From: Flaccisagitta enflata | Lineage: Eukaryota | Length of the DNA stretch: 64,000 bases | Assembly: GCA_965153355.1 (NCBI GenBank) | Contig: OZ231126.1 | Location: 47,182,001-47,246,000 of the forward strand | Direction of reading: 5' to 3' | Shown here: positions 1-64,000 of the stretch, piece by piece | Position numbering within the stretch: position 1 is the stretch's first letter | Layout of the letters: each line of letters begins with the position of its first letter | Translations under genes and position numbers: made by a program | The notes under the pieces: model-generated | Database searches by the model: none | What the model was told of the DNA's origin: nothing | The model's input: the letters and a program-made list of their open reading frames with translations, nothing else

Positions 1-2188
1 TCATTCCAACCCATTCAAATCCTGTTGATGTTTCTATAAAAATCACCCTTTGTTATTCCAATTCATTCCATCCCATTCCAATCCATTCAAATTCATTCCA
101 ATTCATTCCAATTGAGTCTAAATCCCCCTATAAACCCCTACCTTTTAGCCCCTCCCATTCTAGGAACTCAACTCAAAAGGACCAATAATTCTTCAATTTG
201 AAGATTTCATTCAAGTCCATTCAGGTTGTCATTCGGGCTCTACCCTAAGGTGTAGAGCCTGAATGAAAATTTTCTTTAGTTATCACTATGGTTCAGTTTC
301 TTGATTAGGAGGGGCTAAGAGGTAGAGGTTGCACGAAGGATTGGGACTCAATTTTAACTTCCTGAATGGATTGGAATGGGTTGGAATGAGTTGTAATAAC
401 TTCAGCGTTATTTCATTCCACTCATTAGCCCATTTCCAAATCATAACAGAAATTTCATCAAAATCACATATGTCATTAAACTCATTCCAATTCATTCCAA
501 CCCATTTCAATACACTCCAACCCATTCCAATTCATTCCAACCCATTCTAATTCATTTAACCATTCTAAATCCTGTTGATGTTTTATAAATCTACATATCT
601 TATTCAATTCATTTCAACCCATTCCAATTCATTCCAATTCATTCCAACCCATTCTAATTCATTCCAACCCATTCCAATCCGTTCCAATTCATTCCAACCC
701 ATTCAGATTCATTCCAACCCATTCCAATTCATTCCAACTCATTCCAACCCATTCTAATTCATTCCAACCCATTCCAATCCGTTCCAATTCATTCCAACCC
801 ATTCAGATTCATTCCAACCCATTCCAATTCATTCCAACTCATTCCAACCCATTCAAATCCTGTTGAAGTTTCTATCAAAATCACCCTTTATGTTATTCCA
901 ATTCATTCCAACCCATTCCAACCCATTCCAATCCATTCCAATTCATTCCAATTGAGTCTAAATCCCCCTATAAACCCCTACCTTTTAGCCCCTCCCATTC
1001 TAGGAACTCAACTCAAAAGGACCAATAATTCTTCAATTTGAAGATTTCATTCAAGTCCATTCAGGTTGTCATTCGGGCTCTACCCTAAGGTGTAGAGCCT
1101 GAATGAAAATTTTCTTTAGTTATCACTATGGTTCAGTTTCAGCAGTTGGAGGCTAAGAGGTCAGGTTTGCTGAGGATTTAAACTCAATTTTAACAACCCT
1201 GAATGGTTGAATGGAGACAGAATATTAAATATTTCAACGGTTGGCTGTTTCAGCTTATTTCCAACCCATTTCAATCCTGCTGAAATTTTCCTCGAAATCA
1301 CCCCTTATGTCATTGAAACTCATTCCAATTCATTCCAATTCATTCCAACCCCTTTCAATTCATTCCAACCCATTCCAATTCATTCAGCCCATTCAATTCA
1401 TTCCACTTGTTTGATTCATTTCCAACCCATTCCAATTCATTCCAACTCATTTCAAGCATTTCCAAATCCTGTTGATGTTCCTATCAAAATCACCCTTTAT
1501 GTATTCCAATTCATATTCCAACCCATTCCAATCCATTCAAATTCAATCTCAATTCATTCAGTGAGTCTAAATCCCCCTATAAACCCCTACCTTTTAGCCT
1601 CTCCCATTCTAGGAACTCAACTCAAAAGGACCAATAATTCTTCAGTTTGAAGATTTCATTCAAGTCCATTCAGGTTGTCATTCGGGCTCTACCCTACGGT
1701 GTAGAGCCTGAATGAAAAGTATAATTAGTTATCACTATGGTTCAGTTTCTTGATTGGGAGGGGCTAATAAGTAGGGGTTTATGAGAGGATTTAGAACCAA
1801 TTTTGATAACCTGAATGGACTTGAATGGGTTTGAATAGGTTTGAATGACTCGTGATGGGATCCAACAAGAATTTCATTACAACCAATTCCAACTCATTCC
1901 AACCCATTCCAATCCCGTTGAAATTTCCATGAAAATCACACTAGATGTCATTCAAACTCGTTTCAATTCATTCAAGCCCATTTTCCAATTCAGTAATTCA
2001 TTCCAGCATTCTAATTCCATTCCAACTCATTCAAATCCTGTTGATGTTTCCTCAAAATCACCCTTTATGTGTTCCAATTCATTCCAACCCATTCCAATCA
2101 TTCTCTTCATTTCCAACCCATTCTGATTCATTCCAAGCCATTCCAACTCATTTCCAACCATTCAAATCCTGTTGATGAGCGTACGTGT
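1..2188. repeat. CATTCCAA(TT/CC) satellite with higher-order units; about 190 bp conserved core repeated at about 114-300, 954-1140 and 1563-1750
   Basis: Tandem 10-mers cattccaatt/cattccaacc; three near-identical cores each carrying the hairpin cattcgggctctac-N8-gtagagcctgaatg; ends at the N gap. Confidence 0.9.
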
Positions 2189-2198
2189 NNNNNNNNNN
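2189..2198. other. Assembly gap (10 N)
   Basis: Run of N in the sequence. Confidence 1.
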
Positions 2199-2582
2199 CA
2201 TTGCAAAATACATTATAGCTCCATTTTCTTGGAGAATAAAAGTGCCAGAAGCTTAGTGGCAGATACCGCTCATTTACACTACTCCAGGCAGTATGAAATG
2301 AGTCCCAAGTGTCAATTATGGCTGTAATTCGTGTGACCCATGTAAATACGAGCCAATCCATGTGCTGGAGGCCATATTGAAACATTTCAGCTGTTTTCGT
2401 ATTAGTACCCTAACTGATGCCTGCTTATTTTCGAGGCAGGCCCTAAGTAATTATTGAGTAAATTACCACCACTAAATGAGTCAATGCTACTATTTCTAAT
2501 GATGTCAACGTAACATGCATACAGGTTTGTACCAAAATATTTCGCGGAAAATCTTTGGTCACTTAATCACAGACCGTCTCAC

Positions 2583-4378
2583 CATTCCATGAAGAAGCAC
2601 TTTTTGAAAAGGCAACGTATTGGTGAGTTGCATCCCAAGCATGACCATTCGGGCGACCCAAAAGAAGAGAATGTCGTGACCAGTTTCCATAACAGAGAGG
2701 GGAAAGAGGCCCTCGGCATCTGTCCATGTGGCATCGGCCTTGGTTTCACCGTTTACCGCGTCTGGCCATCCCAAAGCGGAAAATGGGAAAAGAGCGGAAG
2801 AGAACCAAGTGTCCAGCACGTCGGGATCGCGACTAAGCGCTAGTTGGGACGGTGAACTAACGCCGATTTTCCTGGCCCCTTTCTCACGAGCCTCTTCCTC
2901 CGAGTGAGCGGCGACCCAGCTTTCTCCCTCTGAAGATGATGGTGCCGCCGACGACGGCATGCAGACCGTAACGCGATAGGCTGGAATACGATGTCCCCAC
3001 CACAACTGCCTAGATATGCACCAGTCACGCTGCTGAGCGAGAAAGTGATTCCAAATTTTTGCGTGAAAGGAGGGTTGGAACTCAAGACGGCCATCGGCGA
3101 CGACGTCCATGGCCTTTTTCGACATGTGGCCGCAGTCGAGGAACCATTGCTGCTTCAACATCGGCTCCACGACGTCTCCAGAGCGTGAACAGATGGGAAG
3201 CGTCATGGGGTGATCTTGAGAACCTCGGAAAAGACCCAGACCATTCAACGCGTGTCTCAACCGAGTTCGGGCGAAAAAGCGTGGAAATCCTGGAAAGTTT
3301 TTAAAAAAGATTAAGACTTAAATAAATACACGAGGCTAATTTTTGGTTTCTTACTGTCGCGCAGTTTTATCATAAGGAACGCTACGCACATGCAAATGGC
3401 TATCTTTTATTTCAAGATCATCAACCTGCAAAGTCGGGGAAATCGTTGGTGACGCAGCCGGCTTCATCCAACATGGTGATCGGAGAAGTCAGTCCAGAAT
3501 GACGTCGCGCCATCTCGAAATCCCGTTTGTCGTGGGCGGGAGTCACTTTCACGGCGCCAGTCCCAAATTCACGGTTCACAGACGGATCGGCAATGACGGG
3601 GATGGCACTGTAATTCGATGTTGAAAGGGCTTTAAAATTAACCGACATTTGCTATCTAATGTTGCATATATAGGTGACAACTGTGCAGAGTTCTCTTGTC
3701 CTTCACAACTTAACCTCAAATTCTTAACAGACATGGTAATTGTTTCAACAAACTGACACCAGGCTTGGTTGTCTGATACATTAAGAATGCCAGCCGCGAA
3801 TGATCATAGGCAAACAAAACTCATACCAATTCCGGAATGGATGTATCAGCGATCGCCCGATGAACGGTCGGTATCGATCGTCGTCAGGATGCACGGCCAC
3901 AGCGACGTCCGCCAGCATAGTCTCCAGGCGAGTGGTGGCTACGACGATTTCCTGGCAGCCAATTCCTTCGAAACGATACGCGAACGAATCGAGCAGACCG
4001 AAAGTGACTTTCTCGTCGTAACCGGGGATTGACAGCTGCGTGTTTCCTTCGATGGACAAATTGTCGACTTCCACGTCGGAAATTGTGGAACCAAGATGGA
4101 AGCACCAGTTGACGAGACCCAAAGAGCGATAAATGAGACCTTGATCGTGCAGGCGGATAAAGGCTTCGTCCACGGCGGTTGATAGAGAGGGATCGAGAGT
4201 GAAGACGCGACGATTCCAATCCAACGACGCCCCCATGCGGCGGAGTTGGTTTTCGATGGTAGAAGCTGAAAAGGCAGTGTGGAAATGGTACAATGAAGGC
4301 GTGAGTAGAGGACTGGAGAGAAAGTGAGGAAGGGAAGAAAAGGGAGAAAAAGGAAGAAAGGAAAGGAAGAAGAAAGAA

Positions 4379-4434
<56 letters not shown>

Positions 4435-5419
4435 AAAAAAAGACAGTAAATAAGAAAAGATAAAAGAGGAAAAAGGAAAAGGAAGACAAGAAAAAAAAAA
4501 AAAGATCGCAAAAAGAAAGAACGAAGGAAAAAGAAAAGACAGGAGGAGAGAAACAAACGAGGAATCTTGAGGGGAAAAGAAGAAAAGAAGAGAAGAAGGG
4601 AACAAAGGAAGTCAAGAGCACAAGAAAAAGAAAAACAAAGACAAAGTGCAAAGTGCAAAGATATGGTTCGCAAAGATTACATTGGTTTTGATGAGCAAAA
4701 CCATAGTTTGTCTAATACGACAAAGAAAAGAACCAACCTTTCAAATCTTTCCAGTCGCTGACCCTCTTAACAAATTCGTCTCTTCCAAGGTCATCTCTCG
4801 TCTTCCCTTCTTCCGCCCAGAGCTTCTTTTCGACGACCGATTGAGTAGCGATGCCGGCGTGATCGAATCCCGGTACCCACGTCACTTCGTCTCCGCACAT
4901 CCGACGCCAACGACAAAGCGCGTCTTGCACGCTTACGGTTAGCGCGTGACCGATGTGTAGATTGCCCGTGACATTGGGAGGCGGTAGGACGACGGAGAAA
5001 CGATTGTGATTTGACTGAGAAGAACGTACTTCGACGCCGTCGCATTCATTGCGCCGATTCGCCAACATCGACGCAGATGAACCCGACGACGACGTTGAGA
5101 AGATACCAGAGGCTTCCCACCAATCTTGCCAAGCGGCTTCGACGTAACGCGGATGATATGCGTCCGGCATAACGACGGTAGTGTCTTTTTTAGCGCCGTC
5201 TTGAGGTCCATAGTAAACCACAGTTTCATTGCCTTTTTTCTTTTTCTTCTTCTTTTTCTTCTTGGCGACGACAGCGGATGGAGTTGGCTCGTTGGCGGCC
5301 ACAGCGGCAGCGGATGTGGCAGTTTCCGCTACATCGGGCGATAAATGGTACACGGAGGACGAGAAAAATCTATTCAAATTTCGAGCGAATGGTTTGTAAC
5401 TTTGAGGCAGATAGCGCAT
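2583..5419 (-). CDS. VARS2: Valyl-tRNA synthetase, probably mitochondrial; 3'-incomplete. Exons 5419-4738, 4265-3827, 3607-3426, 3289-2583
   Basis: Motifs [15 protein letters not shown] (HIGH), [73 protein letters not shown]; frame-preserving GT-AG junctions; Arg/Ser-rich, acid-free presequence-like N-terminus; KMSKS exon not found in the window. Confidence 0.93.
4320..4645. repeat. (GAAA)n and purine-rich simple repeat in VARS2 intron 1
   Basis: Direct reading. Confidence 0.9.
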
Positions 5420-5502
5420 GATGAAAGAAGCTGTTGTACAGTATTATGTTTTTGTTATGGTTTCTTGCGAGTCTAATTCACAGTATAAAATAGAAGTAAA
5501 TT

Positions 5503-6405
5503 TTATTGAATCTTCTTTTTGACGGGGGCGCAGTCGTATTTCCCACGGACGACACGGACGTGCACGCCGATGAGATCCTTGGTACGACGGGCTTCACATA
5601 GAACCGTGCTGTGTTCTTGCAAATTGTGGCCTTCTCCAGGGACGAGCGCCACGCACTACAGAATAGGATTTGAAACGTAAAGAAATCGATAAACGGCCAA
5701 GCCAGTCATCGTTTTTTTTTCTTTTACGTCTTAGCCTTAATGGCCATTTAAAACCGTTAACGTCTAAACTGATGCTGATGCACTACTGAGCATCTTGAAT
5801 AACCCCAGTTCACCTCTCTTCCGTTGGACAGTCGCACGAGGACGCACTTCCGATTGGCCGAATTGGGTTTCTTTGGCTTTTTGATGAGAGTCTTCAAAAC
5901 GACTCCCTTCAAGTGTGGGGCGTAGCCGATTGGTGAAAGTCTTACCCTCCTAACAAATCAGTGATGGATATGGACAATTCATGGATTCAACTCTGGACTC
6001 TGGAGGCTACTTCAAAAGGTCATAATTGCATAATGTACTAATTCTTGCCAAATCTTACCTCTTCGGTTTCGGCGGAGCTCCATGGACCCTTTCCAGATCA
6101 GTCCAATTTCTTTTACTTTGAACCACTTCGAACGAGTCCCTGACTGTGAAGTCGGAGGTCTGGTGACGAATCGAGGAAGCGATGACACAAGATTTGGAGG
6201 AGAAATAGTTGGTAAAACCGTTAAGAACGGAGGAACTCGGTGCCACGAATGCGGCCGTGTTAAGGAATGAGATGGGTGTGAGTGAAGGAGAAAAATGAGA
6301 TGAAAGGGGTGAGAATCCAGGAAGCGACGATGAGAGGGCCGTGGTTGGTACCGAAGCGAGTCGTTTACATGCAGTAGGAAGGAAACGGCTCATGAAACTA
6401 AACAT
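5503..6405 (-). CDS. MRPS12: Mitochondrial ribosomal protein S12 (uS12m). Exons 6405 (or 6393)-6059, 5949-5814, 5655-5503
   Basis: Manual translation gives [35 protein letters not shown] / [16 protein letters not shown]...[16 protein letters not shown]; long Ser-rich presequence; GT-AG junctions in frame; the two conserved exons are absent from the ORF track. Confidence 0.93.
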
Positions 6406-6465
6406 CGTCGCAGTTTGAGCGAAATGAAGTACAAAAGAAAGAAAACTTAAAGTTTGATCGGTCTT

Positions 6466-8080
6466 TTAGATGTTGAAACTTTCGCCGCAACCGCAAGTGC
6501 CTTTGATGTTGGGATTGTTGAAAACAAACTCAGCCGATAATTTGTTTTCTACAAAGTCCATTTCGGTGCCCAACAACGTCAACTGCGCTTTACGGTCGAT
6601 GAAGACTTTGACCCCGTCTTGAAGCACCTCCTCGTCAAATTTGGCCTTGTCTGAAATGAAGGGTGGAGACATTTTTCCCCGGACAATATCATTACTCATT
6701 AGGCATGATTATGTTGGAAAGGGCCTGCATTTAAAAGGCCTCAAGGGCAGAAAAGTAGTACAGAGTAATCTTCTACATTACTTACTACAAGGCGATCGAG
6801 TACCTTTGGCAAAATCCAAAGTGTAAGAGAGACCGTTACAGCCCCTGGTTTTAACGCCGATTTTGATAGCGCTGGCCTCCGGATTCAACTCGAGAAGCGT
6901 CTGTATGCGCGAAACTGCAGATGGCGTCAATACGAGCGGCGCACGAGTAGGTATCGGGCGCGAAATCTTCTTCACGGCACGAACGGTTGCACTCATAGAA
7001 CTGAAAGAGGAAAAAGATGAAATTTGAAAGAGCTGATAGCCTTCATCAGATATACAGTAGATCTCGTCTAGACTTGAGATAATGGGGGCAAGCATTGTGT
7101 AAAGACGAATGAAGGCAGGGGAGCGATATTTGGATTATAGACTAATCAAAGGATGATTAATTCCCTATGATAGCTGGTTGCCATGGAAACACATTTCTAT
7201 TATTCTCCAATCAATATTTTTGAGAGATTTTTTAAAGAACATTGCTTAAAATAAAATTTTCAAATTTCACAGTATGTTCTGTAGAAATGTTACCGCTGCT
7301 GAGCGTATCCATGTGTGACAACCCTAGCAAGCAAACGAGCGACATTCTTACAGAACATACTGTGGAAGTTTTTATTTTAAAAATCTCAAAATATTGATAC
7401 TTTAGCGAGAATACATGGAAATGTGTTTCCATGGCAACCAGCTGTCATGGGCAATAAAGCATCCAATTATTAGCCTATGTATGAAATATCACTCCCCTGG
7501 CTTCATTTGTTTTCCTACACTACTTGCCCCCGTTATCTCAAGTCTAGACGAGATCTACTGTACCTAGGAAATAATCATATTGCATCAAACATCAACCCTT
7601 ATCTTTACTTGTGTACAATTAAACGTTCGCATTAACTTTTTCTAAAAAGGAAAACTGATTTCTGAGAAATTTTCAATTTATCTAGACCAAGCAGAATTAT
7701 CTAGCTTTAATCGTTTGAAATTACAGAAAAATATGTTGAGCGACATCAAAAACAAAATCACAAGAACATGTCCTTGTATCGATTGGTTTGATGCCTGCTT
7801 TTTGTTTGCATTAAGGCTTGGTCTAGAGCAAAAGAAATTTCTCAGAGATTATTATTCTTTTCGGAAAAAATTTTATATACAAGTTGTTTACCGTTTAATT
7901 CTGAGCGAGTTATTATGGGTTAAGCCTGATGCAATGATTCTTTCCTAGGTAGTGACTTGAGTAAGGGCGGTCAGGATGTAAGTCAACATACCTTCTTGCA
8001 CCTCCAGTTGCCATCATCAGAGCCCAATTGCCGAGAGTGGGCCCATACTTGCGACCGACGTTTACCAAAGGATTTTGCAT
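6466..8080 (-). CDS. ISCA1: Iron-sulfur cluster assembly 1 (A-type carrier). Exons 8080-7992 (probable), 7000-6804, 6650-6466; an internal ATG at 6996 is an alternative start
   Basis: GVKTRGCNGLSYTL, DGVKVFIDRKAQLTLLGTEMDF, FNNPNIKGTCGCGESFNI*; the upstream exon MQNPLVNVGRKYG...GGAR ends in AG|GTATGT and splices in frame to TTTCAG|TTCTATG. Confidence 0.92.
7055..7560. mobile_element. Palindromic MITE, Tc1/mariner-type (TA-flanked), in ISCA1 intron 1
   Basis: TIR cagtagatctcgtctagacttgagataa ... ttatctcaagtctagacgagatctactg; TA on both sides; inverted arms extend internally. Confidence 0.9.
7563..7949. mobile_element. Second TA-flanked MITE abutting the first
   Basis: cctaggaaataatcatattgcatca ... 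tgatgcaatgattctttcctagg; TA on each side; internal inverted blocks (tctagaccaagc/gcttggtctaga). Confidence 0.8.
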
Positions 8081-10071
8081 TTATTTCGGTATCATTCAGA
8101 GAGTCGGATAAAAATAATAATAAAAGTGATTCAATTCAAACCTGTAAAGAATCAGAATAGTCGATCGAATTTAAAAATTAGATAACCGTAAGACGGGGAA
8201 AACCGACAACGACCCGAGAGAGGATAGATTATGTATATAAACATTAACAGCATTTCGATCAGTATGGTGGGACAGATAGGATCTGGTGATGTCAAGCTGT
8301 TTCCTACACAAGCGCTGGGATGAGGCTGAGAGGTAATCCGGGCTTTGGTTATCTCTAAAGGGCTTTATCGGCGAAAATAGATTCATAAATTTCTTGTCAT
8401 GAAAATTTCATAAGGGCGTTTCAAATTTTTCTAAAGTTTTTCAATTCTCTCAAAATCGATTTGCATCTTTAAAAGCCGTGGCCAACTTTGAAACTATTCG
8501 GACTCTTATGAATCTGAAGAAAATACGGAGGTGTTGTACTTAGTAATAATTTGAAATGGGATATCTATCGGTCTAGAGACGAAAGGAATGCTGGGATAAA
8601 TTAAAAAAAACTGGATTAATAAATATGCAAATGGATTCATTTACGTGCACCAATGAATTCGGTTACAGATGATACACGGGCAGCATTGGAGGTCAAAAAA
8701 TTTGTGACGGGGAGCAAAAATGTGTCACGAACTAATCCACGGTAGGTAGAGCTTGACATACAAAAAGTAGAGAAAAATGACCGATAGTAAAATACGTAGT
8801 AATGTTGGGATTGGGCGAAACGAGGAAAGTGGTGGGTAACTACTACGATAAGGGAACGTTGCATGGCGCTAAAAAATTCCGCCTCGCACCAAAGGTCACA
8901 GGAGTAGGCCAATATTCTCACTTTCATAATAGTACGATGAGTAAATTGGGAAATAGGAGACTGGAGAGCAAGAAAAACTTTTCTGCATCAATGCCAAAAC
9001 TGGGCGTGGGAGGAGAGTATTGGACCGGCAGCAAGGTAAAGAAACAAACTGCTGCATAACGCAGCGTTGTGTAGCCTCTCAGAAACCAATCTCTCCCAGG
9101 CCAATTGGGCAACAAGGAGTTCATTATATCAATAGGTAGGAAAAATTGATACCTACGCCGAAAAAAAGTCTCCATTCCAATAAATAGTACCATTCGCGTA
9201 CAATGAAAAAGAAACACGGTGGTGGATGAAACGGAGGTGGAATAAAATATTAGAGTAAAATCTAATATGTAAAAAGTACAAAAATCAGCCGAGATTTCTC
9301 TAAGTCTATGACGTTATCACTGACAATGAAAGTAAGAACTGCGCAAAAAGCTCGAGTTCTCTAACTTAGAGCATCATGAGTAACGTATCCAGAACTTAAC
9401 AAAGAATCGTTTGACGTTAAATAATGACTGACAACATGACACAGTCTCTTTTTAAGATGGTAACTAGATACCGATGCAACATACAACAAAGAGTGGTTCT
9501 CATTTTTTTTTTGGTATAGGACACTGACAAATGACGATGAGCAATAGAAATTTAGCGTGGTGTTTGCAAATTTTTACCCACCCAGGAACTAGACCATTGA
9601 CCATTTTCAATAAAATAAAAAATCTTTAAAAAAACACGGATGTTTGCCCAAAGACTCATTCTTTTCTTATTAACAAATCGCAAAGCGAAAAAAGGAAAAA
9701 AAATCACCCCCTCCCACAAAAAATACTACTAACACAACGGTAGCTTGGCCTTTTATCTCAAACCCGACACAACCAGATATAAATAAATACCAAAATCATA
9801 ACAGAGGAGGAATAAATAATATTTCCTCGACTAACAAGAAGAACGAGGAATTATGGATTGATGGAATTAAAGGAGGAACGTCAAAAGTGGAAGCTTGAAG
9901 AGGAAGAGGAGGAAGGGGGGAAATGGTCGAAGTGGGTTTTGTAAAAATGGTGACGAGAAAGGGAATCGAACAATAGAGGAGGTTATGACAAGTCTTTGAC
10001 AGAAAAAAGGGTTCAGAATAAAACGATTACAAAATGAGAGCTACAACGGTTTGGTTGATCTTTGCATGAGA

Positions 10072-12318
10072 TTAGGTGTATTTTCCTGAGTGTTGACGCA
10101 CACTCATTTGGAGGAGATACTGAGCGTTTTGAATCTGTAAAAAGAAACAAAATGGAGTAAAAGAAAACAAATTGGATGGAGTAAAAGAAAACAAAACGGA
10201 TGGAGTAAAAGAAAACAAAGTGGATGGAGTAAAATCACTTGTCGCTTATGTGACAACCAATGGAGAGAAGGGATGTCTATTAGAAAATCACTGAGGCATT
10301 CAATGCTATATAACGAGGCAAAACACATGGAGAGAGAATCGGCAAAAATCGTAAATCATAATAACACGATACAAAAATATGACGTAGAGCCATCACGTTT
10401 AATGTATACCTGTTCTTGAGTCCCAGTGATGGTGATGATTCTATCATTGCTCCCCGGTTGAACCTCGCTGGCAATGATGATTTGAGCGCCTGACTGGGCC
10501 CGAATGGCGCGTATTCTGTGTCCCTGAGTCCCAATGATCGAGCCGGCCAAGTCTTTTGGTATTGACACCTAAAGCAAAGCAGAAAGGACCACCGTACAGT
10601 GATCAAAAGACAACAAATAGGCTTGACTCAAAACGAAACGCCATATCGGCTGAGAGCTTCTTATTTCACACCTGTTGAGTTGTGCGTTCTCCTTCGCTCC
10701 TTGAGGTGTTAGGTTGTCCAGCAAATGTGGGATCAAGGTGAGAATTCCAATCATTTCCTCCGCCATTTCCGCCCCTTTGATTGCCGCCACGCGACCCTCC
10801 GGGACCCCCACCGCTTCCGAACGGCTGGCCGCCGCCGCCACCACCACCGCCTCCACCACCGCCACCACCACCGCCGCCCTGCCGGCCGAAACCGCGCGGG
10901 ACGGACATGGGGCCACTACCTCGTACGTTGGGGTTCTGAGGATCGCCGAAGCCTCCATATTCCGGAGCGGCGAAATCGTCGAAGTTGTAAGGATCGTAAG
11001 GCTGGACTCCACCTTTGATTCCAGCCGATGTGGCGATTTCCAATACTTGCTGAATGGTATCGCACACCAAATCTGGCTTGCCTGCGGCAAAAAAATCAAT
11101 ATCTAGAATCAAGTTATTACCCCGAACGTATTAATAGAAAATCATCATTTCCACTTGTGACCACACGTTGGACAGACGATAAAAACAAACCTGTGATTTG
11201 AATGACCCGATCGGTGGACATGGGACAACATTGGGAATAGACCCGGATGTTGGTTCCGGTGACGTCTCGTAATTCTTTGATTTTGCTGCCGGCTCGACCG
11301 ATGATGGACCCGACTTGCGACTGGTGCACGAGAATTCGGACCTCGCAATCGAAATTCAAATCAACGTGGTCCTTGTAATCGTCCAGGCGGGGTACGACGT
11401 CGACCAAAACCTCAAGGGCAGTTCCTGCGCCACCATGGGTTTACGGATTTGAATTAGGGATAAGGATTTGAAGAAAAAAAAACAGCTAAAATTAGAAAGT
11501 TCCGCATAGTGTCGGCATACGGCGCATAGACTGTAGCCACTTCAGGTCACACCAATACATAGTCGACACAAAAAAGCGGCTCAAGTATCAAAGAGAACAA
11601 GTAACACGTACCAAGCTCCGCCGTAATCGTCAAGATCCGCTCGGGGCCGCTGCAATCTGTGGAGATAGGAAAGAGGGAGCCATTTCTAGGTAGCCATTTT
11701 TAAGTGTGTCCTCGCACTTTCATAAGAGGTCCTGTGTCCGTTGGTTGGTTGGTTGGTTGGTTGGTTGGTCGGTCACGCGAACATTTGAGATGTGCAAAAC
11801 GGCACATTCTTACGTCTTTCTTCAATCCTTTCATCTTTCTTCAATCCTTTCATTTCATCATTCATTCATTCATTCATTCATCCAAAACGTTCATTCACAA
11901 ATACTTAAGCGAGGCGCAGTTATTGGCCATAACCTGGCCTTGTTCTATTTTAATTAATCGCAATACGGGCTCTCAGGAACACGATCCGTCATAAATGGGT
12001 CACAGCACCTGGAACAGTCACGCTCGATTTGTAGGATTCCCTCAATCTCTTGATGTTAGATCCTCCCTTGCCGATGATAGCCCCTGCGTTTTTCGTGTTG
12101 ATCAGGACGCGCAGCTCCGTTCTCGGTCCTTCACCGCGCCGACATCGACGAAAGGATCCCGGTCCGTCCGCTCTCCCATCCGTCGTTCCAGCGGAGGTGC
12201 CGTAGCCGCCGCCTCCGTCCCTAGACGGCACTCCATAATTGCCGACACCTCCACCGCCAGAATTTCCATTGGGAGTTCCAACGCGTCCTTTACCGTCAAA
12301 GTCATCGCTCAGCATCAT
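10072..12318 (-). CDS. HNRNPK: Heterogeneous nuclear ribonucleoprotein K (3 KH domains). Exons 12318-12009, 11656-11612, 11424-11191, 11081-10672, 10568-10410, 10134-10072
   Basis: KH1 [38 protein letters not shown]2 [39 protein letters not shown]; Gly-rich linker; KH3 [38 protein letters not shown]; all junctions GT-AG and in frame. Confidence 0.95.
11703..11943 (+). mobile_element. HINE/DINE-1-like non-autonomous element in hnRNP K intron 1
   Basis: 5' palindrome aagtgtgtcctcgcactt, (GGTT)n tract, 3' hairpin ggccataacctggcc, T-rich flanks. Confidence 0.6.
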
Positions 12319-12538
12319 CGAAGGGAGGATGGTGGGAAAGTGGAAAGAAGGGGAGGGAGAGAGAAAAAGAGGAGGAAGAGGAGGAAAAGGAGGGAGAGTT
12401 AAGGAGATGGGAAGCTAAGAGGGGGAGCGGCCTGAAAAATAACCCGAGAACAAATCCAATTTCCATATGATAACAATAAAATAGAGCGCAGAACAAAGAC
12501 AAATTGAAAATATCCGGCCAAATAAATGATTTCTCCAT

Positions 12539-13977
12539 TCATTGTATCAACTTCATTTGATTTTCACTCAATTCAACGACAACGGGCTGTTCATCGTCCA
12601 AATCAGTCTCGTCAAAATTCCATTTGAATTTTTTCGTGAGATACGTCTTGAATTTCTCGGCTTTGTTCTTGAGCGCGACGTCGAGACTGTCGGCTTCGGC
12701 GACGTTGACGAACAACGAACAAAGAGTCGACGTGAGAAAGTTTTCTCTCGTCACGATATCCAGGAAAAAGTCTTCGGGAATCTCGCGAGTTTGGAAGTAA
12801 AGAACGGTGATGAAATCCGCGTAGAGACTCGGATGCCGCGCGGCCGAGGACGCGGCCGAGTCGCAGAGTAAATGAGTCAGCTGTTTCCATTGCTCAAATC
12901 CGTCGTAAACCCGACCAAACAGGAACACGACAAAGGCCAGTTGCAATTCGCCCAGCAAGTCGGCCGTGACGTCGGAGAAGTCCTCGCGCAGGATCTGCTC
13001 GAACAGCGGGGTCTTATCCAACGATAACCGCGTCACTTCCGCCGGTGTCGCACCGCGCGGAATACACGCGTTTTTGGGAATCGCGTGGAAGCGCATGGGA
13101 GTACCGGACACCGACGTCATCTTCGGCAACTTATCCTCGGCGTTTTCGCAGTTCGATTTTGCCTCATCAACGGCAGATGGCGCGGTATCGCCACCCGCTG
13201 GACCGGGTTGTTCCTTGGCGCCATCTTCCTCCATTTTATTTTTCCGGTGGACGTTTTTCTGATGAAACTTCTCCTCGGCTACGAGTTCGGAAAAACTAGA
13301 TATGAGTCCCGATGTGGGGCTTAGACTCGCGGCCAAGTTGAAACTCGCGTGATTGGTCAACGAAATCCATTTCTTGTGGTTTTCATAAGGGTATGGGGCC
13401 AGGAAAGGATCGAGTTCTCGCTTACGGGCCGTGGAATCGAAACGAGATGGAGAATTGCCATCGCCGCGAAGACAGCTTTCGTCGATGAAGCGCATCGTCT
13501 CTTCTTCTCGGTTCCACGTGCGGACGACCACCTCCTCGCCTTTGAAATCGTAGAAGAATCCGGAACGATGCCCGACGTCACCATCGGAAGTACGACTCAC
13601 GGGACTGATAAGGAATGAAGACGATCAGGTCCGTTCAGGTTCAGACATTTGGATGACAACGAAACTGTGGCACAATCTACACTTATGTCATGAGATTTGG
13701 ACACGATTCGATAACTTTATATAAAGACTTTTTACGTATGAGAGAACCCTTTCTTGGTCCCTTTCTTCCACAATTTTGTTACTCTTTCATAACTGTATAT
13801 CAACACTGACCTGAAGTGTATAAAATGGAGTCCAGGTGGAATCATCTTAACCCCTTTAAATTTTGGCCCTAAGGTCCAAACGTTGCAATCCATGCCGAAT
13901 TCGGTGCCTTCCGGGACGTCAAGAAAGATGAAGGTCGCGCCATAATCAAATAATTTCTTTGCCCGTTCCTGGTCCAT
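12539..13977 (-). CDS. AAR2: AAR2 splicing factor (U5 snRNP assembly). Exons 13977-13811, 13604-12539
   Basis: [110 protein letters not shown]. Confidence 0.95.
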
Positions 13978-14835
13978 TCTTACTGTATGGAAGGCTGTAT
14001 GGCCTGTATGGATGGATGGATGGAACTGAATGGTAAAAGCCGAGATAAAAATGCGTTTAGGAGACGTAAGCTGAGATGACAATTACTCTCATTTACAAAT
14101 AAATTGCTATGCCATTGGCTATATGTGCCATCACACCACCATGACCAGAGAGCATCGCTGCAAATGAAAATCTGATTGCTCGAAAGCGCGACCTGGCCAG
14201 GGTGTTTAGAGAGCAATGAAAGATCTAAAACAAAATGCCTCTACCCACCCTGCATCAAAGAACGGAGGGCTTTTTTCACGATGAGTGACCTCATTTAAGA
14301 CACTTTAACATTTTGAATTAAAATAATATAGAGAGGAAACCATGTGACAAAGTGATTTACGAGTTTTTAAGCGTAGGCTTAAAGAGTTTTTTATCTCCCA
14401 GTATGACTGATACTGTTGGATTTTATCGGACGGATTTCTACCTTGTTTACGGCTTTGATTTGTTACATTATTCCACGATTTTACAATTTTTTATATCTTA
14501 TCAAGTTATGAATTTTTTGTGTTAAAGGACCCCGTTGGAAAAAAGTTCTTTTGCGACTTTAATGGGCTATCCTCCGAAGCGAGCTTTACATTTCATTGTA
14601 TCTGTAAATTTTGTTTGTTTCGCAAATTAAATTCATTCATTCATAATGTACCTTTATCATTATGAAATCGAGTAATTCACGCATCCAGTTATTTCAAGAC
14701 ATCAGTAATCAACGGATGCAAGGCTAAGTAACAGTCCGTTTGGCTTGTTATCAAACGTCCTGCCTTGAGATCATCCGTAGCTTCTCTAGTGATATGTTTT
14801 AGCTGATGATTAGCATTTTTATCTTTACGAATTTG

Positions 14836-15110
14836 ACATATGGGGAATTTGCTCCTTCTCCTTCTTCTTCTCCAATCACCCCCCTTCCTCAAACCAGTCT
14901 TGAGGCCCAAATCCCAGTGATGAGGCCCAAATCCTAGCCTTGAGGCCCAAATCTAAGCCTAAAGGCCAAAATACTAGAAAATTCCCCATATGTGTGAAAG
15001 CATAGGTCATCGACCCCTTCGGAGCCGCTGCCCTGCTCTCCCTCAACTTCAAGCACAACCTACTCAGGCAGGGCACGGGCACCGCTGACCGTCTGACGCT
15101 TTTGCGACTA
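14836..15110 (+). mobile_element. Partial copy of the GGGCAGCGGCCCC HINE-like family with 20-bp internal repeats
   Basis: Shares cataggtcatcgaccccttc..ccgctgccc and the accgctgacc..acgcttttgcgact end with the copies at 23110, 35638 and 41513. Confidence 0.75.
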
Positions 15111-16120
15111 TTTACTTTTTCGGCGTTTTTTTGCTTTTTGGGCATGCCCTAGTGACCTTTTCCAGCACTGCTCCTGCCCACCCGCACGCGACTAGGGTAG
15201 CCGTGTATCTGGCCTTGTTTAATCACAATATTCACTTTTTAGTCAGACGGTCAGACAGTCAGTTACTGCCCCTGCCCACCCGCACATGACAATGTTTGCT
15301 GTTTATTCGGCCAAAATGCAGAGTTTGAATGCGCCCCTATAAAAGGTTCAATTAAGTCTCAGTCTGTGTGTCTGTCTCTGTCTGTCTCTGTCTGTTTCTG
15401 TCTGTTTCTGTCTCTCTCTGTTTCTGTCTCTCTCTGTTTCTGTCTCTCTGTATCTCTCTTTCTCTGTTTTATGAAGCAAGTTATGTGTAGTATTTTGACC
15501 TATCAAAAGACGTTTTAAAGTTGGTACAAAATAAGACCATTACACTCATGTTTCGACTGTCTAGCAATCTGACTCGTGCCAGCGTGTCAGCCAGTATCAA
15601 AATTAGTCACCTAGCAAGGTTTTTCTGTGCGGGCGCACATATCAACGCATTTTGAAACTCGGTATGGCTCAATTTTTCAAGGAAAAAAAAAGTGCCAGGA
15701 GACAATTGGTGGATTCCACTCATATTCAGTTACATAGGGGCCATGAAAATTTTCCAAAGTGTCATTTATGGCTCTAATTATTAAAATACATGTAATTACG
15801 AGTCAATCCATATGCGCATACGGATTTTTGACCATTTTAGCCGTTTTTGATTGAGTACCCTACTATTTCACTTAACAATGATGGGAGAATTTATTACATT
15901 CTTTAATAACAGGGTGCTTCATGCGTTTTGAGGTATTCTAAAATGACATATCTCTGCTTCTAGTGACTTTTTTTAGCTTCTTAAAAAAGCTTAAAACATC
16001 TAGAAAGATCATGATCTGCAGATTTTACATGTAAAATTTGATGATATTGCGATAATTTTTGATGCGACCATGTGAATTTGAAGCAGATTAATGATTTCAG
16101 ACTGCTATTTCTGCTTTTTT

Positions 16121-16271
16121 AGTTGCGGACACGCAACTCTATAAGAGCCTTAGTCCGTCTGTCGGTCCGTCCGTCCGTCCGTCCGTGAACACAAGTTGAA
16201 AAGTGTGAAAACTTGCATTTCCGCCCCTGCCCACCCGTCCGCAACTGGTATTGGCCGTGTATCCGGCCTTG
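16121..16271 (+). mobile_element. HINE/DINE-1-like element (AGTTGCGGAC family)
   Basis: 5' palindrome agttgcggacacgcaact, (GTCC)n, subterminal inverted repeat gtccgcaact, 3' hairpin ggccgtgtatccggcc, T-rich insertion site. Confidence 0.85.
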
Positions 16272-17749
16272 TTGTTAGTGGCGTGCTCCACGACTCTACA
16301 CCCCACTTTGTCCATCCGTCGGTCCATCGGTCCATCAATCGGTCCGTCCATCCATCACACTTACTTTTTTTGGTTTTTTGTGGTCTTTGACTTCACTGCT
16401 CCTGCCCAAGTGATCAAGTGACCTAAAATATGGCCCCTGCCCACCCACACGCGACTGGGGTAGCCATGTATCCCACCTTGTTTCTAAGTCGCGGACACGC
16501 AACTCTACACCTCGCTTTGTCAGTCGGTAGGTCTATCCGTAACATTTTTGAAACATCGTCTTTTTATAGTACCAATAAAGGCGGCTAAATCGCCGACCGG
16601 AAAAAAGTCGTAAATGGAAGTCTCTTTTTTCAATGCTTGTTCTTCTGTGTGTGCATTTCATGATGTCTGGTTGATTGTCTGTTTTTGTTATTCAATCTGT
16701 CACTTTGTGGCCTTGGGTTCTAGAAAACATTTCTCTATCAAAAATTGAAAATTGTACCAAAACAAGTATGCCAATCTTAATCTATCATCAAAATGAACCT
16801 GTAAACCTATTTTCAGCGATCTAGCTCAACCGGAAGTAGGCGCTGCATATGTAACAGCCAATACTTAGGCTATAAAGGCTGAATATGCGATTTTGACCCA
16901 AATTTCAAAATGGTCCAATTGCTTCCAAATTTTTTGTGGACCTAGGTCAAGGTCTATATTTTTAGATTCTAAAAAGACAAAGTCATTTAAAGGTTTTAAG
17001 GGGGGTTTGAGGAGTCCAAATGCGACATTTTTGGCCGTTTTTCGTAAAAAATGGGGGGGTCAGGCCATTTCAGAGCTACTTTACCCCTACTTCTCCATGG
17101 AAATCAAAAAAAAATTTATAGGGAAAGTTGAAGAGGAGACACAGATGAGTTAGAATCAAAAAAAAATTTTTGGTTACCTCCTTTAACTTTTTCATGAGGT
17201 TAACTTTAGTGTTTTTTTTAATTTTTGAGGAAAACCCCATTGTAATCCTATGGGAGGAGGAAGAGGGAAAAAACCGTTTTTTCAATTTATTCCTATCTTC
17301 TCCATTCATTCTGACCCCAACAAAAATGGTTTTGGGCCCTTTATTGATGGTATTTCAGGGTTCAGAAAAAAAATTGTGGTTACCTCTCACCAATTTTGAT
17401 ATATTGACATGATGTTTTTGCCATCCTAAGTTATTATACTGAAAGCCGCGTTTTTTGCCATTTTCGCCATTTCTGGTTTGTCAATTTACTTAATTGAATG
17501 CTTAAAAGGCACATGCAATTCATTCTTTTGAAATTAATTGATGGTTGAGAGGAGGAGGAGGAGGAGGAGGAGGAGGAGGAGGAGGAGGAGTGGTGCAATA
17601 TCAGTGTTAACTATTATGTATTGCAAATTATAAGGAAGAAGAGAATGTTTTAGAATGTACTACAAAAGAAAGTGACCCAGTTGAAGAAGTAAAGCAAAAG
17701 AGACCACAGGGTGGAAGAGATAATCCTATTTTTCTCTCAGGGTCTCATG

Positions 17750-17942
17750 TCTGGTGATAAGCCATACAAGAGATACTTATTCACAGACAAATAGAATTGT
17801 AACAAGGACTAGTAGGCCAATAAGGTGAGATGTGTGGATCGTTGAACGAAAGCGTTACCCGACCAACCAACCGACCGACCAACCGACCGACCAACCAACC
17901 AACGGACACAGCCAGTTATAGAGGTGCTTTGTCGCACCTAAA
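17750..17942 (-). mobile_element. HINE-like element with (GGTC/GGTT)n
   Basis: Terminal palindrome aggtgctttgtcgcacct next to an A-run, tetranucleotide microsatellite. Confidence 0.6.
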
Positions 17943-18414
17943 AATATGAAAATGATAGAAGAAAATCCTAGGAATCATGACTCTTTTTCTGCAAAAGGGC
18001 AAAACACGCACCTCGCGCCTTTTTTACCCATTAGGCGCCATTTAACGCCGCCCAGGCGCCTAAAAATGGATTTAAAGCTAAGACCAATCATGTATATACT
18101 TCTTTCATTGATGATAAACTGTAAAAACAGGAAAATAACAAAAAAATCCTAATAATCATGACCATTTTTTAAGCAAATGAGCGCAACGCGCACCTGGCGC
18201 CGTTTTTTGCCATTAGGCGCCATTTGGCGCTGCCGGAGTACCAAAAAATAGGTTTTTTCCCCAAAAACTCATTTCTTAACCTATCTTGGATGAAAATAAA
18301 ACATAAAATCAAGCTTGAGATTGAGAAAAAATTTCTAGAACAAAATGGCACTTTTGGCGAATTGTGTCTGTGCGTTTTTTCCTTTCAATCTTCTTTGTCT
18401 GAGTTTGTGTGTGT

Positions 18415-18652
<238 letters not shown>

Positions 18653-19465
18653 CAGAATAAAATATCAATGCTAGCGTCATAAAAGTCAGGGTCAATTTGC
18701 GTAACATGTTTACATTTCCCTACTGTTACATAAGACCAAAAAAATGGGATCAATGAAAAATATCGATTTTCGCGAAAATGCGAAAAAATAAAAAAAGATT
18801 CAAAAATTCATAACTTCTAAAATATTGATCGTAGAGACTTCTGGTTGGCGCCATTTGAAAGAGAAAAATAAGCTCTTTCTTAGCTGTGAATATCAAAAAA
18901 AGTATCATCCCAGCCCCAAAATGGCCCAACTTCCTAAAATTGTCCCAAACTGAAAATGGAAAATTTTATTTCTCCCCTACGTTTCAAAAAGTCGAATTAC
19001 GTAATTCAACTTTTTTCCAATTAGGGTATTGTAGGGTACGAAGGCATCTAATAGTGTTGTTCAATAGTTTTGTCGTATTGAAGCTCTGCTCCTGCCCAAC
19101 TGTTCATGACTTTTGCCTGGTCATGGGCTTGTTATCAATGGTGCCAAATCATTCATCTTTGAAAATATGATATTCTTACATATGACATTTTAAAATACAT
19201 TAAGCTTAATATGAATAAAGCCAGGCTCTGAAGCTAATGATAACAGATTTTTGGTGATTAAGTTTTGTGTCACTTAGAAAATAACAGGCACTCTGAAATC
19301 ACATACAGACTTCAAAACCATACGGTTGCTTCAAGAATTATCGCAATATCATGAGATTTTACATGTGAAATCTGCAGATCATGATTTTTCTAGATCTTTT
19401 TCAGAAGTGAAAAAAACTGAAAAACTAAAGGCCACATCATGGTTACTAAAGTGAAAATAATCGCG

Positions 19466-19938
19466 GCTACTCGATCAGATCTGGCTAATCGATCAGACCC
19501 GGCTAATCGATCAGACCAGGCTAATCGATCAGACCAGGCTAATCGATCAGACCCGGCTAATCGATCAGACCCGGCTAATCGATCAGACCCGGCTAATCGA
19601 TCAGACCCGGCTAATCGATCAGACCCGGCTAATCGATCAGACCCGGCTAATCGATCAGACCCGGCTACTCGATCAGACCCGGCTACTCGATCAGACCCGG
19701 CTACTCGATCAGACCCGGCTACTCGATCAGACCCGGCTACTCGATCAGACCCGGCTACTCGATCAGACCCGGCTACTCGATCAGACCCGGCTACTCGATC
19801 AGACCCGGCTACTCGATCAGACCCGGCTACTCGATCAGACCCGGCTACTCAATACCGGCTACTCGATCAGACCTGGCTACTCAATCAGACCCGGCTACTC
19901 GATCAGACCCGGCTTCTCGATCAGACCTGGCTACTCGT
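19466..19938. repeat. 18-bp minisatellite (cta[a/c]tcgatcagacccgg)n
   Basis: Roughly 25 tandem copies read directly. Confidence 0.95.
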
Positions 19939-19994
19939 TCAGAACATAATGGCATAACTTGAAGTCCCTAATGGCATAACGGCATAACGGCATT

Positions 19995-20261
19995 CCTGGA
20001 AGTCCATGACGGCATACCTGGAAGTCCATGATGGCATACCTGGAAGTCCATGATGGCATACCTGGAAGTCCATGATGGCATACCTGGAAGTCCATGATGG
20101 CATACCTGGAAGTCCATGATGGCATACCTGGAAGTCCATGATGGCATACCTGGAAGTCCATGATGGCATACCTGGAAGTCCATGATGGCATACCTGGAAG
20201 TCCATGATGGCATACCTGGAAGTCCATGATGGCATACCTGGAAGTCCATGATGGCATACCT
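19995..20261. repeat. 22-bp minisatellite (cctggaagtccatgatggcata)n
   Basis: Roughly 12 near-perfect tandem copies. Confidence 0.95.
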
Positions 20262-22644
20262 TGAAGCACAACAATAAAAGTTAACAACCACAAATTTTTT
20301 TTCAAAAAAAAATTTAAAAAGAAGAAAAAAATTTATCAAAAAATTTTTTTTCATCAAAAAAACTTTCAAAAAAAAAAAAAAATTAAAAGAAATTAAAAAA
20401 AAAATTTCACCAGTCCAGAAAATTATGTTACTAGACTAGAATAAATACCCTTATATCTTCTTAACCAATGATCAGAATTTACTGAAATCTTGCAGGGGAG
20501 CTTTAATTGATGCAATGAACCTACACAACAAGTTTGAACAACATTTGTGAACCTTTACTACCCTTCCCCTATGTAAATTGAACAAGTCCAGGAATTAATA
20601 TTACTACAAAAATAATAGGTAAAGGGTATTAAATATTAATGAATGTTGTTGAAAGTTGGTACACAGATGAGTAATGCCCTAAAAATAACACTGACCAAGT
20701 TTAATCAACATCTGAGTTGTGGTTCACAAGTTTTTAAGAGTTGACACAACAACGACGATGGCTTACTACACGATCAAGAAATAACTCAATGTGGCCAAAA
20801 AAGTTACAGAGGCAGAGACATGTCGTTTTAGAATACCTCAAAGCGCGTGAAACACCCTGTAGTATCTGACGTTCAGTATATATGAGCATTAGCTCTTTAG
20901 ATACCTTGGGTCAATACAAATGGCGCCACCGTGGCGATTTTTGAGTTTCCACTTTTAATCCCTCCAAATAACCATTTTTTGCCCACCCAATCCACCCCCT
21001 AGAACCAAAAAATCGCAAACTGGGGGTGTTAAAAAAAGAAACTCAAAAATCGTCACGGTGGCGCCATTTGTAATGCCCTGAGGTATCCAAAGCAGTTCCA
21101 AGTGAAAAAATTGATTAATGGGTTTGAGCTGTAGGGGGTGGTGCTAAAACTTTATGTGCCTCCACACGCTAAATTAGTGGCCCGTCTGTACTCTAGTGAG
21201 TAGTTAGCGGAGTGGTTAGCGTCTCATGTCCATCGAAGATCTGCTCAAGTTTGTCATTAGATTGATTTGTTGCTTTTCCCTGTGTAGGCATGAGGTTTAT
21301 TGATTGAAAGAGTTGGTTGAAATGAGGTCTTTTAGTAATCTCTGAATCAAACGACACATCTTGTTAGATAACCCCTTATCTCTCATCTCTTCAAGACAAG
21401 TAAGAAGAATATAAGACAATCAATCAGAAACACTACAAAGCTATAAAGTTAGTCAAAGACGGATGAAGAGTCAATCGTCCGCCGCAACTTGATGCACTTC
21501 GACAGTGATGCGCACAAAGAGGGCATGTACTGTTAGTCAGGCGCCCATGAAGAAACACGGACAGGAGCAAAGCCATGTTTGTGTGTCATCTTTTTCACTG
21601 AACATTCGACATTGGGACTAACACAACAATCTCTCTTTATTAATCATTGGTTTATGAATAATGCATCACTTGTGAAAGTTGAAACAACATTGCCCTTAGA
21701 AAAGGAGGCCAGAATTCTCCAATTTACAAAGGATGAAAGCCTTGCAAGCTTTCAATGGTGTTTACTCCGGATTGCTGACAACTATCCTTTACAATTAACA
21801 AAAGAAATGCTTACCTGAAAAAACTATTAGCTTGACTGCATACCTCATTAGTATAGGTTCGGACAGGCCTAAACCATTTAGTATATACAAAATCTCTTAA
21901 AAAAGTAACAATCAAACATAACTAATATACTGGTGGAAGTACTGACACTAGCAATATTGATTAGAAAACCATACCCTTAGAGGCAAGAATCGAGGTACAG
22001 TACTTCCATCAATAGCTAGAATTCTTTGATTTACTAGAATCCTTTAATTGTAACTTTTGAAAGATATTTTGTGTATACCAAATGGTAAAGGCCATAGGCT
22101 TGAATAAGGTATGCGGTCAAGCTGATAGTTTTGTTCGGCAAGCATTCTGTTTGTAAAAAGTGAAGAAACTTGTGAGCATTCTGGAATAAACGCCATTGAA
22201 AGCTTGCAAGGCCCCTTTTGTATATTGGACTGATTCCCCTCAAATTGCTCTCATTTCTAAACGGTTTGTGCAACCGAGACCAGATTGGTCTCACGAGACC
22301 AGATTGGTCTCATATGGAATGTATTTTGAAGACGTTTTTGGGACAACTTGAGTTGAAATTTGACATCTTTGAACGTTTAGTGAACTTCTAAATAACTCTT
22401 GATCAAAATTTCAATCAAGAAACCAAATGACTTAACGCGGAATGTGATATATCATTAAAAGAAAATTTCCCTCTTTGCATGTACTTGAACTACTGCAAAT
22501 TAAGTTTGAGGCCAATCTGGTATCGGAAGCTCAATCCCTTTAGAAATAAGAGCGGCTTAGAGAAAATCTGTTCAGCGAAAAACTTTAAAAATGGTGATTT
22601 CTGCTGATTTGATAAACATTTCATTAGTCGTAGGGTTGATTTTC

Positions 22645-22820
22645 AGTCGCGTGCACGCGACTCCACAACCCACTTTGTCCGTCGGTCGGTCGGTCACAGT
22701 TTACTTTTTTTATGATTCTATTTCTTTGACCTGACTTCTCCTGCCCAAATAGTCTGGTGACCTCAAATAAGACCCCTGCCCACCCGCATGCGACTTTGGT
22801 AGCCGTGTATCAGGCCTAGT
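22645..22820 (+). mobile_element. HINE-like element (AGTCGCGTGC variant)
   Basis: agtcgcgtgcacgcgact palindrome, gtcggtcg tract, cccctgcccacccgcatgcgact, terminal gccgtgtatcaggc. Confidence 0.75.
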
Positions 22821-23109
22821 TTTGTCAAGAAAGTCCTGAGAAAAACATCATAAAATGCATCTCCATTAACTTTTAGGACCTTTTTTCAGAATTCAAAGAT
22901 ACCAAAAACTTTTTAGTCATGGACTAACGATTGTTCTTGTCTATCCGTCAGTCCACCCATCCGTCCATCCGAGGGTCACACTCGAGTTGGAAAGTGAGAA
23001 ATCGCGCTTTATAGATAGGTGTGCGCAAGGTTATTGAAAGGGGAGTATCGAATGGGAGTTGTTCGCTCCTGCCCACCAAGAAACATACTGTAAAACGACA
23101 CTGCTTTTT

Positions 23110-23892
23110 AGGCAGCGGCCCCAAAGGGGCCGATGACCTATGCTTTCACACATATGGGAAACTTTCTCCTCTTCCTCCTCCTTCTCCGTCCCCCCTGACT
23201 TTGAAGCCTCTATTTCAACCTCCAGCACAAATCCCCACCATAGGCCTCATATCCAAGCCTCATGGCCACAATCCCAGCATCAAGGCTCCAATCCCTGCAT
23301 CAAGGCTCCAATCCCAGCCTCCAGGCTCCAATCCCAGCCTTAGGGCTAAAATCCCGCCTCAATCCTCAAATTCTCGCCAGGCATAGGCCATCGGCCCCTT
23401 TGGGGCTGCTGCCCCTCTCACCTTCACATCTAACATTCATTACAGACAGGACCCTAATAAGAACTGAGGAGGGACCCAAAGTTTAGCAGCCCCCCCTTCA
23501 GCTTACATGGCTCAGGCAAATTTCTTACTTTAAGTAGCGGTTGACACCTCAGGTTGATACAATTAGCGCCACCATAGCGATTTTTAAATTTTAACTTAAA
23601 ACACCCTTAAATTTAGTTAAATCACCCAAATTTGCCCAAATGAAATAAAACCATTTTTTTCATCAATTTCAAAAATTTGGGGATGTTCTAGGTAGAAATT
23701 CAAAAATCGCCATGATAGCGCTAATTGTATCCACCTGAAGTGTCAACCACCACAGAAAATAAGAAAATTGCTTGAGCCATGTAAACTGTAGGGGGGCTGC
23801 TAATCGTTAGGTCCCTCCTCAGTTCTTATTAAGGTTCTGTCTGTAACTTAGGGGCAACGGGTACCGCTGACCATCTGACGCTTTTCCGACTA
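23110..23892 (+). mobile_element. GGGCAGCGGCCCC HINE-like element interrupted by a MITE at 23443-23843
   Basis: Same 5' and 3' sequence as the intact copy at 35638-36405; the host resumes with taggggcaacgggtaccgctgacc after the insert. Confidence 0.8.
23443..23843. mobile_element. TA-flanked palindromic MITE (CAGAC(A/G)GGACC family)
   Basis: cagacaggaccctaataagaactgaggagggacc ... ggtccctcctcagttcttattaaggttctgtctg; relative at 52767-53171. Confidence 0.85.
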
Positions 23893-25887
23893 TTGAATAT
23901 ATTTGACAATTTTTTTGAGGAACAATGGGTTCAATCGACGTGAAGATGAGAAGCTACCTACTCAGTGGTGGCCGACGGTTGTCTCCCTTAAATGTCTGAT
24001 CATTTCTAAGTAGCTCAGTCGCCTAGCTAGCAAGATGAATACAATGATATCAATGGTCCCCAGATGTTGCAATATACACTTGATCAGAATCTAGAAAGGA
24101 AAAAGAAAATCTTTTTCACCCAAGGCACTGAGAGCAGAAAAATTTAAATGTCAGCTCCGTGCCTTCCGAGATCCGTCTCCGTTCCGAGGTTTTACAATTT
24201 GGCTCGATTTCTGAAATCTCGAAAATGTCAATTTTCATCAAATTCCTTTCCTTTTCCTCTGGGTAATAAATGTTTCTCTCAATTACAATTCAGAGAAACG
24301 GAGAGTGGGTAATAAAAGCTTCTCTCAATTACAATTCAGAGAAGCGGAGAGGCTCAGATGAGCAACCAAACAAGTTATACGGAATTGAAAAACGTCTCTT
24401 TGGAAACAATTTCTTTTACTGTACAATCGTAAAAAGTTCTGCAAAGCAAATTTTGTTCCTAATAACGGGATTTAAGCGTGAAAGCGTGAAATAAGAAAGA
24501 CTGGCGCAGAATTACTTGCTTTAAACAATGTATCATCTCATCGTAGGAAAATATTTTTGATAGAAAAATGTTGCTAAAAACCGGGGTTGATTTCATGGAT
24601 GCGTCCCCTTGAAAGTGACAGTAAATTCATGTAACTGTCCAACAATTTTTGCATCTGCAACACTCTTTTATAATATGAAAGGCATACTTCCAGGTGGCTC
24701 AGTAAGAGGAAGTTTTGAGTCGCTTAAAGGTTTCAAGATACTTCTGTTAAAATTTCATCTATCGGATCAATTAGAAGTATGTGTCTCATTGTCGAACATC
24801 AAGGGTTGCAGGTGCAATAACTGCTGGACAGGTGTTAGGAGCTATCTTTATGTCCGATTAATTTGTCCATCGTCAAGTCCAGTCATCAGTCACATCGACA
24901 TCATGTAAATATCTTATGCCTGTGTGTGATCATACGAGAACTTTTTTCCATACAATCTACTAATCAAACAATCATTATCATCAAAATAGTCATTCCAATT
25001 TATACACTTAAGGAAGACGCATCCAAGCCATGTTATGGCCATGTTACGTTGCCTATATCAAATACAAGCCCAGGAAGAGCAAAGAACAAAGCGATCTTAA
25101 TGGAAATGAAGGAAACCGCTATTGCATCATGGAACCGACAATTATGCGACATGATATGTAAGATAACAGATATGATGACATGATGTTGAACACTGTCTAC
25201 TCTTAGTGAATCATCATTTGGCAAACTCCATGTCAAACCGAGCTGATTTTCAGCCCATTCATGCATCGGAGACAGTTGGGATTTGGTGGACATGGTATTT
25301 CCACAATTAAATTATGATCACATGTGAGTTTAACAGACAACGTACCCAAAAGTTGATAATTTGACACAGTTTTCAGAGCCTCGAAAGAAAATACATGAAT
25401 GAAACGAAAACATAGTATCAAAGCATACATAACCTAATAGGTTGAATTCTTCATAAACAGGAAAAAGGATGCAAGCACGGTTTCCCTCCTTTGTTTAAAC
25501 GAGAACGATGCATTCAGAACATGCGCACCGTCCGGCATCCTCTCTCCTCACTCATGAACAACTAATGATTAAAGCTTCAACAAAGAGCTAGAAAATAGGG
25601 GATGATTCTGAGGCCCAAAATTTACAATCATGCTAGATTCAAGCACCGGGCCAACACTTGCTCCACGGAATGACGCTTGGAAATGAGTATCTTACAACCA
25701 ATTAGCAACCAATCGAGTCAAAGATTGGAGAAAACCTCGGCTCTAGAGACTTAAAGAAAGATTACCTGTCCCAGGCAGTGGGTTCAAAGGAGACAAGATG
25801 ATCACGAACGCCGTTTGAGTCTAGAGGGTAAATTGAAAGCTACATGGGTAAGGTTATCGTGACAAAGATCATTGCATCAGCTGAGCT

Positions 25888-28800
25888 CTAGTATTTCTCC
25901 AACTTTTTTCCTTTTTTTCCGCCTTTCAGTTTCTTTGGATCGTTGTGCTTCTTGGGCTCAACCGCTTCTCCCCAAGGCCCTCGGCTGACGTGCTTCTTTT
26001 TCTTGCCAACCCTATCGCTCTCTACCGTACTAACGCTCACTTCACTGGGCGCGGAGCCTCGTTTCGCCGCGCCAATCGCACCACCGGGTTTCACCGCGGC
26101 TACTCCACGACCGCCAGACTTGCCGACGTCGCCTCTTCCTTTCTTGCCGGTCGCGTCAACTTCATCTGCCTTGTCCGTCGACGTTGACGTCGAAGAGCTT
26201 TGATGCGAGGATGACGTTTGACTCATCTCTTCGTTGTAAAGAGCGTCGATCATCGAAGGTTTTCGATGTTTCTTGTTCTTCATCGTGTACCACATGACGG
26301 AATCATACCATCCGCTCTTCTTAGCCGCCGTCTTCACAGGATCCTCTTTCACATCCTTGCCGTTAGCCGCCTGATCCTTCGGGTGGACACCGCGGCCCTT
26401 ATGCTTCTTGTCATACAACGCAGTGTAGTCGACTGTGATTTTGCCCTTGTTTTTCTGAGCCATTTGAGGTGGCGGCTTCTCGCCCGCCGCGGGACCCGCC
26501 GCCGTATCGTTGCAGCAGGAGAAACGTCCTTTCTGATTGTGACAGAGGCAGTAAATAAGACAAGCGACGATGATGGCAACGGCGATGACGCTGGCGGCGA
26601 CGATGCCGCCGAATGTCCAATATCCCATCGAAAAAAGTGAGGTCCAAAAGGTAGCGCAAGGACCGCTTTCGGCATCCTCGTCACTAAAAAGGACAAAGAA
26701 TGGTCGGAAACGGGAAAAGTAGTGACTCGCATCGGAATCATTTTACTTTCAAAATTGCCAAATGTTACAACAGACTTCCAAATTTATCTTTTGCACACTA
26801 TTTCAATAATTATTTCATACATCAACAATATCGTACTTTGAAGCATTTCATTTATCAAAAATCTTACGTGGTATACTATCATCTTCATGTCCATAAGTAA
26901 GGGTACAAAACGACCAAAAAGATGATACAGCAATTGATCAACATCACACTCATATACCTGTAATCATTCCATCAATGTCGTTACCTAACTTATCATCATC
27001 ATCATCATCATCGTAGCCGCTATCATCATCGAAAATGTAGGCATTAATATAATGTTGTTGTTGCATTACTGGAATCTGAATATTAACAGAACATATGTTG
27101 CATTTGAGTGCTTCAGATAGCAAAAGTTGGTTACTTCTTTTCACCCTGTTTTCTTAATATGGAGTGGCCAAATTTAAAACCCCAATCATTTCTCTTTAAT
27201 CAAAAATCGTTCATCTTCCGTTCTTTGAAAAATTGTTTTTGAAGTTCTAATTTGAATTAACTTTTACAAATTTTTGCTCTACAAAGAACTGTTAATTTGC
27301 CTTTTCATGAGCTCTTTCATAGCTTATATTTTTACATCTTAGTTTATTTTTACAAATATCATGATTTCTTAAAATAAATATCCCTAATGTAATAAAACTA
27401 TACAGGATTTTGCTGAATTCAGGGAAATCTATAGAAACTTCAGGGCCAAAACAAAAACAGAAGATGAAGAATTTAAAAAAAAAAAAAGGTCATCTTCATG
27501 ATTTTTGCTTCTCCATATTACCTAAGTAAGGTGAAGGGATACTCCCAACTTTTGCTATTTGAAGCACCCAAATGTTGCATCACGTTCGGCTTCACATATC
27601 GATGAAGGAGAGGCAATTGCCTTCATATTTGTCGTGATTGCTATCAAATCCCGGTCAAGTCTAACATAAGCCGTGCTTTCAACCCAACCTCCCTAGATAA
27701 TTTTCCAGACCTCCAACCAGAGTCAAGTAACCCTTCCCTGGGCCACAACTGCGGGGCAAATTCTTTCACCTACGTCAAAGAACCTGGCGCAGGACTAAAA
27801 CCTCCATCAAAAGAGCCAAAGACGGGCTTGCATTCACTGAGCTAGCCTACCCCCTCCCTCTTTTAAAATCATCGTCATAGTCATAGACTCATAGTCCTTT
27901 TAGTCACCATCGTTTTTTCCATCAGCGTCGATGTCGAAATTAACAGCCTACAAATTTTCCCCATTCTTCCCCCCTTTTTTTCAACTATCTGTATTTTCCT
28001 GTCTGTATTTTTGCAGTTTCTCATCACAGTCAAAATCATGTTTCTTTTACAATTTTACAATTACAATTATCAAGTTAAAAACAATTAACCTCCCCTGATA
28101 CTATAGCTTCAAACCACTATGTCTCTTCCTTTACTAAACTGCCTCTCTCCTTCAATGATGTCCACTGCAATCAACCCTACCTGCTATGACCTGCAAACCA
28201 GTAAGACCTTGCAATAAACCAACACATTCAGAACAGGGCCATAAAGAATAAACATTGATCATTTGGAAAAAAACTCAAAATCTCAATCAAAACAAACCTA
28301 TGAAAACTTTTACTGACTCACTTGGTTGAGTTGAAAATGTTTAGATTTATAAAACAAAAACTTATGCCTTTTGATCATTTTTAAAATCAATATTTTTATT
28401 CCTAAAAAAAAAAATTTATTTTAATTGATCTAATTTTAAGTCATCACTTCTAAGTTATCTGCGATCAGTGCGTTGCAGTATTTCACCCCTTTTAACACTC
28501 TTCAGGGAAAAAAATCAAAACCAAAGGGGGGAGATATTTCCTAAAAAGGCCGCGAAATTAAAGGTCTGCAATGTAAGCGTCGTCTTTGTGATCAAACCTG
28601 ATCATCATCATCATGCATCAGTATATCACTATCAATATCACCATCAGTATCATCATTCGGATCATCATAAACATCGGTGTCATTGTCATCATCATCAGTA
28701 TCATCATCATCATCGTTACTATCACTAAATTATTATCAATGTCGGCATCGTCATCAGCATCGTCATCATTATTAATGCTCACTACTCTAAAGGCCGCTAG

Positions 28801-29229
28801 GCATCACTCCGATAATCATTCACCTGCCGTCCTCGCAATTGTCCCATCCATCGCACATGAGCGACTTCCGGATGCAGTGTCCATTCCTACACCGGAATGA
28901 ATCTGCGTCGCAGTCGCTCGTATGGAAGGCGGAATAGATGAGCGAGAAACCATCAGCCGTGTTGCCTTGAATGTGATTGCGATTGTAACTTTGGAAGACG
29001 ATCCTGACGAAGCGATCGGTAGACCGCATGACCTGTAACAAGATGAGCGGCAAGCGTTTGAAAGTCAATAGTTTTTTAGGTCTGACATGCAGTGACATCT
29101 GGACGTGAACAAGCTACACATTCAAACATATACGTGCATATGAAGTATCATTCAAAAGAACTTGCATACAGTCATATACAGTTTTTCGGTTTTCCACAGG
29201 CTGATTGTTGAGAGAAAGAGAGAGGGAGA

Positions 29230-29309
<80 letters not shown>

Positions 29310-30140
29310 AAGAGAGAGAAAGAGAGGAAGATTTCAAAACTCACACGTACAGCCCTGCCCCTTGATAACGGCCCCAAGGGGACCCTTCAAATTTGTCCCT
29401 TATTGCGGGGCACCGTTATTGTGAAAAGCTATTTGGCTAGCTGATTGTTTATACCATAGCAGCTAATACTTCCTTATCATATTGGTGTTCACATCCTTAT
29501 CAACCCCACACACACTTGCACGGACAGTCACAATTTCACTTTTCAACTCGATCACCATAAAGGACTAACAGACAGATGGATGGACCAATTGGTGAAGCGA
29601 CAGATGGATGGTTAAAGCATCTCCGCAACTAAAAACATGAATGTGCCATTAAATCATTAAAGTGAGACAGTCCAAAGTAAAGCACAGTCCCTATATCCAG
29701 ACTAGACAATAGATGTGTGTAAAATTCTTTAATTACTTTTGCCATATTCAACAAATAGTCTTTTTTTAGTCGCTGCCTAAGCGACTCTATAAGAGGGTGT
29801 GTCCCTTGGTCTGAATGTCTGAATGTCTGAGTGTCCGTAACGCGAAAATTTTGATGATGTGAAATCGACTGAAAAACGGATTTCTGACCATCACAGCCCC
29901 TGCCTGGCGTCAATACAGCCCACGCCCACTCATATACTGCCCCTGCCCACTCGCATCACTGCCCCTGCCCACCAGCAGCGACTAAGGATTGGCCGTGTAT
30001 CCAGCCTTGTTCATGTTATGGTAACAATCAGGAATGAGTTGGTTGCTATCAATTGCTTCTGGTGAATTTCTTTCTCTCTCTCTCTCTCCCCCTTTCTCTC
30101 TTTCTCTTTCTCTTTCTTTCTCTCTTTCTCTCTTTCTCTC

Positions 30141-30215
<75 letters not shown>

Positions 30216-30833
30216 CCCCTGGACCATAGTCAGTTTGCCGCTAACAAAGAGCTTAGGGTCATTTGGGCCCAAAATATTTGACCGATATAGGCGATTCACC
30301 GCTAAAGGCGTGGCCGTTATCTAGGGGCAATTTAGCATAACAAAAGGCCAGAAAAATTTGGGACCACAGCTTGTTATACACTAAAGGCGGGTAACCGTTA
30401 ACGGCGTTGTCAAGGAAGCGGGGTTCCACTGTAGTCTCATTTAAACACATATACCAATAAATATACGGAAAAAAGTCGTAAATCAGAGTTTTTGTTTCTG
30501 TGCATGCTCTTTTGTGTTTGGTTGACTGCTCGTCTGTTTTTGTCATTCAATCTCTGTCTTCTGTGTCTCTTTTTCCTCTTAGTCTTTAAGTGTGTTTGTG
30601 TGTGAATGTGTGTGTGTGTGTTTCCTCTTAGTCTTTAAGTGTGTGTGTGTGTGTGTGTGTGTGCGAATGTGTGTGTGTGTGTGAGTGAGTTTGTGTGAGT
30701 GAGTGAGTTTGTGTGAGTGAGTGAGTGAGTGAGTTTGTGACTGTGTGAGTGAGTGAGTGAGTGAGTTTGTGTGAGTGAGTGAGTTTGAGTGAGTTTGTGT
30801 GAGTGAGTGAGTGAGTGAGTGAGTGAGTGAGTG

Positions 30834-30915
<82 letters not shown>

Positions 30916-32116
30916 GCAGATTATAATGTCAGAGCTAGCGTCATAAAAATTGGAGTCAATAGTAACAGATTTATTTTTTCTTATTGTTACATAAAACTGA
31001 AAATTGGGATCAATGAAAAAAATCGATTTTTCAAAAATGCAAAAAAATAAAAAATTCATAACGCCAAAATTATTGATCATAGAAACTTCTGGTTGGCGCC
31101 ATTTGAAAGAGAAAAACTAGCTCTTTCTTAGCTTTGAATATTAAAAAAATATAAACTCCCAACCCCAAAAAAACAAAAATGGAGAACTTTTTTTCTCCCT
31201 TACGTTTCAAAAAGTCGAATTACGTAATTCGACTTTTTTCCAACAAGAACATTTAATTATACGTCACAGACGCACACACTCCCCAACTCCCGCACACTCC
31301 GAACCCCCCCCTTCCCAGACACACACACACGTGATGGGACATGACCCCGCGTTTTTCTGTGCACGAGTAGCTTCTGACCACGAGTAGCTTCTGACTCACC
31401 TCACTAGGTGCCTTGTGACCACAAATGCCGGTCGGTGGTGTGAGCAAAATAGCGTCGTCTTCCTTTCCGTCGTAGACGTATATACGATCATCGCACTCCA
31501 TTGTTTCTTCTTTGTCAAACAAATCCATCTTAGCCCAACGAAGAAGGAGACGTTGACGAGGCGGCGACATGATGGTCACGCTGCACCGAACGTCTTCGTT
31601 ATATGGCCACTTGCGAGTTAGCTCCAGTCTTCCTTTGCTCACTTCTCCGACTCCGATTATCTCATCACAATTTTCGTCCATATACTCTGTCGGCATGACT
31701 GTGTTTCCTACTTTACTTCCTATGAGCGACGCCGAGAGCACCGAGGACGATAACTGTAGCAGAGTCAACGTCATCGACGTCACGATGAGCAAAGAGCCGA
31801 GTGGAGAGGAGTAACGAGGTTGGGGAGGGCGGGACGAGATGGCGGGCGGAAAGACGTCGCGTCTATCACGAAACCTGAAGGTCTTTTTCCGCGAGGTTGC
31901 GAACGCTCCGTTTGCTAGTCGTAAAGTCCTTTGTTCTTTAGCACCAGCTAAATAAGAATTGTTGTTAGGACGCATTCTTGAGAAGTTGTTAATATGACTA
32001 GAAGACTGAAGCGGTTTTCCACAGCATGAGCGGCTGAGGTGCCCATCGACCTCGTATTTGCGGTCATAGTTAACCATGAGCGCACAACCAGTGCGCAGAG
32101 CGTGATGGGAGCACAT
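25888..32116 (-). CDS. Single-pass membrane protein with CUB and LDL-receptor class A domains. Exons 32116 (start uncertain)-31400, 29032-28824, 26683-25888
   Basis: CUB-like YNEDVRCSVTIMSPP..ECDDRIYVYDG..GICG..RFVRIVFQS..GFSLIYSAF; LDLa [32 protein letters not shown] completed across the splice junction; TM segment GGIVAASVIAVAIIVACLIYCLC; Lys-rich cytoplasmic tail. Confidence 0.85.
27095..27580. mobile_element. Inverted-repeat MITE, second copy at about 51640-52178
   Basis: catttgagtgcttcagatagcaaaagttgg ... ccaacttttgctatttgaagcacccaaatg; internal sequence is colinear with the 51.6-52.2 kb copy. Confidence 0.75.
29768..30010 (+). mobile_element. HINE-like element
   Basis: agtcgctgcctaagcgact palindrome, cagcgact subterminal repeat, ggccgtgtatccagcc hairpin. 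Confidence 0.75.
30465..31242. mobile_element. Microsatellite-carrying dispersed repeat bounded by ggaaaaaagtcg ... cgacttttttcc
   Basis: Inverted terminal motif, internal (GT)n/(GAGT)n/(CT)n; related copy at about 16598-19019. Confidence 0.7.
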
Positions 32117-32309
32117 GTCGCCAACGACGGGACAGTTTGTTTTTTATTGGCGGGGAAGGAGAATAATTGACTAAAATTCTTTCTATTGGACGGACGATTG
32201 AGTAGTTCACCCGTACCTCGTCAATCCTGACAGAAAGCAGAAAGGCAAAACTACACAAATTTAGTGTGATTACACTTGACACGGAACAAATGTCAGATTC
32301 CGCTTTTTT

Positions 32310-32446
32310 AGTTGCGGACACGCAACTCTATAAGAGACTTTGTCCGTCCGTCCGTCCGTCCGTCACCATCGAGTCGAAAAGTGGGAAAACCCGTATTTCC
32401 GCCCCTGCCCACCCGTCCGCAACTGATGGCCGTGTATCCGGCCTTG
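32310..32446 (+). mobile_element. HINE/DINE-1-like element (AGTTGCGGAC family); an inverted relative follows at about 32487-32617
   Basis: Near-identical to 16121-16271. Confidence 0.85.
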
Positions 32447-33535
32447 TTTTCATGATAAAAGATAACCTCTTTTCTTTAAGATGACGAACAAGCCCAGATA
32501 CACGGCCAATACCAGTCGCGGACGGGTGTGCAGGGACGGGATCGCGTGTTTTCACTCTTTTCTAACTCAATGACCCCGGACCAACGGACCAACTTACAGA
32601 GTCTTTAGTCTGCGACCAAAAAGAAAGAAGCGTAGAAAGAAGACGAGGATCACATGTTGAGGTTCGGAATTCAATTTTCAATTCAGAATAAATTGTAAAA
32701 GGGATTTAAGATGGAATGAAAAGGAAGTCAAGCGAGCATCGACAGAGAAAATGAATCTCAAAAGAGATCGCAAGAGAAATTCACTCCACAGAAGACACAC
32801 ATATACCTCGTTCTCCAAATCCTTTTCTTTTCCGTGCCAAGCAAAATCAGGCCCCTTGCCTTCCTTGTCGCTCCATCAACGAGACACCAAGATCGGTGCC
32901 CCGATGCTCGATAACGAAACAGCCGCGGGCTTTCGATTAAAAGAAGCAACTACCAAGTGCATTATGGAGAGTGGCTGGAACTTGAGGGAAACCTGTGACA
33001 AAATGACAGAACAATTTGAAGGCTTACGGTCAAAATTTGAAGGGTGTTGGGAGTGATATGTAGATGCCCTCAAGTCAACAAACAATTGTGTCGTCTCAGC
33101 CGTCGACTAAGTTAAGCATTGTTAGAGATGTGCAAAAGCATTTTAATGGACCATCAATAATCTTCAATAAACATTACAGTAGGACTAACAGAAAACTGAC
33201 TATAAATATAATGGATGAAAATTGTTGGCCCATAGATATCCGTTATTGCGGGCTTCAACTTTTCTTCATTTCATTGTTTCAGACTGATCTCGATTCAATT
33301 TGAAAAGACCTCCATTAGAGCACCTTCACTTTGAATTCGCAAGAAAAACTCACCAAAACAAATAATTCCAACTGAGAATGAAGAGCCGAGTTTTCTTGGA
33401 TGAAGAATAGATGGTTGTGTGCCAAACGCGAAGGAGAAGAAGAAGCAAAGAGGAGAAATCCTGATGAACGGAATGAATGTAGTCGTGATGGCACAAAATT
33501 ATTCAAAAAGACGTTGTAACAAGATGAAAAATAAT

Positions 33536-33592
<57 letters not shown>

Positions 33593-33981
33593 TAGAGGGT
33601 CTATCCACTGAATCACGAATTCTGGTCTGGAAATAAGGCCAGTCAGGGCCTATTCCACTGAAGCGCTACTTAGTGATTCTGGTCTGGAAATAATGCCAGT
33701 CAAGGCCTATTCCACTGAAGCACTACTTAGTGCTTCAGTGGAATTGGAATTCGTGCTTCAGTGGATTGACACTTTACTTATTTTTATACTGAAATGAAAA
33801 AAAAAATCATGCAATTTTCTTTGATTTAGTGCAAATATTTCAGTGAAATAAGAAATTCATTTGATTTCTTTAAATTAAAAAAAAATTTTTTTCCCTTTGT
33901 CACTTTCGAATTTCTCCAACTTTTTTCTTTTGAAACTTGTTTTTTTTTCCTAATATATAAATTTATGTCTTTTTGAAGGAA

Positions 33982-34127
33982 ACAAGGCCGGATACACGGC
34001 CACCAGTTGCGGACGGGTGGGCAGGGGCGGAAATGCGCGTTTTCCCATTTTTCAACTCGTGCTTACGGACCGACCAACCAACGGACGGACGGATGGACAA
34101 AGCCTCTTATAGAGTTGCGTGTCCGAC
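33982..34127 (-). mobile_element. HINE/DINE-1-like element (AGTTGCGGAC family)
   Basis: Reverse complement of the 16121 family. Confidence 0.8.
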
Positions 34128-34613
34128 ACTACAAAGGTTTTCTAACATGCAATGTTTTTTTCAATTGATAAAGACTTAGTTAATGTTGAAAAAATGTTTT
34201 TTTTTGGATAGTAACATTCACTAAGTGTTAAGGTGTTAAGGTAAAGAGAAATAAAAGGATGTGAAATGGAAACAGGGTATTTATTGATTTTTTTCAAATA
34301 AAAACGATTACTTTAACTATCTTTCTCTACTGTGACAGATCCAGTTATGTCCAATTCCACTGAAGGACAAATTACAAAAAACTTTAGTTATTTTGGATTC
34401 CACTAAAGCACTAGGGTGTGCTAAAGTCTAAGCCGGATTGACAAGGCACGGGGCCCTAAGCTAGGCTAAGGGCGCGGGGCCCCTAACACCCCCTCTTTGC
34501 CCCCCCTGCTAACTCCTTCTTTACCCCCCCTCTAGTTAACTCAATAACTCAAAACCAGTCAACTAAAATTTTATCTAGCATGTGCAACTTCCCATCTGCT
34601 TAAAACTTATATA

Positions 34614-35224
34614 CAGTGCGGCGCAAAAATAAGTTTCAGGTTTTGTCACAAGTCTTTTGTATGTTCCATAGCAGATAAGAACCTTTTATCAGTGAGATTA
34701 TTAAAGGATATTTAGTTTTCTTTAATTTAGGACCAATCCCATATTTCTAGCTCTTTTTGTTTAGGCGTAACATTGATTTGAAGTAGTACATACAAAATTA
34801 CCTTGGGAAAAACGGCAAAAAATGATGCTATTTTCATTGCTTGAAAACATGACTGATTTACTTCAAACTAATGTCATTTGAAAAGGAATCAAGCTATAAA
34901 GTTCTGCTTGCTCTAGATTTGTAGATTTTTTGAAGATCTTTAAAAAGCTCATGGATATGATGCATGAATCATAATTCTTTTTTAGTCTATTAAAGAAAAA
35001 CAAGGTCTAAGATGTGTTTCATCAATAGTTAGTACTGGTTAATTATATCCCTTCTTTGAACTTGTATAACTTTTTTACAAATTAAGTTACAATAATGTGA
35101 TTGGACTAGATTTGTAGAATTTTTGAAGATGTTTAAATATATCATGGATTTTAATTGTCTAAACTCACTACTTTTAAAATATTTGCTTACTAAACTGATT
35201 GAAACTTATTTTTGCGCCGCACTG
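34614..35224. mobile_element. Tc1/mariner-type MITE
   Basis: Perfect TIR cagtgcggcgcaaaaataagtttca ... tgaaacttatttttgcgccgcactg with TA flanks. Confidence 0.92.
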
Positions 35225-35437
35225 TATTTTGTTGAATTATACATTCACCAAACAAATCAGATATAAATCTTGTCGATCCAAAGAAAACAAATGATCCTCA
35301 TTTTTATTTCTTTTTTTATTCTCTCTTTCTTCTTTTTTTTCAATTGTTTTTTCCCCTTTTCTTCTTTTCCTTTTTTTCCAGGGGTGGGTGCTGCAGGCGC
35401 GGGGACCCCCTGGGGCCCTAAGCTATAGTTAAATTTT

Positions 35438-36716
35438 GGGCAGCGGCCCCGAAGGGGACGAAGTCCTTTAGAACACGGGGGGACTTTCATTTGTCATTCT
35501 GTCTGTCCGTTCATCCCCCCCAGGCCCTCTCAGGCCTGAAATCTGCCCTCTCAGGCCTGAAATCTGCCCTCTCAGGCCTGAAATTTACCCTCTCAGGCCT
35601 GAAATCTGCGCTTTCAAGCCTTGAATCTGCCCTTTTTGGGCAGCGGCCCCGAAGGGGCCGATGACCTATGCTTTCACACAGGAGAAATTTCTCCTTCTCC
35701 TCCTTCTCCTTCTTCGTACCCCCCCCTCCGCTTTTAGCCTCGAGACCCAAATCCCGGCCTTGAGGCCTAAATCCTAGCCTCGAAACCCAAATCCAAGCCT
35801 CAAGGTCCAAATCCAAGCCTTGAGGCCCAAATCCCAGCCTCAAGGCCCAAATCCTAGCCTCGAGGCCCAAATCTTAGCCTCGTTGCCCAAATCCCAGCAT
35901 CGAGGCCCAAATCCCAGCCTCGAGGCCCGAATCCCAGCCTCAAGGCCCGAATCCCAGCCTCGAGGCCCAAATCCCAGCCTCAAGGCCCGAATCCCAGCCT
36001 CAAGGCCCGAATCCCAGCCTCAAGGCCCGAATCCCAGCCTCAAGGCCCGAATCCCAGCCTCAAGGCCCGAATCCCAGCCTCAAGGCCCGAATCCCAGCCT
36101 CAAGGCCCGAATCCCAGCCTCAAGGCCCAAATCCCAGCCTCAAGGCCCGAATCCTAGCCTTGAGGCTCAAATCCCAATCTCTAGGCTCAAATCCCAGTCT
36201 GGAGAATCAAATTTCAGCCACAAGGCTCAAATCCCCGCCTCTGCGCTCAAATCCCAGCCTCCAGGTCCTAATTCCATCCTTGAGGCCCAAATAACAACAT
36301 AGGTCATCGGCCCCTTCGGGGCCGCTGCCCCTCTAACCACCTTACACCCACATACACTCACATAGGGGCAACGGGTACCGCTGACCATCTAACGCTTTTG
36401 CGACTATCAAGCCTGAAATCTGCCCTCTCAACCCTGAAATTTGTCCTCTCAGGCCTGAAATCTGCACTCACAAATTCAAGGCCTGAGAGGGCAGATTTCA
36501 GGCCTGAGAGGGTAAATTTCAGGCCTGAGAGGGCAGATTTTGGGCCTGAGAGGGCCTGGGGGAATGGGCGGATAGACAGACGGATGGACGGAATGACAAA
36601 CGAAAGTCCCCATGTGTTCTACAGGACTTTGTCCCCTGCTTCCTCTCACTTAATTTCACAATCACGCAAAGCAGGGCCACGAGTATAACTGACAACATAT
36701 TACCCTTGGGCGACCT
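35438..36716 (+). mobile_element. GGGCAGCGGCCCC HINE-like subfamily with 21-bp repeats (ctcaggcctgaaatctgccct), containing a sister-subfamily copy at 35638-36405 with a 20-bp array (caaggcccgaatcccagcct)
   Basis: Both start gggcagcggccccgaagggg; the outer array resumes at about 36407. Confidence 0.8.
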
Positions 36717-36953
36717 GTTTTAGCCTATTTGTTGATCTGGCATTGACTAAAGTGGAAAAGAATTTAACTGAAGCACGAATTTCGTGATTAAGAGGATGCC
36801 CCGATGTAGAGGCTTAGACTAAGTCACTCAGTAAGTCAGCCAGAGAAACCGACAGAGAGAATCAGTTACAGAGAGACAGAAAAACACTGATTTTAATTTA
36901 AAAGAGCAGACACAAACATCAGGAAAAAGACAAATGCAGGAATACAGAAAGAC

Positions 36954-37199
<246 letters not shown>

Positions 37200-38779
37200 T
37201 AAGATTAACAAGTGAATGAAGAGGGCTGGCTAGCTGGCTGGCAGTTGGAACCGTTTGTTTCTGTACTCCCGGTCAGTTCCAAATGTCGCCAATCGGCCGG
37301 TTCAACTTATATTCGAAAATTTGCCAAGCCGAAAGGCGCTAAGTATTTTCGCAACCTGCACAGAATATAACATTGTGAAAGAGCCTGTACATTCTTTCAC
37401 TGCTCGTTGGCGTTGTTTTCTTTCTTTTTCTCCCTTTTTTGACAGCGACTGCCAACTTGGCCGGAGTGCCGAGGAATTGAGTCAAAGAGATAAAATCGAC
37501 ATAGTCACTCTGCATTTTAAATTTTGGTCCTCACTGCACCTGCCCAAATGCTCTCATGACCTTGCTGTCCCTGCCTATATCCACTATCTGTTTGTCCGAC
37601 ATTTTGTGAAAATGCCGACGCACGCGACTTAGGTCTAATGACCTTCTTTTCTTTCCATTCTTTTATTCATGATGCCACAGAGAAGCTATAATTACTTTGG
37701 TACTGAGTTTGAGACCTTAATCTACTATACCTTTGTTAATAATAGAAACCAACTCACAAATTTCTTTCTAGTCGCATGCATGGGGCTCATCAACCCACTA
37801 TGTCAGTCAGTCAGTCGGTTGGTCCATATTTTCTCGAGATAAAAAAAAAACAAACAAAAAACGCTTAATACCATGAGCGATACCATGGAAGCTCATGCTG
37901 AATACGATTAGCCAATTAAAGACACTTTTTTACTGCATATTTTTATACTTAATTGCTGGGTCATTTGATAAGATTTTTTTCTGAAAAAATAATTGTTGCC
38001 AGGCTTTGTATATTATGCTTCTGAGAAATGTGTGTAAGTGATGCTTTCTTAATGGGAAAAATGAAGTTGTTAGCATGTTTGCATCTGTTGCAAGTGTTGC
38101 ATTTTAAGGCGTGGATTGTAAGAGGCTTCGTCCGTCCGTTCGTCAATCAATTCAATCTGTGCCTCCATGACGTACAATTAAACAAGTCATACAAGGATCG
38201 CGCATGCTCAGCAGCACCCATTGCCCTACTTGTGGGGGATCAGCTGAGGTTGTGGAGTAGGAGCAGGGCAGCAACCCCAAAGGGCCAATGTCCTATGGAA
38301 CACATTTTGAATGAATTTTCTTAGTTGGTTGATAAGGCTGGAATGCGATTAGGAACTTGGGCTTAGGGCTTGAAAAGCCAGATATGGGCTTAAGGGTTAG
38401 ATTTGGGCTATTTAAAGGCCTGAAGAAAACTAAATTGAGGCCTAAAATGGCTTATTTAAGGCTTGATTATAGCTAAATAGAGGCCTGAGTGGGCTAAACT
38501 GAAGCCTTTGAGCATTTTCAAGACCTGAGAAGGCAGATTTGAAGCTTGAGATGGTAGAGGGTTGAGAGGAGAGTTCTGAGATCAGAGGTTTTTCGGGGCT
38601 ACTGCGAAAAAAAGAGCTTTTCTGTGAATGGCAGTATTGACAGCGTAGCCTGCCTCGAGGAATGCCATGGTCAGACTGAGTGAGGCTTGGGTAGTGAAAG
38701 GGCAAGGGACCAGGGGTTACAATAATCAATAACGTTATGGATTGGGGGCAGAAGCAGAAATGCGCGTCTTCTCATTTTT

Positions 38780-39062
38780 AGATGCGTCCGTCAGGAACGC
38801 ATCTCTATAAGAGGGTCTGTCCGTCCGTCCGACCGTCCGTCGGTCCGTCCGTCCGTCGGTCCGTCCATTACGCCTGTGCAAGAACCGCGTTTCTCGGCTG
38901 TTTTAGGCCACGATGAGATCCTACACTGAAACAAATAATCGACCAACATGTTTTGAGAGTCTTTTCACCCGTCTGTTCGTCCATCTGTCTCTCCATACAT
39001 ATGTAACATGATCAATACACGCTGAGACACAGCCCGGACGCATCTTTGCCCGGTCGGGCTTG
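38780..39062 (+). mobile_element. HINE-like element (AGATGCGTCC family)
   Basis: agatgcgtccgtcaggaacgcatct palindrome, (CCGT)n, ggacgcatct subterminal repeat, gcccggtcgggc hairpin. Confidence 0.8.
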
Positions 39063-39270
39063 TTTTTCAACAGACAGGTGATTGATGGCTCTAATATGTC
39101 TTCCATGTCCACAACTAGACAAAATATGCGCTTTTGATATTCACATAGGTGTGAACTCATTCAGGTTACAAAATTATCCAAACACCTAAGCACTTGACGC
39201 ATTTTTGCTACTTGGATGCTATGGAAATGTCTTTTTTATTCTGAGTAACTTTGAGATGTATCCCTTTTTT

Positions 39271-39433
39271 AGTTGCGGTCACGCAACTCTATAAGAGGCT
39301 TTGTCCGTCCGTCGGTCGGTCGGTCGGTTGGTTGGTTGGTCGGTCCGTAGAGGTGATCGAGTCGAAAAGTAGGAATACGCTCTTTTCCGCCCCTGCCCAC
39401 CCGTCCGCAACTGGTAGCCGTGTATCCGGCCTT
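39271..39433 (+). mobile_element. HINE/DINE-1-like element (AGTTGCGG family)
   Basis: Same architecture as 16121-16271. Confidence 0.85.
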
Positions 39434-41512
39434 GTTAACTTTTGAATACCTTGACGGCATTAATTCAAGACATCCCAGATAAATGCAGTTGAGAAGTGCG
39501 TCTTTATGGTCCAACTGTCGGTCCGCGCCCGTCCATCGGTCGCATTTGTTCAATTTTTTTTTAAAAGCGTCGAATTGGGAGTAATGATATAGGTTGAAAA
39601 ATGTTTAAAAAATACTAGAAATGTAAGGGTTAAAAAAGTGTCCGTATGTCTGTCTGACTTTTTCTGAGAGTGCCGATGCACGAGACGTCGCGTCGGTCTA
39701 ATGGCCTTTTTTATTAATACGCGCGGTAAAAAATCTCATGAGAGCTAATATACACACCAGAGAGAAGCGATGAAAAAGCGCGGTATATATTCCCGTTACG
39801 ATTCCACAATCGCCTTATCCTCTTAGTCCGGCCATGGGATATTAGTACGCGTTGATGGGGACACGTAAAACCCTTCGTATGATGTTATATGCCTTCCTTT
39901 GTTGAACCGAAGGGAAAAAAGTTGTCCCCGGGCTCGGAAATTTTCGGCGGAAAAAGAGGATGAAGTCGACCTTCAACGAGGACCAAAAGTTAGTGGAATA
40001 GAGTTCCAATGATGAGTCACAAGAAAAAGGAAAACGAAGAGAAAGGTAAAAAATGGAGGAAGAGGAAGAGAGGGGATAGGGAAGAGATTTTCGACTAAAT
40101 CTTTAAAAGAAAAAAAAAACTGAGTGGGATTAAAAGGAAATACAAAAAAAATTAGAAGCAGCGATGGTTTTGCGGCTTAAAAGTAGGAGAGCGGTACGTC
40201 AATCGACGTGAAGACACTTTCCAGATTTACAATGGCAATCTGCCTCATTGAACTAAAGGAGTCACACGTATTCATCACATCAAACAATTACAGACCTCCA
40301 TCTCGAAAGCATGAGTACAACGGAAATCCACTTAAAAGAGATAAACTATACTTCATATATCTTTCATATAAAAAATCCTTCATATAATGGTGCATATGAA
40401 TATAAAAATGCATATATGCATATAAAAATGCATATATGCATATAAAAATCCTTCATATACACTTTTTTTTTTCAAAGAACCTAGTTTATAAGAACATCAA
40501 GGCTTTGAATGGCCCCAAAATTAAGTACATATGAAGGCTTCAAATCTTGAGAAAAAAAATTTCATTTAAGGTAGTATCTGAAAAACATTAATAAAACACT
40601 TGAATTTTAGTAAAATTAAGATGATATTTCATGATTTTTTTAATGTGGTTACTAAGAAAACACCCCCAGACTTAAATGATTAGCATTTGCTTTGACAGTA
40701 TCAAAAAGAAATATATATAGTACAATTAAGAAATAGTATAAGGTTTCCTATAGTTTATATAGTATTTTAAATTAAGAACGCTCTAAGAACGATGAAAGCT
40801 TCATTTGGCTTAGAAAATAAGAACATGAAGCCTTGGAAAAAAAAATGACGTTGTTATAAAAAAAAAAAAGTGTTGGTGCAAAAAAAAAAAAAAATTGCTT
40901 CAAGGAATAAAAACATCACTTTAAACTGATCTATCCTTTGTGACTAAAGAAGTATTAAAAATAGTATTATCATATTATCATATTATCATAAGAGCAAAAA
41001 AAAGTTAAATATTTGTTTTTGTAATTATTTAAGTGACTTTCTTATCTTAGCACACTATGCCAAGGGAGGGAAGTTATACCGACATGAATGCAGCCCACCA
41101 AAGCAAATAAACTGCATCTATAGCGTAAGTAAAACTAATAACAAAATTCAAATTTTTTAGCATATCCATTTGAAAGAGTTTTATAAATCCTTTTTGTTTT
41201 TTCTTTTGTTGCCTGAATCTGTATTCTTCCTACTGCCCGTTATCTCTCTTTTGTACTCGCTACACTTACCGAGTGAATAAATGTTATATACCAGTAATGG
41301 CGGCTGTCGCCGTGAGGAAAAAAGCATTGATCGTTTTCAAACTTTTGTCTTCAGTCACTGCAATTTTTTTCATTTGTTAGATCAAATCAAAAGCAATTGT
41401 ATGTATTGATTGCGCTGAAAATCAATAGAACTGAGCCGAATGAGCTAGATGAGCTAAAATACTCAAAATCACTCAACCAGATAACCAGCTATGATCACTG
41501 ACATGCTTTTTT

Positions 41513-42070
41513 GGGCAGCGGCCCAAAAGGGGTCGATGACCTATGCTTTCACACATATGGGGAATTTTTTCCGTCTCCTCCATCTGTACCCCCCCAGCTT
41601 TGAAGCCCAAATTCTAGTCCAGAGACCCAAATCCCAGTCTCAAAGCTCAAATCCTATCCAAAAGGCCCAAATCCTAGCCTCAAAGGCCAAAATCCTAGCC
41701 TGGAGGCCCAAATTCCAGCCTTTAGACCCAAATCTCAGTCTTTAGGCTCAAATCCCAGCTGTGAGGCCTAAAACTAAGCCTCAAGATTCATATCCCAGCC
41801 TAAAGGATGAGATTTGGGTCTAAAGGCTGGAATATGGGTCTCCAGGCTAGGATTTGGGCCTTTTGGATAGAATTTGAGCCTTAAGACTGGGATTTTGGTT
41901 TCGGGACTAGAATTTGGGCCTCAAAACTGGGGGGGGGGCGGAGGAGGAGGAGAAAATTCCCCATAGGTCATCGACCCCTTCGGGGCCGCTACCCTGCTTC
42001 CCCTTCAACTTCAAGCACAACCTACTAGGGCAGGGCACGGGTACCGCTGACCATCTAACGCTTTTGCAAC
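41513..42070 (+). mobile_element. GGGCAGCGGCCC HINE-like element with an internally inverted 20-bp array
   Basis: Termini match 35638-36405; 41600-41745 is inverted at 41810-41930. Confidence 0.8.
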
Positions 42071-43265
42071 TATTATAATTGCATGCTCAATCAAAACATT
42101 TATTCATCCTTTATAAAATCAGAAAAAAAGACTTAGCTAAATGAGCTAGAATACTTTAAAAAAATACGCCCTCATAGATGAGCAGCTCTGCTCACTGACA
42201 TGCTTTCTTATATCTGCTTGCTTAAACAAACATAAATACACTTCTTTAATGATCGTAAAAAATCATAAAAATTTTTTTTTAAAAATCTAATTTGAATTTT
42301 TCGTAAATAAATCTTTAAAAAATATTTGTCTCACGAGTAAGTTGAGTATTCTGCTTGGCGCCAAATGAAATGGATATCAAATTTACTAACCCTATCAATT
42401 CCATCGGAGACCCCCAATCAGCTGGATGAGTTCCTCAACTTTTGCTTAAGACAGCAAATTTTTGTGGAAAAAAAAAAGTGTTGTAATGGTGCAAGAATGC
42501 TTTCAAAGGATAAATTGTCTCTAAAGACACTTGGTGTATACATTTTTATCATATTTCGACCTCAAAAGTAATTTTAAGTATGCAATTCATATGAGAAAAG
42601 CAATTAAATCAAGGTTTTTGATAAAATTTTGCTTACATTTTTTTATTTGTTCTTGCCGTTGAAATTCTAAGAGTAAAATAAAGGGAAATTTTGCATTTTC
42701 AAAAACATAGTTCTCTCTGTAATCGATTTTGGAAGAGAAGTATGTCTTTTATTTTCTCATTTTTTCATTTTCTGTGCAATCTTAGAATTTCAACGGACCC
42801 CTTGTAAGGTACCAAAAATAGAATTTTTAATAATTTGCATTATATTTTGTTTATCAATTTTAGCTACATTTGTATCCATTACATGCTTTGATGCTAATAA
42901 TGCAAAAAAAAAAATTATGATATATCTCAATGATTATTTTAGTTTATTTATTCAGTTTCAATCATTTTAATTTTTGAATTTGGCTCCCACTGAAACACAA
43001 ATGTTGCCTTCGGAAGAACGCCGTCATAAGAAAAAGAAAACCATGTTTTCTCGTTCGAACATGTCAAAAAGTTGAAGACTGACTGACTTTTTTTACGATA
43101 AATGTTAAATTCACCCATCTGCAACGATATTGTGACCCCGCGTAACTTATTAGTTGAGAACCCAGGCATACCCGACCTCGTAACCAGGGGCCTGAGCCTG
43201 TATGGAAGGCCTAGAAATACTGAATATAGGTCCATGACCTTAAGTACACACTAGACACTACATAG

Positions 43266-43383
43266 TAGGGATGTGGAAGCGATTGACCGCTTCCATTTTG
43301 GAGGATGGGATAGCTACTAGTATTTGTACTACAAAATGGAAGCGGTGGAAGCGGCACTAAAATCGACCGCTTCCACATCCCTA
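43266..43383. mobile_element. 118-bp hAT-like mini element
   Basis: TIR tagggatgtggaagcg ... cgcttccacatcccta; 8-bp TSD ctacatag (right copy split by the next insertion). Confidence 0.85.
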
Positions 43384-43390
43384 CTACATA

Positions 43391-44350
43391 ACACCCCTGA
43401 CATAATTAGGCGAACTGGAGAAATGATCAAAATTGAGACTAAAAATACACAGGGATGTATATAGTTCTATGATCTTTGATTAATTTCCCCCCCCCCTGCC
43501 TTTGATTTTCTTCCCCGCGACGCGCCGTGTTGCGTTACAAAATCTATGATTTTCCTCCCCATATAGCAATAAAACAGTGTTTTTAAAGTTTAAATAGTGT
43601 TAAATTGTGTTTTACTAATCAGTTTTTATGATTTGGTACTGCCAAAAGTTTTATTTTCCCCAAATTTTCTTTTTTTCTCCTATTTCCCCCTTACATTTTT
43701 TTCCCCATCTCCAAACCCTTTGATTATTTTCCCCCCCCCCCACGGGGGGGGGAATGTAGAACAATATACAGGCCTGAAAATACATTGGGAAGGCTAAAAT
43801 TTGGAACAGAGATAACTCAGATATAGTACTCTCAAAAACCGAGGCCAAGTAGAGTATCTGCTCAATGGTATGGCCCTGGGAACGAGATATGCCAGAAATC
43901 TGGCACACAATTTTGACTGATTTTGAACCGGACAATTTTCTTTGAGGAGACGCCATAAACAAGTCTATTTTTTCAATATAAAATGGGAAAATAGCCATTC
44001 TCAGGTTGTTACATAACTTCCAGACAAAAATGAGGTTATGGCGCAAAAACATGAGGTTATGGCGCAAAAACAGAGTCAGTGACTGCCCTACAAAGTAAAA
44101 AAAACCCATAAGCAAATGATGGTTTCTCCATTAAATTTGGAACTCATATCCAAAAGACATCATCCTGAGCTATCAATGTAAAGAAGGCATCAGAAGCTTT
44201 TGGTTGGCACGAATTGGATATATTTTGAAGTTAACCTTACAGAAACAACATATTTCCAAGTTGTCTTCAAACATAGACCCTTTGCGAGCACAATTTAAGG
44301 TAATTATAGACAAATTCTGATCCCAGTTCGCCTAATTTTGTCAGGGGTGT
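43391..44350. mobile_element. TA-flanked TIR element
   Basis: acacccctgacataattaggcgaactgg ... ccagttcgcctaattttgtcaggggtgt. Confidence 0.88.
43450..43776. mobile_element. hAT-like non-autonomous element, nested
   Basis: cagggatgtatatagttcta ... tagaacaatatacaggcctg; exact 8-bp TSD aaaataca. Confidence 0.85.
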
Positions 44351-45459
44351 TAGTTAACCTTGAACCGAGACATCAAAGGCAATGCTGAGAGTCAAGAGTT
44401 TTATGTCCTCTTTTTTCCTTGTTCCCATACAACTCCACTGCGTAAACACCCTTTCTATTTTGTCGCATACTTGTGACTCCATAAGAGATATTGTCCATTC
44501 GTCAGTCACGCTTTAATATGCTGCATTTAAGATAGTCTGTGTGTAGAAGGGGGTTACCCGCCCCTGCCCACCCACCCGTGTTACCTGTTTCATTTTGCGC
44601 GGAAAGCCCATGGCCCACAAAGCAGTGAAGCGCGTGATATTTCTTACATGGTACATCCGACAAAGCCAACAGCTACAATACAACTACACGCCTCTGCTGA
44701 CGCCCAATTCTGTAAGTTTAAAACGGGGGCGGTGATAAAATGCTTGGCACCGACTCCTAAAACGTCGAAACAAGCGTGTCTCGAGATTGAGATGTCTTGG
44801 AGATTTCGTCAATCTGAGTTCCAACGCAAATCTTTGACAAAGCTCCTCTCTCCACTTTTCCTTTCTCCCGGCCGTCGGGGACCAACGGAATGTCAGAGTC
44901 CCAAAGAGAAAACACTTTCTTTGCCTCTCTCTGCCTTTCATTTGTTCGACTCATTTTTTATGTAAAAAGTTGATTTTGATCAATTTTGTCAATTCCGGGC
45001 CAAGTCTCATAGACTAAAAGGAAGTCAGGGGAGGGACAGCATTGCAGCAATAAACATCGCCATGTTTAATTCGAACACAATCATGGTTCCAAGCGAAAGT
45101 GGTGTCTAGACAACATCCTGGGTAAAAGGAAAACGCTTAGGACGCGGGTGATAGAACTTCCTAACTTTATCTGCCATTGATTATTCATTTTTTAAAAAAC
45201 ATTTTTGAAAGAAGAAAAAAAAAAACCCTTAACCATCGAAGGGAATGACGAGGAGGAATATGTTGGATAGTTAAACAGAGCGGTCCTTTTTAATCCCCCC
45301 TCGGCCGCGTACGAGACCACATTTCTGTCGTCGCTTTTTATGATTTCCAAAAAAATTTCAGGAAGCGGTGATCAACTTTTTAGCCCCCTTTCACATTAGA
45401 AGACTCGGGCTACGCCGCCACCCTTCCACCTTCTCTTTGGTAACCACGTCTCCTTTTTC

Positions 45460-45523
<64 letters not shown>

Positions 45524-45650
45524 TGTAGGGAGAGAGAGATATGTAGGGAGAGAGAGATATGTAGAGAGAGAGATATGTAGAGAGAGAGAGAGATATATGT
45601 AGAGAGAAAGATATATGTAGAGAGAGAGATATGTAGAAAGAGATATATGT

Positions 45651-45846
<196 letters not shown>

Positions 45847-47379
45847 AAGATGATGACGGATCCCAAAAAGGGTTGATGGGAGATGAGAATTGCTATACAT
45901 CACAGCCTGGGAAAGAAAAATGATTATGCGTTATGGACATTATCACAGAAAAATGAGACCAAATCGCATGAGTCTTTTGCCCAACACGTCAATGTTTTCA
46001 ATGCATCAAGCCGGTCGAGAAAAATATAGTTTCGCTCCCAACAGACCATGTTCAAACTTATTTATCCCATTAATTTCCTCTAGACTACTGCATGATTGTC
46101 ATTTCACAATTTACAACGTTTCCCTTCTAAGTGTGCCAATTACTAACCCATATCCAGTTATCCAATCCACTTCAAAATAAAAATCCTTAAAAAATCTTAG
46201 ACACAATTTCCGCATTGGCAGCTACCTCGCTCGATGGTCGTTCTAGAGATGCGTGGCCACAAAAAGATGGGGAGAGGGGGCAACGTATGGAGAGAGGGAA
46301 AGATGGAAAGACAGAGACAGAGATTCGTGGGAATGACGGGACAAGGACAGAGCAGGCCAATCAAAATCCAAAGGATGGCGAATGAGCAAATCAGTTCGGC
46401 AGAATTGATATTCGTTTCTTTTTCTGGCAAAATTCCCTTTCCTTATCTAGATCTTCCCCCTCTCGGTCCCCGATCCTCGTCTTCCTCTTCCCGACGAAAG
46501 AAAATTGTACCAGGTTTCCGCGGGCACAAGAGGGACAGCCCTGTCGAACGATGACTTTCGTCGCCTACTTCATCATCAACCACTAATTATTGATGAAAAG
46601 AAGTCTTAATGCCATAAGGAAAATCAACGATCGAGGTTAAGATTCATTTTATAAGTAGTACATCATAAAGGCTGTTTCTATAATCTCCTTTTTGAGAGAT
46701 GGCCAAATAGGTCAATTTCAAAATTGAGAAAATTTGTCAAAAACATTCATAATCAGATAGCTCATGTCAATATGAACATGGTTCAAAAACTGAATTTTGT
46801 TACTGATCCTTGATTTTCATGTAAATTAGGCTGAAATGCAACAAATAATGATCGAAAATAAGCAAAAATTGAGTTGTTAAAGTCCGCAAAACCAAAAAAA
46901 TGGGAATATTTTACTAAATCACAGTTCAAGAATTCAATCAGACCCGATTCTGCTGAAAAAAAATTGAGATTTCAATTTTTTTTGAAAATTCTCTATAAGC
47001 AGCTTTTTTGGCTGGTTGGGCCAGTTGGCAAAAATTTACTGAATCTTTCTGTAACGATTAATTTAAGTAGGCATTCTCTGAAAGAACCACTGTGCAAAAT
47101 TTCAGCTAAATCGGACAAATGTTTTAGAAGTTATGCCGTTTTTTTAAATTTTTGGGTGGTAGGCTGGTTGGGCTGGTTGGGTTGGTTAGATATGTCCCAG
47201 ATGCACCAAATGCTCTGTTCGTAATAGTTTAAGTACAGTATTGATCCATGCAAAAAATCTTTTGTCTCTCTCAAAGGGTTTCCAAGATATGGGCATTTCC
47301 TGATTTTTTTGGTTTACCATTTTGCTGTAAGTGCATATATGCGCCGATAACAAAGAATTAACTACGAAGATTCATCTTG

Positions 47380-47608
47380 AAGCGTGATTATTCTGCAACA
47401 ATTTACTGGCCAATCACATTGAAAATTTCATTATGGCTGAATGCCCGGGAGTTAAGACTTTCAGTGTATACGCAAAATTTCATGCTCTTTCTCATCGTGT
47501 TATCCAAATTTCCATCATCAGTTTCACAATGGCGTGACAGTGACAGACTTAAAGGGTGACATGAGCGTGACAGAAGAGCTGGGGGGGTGTGCAGAATAAT
47601 CACGCTTA
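47380..47608. mobile_element. Small TIR element
   Basis: aagcgtgattattctgca ... tgcagaataatcacgctt. Confidence 0.65.
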
Positions 47609-49414
47609 AAGAAAAGTGTCATTACGTGGGATTGGGGTGTCACAGTGGCATGAAATTTGGAGCGTATGTCCTTCAAGCAGTCCTCTATTAGATAGAAACC
47701 TGAAAAGTGATTAACTTTGAGAATTTATAGTGTTTTAAAAAAAGATAATCGGCATACTCAGATTTTGCCATGAAATAGCAAAAAAATTAAAAGGATCAAA
47801 ATTTGATGATAATACAATATTTGAACCACTTAGCATTTGCGCAGTAGGATGAAATTTTTTGTACATCACATCGGAATGATGATAACTGATTAAAAGCTGA
47901 GAAATGATCAGATAATCTATTTTTGATAGGTTTTGCTTGTTATTTGCTTGTCCGGACAAAATCCGGACATGCCAATGTGGCCAATTTGACCTAATTTTTA
48001 CTACCCCTAGGGGTAGGGGTAGTCACAAAAAATGGTTTGGCAAGGTAATCCAGGTAGTTAGGAAGGTCATCCAACTATAAAAACTTAGACATTGCGGTAA
48101 CACTGTTAACGTGGTGGTGAGTCGGGTTCTCTCGTCGAAAAGAGATTGTGACATTCGCCTAAAATATACATTATGCATGAAGCAATATCATACATATATC
48201 AGTTTGCCTATTATATCAATTAAGTATCCCTATTTCATGATTACTTTATTGAACATGAATATGAATATTTTTACGGTAGTACACAGTCATGAACATGAAT
48301 ATTTTTACGGTAGCACACAGTCAACTTTTGAAATAACCCGGAGTTTGAAAAAAAAACCCTGATAAAACCCGGGTTTTTAAAAAAAAACGTTTTTTCCAGT
48401 TTTTTTCTTCAAAATTTTGGTTTTTTTCACATTCCCTGCTAACGGCGTGGTCTAATGGCGAGGTCAAACGGCGTTGTCGTATGGCGTTGTGAACAGCACA
48501 GCCAAACGGCATTGTCAAACAGCACTGTCAAACGTTTTGTCAAATGGCGTTAACAGTCTACAAAGTTTCAACCAAATCAGTTAAGTTGTCATGATTTGTA
48601 GCATTGGAAACACCTCCCACTAACTACCAAATATCGCGCCTCTGAAATGAAAGGCTGACCAACAAACAAGGCTGATAGAGATGAGCGTTGGTGCACTCTA
48701 TGAGTGCCCATTGGACATTTCAATTCATTCTTTTTAGTTACGGACACGCAACTATATAAGAGGATTTGTCCGTCTGTTGGTCCATTGGTACGTCGGTCTG
48801 TTGATCCATAGTTCCGTCGGTCCGTCCATCACGCTCCAGTTGAAAATGCAAAAAAACGCGCATTTACGACGCTACAGCTGTCATTGAATGTGTGCGTGTG
48901 TTAGTATGTGGGGAGGGGGTTGGGGTGAGGCTGCGTCACTTGTTCCCAAATAAACAACTACCGAGCGAGGAATCGAATGCACAAATGGAAACCACTTTGG
49001 GTGGCGACAAGGGAGAATGCAGGGAATCTTTAGGATTCCCGAGGCTTTACGGAGGAGACAAAGAAGCAAGAAGTCAAAAGGTTAATATCTTTGGCAATGA
49101 CGTCAATTGGCCAAGAACGTTGGCTCCCTAACATAGCTCCTCCATCTCTTGGATAAACTTAAAACTTTTGGAGGAAAAAAAGTATGACCGTGAAAGATTT
49201 TTTCCGGTGATGGTGATGCGGTCAAGGCCAGTTGATACTTGCTCTTTCGCAGATATAAAGTCAAATCGGTTTTGGAGGAGAAAGGGAAATTGACCTTTTG
49301 TTTTTCGGCTGAACAATACTTTCGCGCGGTGGGATTTGGCTGTGGTTGTGAGTTGCTTTAGCAATTCACTTTAACATCACCCCATGACTATTTTTTTTTC
49401 TTTTTCCTTCTTCT

Positions 49415-49645
49415 TTCTAGGCTTTTGTATCTCTGCCATCTTTCCCTCATGTAGGGTTTTGTATCTCTACCATCTTTCCCTCATATAGGGTTGTGTATCT
49501 TTGCCGTCTTTCTTTTACACTGGGTTTTGTCTCTCTGCCGTCTTTCCCTTACACTAAGTTTTGTCTCTGCTGTTTTTCCCCAACATCGGGTTTTGTCTCT
49601 CTGCTGTCTTTCCCTAACACTAGGTTTTGTTTCCGTGCCATCTTT
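49415..49645. repeat. Degenerate minisatellite of about 32 bp (tagggttttgtatctctgccatctttccctca)
   Basis: About 7 diverged tandem copies. Confidence 0.75.
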
Positions 49646-50264
49646 CTTTTATGTTGTTTCTATCAATTTTATGCTATTTTAATTTTATGCTATTTTTCTT
49701 TATATTTAATCATTTTATTAATATGAAATAATTTATTTTAAATGAACATAGTGTATCTAAAACCTGCAATTCACATCTTTTGGCGACAGCCACTGGTTAA
49801 CGTTTTGGGTTGGGTTAGGGATAGGTTAAGGGTCAGGGGTTAAGTAAAGACTGTAAAGTTTAGGGGAGGGGCAGGTTTGGGTCAGGGGTTAAGTAAAGTT
49901 TAAGGGAGGGGTTAGGGTAGGATTAGGGGTAAGGTTACAGTTATGGATTTGTGAAAAAAAAAACAAGTGCACAAACACAGTGAGGCGTTCGGACAAGATA
50001 ATGCAGTGGGAAAAATCAATAAACTGATCTTCTTTAAAATAATAATAATAATGATGATAATATTTTTTTCTCTTTGATGAATTGTTTATCTGCTTCTTTA
50101 GTAAGCTATGTTTATGTTTTGATATCTAAGTCTATACTTATATCGGGTGTTCGAATAAAAATTGTAGAAGTTTTCTGTAGAATATGCACACTATAAAGCA
50201 TGTAGAGACCCAAACAACAAGAAGATCTACACTTCTGCGGGGCTCAATTTAGGCATTCGAATGA

Positions 50265-50555
50265 AATATAATTTTCAAGCACTTTTCATGTTCCATTTGC
50301 ATATTAAGAGCCTAATTTCATCGGAAAATTGATTTAGACCTGATCTAGGCACTCCGTCACCAATGCTGTTGTTGTATAGAATTAATATGGAAGAAATTTT
50401 TCACATTACTCCATCAATCAATTCTACACAACTACAGCATTGATGACGGAGTGCCTAGATAAAGTCCAAATCGATTTTCCAAAGGGCTCTTGACATGCAA
50501 AAGGAACAAGAAAAGTGCTTGGACATAATGTTTCTTTCAAATACCCAATTTGTGC
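50265..50555. repeat. Long imperfect inverted repeat (probable MITE remnant)
   Basis: atctaggcactccgtcaccaatgctgt ... acagcattgatgacggagtgcctagat and outer aagcacttttc/gaaaagtgctt. Confidence 0.75.
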
Positions 50556-51098
50556 CTAATCTACTCTGGAGGTGTCTCTGAAGAACTGCTGTGTCGTATT
50601 CATATTCGTGCATGAGTAGTTTCAACTTTTATCTCTTTGGGTGTGTGCACTTTGTGCACCTTCTACAGTTCAGGACTATCAACTAAAAGTGACTTTTATA
50701 TCCAACTTTTCACGCCTCGAGTCTAGCGATCGAAAATGATAGAAAGATCGTCCTACCTTCAATTAACGATAGTTAGAATATTGAAAATTATCATGGTCAC
50801 ATAAAATGGAGACCTACACAATTGTGTCAAGTTAGAGTTGTATTTCCTGTGTCATCACCAGTAAGGAGAAAGCAGTAACAAAACTGCTTCATTACCATGA
50901 GAGATACTGTATTACAATTAAGTTCTGTTAAATAAACCCCAGTGTCTAAGAGAAGCCACTATTATTTTGTTGCGCAACCAATATGGAGTCATCGTAAAAA
51001 TCGAGGATGAACACGAATCTAGGAAAACGCCATCATGAAACCCGACCGACTCGAGCGAGCATACGATGAACGGATGGATTATTCATTTTACTTGTATA

Positions 51099-51607
51099 CA
51101 GTAGATGTCGTCTAAACTTGGAAATACGGGGGCCCACATATCACAACTACCATTTGTGCCAATGAAATGAAACTGTGTGAGTATAATGCTTATGTCCCAT
51201 AGGGTTGACGATGGGGTATGGCAGCTCTGTGGATAAAAAATTCTTTTGAATTTACTAAATCATATTAGCTCCACTTGGACAGCTGTCAGAATTGGTCAAG
51301 TGGTTAACTCACTTAACTTCCAATCTATCATGGTCAGTCTATTTCTTTGAAGGTTCCAGGTTCGAATCCCATGCTGGTTTTGCAATTAGAGCAAATAGAT
51401 GAAGCTGAATTTCTGCCATAAAAGTGATTGATCCTAATGTTTTATACTAAAAGTTTTTTTTGTAAGGTAAGCTGTAGGGGGATGCCATACCCCATCGTCA
51501 ACCCTTTAGGGTCTAAACATTACACCAGCAAAATATCAGTCCCCTCACTGTACTCATGCTCAGGTTATGAGCTCCCCCGTATTTCCAAGTCTAGACGACA
51601 TCTACTG
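51099..51607. mobile_element. TA-flanked MITE sharing termini with 7055-7560
   Basis: cagtagatgtcgtctaaacttggaaatacggggg ... cccccgtatttccaagtctagacgacatctactg. Confidence 0.88.
51285..51378 (+). pseudogene. Degenerate tRNA-like sequence (pseudo-tRNA or SINE head)
   Basis: A box tggtcaagtgg (51293) and B box ggttcgaatcc (51359); imperfect acceptor stem gtcagaa/tgctggt; poor T stem. Confidence 0.5.
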
Positions 51608-52766
51608 TACAATTCTGGAAGCGAGAATTTCACAAATACAACATTTGGGTGCCTCACATAGCAAAAGTTGGTTATTTCTTTTCACCCTCTTTACGGAATG
51701 TGGAATGGCCAATTTTACGACCCTTAGCATTTTTCTTTTATCAAAAATTATTCATCTTCCGTTTTCTAAAAAATTGTTTTTGAGGACCTAATTTGCATAA
51801 TGCAGTGCACTAGTGGGATGAAACAATATGCTGACATTCTTTGAATTAACTTTTATTAATTTTTACTCTTCAAAGAATTATTGATCTGCCTCTTCATAAG
51901 CTCTTCCATAGCTTATCATCTGATATTTTAATTTATCTTTAAAAATATTATGATTTTCTGAAATGAATTCTTACTCTTTTGGTACCAAAACTACATAGGA
52001 TTTTGCTGAATTCTGGGAAATCTGTGGAAACTTTAAGGCCAAAACAAAAACGGAAGATGAAAGAATTTTGAAAAAAGGAAAACGGTCATCTTCATGATTT
52101 TTATTCCTCCATATTCCCCCAGTAGGGTGAGAGGATACTCCCAACTTTTGCAATATGGAGCACCCAAATACAACATCTTACCAAATTTAAAGCGAGTATC
52201 GGTGTGTCCATTGGTAGGTAGGTAGGTCCTTAGGTACAGTCTAAGAGTCCCTCTTGCCAAAGATAGTGGGGGCAAGAGTAATAGCAACCGACTATCATGG
52301 TGAAGAAATCATCCTTCTATTCTTTGGTATTTTAAAAATTAATCCCCTGACTTTATTTACTTTCCCATCATGCTTGCCCCTCTTATCTCAAGTTTAAACA
52401 ACATCTTTACGATCTCGACCCAAATAGCGGATAGCATTACTGCCCCTGCTCCTCTTCCGCAAGTGACTACCTATTGGTTGTGTAGCCGGTCTTGCTCAAA
52501 ATCAGAGAGATTGTTGCACTGATTAATTAAGTACGACTTCCTGACAAAAACGAGTCCAGATAAGGTTATGCTATCAGTCAACGTCGATCTAAAATTGATT
52601 TCTTAGCGACTCTTCTACATCTCAGGGGTGATTTAAATTGAGTCGCCTTTGATTCCTGTCCCGCTCCTGCCTTGGATTTTATTCCTCGCGGTCGAAATAA
52701 ATGAATTTCCTCCCCATAGAAAATTTCAACAATCCAGGGTACCGTAATCAGAAATTATTCAGCTTA

Positions 52767-53171
52767 CAGACGGGACCATTTTAAGAGCTGAGGCGGGACC
52801 CTAAATGTTAGCACCTCCCCTACGGCCCACTGTGTTCAGACAATTTTGACACTTACTGTGGCGATTGACACCTTAGGTAGGTACAAGTGGCGCCACCGTG
52901 GCGATTTTTTAATTTCCATTTAGAACATCAATAAATTTAGTGAAATCACCCAAATCTGCCCAAATAAAATTAAACAGTTTTTTTCATGAATTTTAAAACT
53001 TTGGGGGTGTTCTAGGTGGAAATTCAAAAATCGCCACGGTGGCGCCACTTGAACCCATCTAAGGTGTCAACCGCCATAGTAAGTGTCAAAATTATCTGAA
53101 CACAATGGGCTGTAGGGGGGAGGGTGCTAACGCTTAGGGTCCCGCCTCAGCTCTTAAAATGGTCCCGTCTG
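52767..53171. mobile_element. TA-flanked, almost fully palindromic MITE
   Basis: cagacgggaccattttaagagctgaggcgggaccctaa ... ttagggtcccgcctcagctcttaaaatggtcccgtctg. Confidence 0.92.
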
Positions 53172-53733
53172 TAGTTCATCAATCGTTTGATAAAAAGTAG
53201 TTCACCGGTAGGTCTTTTAAACATCCCTCAAAATCTTCTGTTTCGAAATCCTAGGAGCTGAAAAAAATCTTGACAGAGATACGTACTGAATCAAACACGA
53301 GAATGTCTGCGTAGATCCCACGACCATTTGATTGACGAAACCTCGGCAACTCTTTGTAATCTCTAAATAGGCTTCGTTGAAGCTAATAATGAGGGCTGAC
53401 GACAGTATTGAAAACCACGAAAGTTTTGTGAAATACGCTTCAATCGATACTTCTTACCTTCCCCTCCCCCCTCCTCCCCTGGTAAATACCCATCGATGGA
53501 AGTCGGCCATATGGAACGCTTTTTCAAAATCAGAAACGTGATTAATGTTGTCATTTGCTAATTTCCACACTGATGCACGAGCAATATCGATAGTGCGGCG
53601 ATCACAAAGTATTTACTATTAAAACTGCGGTAATGAGTCATATAACGGGCCGTGTAAAAGGAAAAGTGAGAGATGAATTGTTTACCTAAATCATTCGTAG
53701 CTGATGAGAACCAACCTTGGCCGCGCAATACAC

Positions 53734-53771
53734 GAGAGAGAGAGAGAGAAAGAGAGAGGGAAAGAAAGAGA

Positions 53772-53868
<97 letters not shown>

Positions 53869-53933
53869 ACGAAAGAAAGAAAGAAAAAAAGAAAGAGAGA
53901 GAGAAAGAAAGAAAGAAAAAAAGAAAGAGAGAG

Positions 53934-53964
<31 letters not shown>

Positions 53965-53965
53965 A

Positions 53966-54061
<96 letters not shown>

Positions 54062-54162
54062 GAAAGAGTCAAAGCGAGAAGGAGTAAAAGAGAAAAAGAA
54101 AGAGAGAAGGAATAAAAGAGAAAAAGAAAGAGAGAAAGAAAAGAAAAGAAAAGAAAAAAAAA

Positions 54163-54214
<52 letters not shown>
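53734..54214. repeat. (GA)n/(GAAA)n compound microsatellite downstream of the EPC stop codon
   Basis: Direct reading. Confidence 0.95.
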
Positions 54215-54215
<1 letters not shown>

Positions 54216-54364
54216 GCAATCAGACACACGGACACTGACCGACAGAGACGGAAAGAGCGACACCAAGAGGAAACGATTGATACAAAAGAGATACGACATA
54301 GTGGGTGATGTACCACGAGATATCAACGATGAAGGGAACGGTAAAAAAGCTAAGTCATGAGTAT

Positions 54365-57300
54365 TCATTTTGAGGGTCCATTTAATAGGGAAACGGCAAC
54401 AGGCGCCACGTGAGGCGACCCTGAAGGATGATTGGACACTGAGGGCAGTCCAGTAACTGAGGAAGAAGATGATATGGATGAGGATGGTGAAGGGGATGAA
54501 GACGTTGACGATGAATTGACGACTTTACTGAGAGAAGTCGGTAAAGAGGAAGGAGAGGCGGCGCTCCCGACCCCGGCCGCACCGCCAATATTGTTCGAGG
54601 CATGATGAATCACGTTGTTGCTTAATTTCATAAACGATTTTTGTTGCTGTCTAAGTTGAGGTTGCGCCGCGTTTAGCGTTCCTTGGGTCACCTTACTACC
54701 GCTGGCAAGAGACGTGACGACGGAAGTGGCGCTCGCACTTTCCACGAGATTTGCATTACTGGCGACTCCAGAGTTTTCTAAACCAATTGTCAATCCACTT
54801 TTACTCGTTACCGCCTTGGAGATCGATGAGACTGACACGCCACGCGACGGCGAAGCACGCGTAGATGAAGTCGTGGCAGACAGCGATACCGCTAGGTTAT
54901 GGTGCGTCGGTGTCGACGGCTGAGGTATCGTTGTCACGGCAGGTTGTTTCGCGCCGATTGTTTGCGTTATTTGTTGGCGTAGGTCGGCCGTGGACACCAT
55001 CGCGGCCGACTTCGTGATTTGAGCCGCTGGCTGCGAGTGTTTCAAATGGGTCTGAGGCGAAGCCACGGTCATAGACGTCACGACCGAAAGAGCGGATGGG
55101 GAAACGCTGGAAGCGATTACGCGATTAGGACTTCGCTGCGCCAGCGTGTGCTGCTGCTGCGGCTGAAGAGTGCTTTTGATAATAGGCTGTTGAATGCTCT
55201 GAAGGGAATGAGTCATGCCCGCCGCCAAGAAACGCTGTTGTTGTTGCACAACGGTAGTGGCGTTGGCGGGGATACCGGTCAACGGTATTCCCATAGCCGA
55301 CGTTAACTGACCCGTGGACTTGGACGACGTCAGAACTGCGGCCGTTCCGATAGGTGGCGAAGAAGAGATGGATGGAGGAACCGACAACAACGTCGCGGAG
55401 GCAGAACCAGCGAGGATGTTCGCCGCGGAAATATTTGAAGATATCGAAGACACTTGTTTCAACGACGACGGCGCAACAGCAGACGTGGTGGAAGTGGTCG
55501 TCGCGACGACGGCGTTGAGTACGCTGGTCGTCATGGTGGGAAAGGAAGCGTTGGATACAGCATTCATCGATATCGTTCCTATTGGACCCACGGTCTTCAA
55601 CACCGGAGTCACTTTGTTAATCCCACTCATCACAACCGTGGAAGTGGATGCGATACCACAAGGCTGCTGTAGCGATACGATAGTACTGTTAAAGCTAGCC
55701 GCGTTTGGAGATTTCAGTCGCGGAGTAGCCTGGTTGAATCCCGGCAAGACGCGACTGAATTGAGCGTTTGCCGCCATCGTCGCATTGGGGTTGTTAATCT
55801 GCGTCGTAGATCGCGACGGAGATGCGTTGTTTGTCACGCCCAACTGAGAGGAAGGCAGAGCACCCGTTTGCGTCGTCACGACGAGTGTCGTCGCCGCGCT
55901 GAACGACCCCTGATTGTTGGCAGAGTTTAAGGCGGGCGCGACGACGCCAGATACTAGCTGAACCACGCCGGGTGTGGACAACTGGTTGACAACGGCTGGT
56001 GAAGTGGCCAAACGTTTGTGCCCCAATTGTAGCGGCGAGCTGACAACAGCGTTGGCGAAAGAAGCCTGAGGAAGAGCCGAGAATGATACCAATTGCTGCT
56101 TCTGTGGTTGGTTGTTCTGTTCCACCATGAGTATATTACTCGCGAAGGGAGCTGGCGCTTTCCCGGAGTTTTTCACAGGCGAAGGCTGAAATGTTTGAAA
56201 TTGTTGCGTGGCCTGCGAAATGGAGCCATCAGAAATGGAAATCGGCGCGACGGCTTGAGAAGGCGCGAATGAGGAGCCAGTGACGCTAGTGGATTGTTTT
56301 TGACGTTCGAGTAGCTGGGGATGAAACATGACAGATGGCTGTTGCTGTAAGTTTTGATGATTCGTCACAGAACTTGAAATTGTCAATGGTGCGGATTGCG
56401 AAGATGCGAGTGTTGTCGGCGGAATAAGCGGTGGAGTGGGCGTAGAAGATGCAGAACGGAGATGGGACGAAGAGGATGGCGATGGAAGTGGCGAGGGTCG
56501 CGGCGACGATGGAGTAGATGAGGTTAGTGGCGGAAATGACGAAGAACTTCCGACGCGCGTTTGGCCAACAGTCACGCCGTTGCCAACGGTGCTTGTAATC
56601 GTACTGAGATTGAAAGATTGGCGCGATACAGGGGTCATAGACCGGTGACCCGACTGATGAGTTTGCTGGTGAGGTATTGTCGCATCGAAATTGGAGGGAT
56701 TGACCTGGAGAACTGAAGCTGTAGACGCAACGGCTGGTTGGTTTGGGAAACTAGCGGCACCTCCGGGAAGTACGGCTGCTCCTCCTCCTCCTCCTCCCAA
56801 CGTCGTCGATTTGACCGAAGACGACGGTGCATGAAGTGCGTTGAGGGCGTGGGCGACCGAAGCCTCCGCGAGGACGACATGATCTGGGCAAGCTCTCTTC
56901 TTCTCTATGGGCGTGTGAGAGACGGACGAAGCACTGCTGACAATGCCTCTCGTAGTATCAACCACTGGGCCAAAGGCGGACGAATTTGGATCGATACCAC
57001 CTACTACCGCGTAGGATGGTATCAACCCTGAACCAGATCGAGCGGCAGCAACCGAAGAGACCAGCTTAACGTCGTCGGATGTCTGGCAACTTCTTTGCAT
57101 AGCCAGCAGAATTCGCATTTGAAGATTATACTTCTCGGCTCCATCAAGGATTTCTGTCGATTTTGTCATCGTTCCATACGACGACATACTGGATAACTGA
57201 GATTTGTCCGAGCGTTTAGTCCGTTCATCATCCGTCGATTCAGAACCGAGGCTTTTAAAAGGCGAGGTCGTTGTAACGATGGCGTCGATAGATGAGGATT

Positions 57301-60300
57301 TCGCTGACGTCGATACACACACCCGCGACCGATAGAAATTCCTGCGAAAAGATTGAAATGGAAAGAAGTGAATGAAATCCTGGGTGAAAGAGGATAAAAC
57401 GAGTGAGAGAAAGATCGAAAGATAAGCATGAAAGGACGATGTGAGAAAAAGCAACAACGTATTGAAAGGATAGGGCGAGGAGAGATGGATGTACGTAATG
57501 GACGAACGACGGTAAAGATAAGACGAAAGACCAAGTGCATAGACGAAAGATTGGATGGAAGACAGAGTGAATGGCGGGGTTGGAAGGCGTAGTGAATGAA
57601 GGGCTGGAAGGCGTAGTGGGCGAAGGGCTGGAAGGCATAGTTAGTGAATGGACAGAAGACGTATTAAATGTATGGATGAAAGATGTATGGCAGAAAGACG
57701 TAGTGAATGAATGGCTGGATGATGTAGTGAATGAATGGCTGGATGATGTAGTGAATGAATGGCTGGAAGTGGTAGATAACAAATGGCTGGAAATCGTAGT
57801 GAGTGAATGGCTGAAGGACGTAGTGAATGAATGGCTGGAAGATGTAGTGAATGAATGGATGTAAGATGTAGTGAATGAATGGCTGGAAGATGTAGTGAAT
57901 GAATGGCTGGAAGATGTAGTGAATGAATGGCTGGAAGATGTAGTGAATGAATGGCTGGAAGATGTAGTGAATGAATGGCTGGAAGATGTAGTAAATGAAT
58001 GGCTGGAAGATGTAGTGAATGAATGGCTGGAAGATGTAGTGAATGAATGGCTAGAAGGCGTAGTGAGTGAAGGGCTAGAAGGCGTAGTGAGTGAAGGGCT
58101 AGAAGGCGTAGTGAATGAAGGGCTGCTAGGCGTTGTGAATGTAAGGCTGCAAGGCGGAGGGCATAGTGAATTAAGGTCTGGAAGGCATAGTAAATGAAGA
58201 GCTGCAAGGCGTAGTGAATGGAAGGCTGCAATGCATAATGACTGAATGGATATAAGATGTAGTGAATGAATGGCTGAAGGATGGTGTGAATGAATGGGTT
58301 GTAAGACAGTGCACAAATGGCTGGAAGACAAAGTGAATGAATGGCTGGAAGACGTAGGGAATGAATGGCTGAAAGCCGTAGTGAATGAATGGCTGAAAGA
58401 TGTAGTAAATGAATAGCTGGAAGATGAAGTGAATGAATGGCTGGAAGATGAAGTGAATGAATGGCTGGAAGATGTAGTGAATGAATGGCTGGAAGATGTA
58501 GTGAATGAATGGCTGGAAGGTGTAGTGAGTGAAGGGCTAGAAGGCGTAGTGAATGAAGGGCTGCTAGGCGTTGTGAATGAAAGGCTGCAAGGCGTAGTGA
58601 ATGAAAGGCTGCAAGGCGGAGGTGAATGAAAGGCTGCAAGACAAAGTGAGTGAATGGACAAGACGTAGTGAATGAATGACTGGAAGATGTTGTGAATGAA
58701 TGGCTGGAAGACGTGATTGAATGGCTGAAAGACGTTGTGACAGTGATGAAAGAATATGAGGCGTAATGAAAGAATAAGAAATGTTGAAAAAATTATAGTA
58801 CACAATGAGCAAATGACAGATGAAACTGGTAAATGAATGGCAGATATACTGAGTATGATAGACGGTATAAGTGAACGAAAGATGTAATGAAAGAATACGA
58901 CAACAAGGCCGGATACACGGCCAATACCAGTCGCGGATGGGTGGGCAGGGGCGGAATTACGCGTTTTAGCACTTCCAAACTCGTTTATTACCAACGGACG
59001 GACGGACGGACAAAGCCTCTTGTAGAGTCGCTAGTCCGCGACTAAAAAGAGATGAGTGAATGAGTTATGTAATGAGTGAATGAAAGAAGTAATGAGTGAA
59101 TGAAAGATGTAATGAGTGAATGAAAGATGTAATGACTTTTTTTGAATTGATGAAATGAATGAGAGATGCACATGGATGTAATGGATAAAAGATGCGAATG
59201 GTGAGAGATGTGACGGGTGGGAGACGTATTGAATAAGAAATGTATTGAATGAAAAATGTATTGAATGGTAGCTGTGATAAATGTAAGATGAACGACAAAA
59301 TGAATGGAATATGTGACAAGGCCAACACCTTACAGTCGCGTGCGGTCGTTATCTAAGAGACTAAAGGACTAAAAGATTAACAGACCAAAAGACCAAGACA
59401 CTAGATGTAAATTGTCTTGAAATAACTTAAAATGACTTGATATGACGTAAGACGACAAAAAAAGCTAGGCGTGACGGATCGACCGACGGACAGAGCGGGT
59501 CATAGAGTCGCGTGCACGCGACTAATAAATTCATCCGAGAAATTGAGAAAAGTGATCTCTAACTTTGATATTTAAGCGAGAGCAAGATGTGAGAAGAAAA
59601 GGCCGTTTTTTCATTACCACTCATTGGCGTCTAGCATAGACAACTCGCGATCACTGGGCAGTCCATTGGGTAGCGTTTCCGAGCCATGTCTACTCGTTGA
59701 CAAGGTGGCGACGCTGGGCGTACACGTTGATTCTGTTAACGAGGGCTTCGCTCGCTCCTCCTCCCGATTCAGGGTCGAGGTCAAACGATCCCACAAGCCA
59801 GTTCCATCCAAGGCAGTCCAGCCACGGTCGAAATTCTCTCGGCCCCCTCGGCCTCGACGTCGACGCGCAAATCCCAAGGCGCGTTCCGATGGATGAGGAA
59901 TCTCGCTCTCTACGCCGAGCTCATCGACGTGTCGAGGATGCCGATACTGTCGCCATCCACGTCGCCGCGCATCGTCGTAGGGATGATGACGAGATCGTAT
60001 GGCGGTGCACGTGTAGCGGTATCGCAAGTCCGTGAGAAGACGAATATTCGGAGCCGAAGTGGAAGGCGTGGGTACCGTCGTCGACGTGAACGACGCTGCA
60101 GACTCCGACGACGATGTTGGAACCGTCGACGCGGTTTTGGAGGAAGACAGCCGAGACGACTTTAAACCGAAGGTGCTTTCCACATCAAACTCCCACGGGT
60201 AGGAACCAAACCCATCCGATTTCGCCTGCAATTGAGAAATGGCGCGCCAGTTACAGTAGATTATTTCTCGAAACAAACGCTCTCAACAATGACGTCCCTG

Positions 60301-63300
60301 AATGACAAAATTGTTACTTACGGCCATATAATTGCAACCCCTTTTCCGTTTGAAGGCAAAAGGCCCATCGGCGTCACTCTCATCGTCGACTTCAGATTCA
60401 TTTCGTAACTGAAGATGAGATAAAAGTTAAAATCCATAATCAGAACGACGCAACACGCCCTGAGGCTTAACCTTGACCAATTTGATGTCAAGGACTTTCA
60501 AACTTTCATTGCATTTAATGAATTTATTCAGAAGCATTTAATCGGTAAGTTGTAGTTAGCGGTAGACGGATCACAGACCAGGGGAAAGATAAACACAGCG
60601 ACAAGGACACGCTTACGGACCGCATGCGTATTTCAAGCAAGATCACAATAATTGATTACCGGTGAGGGAGATTCCTCCCCTGAGCTGAAGCCGACGTCGA
60701 CATCGTTACCCCCCGTCGACGTTACGTGTGGACTGTCGACCCTTTGAGGCGCGTTCGGCGAGTGATGTTGCGACGAGGAAGCGACGGATGGCGATACGCT
60801 CCCTGAACCATCAGTCACGACTCCGATCATCGAAGAACTGGATATGGCTTCGGAATTTCGATCGACCTCCGCGTTTGCTTGAGACAAAAGTTTTTTCTTT
60901 TTGTTCCGTTTGATGTGACGCTTGCGAATTTCCTGAGTTTGGATAAAAACTGCTGGCTTAGTCTCTCTGACGACGCAGATCCGTGTTAAACGATTAGTAA
61001 AATGAGTGCCAATGATTGTTGGTCTTATTTTTAGAGTCAAGCTCCCAAAACTGCTTAACACAGCGATGAAATTCAAAGTCCTCAGTTGGATAGAAAAATC
61101 CCGTCTGGACAGTTGGGTCCTACCCCAACGCTACTAATTCTAAGATAATCCCCGCCGAAAGTTAGATCACGAACAATTGCAAATAAAAGTAAAGACCCAT
61201 ACCGGTCTCGAAGCGGGCTCGACCCAAGGCGTCGACGCACTACCCCTAAAGAACTGCGACAACTCCGTCGCTGGATTTGCAGCCGCGTAAACATTACTGT
61301 TGAAGGCTTGACAGGCCAATTGCTTCACATCTTTCAGGACAACTCCGTCGAAATCTTGAAGCTGGGACGCGAGAGAATGAGTTACATGGACATAGGGTTA
61401 AAAACGTCAGGAAGCACCAAATGATTGGTAGAAGTATGAATACAATCACGTTCTGACGAGACTAACCTGGTATCTTTTTTCAAAAATTTCGATGGTAAGT
61501 TGCAACAGTTCTTTTTTGCATTTCTCCCGCTTCTTCACCATTTCCAATATGCTCAACGCTCTTTTGAGTTCAAAGCCCATCTTGAACATCTTTTCATAGG
61601 ATATCTCGTCATTCTTTCGATTTTTCCGAGTCTGCATCTTTTCCGTTCGTCGCCTGCGGATGAGAAGCACGATGATGAAAGCTTTCGAAAGCGGTAAGAT
61701 TGTCGTCGTCATCGTCATGGTAGCTTCTATCATCGCCTAAGTCGATTACGTCGCCAATTGTTATTAGGCCAGGAGACATAGATGAAAACTATATAACTTG
61801 GTCTAACTTTTCCCTAATTTGAACATATCTCACTCAAAAGCACCTCAGCTGTAATGACTTGCAAATGATCAAGTACATGTACAAGACGCATTCGGCAGCT
61901 TAATCAACATTTGATAGACCACCTGAAGGCCACGTAAGGATTGTTGGTGGTAGACCCATCTCGTTTCTCCGACTTGATCACAGGAAGTAAAGGGATGTTG
62001 GCGATTTGCCTCTTTTTTAACCAATACTCGTAGACGGCCGTTATGAGATCATCGTCTTCCTTCAACAGAACCTTAGCGTCCCGTAACTGACAGAAGTGAG
62101 GAGTGAGCATGTCATACGAGGTACATCATTGAACATGTAGCGGCTCCTTTTTCATTTAGGTTTGGGGTTTGAATTTGAGTTAGATCACATTCAATCGTTA
62201 AACCATAACTGCCATGCCAGTATCTTTGTTAGTTCTACCATCAGCAACTGAAGTGCAGCTATTATTAAATTCCCAACGAGCAACGATACAAATAGGCCAA
62301 AAAAGATTTGGACAAAGAAGACCAATGAACCTGCAAAATTTGATGCCCAGATCCCTTTTCTAGGCGGTCCATCATTTCCTCGAATTTAGCGTGAGTGAGG
62401 GTGACGGCGCTGTCCTGGCCCGAGCGCGCATTCAGCTTATCCTGCTGCTGAACGAGCCACTTTTCATCGTCATCGTCCATATCATAATCGGGGTGTTCTT
62501 GCTCCAGCAAATTTAGCGCCTAATTATGCAAGAGGATCGACGTCAAATTAACACTATTCAAGTGCAGCTCGAGCTAAATCCATCAACGATTGCATTCTGC
62601 TACTATATCAATCAAATAGACAGATAAGACTTTAACCTGGACATGAATCAACTGCTTTGGTAGCCTAAAGTCCTTCTCGTAGAGACTTTCGTAGTTGGCC
62701 ATGGCGCAGGCAACTTCCGGTGTTGGAATGACGAGAGCAGTGGCGGTTCCGTAACATTGCTGAGCAATGATCGCTCGCTGTAGATGATGTTCCTAAACAA
62801 GCAAAACATTTTCGGTTGAGAAACTCGTCCATTGCTAAGCAATGCTTGCTTGTTGCACTATACACCATATCAGCAAATCCGGCACAGTATAAATTTGGTC
62901 ACAAGTATTTTTTCCGGTTACGTTCAGTCCCATTGGCATAAAAGAGGTCCTCACAAGTAAAAATGTCCAGTTTTATGGGCCCCAGGAGGCCTTTGGGGCT
63001 CAAAATTGGGTTTTAACACAAGAAAAAATTTTAATAGGTATTTATTCCCTATCTAAGAAATTATCATTTTTATTGTCATGCCTGACTACAACACTGCTGG
63101 TGTCTTAAGGGCCCAGAAAAGTGACATGTAGTTTTAAAGGGACACCAAAAAACATTTTGAGGACAAGGAGCAATTTCTGTTACCAATTGTTCAATTTTTG
63201 TCATTCTCATGCAATGGTACAGCCTTACTTATGTCTAAGAAGCCATAACAACTAAATATACTCAGTGGAACAGAAACTGAAACACACATCTATCGGAACA

Positions 63301-63585
63301 CATCACTTTCTCTAGGCTTGATTGATCATTATGATGTACTCCAACACTCAGATCCAAATAACTAAGCAGAAGAAAAAACTACGTCTGTGCTCCACCAGCC
63401 CTAATCTAACTACCAATGCCGCCATTTACCGTCTCCTCTTCTTTTTCCATCCCCGTGGGCATTTCGGGGACAGTTCTATTGATGGTCGCCAAATCTTTGA
63501 GATCCGGAACATCTTCCTGGATGTATATGGGCATCGGCTTTATGGCGTCGAGCGCCCGTGCCCTGAACGAGAGCTTTGTCGTCAT
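54365..63585 (-). CDS. EPC1: Enhancer of polycomb homolog (NuA4/TIP60 subunit). Approximate exons 63585-63430, 62792-62637, 62519-62331, 62086-61923, 61653-61467, 61361-61203, 60932-60660, 60408-60322, 60225-59618, 57341-54365
   Basis: MTTKLSFRARALDAIKPMPIY..INRTVPEMPTGMEKEEET/EHHLQRAI; PDYDMDDDDEKW; FEEMMDRLEKGSG; VYEYWLKKR; RDGSTTNNPYVAFRRRTEKMQTRKNRKNDEISYEKM; DGPFAFKRK.GC.Y; LGFARRRRGRGGR..DR; all junctions GT-AG and in frame. Confidence 0.95.
57570..58740. repeat. 24-bp minisatellite (gtagtgaatgaatggctggaagat)n in the last EPC intron
   Basis: Direct reading; homogeneous core with degenerate edges. Confidence 0.9.
58903..59043 (-). mobile_element. HINE/DINE-1-like element in an EPC intron; another relative at about 59315-59523
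   Basis: Reverse complement of the 16121-type architecture. Confidence 0.8.
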
Positions 63586-63789
63586 TTTGGTCGAGACGAC
63601 GGGTCGCTCCCGTTGCGGCTGCCGAATAGACCCAATACCAGTTGAGTCACTGGGGGATCAGCTGGAAAGGTTCTAATACAGTCTAGTTAATCGAACTATC
63701 ATTGTCACCAATCAGTTTGTCGTTGGGTTGAGGAGGGGCAACGGGTTTTTGCACAGTATATTTTCCTCGTTGTTTGCAAGGCGCGTTCA

Positions 63790-63880
63790 TTTCGGAATCC
63801 AATATGGTGGCGCTGGGAAAATAGCCCAGAATGCATGCGCAAAATATTGCCCGCATGTTTCATAGATGGCGCATCTATAC
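63790..63880. promoter_or_regulatory. Possible EPC promoter region
   Basis: Clustered CCAAT, NRF1-like gcatgcgc and YY1-like agatggcg motifs 200-290 bp upstream of the ATG; motif match only. Confidence 0.3.
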
Positions 63881-64000
63881 AAAGGAAATTCGAATGGAAT
63901 CAATGATTTTAACGGTTAAAAAGCGCAACACAGTGCTCTCTTGTTTAAGTTGAGTTCTATGTTAAATTTGACTATTCTTTCTCAGGACAAAGTTTGTAAG

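What the first reader, a model, noticed from the sequence alone, without database searches (positions are those of the whole stretch)
10072..14010. AAR2 > hnRNP K: second tight pair, of RNA-processing genes, possibly heading a five-gene operon
Seen: the AAR2 stop (12539) is 220 bp from the hnRNP K ATG (12318). The gap is U-rich with no AATAAA on the coding strand, then a strong acceptor TTATTTTTCAG|G (about 12432), then a pyrimidine-rich leader. ISCA1 has a further apparently unpaired acceptor TTCTTTACAG|G at 8142, 61 nt above its ATG and about 1.9 kb past the hnRNP K stop. Inference: AAR2-HNRNPK is bicistronic and may run on into ISCA1-MRPS12-VARS2.
Basis: partly seen in the sequence, partly recalled or inferred. 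Interest (0 to 1): 0.7.

Follow-up and report, generated by a model that had tools for sequence, protein, structure and literature searches.

The report
Arrow-worm leader-spliced five-gene operon
In an arrow-worm (chaetognath) genome, five housekeeping genes lie end to end on one strand, RNA covers most of the space between them and the first carries a spliced leader, so they are likely made as one transcript and cut apart by leader splicing, an arrangement already described in this animal group.

Summary
Observation confirmed. The genome is chaetognath: it holds 185 exact copies of a published arrow-worm spliced leader (SL), many in tandem SL-RNA genes. AAR2 carries the SL at 14003 and at 14025. 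One AAR2 RNA contig ends exactly on the G of the hnRNP K acceptor (12432), the zero-gap layout of Ciona operons; three other runs stop earlier. The '1.9-kb gap' is transcribed (8265-10018) and is most likely hnRNP K 3'UTR; in a relative 29 of 57 reads end 23-24 nt before the ISCA1 acceptor. Spliced MRPS12 lies on contigs of 1.2-4.3 kb, too long for one cistron. Not shown: SL on hnRNP K, ISCA1, MRPS12 or VARS2, any RNA bridging AAR2 to hnRNP K, or absence of internal promoters. Mature AAR2 and hnRNP K mRNAs look monocistronic, so 'bicistronic' applies to the precursor. SL-resolved operons are published for chaetognaths (18% of genes in P. gotoi), so this is a new member of a known kind. The scan noted similar tight pairs on other animals' DNA. 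Interest 0.27.

The parts
14026..14027 (-). SL acceptor 1 of AAR2 (AG; exon starts 14025)
   Evidence: X1 contig starts at 14025 with 5 unlaid letters; open-ended protein P0207 begins LFK, the translation of the last 9 SL bases, where the genome gives TIQ. P0207 shares X1's allele, so the two may not be independent.
14004..14005 (-). SL acceptor 2 of AAR2 (AG; exon starts 14003)
   Evidence: X4 contig loose end at 14003 equals the last 9 bases of the SL; one contig
12539..13977 (-). AAR2 coding sequence, 410 aa, one intron 13810-13605; single copy in the genome
   Evidence: intron in RNA of X1, X3, X4
12432..12538 (-). AAR2 3'UTR (107 nt, 48% U, no AATAAA), ending on the acceptor G; also the likely outron/branch region for hnRNP K
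   Evidence: X1 contig ends at 12432 plus 2 unlaid letters; X2, X3, X4 stop earlier (12497, 12584, about 12758)
12432..12433 (-). Candidate SL acceptor of hnRNP K
   Evidence: best of 3 AGs, 101-nt AG-free zone, no GTR donor in the gap; SL joining not shown
12319..12431 (-). hnRNP K leader, 113 nt, 90% pyrimidine, seven runs of three or more C
   Evidence: 12346-12431 not covered by any of 4 runs
10072..12318 (-). hnRNP K coding sequence, 406 aa, three KH domains, five introns
   Evidence: all five introns in RNA
8166..10071 (-). Long hnRNP K 3'UTR (inferred extent); 8265-10018 shown transcribed
   Evidence: X1 one contig 8265-10018, X2 two contigs 8303-10007; closest hnRNP K records on contigs of 3205 and 3212 nt versus 3240 predicted
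8165..8214 (-). Non-coding patch conserved at 90-95% in a relative; RNA ends pile up at 8165-8166
   Evidence: X11 raw reads: 57 cover it, 29 begin or end at 8165-8166, 12 run past 8162; no Rfam match
8142..8143 (-). Candidate SL acceptor of ISCA1
   Evidence: last AG before the ATG, 141-nt AG-free zone; SL joining not shown
6466..8080 (-). ISCA1 coding sequence, 156 aa, introns 7991-7001 and 6803-6651
5503..6405 (-). MRPS12 coding sequence, 211 aa, two introns; 60 nt after the ISCA1 stop; AATAAA overlaps its stop
2583..5419 (-). First four exons of a ValRS with a mitochondrial-type N-terminus (VARS2, inferred); starts 83 nt after the MRPS12 stop; continues beyond the window after a 43-kb intron
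   Evidence: X3 contig has letters on both sides of the MRPS12-VARS2 gap (joint 5426/5492)

Best explanation
AAR2, hnRNP K, ISCA1, MRPS12 and VARS2 lie end to end on one strand of a chaetognath genome and AAR2 receives a spliced leader; the five are likely transcribed from one promoter above AAR2 and cut into mRNAs by leader splicing at the acceptors in front of each gene. Shown: SL-RNA genes, SL on AAR2, AAR2 RNA reaching the hnRNP K acceptor, RNA over most of the 1.9-kb stretch. Inferred: at 12432 the trans-splicing cut itself frees the AAR2 3' end, which is then polyadenylated without AATAAA (the model proposed for Ciona); hnRNP K ends about 23 nt before the ISCA1 acceptor; the two last junctions have weak acceptors and are resolved slowly or incompletely, so spliced ISCA1-MRPS12(-VARS2) RNAs are abundant enough to assemble.
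For: 185 exact SL copies against 0 for the reversed control, in ~735-bp tandem units carrying two SL forms each followed by a GT donor. SL at 14003 and 14025. X1 AAR2 contig ends on G12432 with 2 unlaid letters; P0207's contig length leaves 109-111 nt after the stop versus 107 to that G (same allele as X1). Intron and upstream bins have zero depth in 4 of 4 runs, so the contigs are RNA rather than DNA. RNA over 8265-10018; 6 of 6 close hnRNP K records lie on contigs longer than the 1401 nt of a short-UTR mRNA, 2 of 6 within 35 nt of the 3240 predicted. RNA ends at 8165-8166 in a relative. 7 of 7 full-length spliced MRPS12 records lie on contigs of 1211-4253 nt although the gene with both flanking gaps spans about 780 nt here; 1288 fits ISCA1+MRPS12 (1228-1300) and 4253 fits ISCA1 to VARS2 (4137 plus UTR). 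Precedent: PMC2481426 section 13, PMC12460157, PMC1488885 sections 14 and 17.
Against: No SL was seen on hnRNP K, ISCA1, MRPS12 or VARS2; 12346-12431 is uncovered in 4 of 4 runs and 99 loose-end rows were hidden. No contig bridges AAR2 to hnRNP K. The exact end at 12432 rests on 1 of 4 runs and the 2 extra letters were not displayed. The UTR contigs are not joined to the hnRNP K coding contigs: both X1 and X2 break within 10003-10018. In the window's own species displayed contigs stop at 8265 and 8303, not 8166. Acceptors before MRPS12 and VARS2 score -1.3 and 2.9 against 0.8-13.2 for ten real introns (small in-sample matrix). Contig lengths do not show what the contigs contain, and assemblers merge overlapping mRNAs.
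Confidence: 0.7

Rival explanations
1. Hybrid or split unit: the acceptors are SL acceptors, but hnRNP K and/or ISCA1 also (or only) have their own promoters hidden inside the upstream gene, giving AAR2-hnRNP K and ISCA1-MRPS12-VARS2 as separate or overlapping units.
For: No RNA bridge over 12432 or 8142 was displayed. The cluster splits by function into two RNA-processing genes and three mitochondrial ones. Three AGs in the hnRNP K 3'UTR score above the 8142 acceptor yet the RNA runs through them unspliced. About half of chaetognath genes are trans-spliced but only 18% are in operons (PMC12460157).
Against: Upstream RNAs run to 0 nt (X1) and about 23 nt (relative) from the next acceptor, which needs transcription through the junction; any second promoter must lie within transcribed sequence.
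Confidence: 0.2
2. Five independent, conventionally polyadenylated genes in a compact block; the AGs are unused or cis-spliced and the contig end at 12432 is an assembly break before a low-complexity leader.
For: The tool skipped 12346-12393 as a repeat and contigs break near it. Absence of AATAAA is within chance. MRPS12 has an AATAAA at its stop.
Against: SL use in this genome and on AAR2 is shown; the X1 contig stops on the acceptor G with letters unlike the genome, 38 nt short of the skipped repeat; gaps of 60 and 83 nt leave no room for promoter plus terminator; no GTR donor lies in the AAR2 gap.
Confidence: 0.07
3. AAR2 and hnRNP K are translated from one stable bicistronic mRNA, the pyrimidine leader acting as an internal entry site.
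For: 113-nt ATG-free pyrimidine leader.
Against: 15 of 15 full-length AAR2 records are on contigs of 1287-1506 nt; no hnRNP K record is on a contig over 3212 nt; the X1 AAR2 contig ends at the acceptor.
Confidence: 0.03

Closest known systems
Chaetognath SL-resolved operons: Spadella cephaloptera RPS14-PCNA (PMC2481426) and Paraspadella gotoi operons (PMC12460157)
   Same: Same phylum and SL family; co-oriented housekeeping genes; upstream 3' end within a few bases of the next acceptor (3 nt in RPS14-PCNA); up to nine genes per operon in P. gotoi.
   Different: Different genes; one junction is hidden behind a 1.9-kb 3'UTR and the last gene holds a 43-kb intron. Whether P. gotoi has the same cluster could not be checked (its operon table was too large to read).
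Ciona intestinalis operons without intercistronic DNA (PMC1488885)
   Same: Upstream RNA ends on the G of the acceptor AG; no AATAAA upstream; unresolved dicistronic cDNAs occur.
   Different: Ciona operons are mostly dicistronic; here the zero gap rests on one contig and the second junction appears to end about 23 nt short.
C. elegans SL1-type and SL2-type operons (as described in PMC1488885)
   Same: SL1-type: little or no intercistronic DNA.
   Different: SL1-type upstream genes have AATAAA, absent here at the first two junctions; SL2-type have ~100-nt spacers and a dedicated leader, and no operon-specific leader is reported in chaetognaths.

Membership tests
SL-resolved operon (chaetognath type) | Organism has SL-RNA genes and uses them | tested here: met
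   SL on AAR2
SL-resolved operon (chaetognath type) | Co-oriented genes less than 250 bp apart (criterion of PMC12460157) | tested here: met
   220, 60 and 83 nt stop to ATG; hnRNP K RNA to ISCA1 acceptor at most 123 nt in X1, about 23 nt in a relative
SL-resolved operon (chaetognath type) | At least one member carries an SL (validation criterion of PMC12460157) | tested here: met
   AAR2
SL-resolved operon (chaetognath type) | Downstream cistrons are SL-spliced | tested here: inconclusive
   hnRNP K leader uncovered; none displayed at 8141, 6445 or 5430 (99 rows hidden); pattern scan empty in a collection that lacks this species
SL-resolved operon (chaetognath type) | Polycistronic precursor exists | tested here: inconclusive
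   MRPS12-VARS2 bridged by one X3 contig and long MRPS12 contigs; nothing across 12432 or 8142
SL-resolved operon (chaetognath type) | Single promoter | not testable with these tools
   needs nascent 5' ends or promoter chromatin
Ciona-type operon without intercistronic DNA | Poly(A) added on the G of the downstream acceptor AG | tested here: inconclusive
   1 of 4 runs ends on G12432 with 2 undisplayed letters
Ciona-type operon without intercistronic DNA | No AAT(T)AAA within 40 nt of the upstream 3' end | tested here: met
   (AAR2 and hnRNP K); within chance expectation; MRPS12 has one
C. elegans SL2-type operon | About 100-nt spacer between the upstream 3' end and the acceptor | tested here: not met
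   0 nt and about 23 nt
C. elegans SL2-type operon | Leader dedicated to downstream genes | not tested
   no downstream SL reads; none found in P. gotoi or S. cephaloptera

The most novel reading that the evidence does not exclude
The operon is resolved unevenly: trans-splicing itself makes the AAR2 3' end at a zero-gap junction whose C-rich leader hnRNP K could bind to tune its own release, while the three mitochondrial genes ISCA1-MRPS12-VARS2, whose acceptors are weak, persist as a spliced, polyadenylated polycistronic mRNA conserved across arrow worms (4.0-4.3-kb contigs in two sequence clusters) and are translated from it. That would be a stable animal polycistronic mRNA inside an SL operon.
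Probability: 0.13. Interest if true: 0.62.

Novelty: new member of a known kind. Interest (0 to 1): 0.27.

Why it matters
It adds a worked example to chaetognath operons and a second hint, after RPS14-PCNA, that arrow worms use the Ciona-like layout in which the upstream mRNA ends at the next acceptor. How such 3' ends are made from a branched intermediate is left open in PMC1488885; AAR2-hnRNP K is a clean single-copy junction for testing it. It also shows that operon junctions can hide behind a 1.9-kb 3'UTR, so calls based on coding distance would split the unit. If the mitochondrial trio is a stable polycistronic mRNA the interest would be much higher.

Tried and rejected
Search for an SL-hnRNP K junction in metagenome contigs: 0 hits, uninformative because that collection returned only distant AAR2 relatives (13 loci, 29-41% identity). 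Search of the own genome for retrocopies that would preserve SL-bearing 5' ends of hnRNP K or ISCA1: only the locus itself. Open-ended protein calls reading into the SL: found for AAR2 only; none among 6 hnRNP K or 9 MRPS12 records; in-frame stops make it impossible for ISCA1. Rfam over 4700-14600: 0 matches at E 0.1. hnRNP K paralog on C5: no AAR2 copy anywhere else, next gene EMC1-like 3.9 kb on, no meaningful UTR similarity, so it gives no conservation test. P. gotoi supplements: 3 PDFs hold none of AAR2, hnRNP, ISCA1; the spreadsheet with the operon list could not be read. Depth arithmetic suggests one X1 contig spanning 6369-6600 across the ISCA1-MRPS12 gap, but the piece was not displayed, so it is not counted. 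Contig depths were not used to rank genes. Nine partial AAR2 rows (927-2236 nt), two non-chaetognath hnRNP K rows and two partial MRPS12 rows were left out of the length counts.
Full report
Observation. The coordinates given are right. On the minus strand AAR2 (13977-12539), hnRNP K (12318-10072), ISCA1 (8080-6466), MRPS12 (6405-5503) and a ValRS (from 5419) follow each other with stop-to-ATG gaps of 220, 1991, 60 and 83 nt. Names rest on Pfam and named homologues; 'VARS2' rather than cytosolic ValRS is inferred from its N-terminus. Ten introns of the first four genes appear as RNA joints and give open frames. Lack of AATAAA is real but within chance (0.62 expected over 1930 nt).

Organism. 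A 31-base pattern of chaetognath SL form 3 (Table 3 of PMC2481426, reported there from Flaccisagitta enflata) matches the genome 185 times, control 0. Many copies lie in ~735-bp tandem units, each with a form-3 and a form-1 leader followed by a GT donor. The genome is therefore of a chaetognath with SL trans-splicing; the species is not determined here.

AAR2 5' end. One X4 contig carries the last 9 SL bases joined at 14003, right after a CAG. The X1 contig starts at 14025 after another CAG with 5 unlaid letters, and the open-ended protein P0207 begins with LFK, the SL translation, where the genome reads TIQ. P0207 has the same two substitutions as X1, so it may stem from the same reads. Intron and upstream bins have no depth in 4 of 4 runs, which argues against DNA carry-over.

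AAR2-hnRNP K junction. The spliced X1 contig runs to 12432, the G of the acceptor AG, and ends with 2 letters unlike the genome that were not displayed; X2, X3 and X4 stop earlier (12497, 12584, about 12758). This is the layout of Ciona operons, where poly(A) is added on that G and AATAAA is usually missing (PMC1488885, sections 14 and 17 read whole), and close to S. cephaloptera RPS14-PCNA, with 3 nt between poly(A) site and acceptor (PMC2481426, section 13 read whole). Against: 1 of 4 runs only; no run covers 12346-12431, so SL on hnRNP K is not shown; nothing bridges the junction. Of 24 AAR2 records looked up (members of the top 10 of 153 hits), the 15 full-length ones lie on contigs of 1287-1506 nt: the mature mRNA is monocistronic.

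hnRNP K-ISCA1 junction. The 1.9 kb is transcribed: one X1 contig covers 8265-10018 and two X2 contigs cover 8303-10007; it holds no long ORF and no Rfam family. These contigs are not joined to the coding contigs, both runs breaking within 10003-10018, and their strand is unknown. That they are hnRNP K 3'UTR is inferred from the closest hnRNP K records: 6 of 6 lie on contigs longer than the 1401 nt of a short-UTR mRNA and two measure 3205 and 3212 against 3240 predicted. Raw reads of run X11, a relative that lays only in 90-95% patches (83 reads), keep non-coding patches at 8165-8214, 8634-8683 and near 9219; 29 of 57 reads on the first patch begin or end at 8165-8166 and 12 run past 8162. I read this as a 3' end 23-24 nt before the ISCA1 acceptor; no poly(A) was displayed, so a fragmentation hot spot or an antisense 5' end is not excluded. 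SL on ISCA1 was not displayed (99 loose-end rows hidden).

ISCA1-MRPS12-VARS2. Acceptors here are weak (best -1.3 and 2.9; introns 0.8-13.2) and an AATAAA overlaps the MRPS12 stop. One X3 contig has letters on both sides of the MRPS12-VARS2 gap, with 65 nt skipped or replaced. All 7 full-length spliced MRPS12 records (of 9) lie on contigs of 1211-4253 nt, while the cistron with both gaps spans about 780 nt in this genome. 1288 fits ISCA1+MRPS12 (1228-1300) and 4253 fits ISCA1 to the ValRS stop (4137) plus about 110 nt. The ValRS model beyond the window is by inspection (43-kb intron, last exon uncertain); a longer ValRS would fit MRPS12-VARS2 instead. Lengths do not show content, spacing in the relatives is unknown, and assemblers merge overlapping mRNAs.

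Mechanism. Most likely (0.7) one promoter above AAR2 makes a precursor; SL is added at 14025/14003 (shown) and at 12431 and 8141 (inferred); the cut at 12432 frees the AAR2 3' end (inferred, following the model proposed for Ciona); the last two junctions are resolved less efficiently (inferred). I put the AAR2-hnRNP K link alone at about 0.8. Rivals: internal promoters or two units (0.2), independent genes (0.07), stable AAR2-hnRNP K bicistron (0.03). That hnRNP K binds C-rich RNA is recalled knowledge; binding to its own leader is speculation.

Comparison with what is known. In P. gotoi about half of the genes are trans-spliced, 18% lie in operons, operons are called at under 250 bp with at least one SL-bearing gene, the longest has nine genes and no leader is operon-specific (PMC12460157, passages incl. 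the operon results and methods; three PDF supplements searched without hit, operon spreadsheet unreadable). The cluster meets that working definition; the stricter features (downstream SL, precursor, single promoter) are inconclusive or untestable here. It is not of the C. elegans SL2 type. No paper holding AAR2, hnRNP K and operon was found, and a search for chaetognath, polycistronic and mitochondrial ribosomal protein gave two sponge papers seen as listings only; other papers were seen as listings only. The scan had no notes on this genome and like pairs on other DNA, which did not alter the reading.

Verdict. A real and probably five-gene SL-resolved operon of an arrow worm: new member of a known kind, interest 0.27. 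The most novel open reading, a stable spliced mitochondrial tricistron plus self-tuned release of hnRNP K, has probability 0.13 and would merit 0.62.

Noticed in passing
G000:C5:27069000-27076500 (L008), G000:C3:89818400-89822400 (L009): Tandem ~735-bp units, each holding two SL-RNA genes (form 3 and form 1) with GT donors.
   Followed up: partly
L002-L007 (dispersed copies on C1): Single SL copies followed by unrelated sequence rather than the SL-gene intron; likely retrocopies of trans-spliced mRNAs that could map real acceptors genome-wide.
   Followed up: no
window 2582 to G000:C1:47141618: The ValRS gene has a 42,965-nt intron between the exons before and with the KMSKS motif, in an otherwise very compact cluster.
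   Followed up: partly
L031:8659-6680 (-): A 659-aa Pro/Arg-rich ORF without Pfam match starts about 480 nt after the modelled ValRS stop on the same strand; possible sixth member.
   Followed up: partly
G000:C5:12931054-12932163 (+), L033: hnRNP K paralog (63-77% identical) with most coding introns absent; an EMC1-like gene follows 3.9 kb on, same strand.
   Followed up: partly
window 8165-8214, 8634-8683, about 9219: Non-coding patches of the hnRNP K 3' region are better conserved in a relative than most coding sequence.
   Followed up: partly
window 2583-5419: A mitochondrial-type ValRS is kept although chaetognath mitochondrial genomes are recalled to lack nearly all tRNA genes (recalled, not checked).
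   Followed up: no
window 7017-7678 (ISCA1 intron 1): A repeat with inverted ends (about 7050-7130 and 7480-7560) that is very abundant in the RNA contigs; MITE-like by appearance.
   Followed up: no
window 25888-26742 (-), 31253-32143 (-), 54365-57640 (-): Other long ORFs: a 284-aa frame with a hydrophobic stretch and no Pfam match, a CUB-domain exon, and a 1091-aa Ser/Thr/Gln-rich frame without Pfam match.
   Followed up: no
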